From Pocillopora damicornis (lineage: Eukaryota), in NCBI RefSeq assembly GCF_003704095.1, contig NW_020845543.1, positions 310,001 to 374,000 of the forward strand: DNA of 64,000 bases. Reading direction: 5' to 3'. Below, in pieces: positions 1 through 64,000 of the stretch (the stretch's first letter is position 1; every line of letters begins with the position of its first letter). The notes beneath the pieces were generated by a model that was not told the origin of the DNA, did no database searches, and saw only the letters and a list, made by a program, of their open reading frames with translations. Made by a program: the position numbers and the translations under genes.

Positions 1-3000
1 GCAAGCTGTGAATCAATCCAGTTTATGCATCATTTTCTCATAGCACAGGGTCTATATCGCATTTATTATCACGGGAAGGTAAGATCTGTTATTAGAAGAT
101 CAACAAATGCGTTCGAACGATCGAAAAGGTACTTTTGTTAATTGAGGAAATTCTGCAAATAAACTTTGACAAGAGTGATATCTCTACAAATACATTGATT
201 TGTATGAATTCTAAACAGTTACTGGGAAAGAGGTACGAAACGATGCCGGGGTGAATTTATTTGAGCATGATATGCTTTCATGTACCCTTTCAGTTCGATT
301 TAGACTCTAATTTTGAGTTCTTTCCTTTAAATGGATCAATTTGTTTACGCAAATTAATATTTTAGGAAAGGTCTCCCGAGATCTCGCTGGCATACATAAA
401 ATCCAATTTTAATTTCCATATTTTGTCTTCAAACTAACTGAATACATCTAATGATTTTGAACTAAGTAGAATTTGGAGAATAACAACATTTCAGACGCTG
501 TGCTTCACAAAATCGTCAAGTTTTTATTTTGGAAAAAATTCCTCACAGTTTATGGCCAAAAATTCAACCTTGATCAATACAAATGTGTTTTAAACTCTTT
601 TCATGAGCATGAACTTTCACTCTGTCCCAATGGCCTAGAAATTTCATTAAAATATTCAGACAAGAATACCTCAGATAAATCCAATTGCGCCTACTGTCAT
701 TCATCATAGTTTTTTTTATGTTGCCAATTTCCGCGAGTGACGTTGTTGTGTAAACAAAGGCATACAGTTGAAGTTGATGACTTTAGCTTTCAGCCAATTA
801 TGATATAGCGTGTAGGGGATCAATTCCAGGCTCGTATAAGCGACTTTTGTATTAACTAATTGAAATTTTAACGGCATAAATTTACATGGAAAGGGATATG
901 GGACTAGAAATCTATCCAGATGTCACAAGACAGGTGAGAATTAGCTTACCACTATTTTAATTCCAACCTTAGTCTGTTGACACGAGTATTTATCGTTAAT
1001 TCTGACATACGCGAACATCGGTTAGTCGAATCGATCAGGAAAACCAGTATCTCCTGGATCTACTGCAAAGAAAAAGGTTGGTTTACCCTAAATATCAATT
1101 CAAGCTTAGTTCCCTAGCTTTCTTTTACTGATTGTGTTTGCATCGCAGGGGTCAGATTAAGAACGTTTCTCAATTTTGAAAGCGTTATACACATCTGTTC
1201 TTACTAACGTGCATTGCGGAGGTAGACGATGTATTTCTACTGCAATTAGAACTATGATAACAGACTGTAAGATGGATTTGAACTAACATACAATTTCTGC
1301 AATCACATGAACAAAACTAAGCTCTACGTTAGTTGTCTAATATATCAAACCTCCTCCTGCCATGATACATGTTTGTTCAATCAAAGTGATTGGATTCAAA
1401 TGATAAACAGAGTTGCAGCTATGAATAGAAAGTTTCAGTGTATTCGCTTCAGTGACAATATGGAATATTGCTCTGATAAAAATCGAAGACCAGAAACGTG
1501 GATCTTCTTTAATTTCTTCGACGATTTAAAAAATTGAAGTTGGCAATTTTATGCAGTGCGAACCTTGTGCTCTTCGCACAAACAAGTGAGGCACACAAAA
1601 TAGCAACAAATTTCATTTGACCTGCGGATGAAAATGACAATCGAACACAAATCCAGGTAAGTAAAATATCTCTGGGATTCATTTGCTAATAACACATATA
1701 GAGGAAATAATCACAAATGAAACCATCAAAGCGGCAACAGAGTTAGAAGCTTGTGCAAAGAATAGATGATTAGTTTAGTTTAGTTGATGTACGTGATCAA
1801 AAGGAACAAATTTTTCGGCATGGATTTGTTCAAACCTGTCATGCCTATTCTTCGTCATATTTTGTTGGTCAAATTTTCCTTAGATCAGCCTTACTAACGG
1901 CTAAACGGAAGTCGCCTATTAACAAGTCGATCTCTTCGAGTTATGATTAAAATGAATTTAATTAATATCTACAGCGGCTGCAATGTCAAGTGTAAATAAA
2001 AAATAAAAATAAAAGTGCAAAGATATATTCCTTGCTACTACTGACACTTGATATTAGTTATTTCAATTATAATTTATTTTAATCTTTAGAAAAGATTTCA
2101 ACGTGTTTTCCGGCAGAGTTAATGTTCACTGTCAGTCTCGTTGTTTACTTACTCTACTTTAGTATGTAATGTTTACCACTGTAGATCAAGGTAAGCCATG
2201 GTAAGCCAAGCCAAGCCTACTAAATTGTACGAGCCTGGAATTCACGGATGTCTTGGATGGGTAATTTTGAAAATCTTTCCTGACCTATCAAGGAATAAGA
2301 AATAATTTAATAGGTATATTCATGTCAGACATGTCAGCAGTGAATGATAAAAATTTATTATAACAATAATGCAGCCAAACGAAGGCTGACTCTTAGGTCT
2401 TCCAGTTTGCCGCTCTTACCCCGGTGTCCAATCAATGAACTCAAATCCTTGCATTGGTGATCACAAAAACATGAGGGAGCCGAAACTTCTCACGTTATTC
2501 TCTATAATAGAGTACACGAAAATTTAACTCAGGTTTTGAAAATCTGAGGTTCGAACATTCCTTGACAGGTCTGCTTTTCAGCTCTGTCACCAAAATGTTT
2601 ATCTTTATCACGAAGGAACACAGAAAAATAATTTTTTGTTTTATTGACTAGCACGTGTGTGTGGATACAAAGTGTGATGCAGCCATGAAAAAAGGTATGT
2701 GCGGATGGTCGAACGAGAAAGCCTAACATCACGACCAAACTTTATCATCTTGTTAAAATAACCGTATTTTCTCACTTATGCGCTCCGCTATAACTCTTAA
2801 AAAATAAAACAAATGTATTTTTTAGCGCCGGGATTTATGTTGTCGATATTTGATACCGTTAAAAACGTTGTTTTAAATTCATGTAAATCATCATTTATTA
2901 AAGTTGTGAATACGAGACAATATTTTGATATTTAAAAACTGTTCTATGTAATTATTATATTTCATGAACCAGAAAATGAAATGAAATGGAATTTACAATT

Positions 3001-3255
3001 CCAAGGACCCTCTCATTCTATCCAAAAAAATGAAGAGTTTTCAATGAAGTCAGCATTGATAACCACTGTTCGCGATCCAGAGGACGTATGTTGCCCCTTT
3101 GCAGCAATAAACGCTGTGGCCCCCATCATAGCTGTTTTTTGAATTTCACACAGGGCTCCACCGGTTGCATAGCATTCCCGGAGAATATACGACAATTTGA
3201 ACATTTACATACATGCTTCATTGGGATGAGCAAGGGATCACGTTCAAGTACTTCT

Positions 3256-3825
3256 ATGTATTCGAGGTTCTGGTTGGTAATTGCATTTTTGACTTATCGC
3301 ATTCGTACAAATAAAGTTAGTGGCCAGTGTCACACAGCGGAATACTCTGTGAGAGGAATGTACCTCCGTGGTCACACGTTTAAAAACGTCCAAGTGGAAT
3401 TACATGAGACGTGCTACTTCAAGTGCACGGAAGAAGTCACATGTCAGAGCTACAACTTCGTCATTGGTCTTAACATATGTGAGCTAAACAATCGTACAAA
3501 GGAAGCAAGACCAGAAGATTTTTTGCCAGATGAGATGAGATACTACATGAAGCGTCTTACTAACAGAGGTTGTTATCATGTTGATAGAGAAGTCTTAGAC
3601 ATAAGTTCAAAAAACTTTATTTACCTCTCTTGAGCTTCTGATTTCTCCACTAACTGAGCTATAGAAAGCTTATTGGAGACTTGAGGCTATACACCACGTT
3701 AGTTCGAAAGTATGGGTCTAACTAGGGTAATTTAGTATTATCAACTAAGTTGATAACGTAAATTGGCCACCGTTTCGAGTTTTAAAGCTGACGTTTCGAT
3801 CGTTAGTCTTTCGCTGAATGTTATA

Positions 3826-3862
<37 letters not shown>

Positions 3863-5677
3863 ATAACCCCCTTTATTCTTATGCCTCTTACTATCGAGTT
3901 TGAAGTCCGTTCTGTAAGTTACGGACCGGGTTTTTTCTGCTCGGATTTATGGCCCAAGCTCAACATACGTAAGATATAAATACGAGCAGAAAAAAACCAA
4001 GTTCTATAACTTATAATAGAAACCGAGAAATAAGGTTAGACATTTTTTATATCTGTAGGATCAAATGGAGAGAGAAGATTTCAATTCAAAAAAAAATTCC
4101 AATAATCTATTTTTACGCATTGCAACCCATTCTCTTGTGATCAGTTACGTCTGAGACTGAAGCTAGAGGGCTCAACAGAGATTTAGAAAAGGGACTTCGC
4201 TAAACGATGGTTCAAACGACGAGGGTCAGTCGCTAATTGGTCAGTTCGGAAAGTTTACCAGCAATCTTTCATCTACTTGCGAGCGGATATGTCGCACATT
4301 ATTCATAGATCATTAGAGATGCACAGAACTTCTTCCTTGAGAAGATGACAGTTGCAAACTATCTTTCCGAATTTGCAAATGAATGAATCCCTTCCTCGCA
4401 TGAAAGGCCTTCTACTTAGCCTAATTTTGATAGTTAGGAGGTTTGTAACCCATTCTATTGCTATCGTATAGTACCCCTGGGATCTATCGCCGAGCTTCCA
4501 GCTGAATCGTGCACAGAGGTTAGAGCAAGTGAAGGAAATGATGTGGAAAATACGAAACACTGGATATACTCTGATGAGAAAAGTTTGCCAATAGAGGCTC
4601 TTTGTGAAGGTAATCATATATTATAGTCAGTAACCACAGAAAGGTCTGATCCTAAAGAAATTCTATCACAAAGCTGACGACACGTCATTAGATTTTGGAA
4701 CTGGAAACCTATTGGTCCACTTATTTAAAAACAGCAATTTAGTCAGTTTGTCACCTTATTAGTCGACCTGTCTGTACGTTTAAAGGTCCATCGATTGAGA
4801 ACCTAAGTGTTATAGGGGTATGTAATTTGTCTATAAGTTCTAACAAGTAATTCGATGCAACTAATCGCAAATAATAGTAAATTTTTATAGACTGTCCTAA
4901 AGAGTGCTGCATTAAATATACACCATTGCCCGTCCGATTGGTGTGGAATGTTCCAGTACTGGACTACAATGGACTCACGGTAACTTTATTCAGCAAACAT
5001 CCAAGCTATATCCTTATGTCTACATTCAAACTGTTTATGATTACAAAGTTAATTATTGAAAAAAATAGTAACGCCCACTACTAATAGCCACGTGTTCATT
5101 TCCAGGGGGAGCTAGGTCCTTACCTGATGAAGACCTCAGAAACGTTGATTGTTTTAATTTAAAGTTCTTATTTTTTATCAATTTCATTATAGGTAGCTGG
5201 CAGAAGGTAAATGGTGAATATTCTGTCTGCTTTGGAGCGAAAGATAACCAGTATGGTTCCGTGACAATCCCCAAAAGTGGACGTCTCCGAGCCATGAAGC
5301 TCATCCACAAATCAGGATCGTTACGCTGCAATCGCGTAACTGGCTCATCGTTCTGGGGTTGCACTTACCGTGCATATAATGGAACACTATCGACAATTAT
5401 AACAGATGCTGATAAAAACGCCGTCCTACCTCCTGATGAAGACCTAGAAGGGTTTGATGTCTCACAATCTCACGAATGTGGCACCGAAAAACACTTTTAC
5501 AGTCTCGATGGGACCAGCCACAATTCTACTGTACTGGTTTTTCGCAACCTTTCGAATCCGTTGTCTGTGTCACGCGATCAAGAGTTGCAGATATGGTACG
5601 GGCAAGATCTGAAAGACTGTTCGGAACGTGGGAACAGTGGTAAAACTTGTGTTGATGTGTTTGCATGGTACGAGTAA
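3256..5677 (+). CDS. Secreted PAN/apple-domain protein, paralog 1 (3 exons: 3256-3568, 4472-4609, 5193-5677; 311 aa)
   Basis: Exons join through GT-AG introns in phase 1/1 (936 nt). Hydrophobic N-terminus (MYSRFWLVIAFLTY), then a PAN-type Cys pattern (GMYLRGHTFK...CYFKC...CQSYNF...CELNNRTKEARPEDF...YYMKR). Exon 2 has the PAESCxEV...HWI...ALCE motif seen at the start of fibrinogen/COLFI-like domains. Exon 3 is a Cys-rich domain ending CVDVFAWYE*. Exon lengths match the paralog at 19167-20927. An in-frame upstream ATG lies at 3226. Confidence 0.85.
3724..3879 (-). mobile_element. Penelope-like palindromic repeat, copy A (degenerate hammerhead on minus strand)
   Basis: Shares ttatcaact(c/a)agttgata, aaattggccaccgt, gctgacgtttcga and ccaccgacgcagcaccacagtttct blocks with copies at 24866, 45163 and 60011. 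Lies in intron 1 of PAN paralog 1. Confidence 0.65.
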
Positions 5678-8600
5678 GAGAACCGTCACTCAGAAAAAAT
5701 TTCAATTGAGTACCAAAAGTCAGCTTTCGTTTTGTTTTAGTTCGTTCTTTGGTTTAGGAAATTCTTACCATCTCCTCAATAAATCAGATTCAATCCTAAA
5801 GCCAATCATGACTTTGCTTTTTGGTTTAATTGGGTTTTGCGTCCTCATCTTGTTCCCCTGTTTCATTATTTTGGTTTCGCTCTTACGAACGAGCCACCGT
5901 CGAAATCTCTACTGCCAGACTAGTACATTACTTCTGAGCATGTTTAATCTGCTGATACTGAATAGTACCAGCAGATATCGAAAAGTACCAGCAGATTAAA
6001 GTAGTAACACAGAGGTTGAGGTTACTTTCCACCTCGCGGGTGTCCTTCAGGAAAAAAACTTTGTACGCGCGCTAGTTTCACTAAAACCCTAGCCAACTAT
6101 TTATCAGAAGAAAGCTTAATGATGGCAGTTTACGATAAAAATATAATTTAAGCGACTTTTCTTTTAGGGAAGTGTCAAGAGCCGGTAAGGCGTGAAACGA
6201 ACGAAGATTCTCCTAATGAATTTATCAGGTATCGGATTGCGCAGCACTAGCAAAATGGCTGCACAGTCTCACTCACAAGGTATCAATCAACGAGTGTGTC
6301 AGGCTTTTTCGACCCTCTGATTGGTTTTCTAGGTATCGGCATCCAAAGTTGGAGAGACTAAAAATATGCGTGGCATGTTACATTAGTGGACGCTACAGGA
6401 TTCAAATACCAAAATTTCCCGACACAATTTCGTTTGTCATTATTCCTAGAACGTTTTGGCGAAATTGGACAAAAATAGGTCAAATCTATATACCCTATAG
6501 ATTCGCTCAAAGTGGTTGTATTCCTTTCAGATTCAAATGGGAGATTTAAGTTCACGAAGGATCGCAAACAACTCGCGTCACGCCAGGAGATTATCTGATT
6601 ATCTCGCCTTCTGAAACCGCAAACCAATGGGACAACGAGACCTCCTAGCGTCAATGACGATGGATCAATGTTTCCCGGGAAAAGTAACCCATTGCCAAAG
6701 GAAAGGAAAACCCGCAACAAAAATGAAAAAACCGGAAAATGTGCTGAGGAGTAAGACAACGAATCGACATAAACTTTCAAAATTACGATTCGAGGCGATT
6801 GATAACGTTTTGGTATCAAAGCTGGTACCTGCATAAAGAAAAGGAAAGCTCGTTTTTGACATCATGCATGGCAAATTATGGTTTGACGGCGACTTCTTTG
6901 TTCAAAATCTGGTGAAGTTCCGCCAGCACCAGTCGCTTTTATTTTTTTTTTTACCAAGGACTTTCTTCCACTTTTTATTTTTCTATGAGCAAAGATTTTT
7001 CCATAACCAAGAGTTTCCACGTATGAATTTTGTAAAGAGCGCGATGCATATAAAATATGGAAATAACATGAAAAACGAGCCCCAAGGTTGAGCGGTTGCC
7101 ACGAAAATCCCCCAGGGAACTTGCCCAGGTCCGAGATTATGACATCTTCCTCATTTGTTAACTTTATTTGAAAACACATTTTCTAAATAACTAGGGTGCT
7201 TTTAAAGATTTCAGAAAATTTTTTTATCGAAACTTTAGGTTGAATGTTTGAATTCAGTTTAGTCAAATACAAGAAAAATCGATTTTTCGGCCTCTGAAGG
7301 TGGGAAGTAACCTTAACTCATGCAAGTCTTTATTTGGGCATCGTGGTTCACTGTTTGTGCTACAAGGTAAGCAGAATAAAAATCGCGTTTTCTCCGTCGG
7401 CTGCGCCTCGTGGCTAACGAACTTTTCGAGTGTTCTCCTAACATCCAAAGTTGTATATTAGCTGGTAAACCGATGGAAAATGTGGTTGTGCTTAAATAAC
7501 CGATAACTTTAGTGGTCCAGGTTTTGTTACGAAGGTACAAACTAAAAATTGTAAAAAGATAAGTTGTGGGGTGAAACATTGAAGCTGAAATGAACCAACT
7601 CAAAGATTTTATTTTCATTTTAGGAAATACCCATAGAATATTTTTTTATATATTACGCATTAGTTAGATATCATTAACATGGAATGTTTTCCGTCTGAAA
7701 CGGCTCTTGTTTCTCTAAGGTTAATCAGACGTTGCATTCAATTTTTTTGTTTTTGTTACTTTGGGCGTTGGAAAAAAAACATTTTTTTAACTGACTTATT
7801 AACATAAACCATTAGTTGAAGGTAACTGTCGGGGAAGATTATGATGACCACTGCCAGATTGCAGAAGCATTCTCAGTTTTAGCATTCTGATATACAATAG
7901 ATTTAGGTGCTGTTTGAGATTTTACCTTTTTACCTTTCGAGCTTCGCCGCTGATCCCTCAGCGCTGGCACACCAAACCACCATCCAGGCAGGCTATATTC
8001 CTAACACTTTCAAAGACTTTTCAATACAGAAAATATTTTGAAAAATTTGGGAATAAAATACTTTTTCTTGCTCGAAAAATGCCTAAAATTAGCCAAGATA
8101 AGGAAAAACCGCTGAAGTCGTAAAATTGATTCAAACTTCGAACGTCAAACTTTCCACAAAGTTAATTACTAAAATGATTTTACCTCATAAATAATATTTG
8201 GTCATTAACTCATATTGTTACTTCCAGGCGTTACATCACCTGAACGGAAAAGTACTGACAAATGCATTGATTACCTTTCGCGCGCAGGAAGAAGGCGGCG
8301 AAAGCTAATTTTCTTAATAACTGCTGGGTATCTTTCAAAAGGGCTTTAAAAGTTGACATACAGTTTTCAAGCAAATATGGCCAAGCCTCGTGTTCTCCTG
8401 AATTCAATAATATAGTTGCAAAAGTGGACGGTATCGCTTTCTATCAAGTACTAAGGAACTAATGCTATCTTATATTATGAAGAGATAAGAAGCGCTTTAT
8501 ATCATTTACCCTATGGGAATAAGGTAAATTGTTGTTGTTAAGAGTTTCAAGTTCCCTCTTGATCCCTTGTATACTAACAGCTTGATTGTCTCTGAATGAA

Positions 8601-8881
8601 GGCGTCGAACTAAGAAGTTCGAAAAGAACGCTCTAAGAGCTATGTATCTTCGACAAGTTTTTTTCCTTTGTATGAGCAAACGGTCGAGCAAAATGAATTA
8701 ATAATACGACTGACAATTTGAGTTCACTCAGGCCAGTTAGCCGCCGGAATCATCAAACGGGAAAGCGTAATGATTCATTCGTAATTAACTTATCCTTAGA
8801 TTCATTCCAAGGGATGGATTCATTGAATGTGTCTTATTTTACCTATTTTCGACCCACTTTACTTTAGAATAAACCTTACTG

Positions 8882-9883
8882 CTATGGGGCGAACTGATTT
8901 CCTCCAAGTTCGTGGTTAGCACACCTGATAAAGTTCTTCAGTCCCCTAGAATAATTTCTACTGAAAAACAAGCATACGCATGGATTTATGGCGCAACTGA
9001 ACTGAGCCAGAACTCTCGCGGCAGCTGCAAAGCTACTGAAGACACAGGAAACGGATAAATTGGATTTATGAAGGTAGGGGAGTAACAGGATAATATTGTG
9101 TGGCAGCCAGCAAAATGTAAAGGCTATGACAATAGTCATGCTCAACTTAAGCAAGTTTTGCTCTCTTTTAACTCTTTGCCTTTGGATGTCCACCGAGTGT
9201 TCTCCAGGAATCCTCTCCGATTTGATCCTCGAATACATGACAATGTAGAGCATGGTGATAAAACTCAAAGTCAAGAAAGTTAGGATACTGAAAATTGAAA
9301 CTGCGTAAACACCAAAAGCACTATTCACCCAAACGTTACAAGTTTGTGTTCTATGCGAGTCATAGAGAACTTTAGACTCGAAGAGAAATGGAGTGCACGT
9401 GATCATCCCAATAATCCAAGTGGCTAAAATAAGAATTAAGCAGAGCTTTGAGCTGATGAAAGGTGATCGGAGAGGAAATAACACAGCTAGAAAACGATCC
9501 ACTGCTATTAGAACCATACTTTGAAAGGACACAGTTACAGAGACATATGGTAAAAAGACAACCAGCTTACACAAGGTTTGGCCAAGAGAACCACCGATCG
9601 TCCAGGAGTCCAATAATCTTTTGGTTACACTGAGCGGTAACAGGATAATCGAAAAGAGCAGATCAGTCATGGCCATGTTGACAATGAAAAAATTGATTGG
9701 TCTTCTCATGTTTTTCGTCCTGTTGACAATTACACCGATAACGATGTTACCACCGAATGAAACAACAAACGATAGGCAAAGAGCGAAAGTCTCACCAATT
9801 TTCTTTGCCGAAGGATCGAAACAGCTCGATGTCCTCACCAAAGCATGGGAACCATTCAGTTTTAAACTCAAGTTTGGGAACAT
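8882..9883 (-). CDS. Rhodopsin-class (class A) GPCR, neuropeptide-receptor-like, intronless, 333 aa
   Basis: Seven hydrophobic segments with class A motifs: TM1 GN, TM2 NMAMTD, TM3 CK...IAVDRF, TM4 W, TM5 LY, TM6 FTFCWLP, TM7 AINPCVC. N-terminal N-glycosylation sequons (NLS, NGS). Ligand class cannot be assigned. Confidence 0.92.
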   Translation of the reverse strand: MFPNLSLKLNGSHALVRTSSCFDPSAKKIGETFALCLSFVVSFGGNIVIGVIVNRTKNMRRPINFFIVNMAMTDLLFSIILLPLSVTKRLLDSWTIGGSLGQTLCKLVVFLPYVSVTVSFQSMVLIAVDRFLAVLFPLRSPFISSKLCLILILATWIIGMITCTPFLFESKVLYDSHRTQTCNVWVNSAFGVYAVSIFSILTFLTLSFITMLYIVMYSRIKSERIPGEHSVDIQRQRVKREQNLLKLSMTIVIAFTFCWLPHNIILLLPYLHKSNLSVSCVFSSFAAAARVLAQFSCAINPCVCLFFSRNYSRGLKNFIRCANHELGGNQFAP

Positions 9884-10728
9884 TTTCTAACCCAACTCTA
9901 TCACGTCATTTCTGCTCAGGCTGTGTTAGCAAGACTCCCCCGCATCGCCTCAGATCGTCTTTGTTCCCTCAATTAGTTTTATTTTCCTTGATATCTTCTC
10001 AAACGCTAACAGCTGTGTTCATATCGTGAACATTTTACAATTAATCAGCCGGAATCTTTTGTACAGCTGTCAAGAGAAAAAAACCGAATTACTGGACGAG
10101 ACAAAAAAGCTAAAATAGACCCTTCCGAAAGTTTTGTTTTAACTGACATTTGACATTTGGCAACGAAATAATTAATAATGTCTAGCTATCTCTCCATGCT
10201 GGATAACGCGCACGCCAATTACATTCTGCCAAAATGATAGAAGAAATATTGTATTGTGCAACACTCTAAACCTTTTTGACGACTTAAAAACCAGCTGGTG
10301 ATAGCTGGAATACATTATTTTTTGAGTGAAATTTTACCCCGTATCTTATTTAACTTAAAATGTTATCCCACACACGCCATTTTTTCTATCAAACATCAAT
10401 GCCATAAATCTTTTACTGACCAAAATATTTTCACCTCTGCTCTACTGTCATCATCTTCAAACTAGTAATGTTACAATACACCTCACCCATGCATATCAAT
10501 TTTAGCTCTCATATTCCCCCAGTCTTTTATTACTCCACTCATCCCATTGTCAATAAAAGAGGAGAAACTCGAAGGGCAACACTGAGCGATTTACGGGAGT
10601 ATCCATATGGAAACCTATTATGTTTGAATATTTAGCTAAGTGCTACTGATTATTTGTCGGCAGATGTTAAAGAAAAATGTCAACACTTTTTTCGAAAACC
10701 ATAACTAGAGGGACCAAATCAAGGCTTT

Positions 10729-10828
10729 NNNNNNNNNNNNNNNNNNNNNNNNNNNNNNNNNNNNNNNNNNNNNNNNNNNNNNNNNNNNNNNNNNNNNNNN
10801 NNNNNNNNNNNNNNNNNNNNNNNNNNNN
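10729..10828. other. Assembly gap (100 N)
   Basis: Run of exactly 100 N; the true gap size is probably unknown. Confidence 0.99.
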
Positions 10829-11603
10829 TTAAGAAGTAACCAGGCAAAACTGGACGGCAGCCCGGCCAGCGAGGTATAAAACCTAACACGATACTAAGAC
10901 CCAACTTAAGTACATTTTGTCCCCTTTTTACTCGCTGCTCCTCATTTGTGGACGATCACTCTCCTGGAATCTTGTGGAACTTGATCCTTAGACAGATTAC
11001 AATATAAAGTAAATAAAGAAAATAAAAATCAAGGGAACCAATGAACGAGAATATTAGCAATCTACACCGCATACTTATTTAAGGACTCAGTTTCATGAAT
11101 TCCGCATGTTTGCCTCCCTGCAAAGTCATAAAAACACTTCAAGTCCAAACAGATATGGAGAGTTCTAAGTAACTGATATAATCCAAGTGGTGATAATAAA
11201 GGCAGGGCACAGCTTCAAACTGATGAGTGGGGAGGGAATACCACTGCTCTATTAGAATCATACTCTGAATAGAAATTGAAAGCGAAAAATATGGTAAAGA
11301 GAAAACCACCTTACACAGGTCCTTTGCCAAGAAAACTATCGATCAACCTGGAGTCGCTGAACAGTGCGATTACAATTTGCGGGAACTGTAAAATTGGAAA
11401 CAGCAGGTCAGACATGGCCATGTTTACGATGCAAAATGTTTGCGGGTCTTTTCATACTTTTCCATTTTGTAAACAATTGTACCGATGAAAGTGTTTCCAA
11501 GAAACAACAGAGAAAGAGCGAGGGTCTCTTCGGCTCTCTCAGAGCTCGATGGCTGCTCCTCTCGGCTTGTACCATTCAGAGTTGCGGTCAGATTTGTGGA
11601 CAT
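10829..11603 (-). pseudogene. Decayed tandem paralog of the 8882-9883 GPCR
   Basis: Minus-strand pieces in shifting frames align to the intact GPCR: MSTNLTATLNG.., LGNTFIGTIVYKMESMKRPAN, IVNMAMSDLLFPI, LCKVVFSLPYFSLSISIQSMILI, PLISLKLCPAFIITTWII, LYIVICLRIKFHKIPGE*SSTNEEQRVKRGQNVLKLGLSIVLGF. It has frameshifts, in-frame stops and no DRF segment, and runs into the N gap. Confidence 0.88.
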
Positions 11604-11879
11604 CGATCAAAATGTCGCGTAATTTTTTTCGTTGTTTTATAGTCTTCCACTACATCTAAAAAAAGCTGTTCTCCAAGTGTGCTAAAGCGTCAACCAAATA
11701 GACTTGGATATTTTAATAAGTACTCGCGGTATGTTGAGCAGTGCAAAATCACACTACGATTGATAAGCAAGAACAATTCTCAAATTAACAACCTCAAAAG
11801 TAGATTAGTATTTTGATCAAGCTAACCTGATTTACATTGCCCAAGGTTCATTGTCTACGCGCAACAGTTTAAGGTGATT

Positions 11880-12810
11880 ATGATAATATTTATGCAGGAT
11901 AACCCAGTCAGTGTAAGAAGCACTGGTATCAAAGGAAGTCCTCTTATTAGAGTACTTAGGTAAAATACAAAAGGTCTAAAAGGTAAAAATTCACCAAAAA
12001 TTGTCAGACGGCCGAAAATATATAAAAAGAAGTATACATCTACATATAAAACTTATCATCTAATTAAGAAAAAGGTCTTTAGTCTCACTTGAGAATTCAG
12101 AAGGATTCCTTTGATTTAATATGGCAAGGAAGACGTTAAATTTTATCGCACCAGTAAAATAAAAAGATCTCCTGGCAACCTTTAGGTTGACTTTCGGAAT
12201 ACGAATGTCATTACAGTATCTGGTCGAAACTGTGTGTACAGAGGCATTAAAATAAAAATAATTATTTAGATAAGGTGCTACTAAACCAAAATGTATTTTC
12301 TGCCGATTAACGATACAATGTGAAGTTTACGCCTATTAATCAAGGGTATTAGACCCAAAGTAGCATTCAATTCTTTAGTATCGAGACTAGAATTTGGAAA
12401 AATTTATTTCGCAGCTCTCCGCTGTAGTCCCTCGAGGGCATCAGAGTTAACTTTTCCACATCCGTGCCAAGCTAATCAGTAGTCAAAAATAGGTAAAATG
12501 ATCGTCTTGCAGAGGCGTTCAGCTGCTGCCATGGGAATAGAGATTCTCAGACGCCTAAGGACACCCTTAGACTTTCTGACTACACGCTTAATATGGTTTT
12601 TAAAACTCAAGTGTTTATCAATTATGATTCCAAGATATCTGAAAGAATCAGATTCCATCAAAGTAAGAAGATCTAGTACAGGATAAGATTACATTCCCCT
12701 TTCGCTTCATTCTTTGGTGTGAGCTATAAATTACGAATTCAGTTTTGCTCATATTAGGAAAAAGCTTATTTTCTTGCATCCACGAAGAAATACGTTTGAT
12801 ATCAGTGTTT
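11880..12810 (-). mobile_element. 5'-truncated degenerate non-LTR retrotransposon (CR1/L2-group RT C-terminus plus probable 3' UTR)
   Basis: Minus-strand translation gives WMQENKLFPNMSKTEFVIY and FRYLGIIIDKHLSFKNHIKRVV...KTIILPIFDY, typical of the end of a LINE RT domain. Interrupted by stops and frameshifts; ends approximate. Confidence 0.8.
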
Positions 12811-24917: not shown

Positions 24918-27900
24918 TATAATCAACTCAGTCGATAAGGTAAATTGGCCACCGTAAAGCGTTGACAAAGGCTAATGCTCGAAACGTCAGCTTTTAAACT
25001 ATTTACGATGGCCAATTTACGTTATTGACTAAGTTGATAATACTAAATTACCCTAAACGATGATTAGCTGAATGAAAAAGTTAGACAAGTATTCAATGTG
25101 ACAAAATCAAAGTAGGGGATATTGACGACCGACGCGGGCTAAATAAAACATACTGAAAGGAACTTTTCAATTACTGACAGAGTTAAAGTCGGACAAAGGA
25201 CATTCCAAAGGCCCCTGTCTGGATTTGAAACCTAGTGATATGACCCTCAATTGTACAATGGATCCTGCAGATTATAGAACCAAATTAACATAGAATATAT
25301 TTCAACTACAATGTTTTCTCTCACGTACGTAATCGAAATTCTTGTCTCAAACGTTTCGAAGGTTGAAAACTCGTTTAAAGGAGGGTATTGATTCGTCTTA
25401 GAGCACAATTCGATTCTACATCTCCTATCTGACACACTTCTACGTGATCAACCACTATTTCGCATCTAAAATTTTCCAAAATTTCTTAGAATGCTAATCG
25501 TGTGCCAATCACTAGCAAATGTCGCGGAAATACTCTTCAAGTCTTGTTTGGATTATGCTGGAAACCGACAGTCAAAGATACAAATAAATCTCCCTGAATC
25601 TAACATACTTCGCTTTTGTCCGAAAGGGCTCATTTCTCAACCCTTTTCTCAACCCTTAACTCAACTTATTTTATGGCACCAAACACTTACAAGGTCACAC
25701 AGTATGTTCAACAACAAATGGCTTCCGCTGAAGTAAACTTAGGTAAGCTTCAGCGGGGATTCCCCTACCCATCACATCTCGTTCACTTTCGTATTTCTCT
25801 TCGAAGAATAAAATTTAATTGAAAAAATAATATTCTTCCCAATTTTTCGTCAAAATCAACGCGATTTCTTAAGTCCAACACTCAGTAACACTATAAGTTG
25901 AAGTAATCTCCTCGAGGAGGAACTGTGAAAAAAAAATAAATGGGTCTATTTATAGATGTTTGTTCCTATTATCGTCTGAGACAATCTGAAACGAAAAGTA
26001 TAAATATCATCACGCAAATCATCACGTAAATCAAGTCATTTGGATCTTAAGCCCGAGGAGGACGAACGGAAAGATCGAAGGACTTCACGTCGTATTCACG
26101 CTAAGACATTCTCTCGCAGAAACAGACCAACACTGCTGAAACATTACATTTATCATTGTCAATTTAGAGGAAACGGAAGAAAAAAGAACTGGTGATAAAT
26201 ATTGCACATGGATGGCTGCAAAATTTTCAGCTGCGTGTTTAATCCAATTTAGATAGTCGTGACCACTACGCCGCTCTCTTGCGTTTGAAATGAAAGGATA
26301 TCATCAAATAATAATTTGTGTTTTAACCTTCTGCATGGTCAAAGTCACCAGCCAAAAAAGTGCGGGATCAAAACACTGTGATGCATTTCGCCACTGCGAC
26401 TGGAAGAAGGCACCCACTCTATTCGTGAAAGTTCCAACACAAAGGGTTGTATGTTCGATGAAGAGCAGCACGGGTGAACCATGTACCATGGACATAAACC
26501 AGATTTTAAAATTACTACCGGCCAGCAGCGATGTCGTGCTGTACTTTGTCACCGACTGTTTAACTCCGACGCAAATTTCTTTTAACAATTCTTTAAACGT
26601 CACCAAGAAAAACATCATATCCTACATGCAGATCATGAGACATTGCCGCATTTCAGTAGAGGCCCTATCTGTCTGGGGGCAAGCCACAGATTTTCGGGTG
26701 TTCTACGCAATGGCGAACACAACTTTAATGGAAACGAACGAAACATTAAAAACTAGCTCACGTCGAGCACTGAAAAACATTGGTTCTCTTGCTATTGACA
26801 ACTCTAACCCGCGAGGCATCCCCAGAATTTTTAGGAAATACGTCTGGCCAAAGATGGCCGAAGTCTCACTTTCCAATTTACAGCTTTCCTCAATCCCTGT
26901 AAACCTAAATAACATCATGCCGCTACTTCAGTCTCTAGAGGTTTCTCACAACAATTTTTCAAGACCACCGCCATTTCCTTGGTGCAACACCACACTTGAA
27001 CTGCCGAGAGGACTGGAGAGAACGCCAACTGCAAATCACCACTATCAATTCGGCACCATCGTTAATCCGAAGTTGTACCGACGATTCTTCGATTTGTCGT
27101 ATAACAACATCGTAGATTTGGCGACCCACGAATTTAAAGGACTTCTAAATGCTTTAAATCTAGAGGGAAATGGACTAAAAGCAGTTGGACCAAAGTGTTT
27201 CCTCGGTTTGAATGGAATACAAGTAATAAACCTAAGAAATAACAAATTGAATGATTTGCCTTCACAATTATTCCAAGGACTCCGAAGTCTCCTGAAATTA
27301 CGACTAGATCACAACAATATCTCGTCTTTACCGATCCAACTTTTTAAAAACCTCACAAACATCAAAAGAATTGACTTAGGAAGTAACAAACTGAGCTTCG
27401 TTCAAAATGAATTGTTCACCAACTTGAAATCTTGTGAAATATTGAATTTAAATGATAATCAAATCACTCTTGTGGATGATGACGCTTTTCCCACCGATTC
27501 AAGTTCTTTGCAAAAGATTAACCTCCAAAACAACAAAATAACGCGGATTCCTTCATCTTTACTCCTGCAACGACATGCTACAGAAATAAATCTGTCATTC
27601 AATGAATTGAATTTTCAAGATCTTAGAAACCTCTTCAAGCAAATAGACTTAAACACGTTTTTGTACCACCATCGTGATACGGCAAGTTCAGTCCGGTTTA
27701 GACTAAAGGAAAGCTTCAATCAAATCAGCTTTGCCTATAATAAATTTTCGAAAATAAACGTCAAGACACTCAACAAAACAGAGATAGGTCTGTTTGAGTT
27801 TCTCCTGCAAATTTATACAATCGACATGACTGGGAACCTCCTGAAGTGTGATTGCGATATCTTGGTTTTGACTCGCTGGCTTCGATCATTGATGCTGAAG

Positions 27901-30900
27901 CATCCGCGTATTCAAAATGTGCACTTTGAAACTTGGAAATGCACGGCTCCTGATGAAGTTAAGGATAAACCTATACTATCTGTACACGAAGACGAGTTCA
28001 AATGCCAGAGAAATCTCAAAAACTGTCCTCAAAGATGTTTGTGTTATGTACGAGCCATGGATGAAGCTGTGGTCATCGACTGCAAAGGAAGAAACCTTAC
28101 TGAGCTTCCTTCCAAGGTTCCAAGAGGTAATCTAGTTCTTCATGCAGAGAACAATAACATCCGGGAGATTCTTCCACATTCCTATTTAGAAAACGTTTCA
28201 GCACTTTATCTCACTGAAAACGATATCCATGTCGTAAACGAGTCCATAGTAAGAAAGTTAACGCAAACTAAAATTCTTTTCATTGATTCGAATAAGCTGA
28301 CCAGTTTACCGCGGAACATTGAAGACGTCAATTTCACCATTCTCGCGATAAACCACAATTTCTTCAAGTGCGACTGTACAACAAAATGGATGAAGTACTG
28401 GTTGCTAAGAGAGTCAAGTAAAATTCAAAACATGGAAAACGTTTTGTGCAACTCCGAGAATGCTCAAGGGAAAGCAATTTACAGCCTACCAGATGATGAG
28501 TTTGTTTGTCAAATTTCTGCCAACGATGATACAAATACGCCGTCCACAACAATGGGTACTGAGTATAAAGTCATCGCTTTGACTCTTGCAGGTGCGCTGG
28601 TTTTGACTTTTATCGTTTTCTTCGTGATTTTCAAGTACCGCGGAGAAATGAAAGTGTTCATGTTCACTCACTTCAACTGGCACCCATTTGATCGCATAGA
28701 CGACTCCGACCCAAGTAAACTATACGATGCGTTTGTGTCTTACAATGGCAATGACCACCGTTGGGTGTCAAACACTTTATGGGACAGACTTGAAAATCAC
28801 GACCCCCCCTACAAACTGTGTGTCCATGACCGCGACTTCCAAGTGGGTAAAACAATACAAGAAAATATTTTCAAGAGCGTCGACCAAAGCAAGCGAATGA
28901 TCATGGTGTTATCCAATAACTTCTTAAAAAGCGAGTGGTGCTTGCTGGAATTCCGCGCCGCACATCGGAAAGTTCTGGAGGAACGTACTAATTATCTAAT
29001 CATCATTTTGCTAGATGACGTGAACATGGACGAGCTTGATGAAGAAATGAAATTATACATGCGCACTAACACGTATCTCAGTGTCAACAACAAGTGGTTC
29101 TGGCAGAGACTGTACTACGCTATGCCTCACATAACAGTCAGGCAAATAAGAGCAAGAAATCTCTCGAATACTCCCTCTAATGTGACATCGCATTCTGTGG
29201 CTCAAAGCGTGTTCACTAATGGGGCATACTCTGTATCTTAACCTTCCCACAAGTGTTTGACATTCAACTCCACCCACAAATTGTTACTTGTTAATAGTCT
29301 AATTGGCAGCTGTTCTTAAGGATATCACGCAACATACCAAGCAAAAGAAAGAGTCACGAAAAATTCCAAAGAACGGCTACGAACGGCCATTAAAATAATT
29401 AAACAGCTCCTTGAAGAGGAGGTATAAAACGGAGGAAAAATTTAAAGCAATAAAGAAATGCTTCAGTTGTCCTTGTTACTCACCAGAATCAGAAAGTAAT
29501 CTTATTCGCGAAACGAAACCAAATTAACTATTCAGACCTTTCAACAATTTACCATACGTAGTGTTCAAGTTTTAAAACATTAATATTGCGTAAATCAATG
29601 TTTATAAAAAGATGAATTTCATATAATATCTTTCCCTCAACTGATTCGAAATTCAAACGACTTCTTGATTATTGTTGGGGTCTTTATGTTGGCGTTTTCT
29701 TGAAAATTACATGTCAAGAGTTTAGCGTATGAAACCAAAAGGTTTGGTTTAATCACCCGAGTGAAGTTTGTTCTATTTTCAAACCATTCCCCTACAGTAA
29801 TGTACTGTTGGTAGTTTATTTTAAGAAACATTGTGAATTTGTAAGTCGTGCACTGTATCTAACTATATCAGCGACAGTTAGAAAAAACGTTTTCTAAGTA
29901 ACAACAGATAAACACAGTAGATTAATTTTGTATGCGTATCACTTACGTTTGCGGAACAATGCAGACTACTTATAAAAATAAACAAAAGCGTAAGAAATTA
30001 TCAAAAAAACTTGACTTATTGACTGAGTGGTAGGGTCGGTCGGGAATAAGTTTGGCCGTCGCTCATTTTTTTTTCCCTTTCTTCTTTTAGCTCGCGAGGC
30101 AGTATAGCTTCTGTACGGCCCTTGCACACCATGGCGCACGGCCCTCATACGGGTATTTCTGTACAATTTTTTGATAACGGTTCAATTTAGTTCATAAATA
30201 CCTTTAATGACAAAGCAAGCTTGGTCAAGAAAGTATTTTTCATATCAAAGAACTGCTAATTACCTCACGCCCTGACAACAGATTCCTCATCAGACCCAGC
30301 GTTTTCATCGTCACTTGTGTGTCTGGATCATCAAGAAGGCTGCAAAATGAAAACAAAAAGCTTATATTTTTTTATAGCCTACTTGCAGTGGTGTGAATTG
30401 AGAAAAAACAAGCTGTACATACATACATTGAAAAACGAAGTCACTAAATTGCACGAGAAGAAAAACCTTGGTGTGATGGCGATCAGATCTACTGAGGTTT
30501 AAAGCAGAAAGAGGCACTCTCTAGTTTGTAGAGCTATATTTTATTGCTTTTCTGAAAGAAAGCGAATCTGATACGGGTCGAAAATTGTTCTACTGCTCCA
30601 ACTATTACACATGACTTCTTTTAGACCTTTTCACAAGTTACCAACCTGAACAGCTGCTCGGGTCCCAACACTTCAAGGATTTTATTTTTAGTTCCTTCAT
30701 CTGCTTGGTAAGCCATATTCTACGAAGTGTAACAAGAGAAAAAACACCTTGTTCATCGCTCGAGTTAATCACATGGCGGGATATTAGCGAGTTCTCTTAT
30801 GAACTTAAACTGCGTTGTACGTTGGACTGCACTCCCAATAAGGAGAAAAGAATAGTGATAATTCATAAATCTTACCATTAGAGCCCAAACCCCGTTCAAT

Positions 30901-33900
30901 CGCAGTGCAGTTTCTGAGCGCCTGGTTAAATTTGACAACAAGTTGACGGCTCCTGCTTCTAATATGGGCTGAAATAGAAAGTGAAAATACAGTTACTATT
31001 TCAACATTTTACTTCTTGAGTGGCACTGTAAGGGTGCTTGTTAAATGCCAGTTCACATTCACGATGACCTTGCTCACAATCCACATATGAGCAAGACTCT
31101 CTCCACCCATGAAGATAAAGGGGAACCAAGAACTAACAGGTACACTGAAAAAAATCTTAGGAGCGAGGGGGGAGAGGGGGTAAAATTTAACTGTAATAGA
31201 TTTGCACCCCTCATAGGAGGAATAGCAAGACTCCCAGTGGCGTCATGCCACAGGAACCATGATAAGTTCTAGCATAGTGGGCCATTTGGTTCGTACGACA
31301 TCTCAACGTTTGGTGTGTCAAGTCATGGCCTTGATTTGATTGACTGATTTATTTCGCAAGAAAATATTTACAATAATTATACGTGAATAATATATGTTTT
31401 TTTTCGTATTCCTGGCAAGGAAGCTCATTTGGAAACCATGGGGCTCTTGACAATGAGCTCCCCACTCACATAGATCAAAAATAAAGTTATCATGCGTGGA
31501 CTACTATTAACAAAACATAATTAAGATAAAAAGGAACGAAAAATGACTGTTCAAAAAGAAAAATACACAAAAACACAAACACAATCACACAAAAAGCACG
31601 CGTGCAGACAGACTAAAGACAAAAAAACAGCAAATTATATTTACTTGAAGAGAATCAGGAAAGGAGCAATACTCGTAGATTTAAAACGAGAGACGGTAGG
31701 GGTACTTTGTATATTGTGGTTAAAAGAATTAAGTACTTTTGGTGCCTGAAATTTTATGGCAAACCGTCTTATATTAATTCGAGCATAAAATAACCAACAG
31801 ATATCAGAGTTTGTAGTATTGTTCGAATAAATTTGATTCAAATTGTAAATAAAAATATTTCTATAACTACATTAAGAAGAATGGCTATTTTATATAGAAA
31901 CACAAACTTGGCAAATTGAAATAAATATCAGGAAAGTTTAATATTTGTAAGTTCTTAAACAAAGAAAAAAGGATAAGTATGAACATGGAATGGCTTTCGT
32001 TGAAATTATTCTACTAATTTCCTCCTGAAATATGACAATGCACTTTGAGTTTGTGGGATAAAGTACCCAGACAGTGATGGTTCGATGAACGTGTATTGAC
32101 TAGGCTATAACTTCCATATTTACCTCTTTACTGGGAGAGAATTCCAGCAACAGATTACAGAGTGCAGAGGAGGCCACAGTCATCATGTTATCATTGGCGT
32201 CCTGAAGTAATTTCATAATGGGCTTCCAAACCGCCGTGTCCTGGAAACTAGTTCTTAACTGTTGCACAGAACGCGACAGGCTGTGGAGACACTTCACTGC
32301 AGCTAACTTGACATTTGTGTTGGGATCCTCTAGACCGGACACCACGTGATCCATGGTGCATTCGATATCAATAATCTGCAGAGCAATTCATGTCGTTCAA
32401 TCTAATACACTTTCAAACATTAACAAACGGTTACAAGGAAGAAAATAAGAGAGTCGGCTCCCGAATCAAAAACATATCTTGAAGAACCTTATCTTGCAGA
32501 AGAGCTTAAATCTTGTTCACTCCCAAGATCTTGTCAGTAATTCTCCTTATTGTCTGCCATACAATAATTGTGACATTGGTTAAAAGAATTTAGTATTGGA
32601 TCACCTGATAAAACCCTATTTGATATTTTTGTCTATCCTCATTCCTTGTCAGCTTGATTTTGTATTGATTTAATAAGGGGAAATTCTGTCTTGATCACTC
32701 AAGGGAGTTAGGCGGCCAAAAGAACTTTTGTCACCTTTTTCCTGATGTCTTCATCGTTTGCGCCAACAGAGGCAAGAGCTTTGAATGCACTCTATAAAAA
32801 ATGAATAAATAGTTACATAAAAATAATAACAATAATAACAAATACAGTCGAACCCGTATTTAGCGGCACGGTATTAAGCGGTCAGTTGTCAAAGTCCCGA
32901 AGTGGAATTTTCTGCAACTTTAAACTGTAATTTTCACCTTAATTAGGCGGTCACCTCTTTCAAGCGGTAGCGGTAACCCTCTGCAAGTGAGGCTCGCCGC
33001 TAGTGGAAAAGGTTCTCGTGGGCAGAGACTAGAGATGTACGCGTCCATCAGTCGCTTACAAGAAATTGAGTGGCAAACTCGAGGTTTGAAAAGGAAGTAT
33101 GCGTACGTGAAGACAAATTTAACACTTAAATATGGCTCTGTGATCATTGCAGGGAAAACTTTGAATGTACTTTACCCTGGATTAAACTTCTGAAACCTTA
33201 TGCAACCCTACACTGTTTCAAGAAGAATAACAACCTGAGAAAGGCTGCCCTCCCCATTTCTCCCCCACTCTTCCCCTGCCCGTATGTGGTTATACCCACC
33301 TCTCTCATGAGAGCGTAAGAGCTGTCGTCCAAGTCACTTTTGACCAAGAAGCCAGTTAGCGTTTTAATCAAGTGATCAGAAATGGCTGCCGTCCTCTGCA
33401 GCTCTGTGTCTTCTTCAATGAGGAATGCTAAAAGAATTGGCGAATCAAATAGTGGACTCTTAAAGGCAGTTTCATACACTAACCTGTATCTGTACCAAGA
33501 ACTATTGTTTGAATGGTCCAGTGGACCAACATAAATAGCAATTTTTTAATATAACAATTCTCAATTGAGTGTCGAAAGTAATCAAGGATTAAATTGGTTT
33601 AACTTTTCTACGCCCTCTGATTGATTCAGGAAACTCGCGCTATCCTCTCAACTAATCAGTTTCAAAACCAAAACCAATCGCGGCCTCAACACACGCGTTT
33701 TCCCGCGCTTTGAGCAGTATGCTTTCCATTATCAATTCTCATTGGCTCGTTGTGATATTTTCCTTTCCTCTGATTGGCTGTTGAATTGCACTCTAACCCG
33801 CTAACAGGACTGTGTTTTCTTTTAAGTATTAAAGTAATTGGGTTTCAACCCCAATTTTCACACCAGTTCTCCTAGAATCAAAACTCTTTGAGGCAATTGT

Positions 33901-36900
33901 AGTGTGAGTGTTGAATAACAAGTTGATTGAGGAAAAAAATGTCCTGGATCGAGCCTGAAAGAGGGTCATCTTTATGTGTTCTTAGGTAGAACACTAATTT
34001 ATAACAGCGCATTTCTCTCTCTCTCTCTCATGATGACTATAAAAACTGTCAGCCGAGGGAAACCTGGCAACCTACATTATCCTATTGATAAATCTACATC
34101 AATTCTGTCTGGAAATGTTCCTAGTAACTGCATGCTACATACCCTAGGATGAACTAAGGCACTGTATGTCATTTGCCTCTCAAACAGAAACACAAGGTTG
34201 AACTTTTCATTGTGATCAATGAGTTAAATGCAAAATTTCAATATAAACCATTACCTCTACCCTTACAAAAAAAAAAAAACGATTTCATCAAAACTAACCT
34301 AATGTCTCTGCTGCCTCAGCTCTGACGGTGAGGTTTTTGTCCAATTTACACATTCTGACCACTGTGGCAAGAACCTTAAAAAGTAATCACTCACTTGTAT
34401 TGTGTTGACATCATATTTACCAATTATAAATGGAGGCAAAAATAATTCAACCCACTGAATTGCAGAAAGGAGTCAGAACTGCCATCACACCTTCTTGATA
34501 GTACATACGTATTTCTTGTACATTTATTTGTGTTCAGTGTTTTAAAAACTCACGGTCATGTAGTTTATGCTCTGTATGTACAGTATAAATCATTGTACAC
34601 CATGATCTATCAGAATGTTGGAAGCAGAGACATTTGAATTGAATCTAATCCCTTCAAGAGAGACACAAGAACTCCATAAGCTACACAATTTCAATAACAG
34701 ACACCCTTTCCTTCCAAATCAACCAAGACTCTAAAAAATAACTTGACAAGGAACAAGAAATATTGGATATTTTTCCAAGGCTACCCAAGTGAGACAAAAC
34801 ACTGTGACAGGTGCACATACAATGTACTGTAGGCAAGAAAACAAACATCCTTTCATCCCTCTCAATGAGAGTCCCCTCCCCTCCCCTCCCTTCAAACAAT
34901 ATACTACAGGGCCCAGTTGTTTAAAGGCTGATTGGCACTAACCCAGACTTAAATTTCATCCAGGTTTCTATATTTCTTTGTTCAAAAGCCATTTAGGAAG
35001 AATATTCCCTATTCTTTTAGACCATCCAATGACCAAATTGCAAGCAAAAATGATTTGAATTGAATTTTCTTTTAAAGCTTTCAGACCTGAAATCAAATTT
35101 CACCCTAACCCTGGGTTATCTTAACCCAGCTTTGAACAACCCAGGCTAGGAATCGAAGTGAGAAGATAAGGCTGAAAACTGAAGTTAGGTTCAATGAGTA
35201 ACAACATGACTGCAAGTAGGTCTATACACACCTTGATCAGTAGCGCATGATGTTCTGCTGCTGGTACTGCCCCTGCCCTGTGCATGTTTGTCAAACTGCA
35301 ATGTACAGTGTACATTAATTTCTTAAATTAGTCAGAGAGACAGAAACTCAAATAATTCATTCAAACAGCATAACTGCACCATGTACGTACAGTTAAAGGA
35401 TACCGTTAAGAACATGTTGATAGAAAGACAGATTGAATTTCAAGGACCCAGAAAGGCAAAAGGGATTACATGGACAGATAGATTGACTGACAAGCAGACA
35501 AACAGATAAACAGCCAGAAAGAAAGATGGATTGGACCAGCAAAAATAAAAGAATTTAGGAAAGGCACATAAGCACGCAGTTTGGTAGACAGACAAGCAGG
35601 TGGGTAGAGAGATAGACAGATGGATGAAAAGATGGAAAGAGAGACTGGTGGACACAAAGAAACAAAGACCACATCAAAAACAGATGGAAGGAAGGAAGGA
35701 GTAAAAGACACTACAAACAGACAGTTGGATGATCAGATAGATACCCACCACTTTGCAGCTCCAAGCTGAATCTCATCGGGTCTGTCTCTTGACAGCAGCT
35801 TAGTAAATATTTGAACCAGCTGCTCACCTTGATGTGTTGCTTTGGGTTTGCAAAAAATAGCCAAAAAATTGAATTAAGAACAAAAAATGTGTTATGCTTT
35901 TACACTCTTGCAGTACTGTACAGTGATAAAGGCTGTTTGTAGCAAAAGTTGAACCTGAAAGAATTTCTCCTTAATATATCATTAAAATATCGAGCAGACA
36001 AGTGATGAAAATAAAGAAAAATATCAATTAGGGAATTATACATGTATGTATGTTGATCCAATATCAAATTCTCCAAACTAACATTACAAGAACTGTATGG
36101 CAGACAGAAAGGAGAATTAGTAATGAGATCTCATGAGTTAAAGGCCAGTTAAGTGGCACCCTATTTTAAGCAGTTACCCTGTACTACAGAAAGCAGAAAG
36201 TTTCCCCTTAATCACTGTAATTTTCACCTCTATTAGGCAGCCACCTCTATTAAATGGTCATGGTCACCCTTAATTAAGTCCCAACTGCCTATTTTTATTG
36301 TCTTCTGCTTGTATTGAATGGTCACTGAAAGAATAACTATTCGGCGATGAGTAATTTTTAATCCTTGTTCCTCTCTCAAAATTAAAGTACCAGTAGTATT
36401 TTGGAGAAAGATTCTGTACAATAAATGCTCAATTATGGCATAAAGCGGCATTGTTTACCACTTTTTATAACACCTCTAATCTGTGGAACTCCTGTTAAGC
36501 GGTCAACCTGTATTAAGCAGTGGCCCTACCATTCCCTGTGGGTGACTGCTTAATACAGGTTTGACAGTAATACACCTTTAAATAGTACATAAAAAAATTA
36601 GGTTGTTAATATCAATTTTCTGGTCATTACCTGACTTCATAGCAATTGACACAGCCCCATTTTGAAATGACATAGATGCATAGCACTGAAGTGCTGGCTG
36701 TTGTATCTTGGGAATATCACAGACCAAAAGTGGCAGTAAGGCTGTGACAGCTCCCATATTACATAACAAAGCCTGATGTGCTGGACCCTAAAAGTAAAAT
36801 GTAATTGAATGTTAACAAGAGATGAAATGTCCTCCACAGAAAATGTACCTGACAAAATGCAATTTTTACTTTCAATTAAAACTCAAGCTCCTAATTTACC

Positions 36901-39900
36901 CCTTTCCCAAGAAATTTTTTTAAGCTATTCTCTTCAGACAGGAAAATCTGAGATGAGTCAGGGAGAGGTTTGCCAGGGGCTGGCATTTTTCATTTTGAGA
37001 TATTTACTTCAAAGGTAAGAGTAGATTAAAAACATTTCAGCCAAGTTGTAAGTCAGAGTTTTGATTCAAACATGAAAGTAATGGACTTTCTTCATGATGA
37101 ACATTCTCTCACATTATGATTGCAGAATGGCACAAAAACACTATGATAGGTGTTCACCTGGATACAAGCTAAGAGCCAACACTCTGCACAGGCCTCATGC
37201 AGAGCATAAAGCAGGCCACAGCTACACTGTAAAGATTCCTGGAGTTGCATTTTTTGTTGTAATCAATTTAAAATTGCATATCATATTTAATCCTGTTTCA
37301 CTTGTTTCTTTAAATAACTACTTTTCAGGTAATTTAGAGCTTTGAGTGAAAAACATAGGAACAGCTCAAGAAATATAAGGTGTATTTATTGGAAAGTACC
37401 AATCATAGAAATTTAAACAGTATATGCTGTAACAATCTCTGTTTACCTGACAACATTTGGATAAGATTGCTGCAGCTCCCTCCGCATTAGACAAAGAACT
37501 AGACAACAGGTCGACAAGCTGTGGTACTATGCTTTGATCCTGAGAATTAAGTCAAATAATTATAAAAAATTTTTGTAAAGTAACATTTAATGTGACATGC
37601 AATATAATAAAAACTACAAAACACAATCGAAAAACAAACATGAGTTGGGAGAATTTAGTTAGTTGGAGTAATTTTCACAATTTATACACTCACAACTGTA
37701 AGTGTTAGATCTTGGATGCACCACAGAAGATCCATGAGTGAGTGTTTGCCTTAAAATTGTAAATTATTGCATCCTGCTTATAAAACATTCTTGCTTAAGT
37801 AAATTTAAGAGACCTCCACTCTTCCAACTTCATTAAGACCTCACTTATCAATTGGGTACTTCTTGCATGAACCATGGAAAAAACTCCAGATTTCTTTCCT
37901 TTTCTTTTAATAATTTGTCTTTACTCTTCACACTTTTTGGGAGTCTTGAATCTCAGTTTGAGTTATTAATGAGATTAATACAGGAATCAGTTGTAGATGA
38001 AGAGTACACAATCCGAATAAAACTTTGCAATTTTACATCTACACTACGAAACAGAAAAGATAGGGAGGCATATACTCTAAACAAACTAACCTCAATGACT
38101 GGTACACATGAAGATTCATAGACTGTCCTCAGTGATCTGACAGATGCTTCAACAACTCGAGAATCTGAATGACAAATTCCTGCCACAACAATAAACAGGC
38201 AAGGGCTTACTCATACATACACCCCATCGAGATAAGACTGCATTCTTGTAGAGATCATTTATTTGGTACAAGTAAATTTTTTTTCAGTAAAATGTGTCCA
38301 GTATGACTCAGTACCATGGAGTCAGGCATTGGCTTTGCTTTTCATCCCAAGATCTGATTCTTAATTCTCCCCTCTAGCAACTAAACATTTTCTTGTAAAT
38401 ATTACGTAACAAGAGTTTGGTACTACTGCTGTAGATCAAGATGACAGCTTCTACCTGATAAGTTTAAGTATTCTCATTACCTGTTTGCTGGATAATGTAT
38501 GGATATTACAGGGAGAAGTTGTATGTTAATCACTTCAGGGAATGAAAAATTAACCACTGACTCTTAGAAGTTAAAAAATGTTACAGCCAGCAACTTGACT
38601 GCTGAACAAAAGTTCCAAAGTGGCCAATTACACTGTTACTTTAGTTAACAAATGTTTTGTTGTTGACATGGTGACCAAAAGCAGATACAGGAGCCCTGCA
38701 TTGTTTACATGCATAACCACCCAAGTTGGTTCAGTCAAGATAGCTAGATGAAGGCCATTTTTACATTCTTTAATGAGTTTTTATGGGCCAAGACATTACA
38801 GGTCTAAAATTTAAACACCTCCAAAAAAATAGACGTAATGGAGCAAATATCCACACACATTTTGCAGTTCCTTGATTGCTGTTTAAAACTGTTGGAAATT
38901 TTTTTCTTGTAGGAAAAAAAAAATTCCCCCCACAAGCTACTTACAAAGTAAACCAACCAGCTTTGAGAATTTTTTTCCCAGCTGAATAAAGGTGAGCAAT
39001 CCTAAAAGGACTGGATGGCTGTAACTGGCCAAAGGATTTAATTTAGCTTTACCTTACCCAGTTAGGAAATCATTTATGTATTTATCAATAAATTACATGT
39101 ACTATAACCTTACATCTTTAAAAAGATGGTTAATGTTTCAACCAAGAATACTTGTTTCTGTTAATCTGATACATGTATTTGTCTGATTCGTTAACATTAG
39201 CTCATCACAGTGAAAGACAATTTACTACATAAGAACCAATAATTATAACAACTTACCTTTTAAGAACACATCCAGAGATTTTGCATCTATAAGAGCTTGG
39301 ACATTCTCAGCTGAACCTGTTAACCAAAAAAAAATGGGAATAAAAGGAAAATCAAAGCAGTATAATCTAAAATACAATAAATACTGATTCTGGATTATAC
39401 CCCCAAACTCCCAAAGCTCTAATTGTATAGGGAATATAAATATCAATTTTAGAGTGGAAATTGTTGGTAAGCCCTACCTCTTGCCAGACTCCCTAACAGT
39501 ACAACTGACTCCACAACAAAGTCAATCCCAGTATCATCTTGCATAAGTAGTTGAAGTATCTTTGGTATAATATCAAGTCTGATGAATGAGGATTTCTTTG
39601 CCTTATTACCAATGACAGCATTCTTTATATTACTGCAATGACAGAAAATAAATGATCCCAGGGCAATCAATGGGCATTGTATATAAGAGAATAGTGGCTC
39701 CTGTTGCTGAGGAGGTTTAACCTGCTATATTTCAATCAATACTCTAAATTTACATGGAAAATATTTTCTTGTTATTGGTACATGTGCTTTAATATTCATT
39801 CTCCTACTACAATATCTATTTATTAAGCCCATCAAGAAAGCCTCCACAATGGTTTCAAATATATTTTTGATTATCATTTTGATTGTGTGTGTCCACAGTT

Positions 39901-41015
39901 AAGATAGAAACAAATTAACATAGTTTTTTTACACACAGATATAATTATCACATACTGTACATTACCCTGTGGAATAATTTAAAGCCTGGGATTTGGACTT
40001 ACGTGGAGAAGAACTAAACTGGGAAGAATGATTACAAAATGCACTTAAATCAAATGATCTGTTAACTTGAAAAAATAAAAAGGTGCAGCTTGACTTTGAG
40101 AAGTTTTAAGTTTTTTTTTGTGACAGACCCACACAGACTTATCAGCCTTCGCAATGTCATTTTGAATCAGTCCTTCGCGGATTTCTAGATCATTCTGCAC
40201 CTCTTGTGAGATAAGAGGTGATACAGCAGGTGGTGAAAATAGTTATATAATAATTATAATGGGGCTGAACTAATTGAAAAGGGCTTCTTCAGTCAGCATT
40301 AAAGGCTACACAAAAGTTTACTAGAATTGGGAGTAGCTTTAAAAACTATAAGGATTCCAGTACTGAGGGGCAGTTTATTTGGGACCATGGGATCACAAGA
40401 GCATTTAGTGACTTCCCCATTAAATGTAAGATCGTGTCGCTAAAGCTTTAGTCTTTGTAACCTGTGATATATATAATTGTAACCACAACAGTATAGACAC
40501 TGATGCAAGACTATGTAAGAACATAGATGTTTAAATCTAGAAACAATAAAAAGATAAAATTTTAGGGTAAAAATTCAGACAAATGCAAGAGATGTTTGCT
40601 ACATGCTGTCCTAAAATATATATGAGTAAGCTTCTGTAGCTTAACGACGAGCTTGAGTTGTAGATTAATTGTGTGAGTAAATAGACAATTACGACTTCGC
40701 CGGAATTTGTTAACCGCAGAGCAGAAATAAAAAATAACACTCTGTTACTAAGAGAATATCTTCATGGAACTCCAGAAGGTAACATTTAAGCTTACATAAC
40801 CCACAACAATAAATTTACGAGAGCATAAAAAGTCACTGATCTTACGTTACGGCTTGAAGTCTGTCATCGTAATCAGAGGAGGAAAGGTTATTTACAAAAA
40901 CTTCGTCCGTGTCCGGCTCCTAGAAGAAACGCCTCACTGAGTAAAGCATTTGGGAAATATACTGCAAGTTCAAATATCAGTAGCCTTAGCTTACCGTAAA
41001 TACCGGCATTTTCAT
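22123..41015 (-). CDS. ARMC8: Armadillo repeat-containing protein 8 (GID5/CTLH E3 ligase subunit), 19 exons, ~650 aa
   Basis: Minus-strand exons, all GT-AG and phase-consistent (1953 nt): 41015-40995, 40919-40846, 39632-39478, 39316-39257, 38179-38091, 37539-37447, 36787-36631, 35839-35749, 35295-35232, 34374-34299, 33427-33300, 32791-32735, 32375-32124, 30968-30876, 30719-30646, 30339-30264, 24323-24225, 23521-23259, 22153-22123. Recognisable ARMC8 peptides: [71 protein letters not shown]. Minus-strand AATAAA at 22074-22079. Confidence 0.95.
22280..22500. repeat. Degenerate ~17-bp tandem array (aagcc(c/t)ctctctccaa), probably the subterminal repeats of a DNA-transposon relic
   Basis: About 10 imperfect units following a taccgtaa start, in the last ARMC8 intron. 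Confidence 0.7.
24866..25054 (+). mobile_element. Penelope-like palindromic repeat, copy B (degenerate hammerhead)
   Basis: Inverted arms aaattggccaccgtaaa / tttacgatggccaattt surround ttgacaaaggctaatgctcGAAACGTCagc. Lies in ARMC8 intron 16, ~1.2 kb upstream of the TLR start. Confidence 0.7.
25755..25765. promoter_or_regulatory. Perfect palindromic NF-kB (kB) site GGGGATTCCCC
   Basis: Exact match to the classic MHC class I/p50-type kB palindrome, ~525 bp upstream of the TLR ATG. An IRF-like GAAAGTGAA (minus strand, 25782-25790) lies 16 bp away. Confidence 0.65.
25988..26006 (+). promoter_or_regulatory. Putative TLR core promoter: IRF-like GAAACGAAA plus TATA box TATAAATA
   Basis: GAAACGAAA at 25988-25996 and TATAAATA at 25999-26006, ~285 bp before the ATG. 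Motif match only. Confidence 0.45.
26290..29241 (+). CDS. TLR: Toll-like receptor, multi-cysteine-cluster (Toll/mccTLR) type, intronless, 983 aa
   Basis: Signal peptide; LxxLxLxxN repeats; LRRCT ([12 protein letters not shown]); internal LRRNT (CPQRCLC..IDC); further LRRs; second LRRCT ([11 protein letters not shown]); TM ([21 protein letters not shown]); TIR with box1 YDAFVSY, box2 [19 protein letters not shown] and box3 FW. AATAAA at 29449-29454. Lies wholly inside ARMC8 intron 16 (24324-30263). Confidence 0.96.
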   Translation: MKGYHQIIICVLTFCMVKVTSQKSAGSKHCDAFRHCDWKKAPTLFVKVPTQRVVCSMKSSTGEPCTMDINQILKLLPASSDVVLYFVTDCLTPTQISFNNSLNVTKKNIISYMQIMRHCRISVEALSVWGQATDFRVFYAMANTTLMETNETLKTSSRRALKNIGSLAIDNSNPRGIPRIFRKYVWPKMAEVSLSNLQLSSIPVNLNNIMPLLQSLEVSHNNFSRPPPFPWCNTTLELPRGLERTPTANHHYQFGTIVNPKLYRRFFDLSYNNIVDLATHEFKGLLNALNLEGNGLKAVGPKCFLGLNGIQVINLRNNKLNDLPSQLFQGLRSLLKLRLDHNNISSLPIQLFKNLTNIKRIDLGSNKLSFVQNELFTNLKSCEILNLNDNQITLVDDDAFPTDSSSLQKINLQNNKITRIPSSLLLQRHATEINLSFNELNFQDLRNLFKQIDLNTFLYHHRDTASSVRFRLKESFNQISFAYNKFSKINVKTLNKTEIGLFEFLLQIYTIDMTGNLLKCDCDILVLTRWLRSLMLKHPRIQNVHFETWKCTAPDEVKDKPILSVHEDEFKCQRNLKNCPQRCLCYVRAMDEAVVIDCKGRNLTELPSKVPRGNLVLHAENNNIREILPHSYLENVSALYLTENDIHVVNESIVRKLTQTKILFIDSNKLTSLPRNIEDVNFTILAINHNFFKCDCTTKWMKYWLLRESSKIQNMENVLCNSENAQGKAIYSLPDDEFVCQISANDDTNTPSTTMGTEYKVIALTLAGALVLTFIVFFVIFKYRGEMKVFMFTHFNWHPFDRIDDSDPSKLYDAFVSYNGNDHRWVSNTLWDRLENHDPPYKLCVHDRDFQVGKTIQENIFKSVDQSKRMIMVLSNNFLKSEWCLLEFRAAHRKVLEERTNYLIIILLDDVNMDELDEEMKLYMRTNTYLSVNNKWFWQRLYYAMPHITVRQIRARNLSNTPSNVTSHSVAQSVFTNGAYSVS
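31330..32095 (-). mobile_element. 5'-truncated L2/CR1-group LINE relic
   Basis: Minus strand shows decayed RT C-terminal peptides ([16 protein letters not shown].., FKNLQILNF.., [24 protein letters not shown]), then a 3' UTR ending in aataaa and (tcaa)-like repeats near 31330-31355. Confidence 0.65.
32507..32710 (+). mobile_element. piggyBac-type MITE
   Basis: Internal blocks (taattctcctta, aatttagtattggatca, aaattctgtctt, gggagtt) shared with 41527-41737. Confidence 0.65.
32843..32990 (+). mobile_element. Tc1/mariner-type MITE fragment
   Basis: Starts ta-cagtcgaacccgtatt with repeated tattaagcggtcac subterminal motifs. Related sequence at ~36150-36570 and ~43670-44300. Confidence 0.55.
34909..35146. 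mobile_element. MITE with GGCCCAGTTGTT-type terminal inverted repeats (PIF/Harbinger-like)
   Basis: Imperfect TIR pair gggcccagttgtttaaag ... ctttgaacaacccaggc. Superfamily assignment is an inference. Confidence 0.6.
35420..35745. repeat. Degenerate purine-rich (GACA/GATA/GGAA)n simple repeat
   Basis: Strong strand purine bias with gaca/gata tetramers, in the ARMC8 intron between the exons at 35749 and 35295. Confidence 0.8.
36150..36570. mobile_element. Tc1/mariner-type MITE
   Basis: Ends cttaatacaggtttgacagta, the complement of a ta-cagtcaaacctgtattaag-type TIR. Internal tattaagc repeats. Confidence 0.55.
38341..38553 (+). mobile_element. piggyBac-type MITE
   Basis: cccaagatctgattcttaattctcccctctag ... 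ttctacctgataag ... gggagaagtt ... ttaa. Shares blocks with the 14941, 32507 and 41527 copies. Confidence 0.6.
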
Positions 41016-41526
41016 GGTGAAAACGAATCATATACATGTACCACAACTCTTTGCTACGTCAGCAGCTATAATCGAAGGCTCGCTAATAATAATGCGGTCT
41101 CCGTCGTGTAAAAAACCACCAAGAGTCCTTGCCCTCTCAAGAGCGCTGTAAAATTGGTGTCTGAACATTTAGCGTAATTTTCAACTGATAACCATTAAGG
41201 ACCAGGGCCCCATTTCTCGAAGATCCCGGTAACTTAATGGCCCAAAGCAATGTTTTAAAGTTAAAATTTTAAGATTATAGAGGCAGGTTTTGGCACTCTA
41301 ACAAGTCAAATTTTTTAAACTGATAGATATATTGCAGAGTTTTCAAACTTTTTAAACTCCCATTTTGAAAGAAAACAGAACATCTTTATGGGCCTGTTCA
41401 GTTACCGGAACCTTAGAGAAAACCACTGCCTTACATTATTCATCCCAGAGGATGAGGAGGAGTTTTGAGGGAATCACAAGGTTTTCAGGGGGAATGAGGC
41501 AAGGATCAGACATCACCAACAACGTA

Positions 41527-41737
41527 TTGACCCTTTAATTCCCGAGTCTCATTATTAATTCTCCTTAATGTCTACCATACAGTTCTTGTGATGTTAGTTT
41601 GCAGAATTTAGTATTGGATCAACTTTTAATCCCGTAGCTGATATCTTTCTTTATTCTCATCACTTGTCTGCTTGATATTGTATTGATATTGTAAAGAGAA
41701 ATTCTGTCTTGGTCACTCGTGGGAGTTGAAGGGTTGA
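41527..41737. mobile_element. Full-length piggyBac-type MITE with TIRs and 4-bp flanks
   Basis: TIRs CCCTTTAATTCCC (41531-41543) and GGGAGTTGAAGGG (41721-41733), each flanked by TTGA. A related copy at ~42186-42368 ends in gggttaa. Confidence 0.75.
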
Positions 41738-43435
41738 GGGTGGACAAAAAAATATTTGATGGCCCATGATGAGGGATCATAAGAATATTTCAGAGCATTA
41801 CAGAGGGGGTGGGGTGGAGGTGGGGGGGAATCAGAAGTGACAGAACCAAATCCTCCAACCCAAGAGCTTAAGTTGACGAGAGGCAGGAAAGGAAATGAGA
41901 GAGGCAGGCCCTCAATGATCAAAGATCGGATAACACTATCCACTGGATAAATCTCTACCCAATGGATAACAATAAACACTATAAGTAATAAACACTATAA
42001 GTTTTACTATCACTTATCTACTGGATAGCGATTTAACTATTAGGTAACCAGGCCCAAGACATTTGGGTGCACAAAACTTAATTATTTTCTCCTAAGCTTT
42101 TTATCCCCACCACTTAACACAGGGCAGTTGCATCAGTATGACATGGTTTCACCCATGAGGCAAAATAATTGGGCCTAAAGTTTTCGACTTTTTACACCCA
42201 AACATTAGTGTCCATATTCTCCACACTGTTCACCATAAACACTTGATAATCAAGAGCTTTTTCGGTTGGCAATCATTTCCTTTATTCTCATGACCTTCAT
42301 GTGTGATGCAGGGGTGATATTGTAAGGAGAAATTAGATGCTAATCACTCTTAGGGGTCAGAGGGTTAAGGTAACAATGCCTCACTTTATAAAGATATCTA
42401 GATTGAAGGCCTCTTCAAAGATAGTTCTTAAGTGCCTAGTTTCACCAACGATTATAAAGATGTGTCAAAAAAAATGCTGGGGGAACCACCATCTGGCTCC
42501 AAGTCAACTCGCATCATATCCAAGGACAGTAACTTTAATTAAAACAAGTCTCTTAAAGATAACAAAAATTGGCTATGCACTTGCAATGGAAATCATACAA
42601 GCCATGCTGATAAGTCCTTTTGCTGTCTGGATATTTAGTTTTTCCATATGTTAGAGATTCATTGTCATTCATTGTCTTGAATTTGGCATGTCAAGGAAAA
42701 ATTAAGTGCACCTGAACAAATATCAAACTTTTGTAAAACATCAGTTTTGCAGTGAAAGGAAACTTTAATGGCATGAAATCTTTGGTAGTATCAAATTACT
42801 CACTCAAGGGTATCAATAAAGCAACCACAAAATTCTCCAAAATGAAAATTCCACTATGATTTGAGCCCCAAAGGATATGTGATTTTTACTAAAAAAAAAT
42901 TTCAGGTTAGCCAGACTAGAAAAATGTGCCTTTTGAAACCCATTCTTTAAGTATATTTCCCAAGAAAGCAAGCTAATTAATCCAACAAAGATCTTTGGGG
43001 TCAGAGTCTTAAGTGGGTTGCCAATCTGTTAGGGCAACTCTACTCCTTTTGTTCTTGACATTTATCAAAATTTCTTGTGTTATTTCTACTGCTAGTAAAG
43101 AATACCTTTAAAAATACTCTTTTCTTAATTTAGAAGTACATGTATTATTCATCAGGGTTACAGCTGGGTGTATATTTAAAAAAAAGAGTGCAATAGCCAC
43201 ATGTTATTACATATTTATTTACAGCACTATACAAGTCTTGTTGTGAGCCTGCAAATTTGTTGCCCATTATACAAGTCTGTGTTGCAGTTCAGATTAATCC
43301 AATCCACTGCCAATCTCCCAAACATGATGTATAGCTCCAGGATTTTTGTCTCATTCCTCTAAGCTGGTCAAATAACTTCAAGTACCAATCCCACACAATG
43401 TCCTCCAGCCCACATGGAGAATAAATACAGCACAT

Positions 43436-44992
43436 TTAAACTTCATCCTCATTAAGAAGCATATTTGGAATTCCATTTTTGATAGGGAACTTTCTCCCTG
43501 ATTCGGGGCAGACCAGTGATCCTTCTTGAACTTCCACCTGTACCAAAAATAATGTTAGTACATTTTCAAAAATGTTGGTTTGAATTTTCATCTAGTTTTG
43601 TTTATTTTTTAGAGTCAGGAATTTATATGCTTATATCCAATGCTTCCACAGAGTCTGACATGCTAATTATGGTTGGACCTGTATTAAGCAGTCACTGGGA
43701 ATAGTGGAGCACCTGCTTAATACAGGTTGACCACTTATTAAAGGTTTCCTGGAATAGGGTTAACCATAATAAAAAATCTCCATTTTATGCCATAATTGGT
43801 CACTTAATATACAGTTCATTCAACACCTTAATAAAAAATGCATTGACCTCTTGTTAATAAATAGCAACAACAAAATGGTGGCACAGTAAAAAAAAATGAG
43901 CAATAACAGCAGAATTACTGTACACAGTATACTGTTATCAAGCAGTTGGACCCCCAAGTCATTATTAACTAGCAAATGACTTGCATGAAGTTCATGCAGA
44001 ATATTTGTCTCAACAGTCCTAAGAAGAGAAATCATCTGCTTTGCATTGGAGACATTTCAACTCAAAGTAATAACACTGATTTCAGGAGAAAAACATTAAA
44101 TTAATTTTAGTTAAGAGATAATTCCCAGCTTTATTTGAGTGACTGTTCAAAACAGGTGAATACAACACAAATAGGCTTCTGGGGTTCACACCATGTGACC
44201 ACTCAATGAAGGTGAAAATTACAGAGTTTATGGCAAAAACAGTTTGGGACTATGACAAGTCACCATTTAATACTGGGTGACCAGTTAACACAGGTTAACC
44301 TTTATCACGGTACCCAATGTTATCTTTCATAAAAATTCCATACTTGAATATATGTGTGGATATAAAATACAAAAAATATGTACAATCACTTGTAATTTGT
44401 TTCAAAACTACATACCTCGAGCAGAACATGATGTGCTTTCTTTAAGAACTCTTCATCTTTTTCATAGTCTGGGATCAATTCATCAGGTAAACCCCCAGAC
44501 CGTCCCACCTTAAAACGAATGTGAAAAATAGATTAAGTCAGTTGTATAGATCTTTTCTTGAGTTCAAACCTTAAACTCTTAGGAGTGACTAGTAAGTATT
44601 CGTTTAAGTATTCTCACTTGCTGCGCTGCTTGTACGAGAGCACCCCAGTCCACTTTCGGAATCATTCGCGAGATGAATTCAGGGTTGAAATCCACCTCAT
44701 TAACAACAACATTCACGACCTGAAGGAAAAAAGGAGAGGATATAACACACTAAAATAAATTTTATAAATGAATTACGGCTTCAAAGTAAACGAATTTAAG
44801 GCTATTAACACTGTAGATCAAATAAAGCGACTCCAGAATGTATGCACGTGCACGTCGAAGATGTCCATTTTTGTTTCAATTATTTGACAACTACTTCGTT
44901 AAAAGTTAATCAACTACCTCTATAGCCAAAGGATATCCATTCTTTACGCCTTTGACGTGAGATGTAAGCATGTTATGCGTTAAAAGGCGCAT
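43436..44992 (-). CDS. TRMT112: Multifunctional methyltransferase activator subunit TRM112 (4 exons: 44992-44918, 44719-44618, 44508-44416, 43537-43436; 123 aa)
   Basis: Spliced product (all introns phase 0, GT-AG): [25 protein letters not shown]|[34 protein letters not shown]|[31 protein letters not shown]|[33 protein letters not shown]. Clear Trm112 signature; absent from the ORF track because the exons are short. Confidence 0.97.
43670..44300. mobile_element. Tc1/mariner-type MITE in TRMT112 intron 3
   Basis: Imperfect TIRs ggttggacctgtattaagcagtcac ... gtgaccagttaacacaggttaacc. Related to 36150-36570. Confidence 0.55.
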
Positions 44993-45162
44993 TTTTGGCT
45001 ATTTTATCACGTAAATAAGGGGAGGTTTGCCACAGTTTCCACCGCGGAACACCCGCTGAACTACTCTGTGGGCTCATGCATGCAGATGAGGCTGAAGGAA
45101 CACCACCGATTTGGGCGCGTATTTCACATGCAGTAGTTTGGCTGTGATGTTCACAACTGAGT

Positions 45163-45384
45163 AAAGGGGGTAAGTTTCTAAGGAAACCGTGGTGCTGTGT
45201 CGGTGAGAGAGCATGACAGGGTAATTTGGTATTATCAACTCAGTTGATATCGTAAATTGGCCACCGTAAAGAGTTTAAAAGCTGACGTTTCGAGCCCTTT
45301 GTCATTCACTCTGACGAAAGCTAAACGCTCGAAACGTCAGCTTTCAAACTCTTTATGGTGGCCAATTCACGTTATCATCTCAGT
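45163..45384 (+). mobile_element. Penelope-like palindromic repeat, copy C (best-preserved hammerhead core)
   Basis: Long hairpin: aattggccaccgtaaagagtttaaaagctgacgtttcgagc pairs with gctcgaaacgtcagctttcaaactctttatggtggccaatt. Located ~170 bp upstream of the TRMT112 ATG. Confidence 0.75.
45308..45341 (+). ncRNA. Minimal type I hammerhead ribozyme motif (imperfect copy)
   Basis: act-CTGACGA-a-agc taaac gct-c-GAA-AC-GT-C-agc. It has both catalytic boxes (CUGANGA 45311-45317; GAAA 45331-45334), a short stem II, a palindromic loopless stem III (ACGT) and a GUC cleavage triplet ending at 45338. The G-C pair at the base of stem II is lost in this copy. Confidence 0.6.
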
Positions 45385-47596
45385 CAAAACAGCCACAGAG
45401 TTACACTTACTTTGGAGAGTGATTTGACAACCATTCTAAAACTGAATAATTACTATCGTTCTCTTAAATCCGTTTTTGCCGGTTATCCATTTTCAAGCAG
45501 AGCTCTTTTTGCTGATATTCAGTGTACTCGACTGCTTTTACTAAAAGTTCCCAATAAAAAAAAACGAAAAGAATACCAAATGGCTTAATTGTTAAATCCA
45601 ACTGGAAAACCGAACTGTAAGAGCTGTCTCAATTGCCTCACATCAGTCACAAAAAAAAAACTCCAAGATTGTCTGTATATTTGCTCAACAAGTGTGCCAA
45701 TGTCAAAAACGTGTGTTACACACAACAAAAAAGGTGTTTGCTACACAGTGGATCAATTTGCTTAGATAACTGAACTGGGAACTCATAGTCTCATGGTAAA
45801 ATAGGCCATGAAACAACTACCATGAAAACTGCTGCACTTTAGTACACCCATGCATCCATTGACATCTTTCATCATACCTTTCAAATAGACCTAAAGCGCA
45901 GTACAGCTGTAGGTGTGCAACTATCCAATACTACATTCATTTCATTTTGCACTAGACACACATACGCAGCGCGGACCTACTTTTGATGTTGTAAACAAGG
46001 CGGTCAAACGACTGCGTATTTGTGAAAGTTTTATTAGCTGTCAGAATCAGGTTGTTTTACATGAGTTACAACAAGCATACAAGCCAGTGAGTCACGGTGT
46101 TTTAAAAGCGTATAACTTTTTCGATAAAGCTCCAAACAGAGATGCAGATCGACATGATACCCATACTAGAATAAGCATTGTGCTCGTAAAGTCTCGAGTT
46201 TTCCTTTTACAGATTTCTAGGAACGTTTCGATTTTGCGAGACAGGGGTTGTTTCTTACGTCTTCCTTTTAAAATTTTGCGCGGAAAATTGGCGCGTGGGC
46301 GGCCAGAATTGATCCCCTCTCGCATGCTCGGCGTTTAACCGCTGTATTGGTGTTGTATAGGTGTTTGGAACGTGATTAGTTCAAAGTTGTTTCATTTTGC
46401 GATTGTAACTTGGATTACCATTATAATGTCATTACAGCAACTCTTGGGTTTACTGATAAAGTGGTGACGCGATCATTAAAATTAATCCTCAGAACTGAAA
46501 TACATCATTCGCGTTACAACTTATGAAAGTGTTCTTAATTAAGCTTATATTCAGACATGTAGTTCATGTCAGGAGCTCATCACCAACGATGGGCTCCTGT
46601 TCATGTTAAAAGAACTTTCAAACAGTTGTTTGAGGGGAAATGAGTGCAAAAGAGAGTCACAGCCTCCTCAGACTCGTAGACTCAATTAAGAGCGCCAAGT
46701 AGGTTAGTGGTTAGGAGAACGCATATTATTCGTGTGTTATCCAGATGCTGTGCGATTTCAGGGTTCGGGTCCCATCTTGAACTGAATGTCCACTCGCCGC
46801 GGTTTCGTGCGAGAGCTTTGATTATCGCTGGCTAAGTGAAGTTCTGCAGGTTAAGTCACACTTAGTAAACTGCTGTAAAACAAAATATAACCTTATTTTA
46901 AGTTTGTTCTTCTGTTCGATTTGACCATCGCAGCTACATCAAGTCTGTAGTGAGCTGGAAGAACAATCCCTCACCACGAGAATGAGCGAATATTCAGGTT
47001 CAATATTCTTATTGAAGTGAGGGATGAAACCAATCCCCGTTATCAGCTTAATTTGAACAACACGTTGCCCCTGAAATTTGACGTAAACTCGCAGTAGCAT
47101 AGCTTTCCGGGCCCCTCTCGGCCATGGTTTTAATAAGCTGGATTTCAAATGCAACGAAAGATACAGCTTGTCCAAAAAAAAGGCACCCAATTTTTTTTCC
47201 ACTCCCTCGCCTGAAGTTTATGCGAGACATTGTATTGTGTTTTGAAGTGAAATCCTTGATATTTTATTGATTCAAGTAGTTTCAAAATTGTTTTCATGTA
47301 TTGTTGTGTTTCATTTACCTTGAGGATCTAAAATGACCTTGACCGCGTACGTGCTTACCATTTCTTCGATATGGGTGAACATATATTTAGAGATAACACA
47401 AGTGGAATTGAGATTCTGAGACAATTTGCTCTTTAAACCAAGATATACAGACTAGTGACACAATTTGTTTTGCCTTGTTCAAAGTTACTCATAAATAGGA
47501 GACTGTATTGCTGCTGCATCAAGGACATGTAACTCTATGAGTTACTTCCGTTTCATCTGTCTTAAAACCAGTTCATAGCTAGGCTAAGATTATAGC

Positions 47597-62000: not shown

Positions 62001-63696
62001 TCACGTGCACATCCCAGTTTTAAAGAACGATTACAGCAAGGATGGCTCCGGTGTGTGTATAACAACAGAGGAAGAGAACCATTTCTCGGACAACAAACAG
62101 GTATTTATCCAAACGTAACCATTTACAGTAGTATTTCTAAATAACCTTTTTCTTAGACGATTCCTCTCGCGCACAACTAGCGTATAAACGATTATAAAAA
62201 GTTGAATTATCTAATTACTTCAATTCATTCCGGCAATCCTGGGCTCAGGTTATGTGGTGTAATCGCAATTGGTGCGCATTTAACGCCTTTTTGCGTTTGT
62301 GCATTCTTATAATGTTCTTACTCCGCATAATGCCGAGCTCAACGTCAAAATCTGTCTTAAATGAACACCAATTGCAACTGAACTGTTCTTATTACATGAA
62401 AAATAAGAGCTCTGTTAAGTAAGTGATCTTTCTTGGCATACATGCTCTAATAAGTAAGCATGTAGGTTAACCGTGACATCACATTCGCATACTTCGTGTC
62501 TTTAATTGAGATCTTTAGAATTGGTTCGTTCCCTGATATATTCTTTATTGAATAGCTTATTTTTAAACTGTTAACCTCAAAAAATCTGACAGCATATGCT
62601 ATAGATTAACTTCGACATACAAAATTAGACTTTTCATCAAATGTAACAACCGTTTCTCAACTGGAAAGGAAAAAAACACTGTGATGTGCAGGCTGACAAC
62701 TGAAAGAGTCTCAAGTCTCTCCTTCACATAAATTAAATTCAAACTAAAGTATACAGTAAGGAAAGCCACTTACGGCTATCCATTGGAACGATTTGTTACA
62801 TTATTGTTTCATGGCCAGAATTGCCATCCAGAAGTTGTATTTTCAGATAAAATTTAAATTGTTGTTTATCCAGCAGATAAAGTTTGAAGACATAGCAGTC
62901 AGTCTAGGTATGACAGCAATACAACAACAGCCGCCCAAGGCTCCAGACTGTCTGTTTGACCAGTACGATCCAAACATGAAAATTTGGATCCCGGGCTCCT
63001 TTTGCATCGTGGAAATCAGTTCCGGAGCGGCAGCAACCGCTGACTACGATGGTGATGGGCTCATGGATATTTACTATGCTCGTATGGATGGTCCAGATCA
63101 ATTGTGGCGTAACCTTGGCAACGGAACTTTCAAAGACTTTACCGCCGCTGCCAACCTGAGCTCCACGGCTTTCCATCGTTCGTCGGCAGTTGCTTGGCTG
63201 GATGTTGACAACGACGGTGATATGGATCTCTATGTAGGCACCATGGCAGAGAGCAAATTTTTTTTGTACATAAATGATGGCATGGGCCATTTTAAAGATG
63301 AGGCAGAGGAGAGGGGCGTTGCTTTAAGGCCTGCAATATCACCCTACAAAACAAGTACCATGACAATTGCAGTTGGAGACTACGACAGAGATGGTTGGCT
63401 GGATGTCTACACAACAGAGTGGCTTCCTCATCTTGATCTTGGTTTCGACTACAAAAACTACACTCATTCCAACTGTCGCTTGCTTAGAAACCTTGGCGCG
63501 CAAGGCAAACCGGGATACTTTGAAGATGTAACCGAAGGTGCAGGACTGGGTATCACCAAGGAACCATCCGTAGCTGCAGACAGATTTGGTGGAGTGGATG
63601 TGAGATATTATGGAGTAATGAACACAGGGCTTCTCAGAGACATCATCCCAGGACCATTCCAGCTGGCAGCCATGTTCACTGATTTGGACGGTGACG
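56001..63696 (+). CDS. Secreted Ig/cadherin-like repeat plus FG-GAP repeat protein (CRTAC1/ASPIC-UnbV-like), 3'-incomplete; exons 56001-56049, 61637-62100, 62874(or 62877)-63696
   Basis: Exon 1 (MRLFFFCALLTGAVTN-G|gtgagt; signal peptide, phase 1) joins in frame to exon 2 (GLQDSFTIITDEDEPVTFD...PKYG...TYIPYEDFSGEDVFVYSY...IPVLKND). Exon 3 has DYDGDGLMDIY, WLDVDNDGDMDLYV, GDYDRDGWLDVY and FTDLDGDG repeats with LWRNLGNGTFKD-type strands. The donor at 63697 shows the gene continues beyond the window. In-frame upstream ATG at 55926. Confidence 0.85.
60011..60110 (+). mobile_element. Penelope-like repeat, copy D (hammerhead stems intact, two core substitutions)
   Basis: gct-CTAACGA-a-gggc tgac gctc-GAA-GC-GTC-agc, followed by the family blocks cggtggccaatt and ttatcaactcagttgataa. 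Confidence 0.7.
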
Positions 63697-64000
63697 GTAA
63701 GGAAAAACTGAGAACATCAAATATATTGTGGTTTTGACAAGTAACGATTCGCAGGGTCAAACAAAAATCTTTCATTTTAGGTTACCAACGAGTCTCTAAT
63801 TATTATAACACAACCGACAATAGCTTAGATGTGGCTTAAACATTTATACTATATAGGGGGTCTTTTAGATAGCCTATTTTTTTTTTCGATGCGGATTTCC
63901 GACTGCTTTAAAGAGCTTGTATGGACTACGATAAGCAAACAAGTCTTTAAACGTTTTTCGTATGAGTGTCATAAAATCGTTCCAAAGTAATCACAGCACC

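What the first reader, a model, noticed from the sequence alone, without database searches (positions are those of the whole stretch)
45163..45384. Dispersed palindromic repeat family encoding a minimal hammerhead ribozyme
Seen: four copies (3724-3879, 24866-25054, 45163-45384, 60011-60110) give the consensus GCT-CTGACGA-A-GGGC-TAAC-GCTC-GAA-AC-GT-C/AGC. This has stem I (GCT/AGC), the CUGANGA box, stem II (GGGC/GCTC), GAAA, a loopless palindromic stem III (ACGT) and a GUC cleavage site. In this copy an antisense half-motif sits next to the sense motif, forming a long hairpin. Established: minimal type I hammerheads with palindromic stem III, thought to act as dimers, and inverted terminal arrangements are typical of Penelope-like retroelements. 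Inference: an abundant non-autonomous ribozyme-bearing retroelement family (4 copies in 64 kb) inserting in introns and near promoters. Each copy here has at least one damaging change, so activity is predicted for the consensus and not necessarily for these copies.
Basis: partly seen in the sequence, partly recalled or inferred. Interest (0 to 1): 0.7.

Follow-up and report, generated by a model that had tools for sequence, protein, structure and literature searches.

The report
Penelope retrotransposon ends carrying known hammerhead
These four repeats are decayed end-pieces of a protein-coding Penelope-type jumping gene whose tiny hammerhead-ribozyme motif is already published letter for letter from another coral; none of the four is intact, and the very short copies likely mark where copying of the element's RNA runs out.

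Summary
The 34-nt motif is printed identically for Acropora digitifera, inside a Penelope-like element (PLE), in the supplement of PMC4209133. In this genome the 28-nt core has 612 exact matches. It lies about 96 nt after the stop codon of an RT + GIY-YIG ORF, and 25 of 30 GIY-YIG loci carry it. Short copies share subfamily haplotypes with ORF-linked copies, so they are best read as 5'-truncated ends of an autonomous PLE, not a separate non-autonomous family. The head-to-head arms, one-sided tail and ~13-bp target duplications are known PLE features. None of the four window copies passes a hammerhead descriptor. One residual point: 55 of 90 sampled copies begin at the 5' foot of the ribozyme and only 4 of 151 arms begin at the cut site, so the templates were mostly uncleaved. 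The scan reported similar cases in other genomes.

The parts
45162..45303 (-). Copy 3, tail-bearing arm: element +2 to +150, with 6 nt of hammerhead stem II/loop deleted
   Evidence: alignment to a genomic copy (L007)
45162..45219 (-). Copy 3, one-sided tail (+93 to +150)
   Evidence: a tail on only one arm in all 61 inverted copies sampled
45304..45384 (+). Copy 3, tail-less arm: element -6 to +74, joined head-to-head to the other arm (one of the two commonest junction types)
45308..45341 (+). Damaged minimal hammerhead: CTGACGA 45311-45317, GAAA 45331-45334, predicted cut after 45338; G10.1-C11.1 pair lost
44918..44992 (-). First coding exon of a TRMT112-like host gene; copy 3 lies 170 bp upstream of its ATG
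   Evidence: translation; next exon matches human TRM112-like protein, E 3e-9
3724..3813 (-). Copy 1, tail-less arm (+5 to +94), CUGANGA box broken
3819..3877 (+). Copy 1, tail only (+94 to +152), opposite orientation; possible decayed 13-bp target duplication 3711-3723 / 3880-3892 (10 of 13 identical)
24867..24962 (-). Copy 2, tail-bearing arm (about +41 to +151, 18-nt internal deletion)
24963..25054 (+). Copy 2, tail-less arm (+2 to +94), core damaged
60012..60110 (+). Copy 4, single tail-less arm (-6 to +92), G5>A and A15.1>G; 14-bp target duplication 59992-60005 / 60110-60123 (13 of 14 identical)

Best explanation
The four repeats are decayed, 5'-truncated 3' ends (terminal repeat with minimal hammerhead motif, plus tail) of a protein-coding Penelope-like retrotransposon, likely of the Neptune type, and were likely made when the element's enzyme nicked both DNA strands and copied its mostly uncleaved RNA from two internal start sites. 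Shown: the motif sits 96 nt after the RT + GIY-YIG ORF; inverted arms end near +92-99 and tailed arms near +146-156; most 5' ends lie at -10 to +10; head-to-head pairs carry ~13-bp target duplications. Inferred: each nicked strand primes its own cDNA (one from the tail end, one from about +92-99), both run off near -6 (probably the RNA's 5' end, from a promoter in the terminal repeat), and the two ends are joined back to back. The hammerhead is predicted to be off as a monomer and to need a dimer and/or the element's protein. It is probably not needed for insertion. The window copies are inert.
For: Identical motif published in an Acropora digitifera PLE terminal repeat (PMC4209133 supplement). 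25 of 30 GIY-YIG loci have the core downstream on the same strand, 24 of them at 183-203 nt. RVT_1 E 3.4e-7 and GIY-YIG E 3e-4 on one strand of one locus. A CX4CX2C motif lies between RT and EN. 91 of 138 short arms have a haplotype also seen in 54 ORF-linked arms, and both classes hold young and old types. 61 of 90 tail-selected copies have an inverted arm; 51 of those 61 end at +89 to +102 and none reaches the tail. Target duplications of 8 bp or more in 31 of 42 copies against 1.9% of 1722 mismatched pairs. Mirror junction classes 9 vs 8 of 43. Rare variants are mostly not shared between arms, 5 vs 104. Exact counts drop from 612 (core) to 118 just upstream. The same step appears in contigs of four independent runs. 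In vitro precedent: Anolis Poseidon cuts and extends both strands from two internal start sites that bound the tail, and its hammerhead is protein-assisted and dispensable for insertion (PMC11167929).
Against: No intact full-length element or terminal-repeat-to-ORF tandem junction was found in G000, so the transcript is not defined. The GIY-YIG score (21.4 bits) is below Pfam's cut-off of 22.6, and a second copy scored below both cut-offs. 5 of 30 GIY-YIG loci lack the motif. 47 of 138 short arms have haplotypes not seen among ORF-linked arms (decay or unsampled masters). No transcription start was measured: only assembled contigs were available. A short RNA made by short copies would give the same boundary. 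Clade assignment rests on a motif, not a tree.
Confidence: 0.88

Rival explanations
1. The ~150-nt unit is an independent non-autonomous element (SINE-like), transcribed from its own short copies and mobilised in trans by the PLE enzyme.
For: Sharp 5' boundary: 30 of 90 copies start at -6 to -4. Short copies outnumber those that extend upstream about five-fold.
Against: Same young and old haplotypes in short and ORF-linked arms. The unit is simply the ORF's 3' end. 5' ends also trail upstream to -35, -70, -178 and beyond -329. No head-to-tail arrays of the unit were seen in the 90 copies.
Confidence: 0.1
2. Same element, but inverted copies arise by fold-back self-priming of a single strand (as proposed in PMC3846280), or the fixed 5' boundary is an endonuclease cut at ATT/AAT rather than an RNA end.
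For: The commonest junctions form a small hairpin at -6/+2. The two arms share a haplotype in 23 of 34 pairs, chance 0.11. The boundary falls on ATT/AAT, and the Anolis enzyme prefers ATT in its own terminal repeat.
Against: Fold-back of one cDNA predicts that the tailed arm is always the complete one, but 8 of 17 asymmetric junctions have it trimmed. 6 of 43 have both arms complete, with spacer bases between them.
Confidence: 0.25
3. Hammerhead self-cleavage makes the RNA ends or circles that serve as templates (model of PMC4209133).
For: The motif has no second allele while flanks show nine dimorphic sites, which suggests selection on master copies. 4 of 151 arms start at +27 to +31.
Against: 114 of 151 arms span the cut site. 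The few +29 starts fall in an A-run/AGCT/T-run palindrome that can give microhomology joins. The perfect motif folds into a non-hammerhead hairpin (-12.3 kcal/mol, 90% of the ensemble) rather than the stem I + II fold (-5.6).
Confidence: 0.12

Closest known systems
Minimal hammerheads (min-HHR) in PLE terminal repeats, Acropora digitifera entry (Cervera & De la Pena 2014, PMC4209133; read: main text parts 1-2 of 4, supplement passages and part 2 of 3)
   Same: The 34-nt motif is identical; extra nucleotide between A9 and G10.1; palindromic 15.2/16.2; lies in the terminal repeat of a PLE; mostly solo truncated copies; opposite-strand pairs already noted in Schistosoma.
   Different: Different genome; flanks differ slightly. 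In the parts read, this coral motif was not assayed and copy boundaries were not mapped.
EN+ PLE insertion layout: inverted 5'-truncated copy, one-sided tail, target duplication (PMC8557442, passages and section 10; PMC3846280, passages)
   Same: Head-to-head arms, tail on one arm, target duplications, C-terminal GIY-YIG, cysteine linker as described for Neptune/Nematis.
   Different: Tail is about 55-60 nt rather than 30-40. Most insertions are only terminal-repeat stubs with a sharp boundary at the ribozyme's 5' foot.
Poseidon of Anolis carolinensis (PAc; Frangieh et al. 2024, PMC11167929; read parts 1-2 of 4)
   Same: Two preferred 3' ends bounding the tail; hammerhead apparently not cleaved in templates.
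   Different: In PAc the ORF starts inside the hammerhead and the tail is coding. Here the ORF's 5' region begins with different sequence and no intact junction was found. The cysteine linker points to another clade.
Metazoan non-LTR retrozymes (PMC7229834, search listing only; bioRxiv 10.64898/2026.07.22.740005, passages; its supplements are closed)
   Same: Non-coding, hammerhead-bearing, PLE-related repeats; known from corals.
   Different: Retrozymes are head-to-tail arrays. These copies are solo or head-to-head and continuous with an ORF.

Membership tests
Minimal type I hammerhead (min-HHR) | CUGANGA, unpaired nucleotide, G10.1-C11.1 stem II, GAAA, palindromic N-N, UH, stem I | tested here: met
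   Family majority; 20 of 52 sampled arms and 3 of 14 unselected insertions pass; 0 of 4 window copies pass
Minimal type I hammerhead (min-HHR) | Stem covariation | tested here: inconclusive
   No second allele in the motif within this family, changes mostly CpG decay; covariation across species is published
Minimal type I hammerhead (min-HHR) | Self-cleavage after C17 as dimer or with protein | not testable with these tools
   Folding predicts a competing hairpin in monomer and dimer
Rfam hammerhead families | Covariance-model match | tested here: not met
   No hammerhead hit in the window at E<=5; only the damaged window copies were scanned
EN+ Penelope-like element | RT followed by C-terminal GIY-YIG in the element that carries the repeat | tested here: met
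   (GIY-YIG below the curated cut-off, but the motif and its C/C/H/H residues are visible in the translations)
EN+ Penelope-like element | Inverted 5'-truncated copy and one-sided tail | tested here: met
   61 of 90 inverted, none of the 61 with a tail on the second arm
EN+ Penelope-like element | Target-site duplication | tested here: met
   31 of 42, median 11.5 bp, control 1.9%
EN+ Penelope-like element | Partial tandem (terminal repeat upstream of a full ORF) | tested here: inconclusive
   No intact junction in G000; 11 nt of tail-end sequence precedes the body start in contigs of other runs
Neptune/Nematis clade | CX2-5CxxC linker between RT and EN | tested here: met
   CX4CX2C; definition from PMC8557442
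Neptune/Nematis clade | RT phylogeny | not tested
   No reference set held
Non-LTR retrozyme / independent non-autonomous element | Head-to-tail monomers or a lineage separate from ORF-bearing copies | tested here: not met

The most novel reading that the evidence does not exclude
The thousands of stubs are a genomic record of the PLE reaction. A transcript starting about 6 nt before the hammerhead is copied twice, once from each nicked target strand, and the two cDNAs are joined at the ribozyme's foot. The palindromic hammerhead serves to pair two template RNAs in a dimeric enzyme complex rather than to cut them.
Probability: 0.3. Interest if true: 0.55.

Novelty: already known. Interest (0 to 1): 0.2.

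Why it matters
As a ribozyme discovery it does not: the same letters and the same PLE context are in print. Its value is as a clean, high-copy test case for an open question, what PLE hammerheads do. Copy boundaries suggest that integration uses uncleaved RNA and two priming events, and they predict an RNA start at about -6 that one 5' RACE experiment could test.

Tried and rejected
Rfam scan: no hammerhead; the weak MIR6135 hit (35 bits against a cut-off of 99) reflects the inverted arms. Splice acceptor at the 5' boundary, as in D. virilis Penelope where the intron ends at helix I: rejected, there is no AG there in the ORF-linked copies. Reverse-transcriptase stalling at the ribozyme hairpin as the cause of the boundary: it would be expected at the 3' side (about +30), where few ends lie (inference). 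Later recombination between arms as the cause of mirror junctions: disfavoured, rare variants are mostly unshared. Search for an intact tandem junction or full ORF in G000: none. RNA-library contigs hold the repeat, but contigs cannot show starts, strand or level, so this is not used as evidence of expression. No target duplication was found by eye for copies 2 and 3. Pfam did not recognise the single TRMT112 exons; the PDB search did. Lunse et al. (PMC5785218) is not held; I saw only its title in a reference list, so whether it assayed this coral motif is open. A search for 'Penelope' + 'twin priming' + 'hammerhead' returned 0 papers; searches showed no listing about a fixed boundary at the ribozyme, but subscription papers and Repbase were not searchable.

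Full report
Numbering: C3 of the hammerhead core is +1; the predicted cut is after +28.

Observation. The four copies are real and related. The window is G000:C2178:310001-374000 of a 234-Mb assembly. The organism is likely a stony coral: the motif is identical to one from Acropora and some runs holding it are labelled coral metagenome. The 28-nt core has 612 exact matches (306 per strand) and the reversed control 0. In 397 kb of DNA not chosen for the repeat there were 14 insertions, roughly 8,000 if extrapolated; 3 of the 14 pass a hammerhead descriptor and no window copy does. One of those stretches included a GIY-YIG locus I already knew of. Rfam finds no hammerhead in the window.

It is in print. 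Supplementary Fig. S3 of Cervera & De la Pena 2014 (PMC4209133) gives the same stems, boxes and loop for Acropora digitifera, starred as lying in the terminal repeat of a recognisable Penelope-like element. The paper describes the extra nucleotide after A9, the palindromic stem III, dispersed truncated copies, opposite-strand pairs and low, dimer-dependent activity in vitro for a Schistosoma motif.

Link to the ORF. Two of the first 30 core loci carried GIY-YIG remnants upstream. A search with that peptide gave 150 scored matches. Of the best 30 loci, 25 have the core downstream on the same strand, 24 of them at 183-203 nt and one across an assembly gap; 5 lack it. The ORF stops 96 nt before +1. 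One locus holds RVT_1 (E 3.4e-7) and GIY-YIG (E 3e-4, just under the curated cut-off) on one strand; a second 432-aa open frame matches both more weakly. A CX4CX2C motif between RT and EN fits the Neptune/Nematis linker; no tree was built. N-terminal pieces were found, but no intact full-length element.

Anatomy of the copies. The tail 25-mer has 839 exact matches. I analysed 90 of the first 100 listed; two were skipped because they were already held as ORF-linked loci and the last eight were not fetched. The sample is biased to young copies. Tailed arms start at -10 to +10 in 55 of 90 (30 at -6 to -4), further upstream than -14 in 6, and at +85 or later in 15, some of these owing to gaps or deletions. 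61 of 90 have an inverted arm (51 directly adjacent); 51 of the 61 end at +89 to +102 and none reaches the tail. Of 42 head-to-head copies whose ends could be placed, 31 have a target duplication of 8 bp or more (median 11.5) against 1.9% of 1722 mismatched pairs. This layout is the known PLE signature (PMC8557442; PMC3846280). The 5' boundary is genome-wide: a 25-mer just upstream of the core has only 118 matches. In contigs of four runs, summed depth jumps at the same place, with unrelated loose ends.

Not a separate family. At eight dimorphic sites, 54 ORF-linked arms (34 young, 12 old, 8 intermediate) and 138 short arms (78, 49, 11) show the same types, and 91 of 138 short arms match an ORF-linked haplotype exactly. 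A short self-transcribing element is not excluded, but nothing here requires one.

How it likely works. Shown elsewhere: the Anolis Poseidon protein cuts and extends both strands and starts reverse transcription at two internal sites that bound the tail, and its hammerhead needs the protein and is dispensable for insertion (PMC11167929). In D. virilis Penelope the start site lies in the terminal repeat. Inferred here: two nicks about 13 bp apart each prime a cDNA, one from the tail end and one from about +92-99. Both run off near -6 and are joined back to back. The junctions come in mirror classes: tailed arm complete and other trimmed in 9, the reverse in 8, both complete in 6, of 43. Simple fold-back of one cDNA does not predict this. 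Arms share a haplotype in 23 of 34 pairs (chance 0.11) but rarely share rare variants (5 vs 104), so later homogenisation is unlikely. 114 of 151 arms span the cut site and 4 start at +27 to +31, so templates were mostly uncleaved. The perfect motif prefers a non-hammerhead hairpin (-12.3 kcal/mol, 90% of the ensemble) over the stem I + II fold (-5.6), and the predicted dimer is also not the active form. The motif nevertheless shows no second allele while its flanks have nine dimorphic sites (majority 0.91 vs 0.88; 20 of 52 arms intact), which weakly suggests selection on master copies. Whether -6 is a transcription start, an endonuclease cut or the start of a short RNA is not resolved.

The window copies. 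Copy 3 is a decayed head-to-head pair (tailed arm 45162-45303 on the minus strand, tail-less arm 45304-45384 on the plus strand), 170 bp upstream of the ATG of a TRMT112-like gene. Copy 1 lies after a PAN-domain exon and has no counterpart in the paralogous intron, though that intron aligns poorly. Copy 2 lies between two minus-strand exon-like frames (one with a HEAT match) and 1.2 kb upstream of an LRR-TIR ORF. Copy 4 is a single arm with a 14-bp duplication. No insertion preference was tested.

Verdict. Real and correctly recognised as a PLE-type minimal hammerhead, but already known. It is better described as the truncated end of an autonomous PLE. Earlier notes of this scan reach similar readings in other genomes; I saw them after forming mine, and they are not independent support. 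Interest 0.2.

Noticed in passing
L221:1502, L223, L225/L230; contigs: The 5' start of the ORF-bearing body is preceded by 11 nt identical to the end of the tail, then by 12 nt that are the exact reverse complement of 3' UTR -59 to -48 (predicted duplex -27 kcal/mol). Possibly a long-range helix enclosing the ribozyme, or a relic of a template switch.
   Followed up: partly
element +46 to +92 (window 25005-25054, 60062-60110): A weak hairpin ends exactly at the tail-less 3' end; candidate protein-binding or start signal (z only -0.7 for the young type).
   Followed up: partly
window 45162-45384: A -83 kcal/mol hairpin sits 170 bp upstream of the TRMT112-like start codon and could fall in its promoter or 5' UTR.
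   Followed up: no
window 26263-29241 (+): Intronless 992-aa LRR + TIR (Toll-like receptor type) ORF nested on the opposite strand between exons of an armadillo/HEAT-repeat gene (ARMC8-like by recall).
   Followed up: partly
window 920-5677 and 16605-20927: Tandem duplicate of a gene with a PAN-domain exon and an exon with no Pfam match, about 15.5 kb apart.
   Followed up: no
window 32516-32980, 35950-36540, 41547-41727, 43693-43737; 18556-18867 and 21253-21679: Other dispersed repeat families, some with inverted arms; not examined.
   Followed up: no
L023:1370-1500: A 15-nt piece of the ribozyme's antisense strand is repeated many times in tandem at an inversion junction, which suggests slippage during joining.
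   Followed up: no
L051 / L052 (G000:C325): Two ORF-linked ends about 10 kb apart in opposite orientation share private variants; possibly one insertion split by a later event.
   Followed up: no
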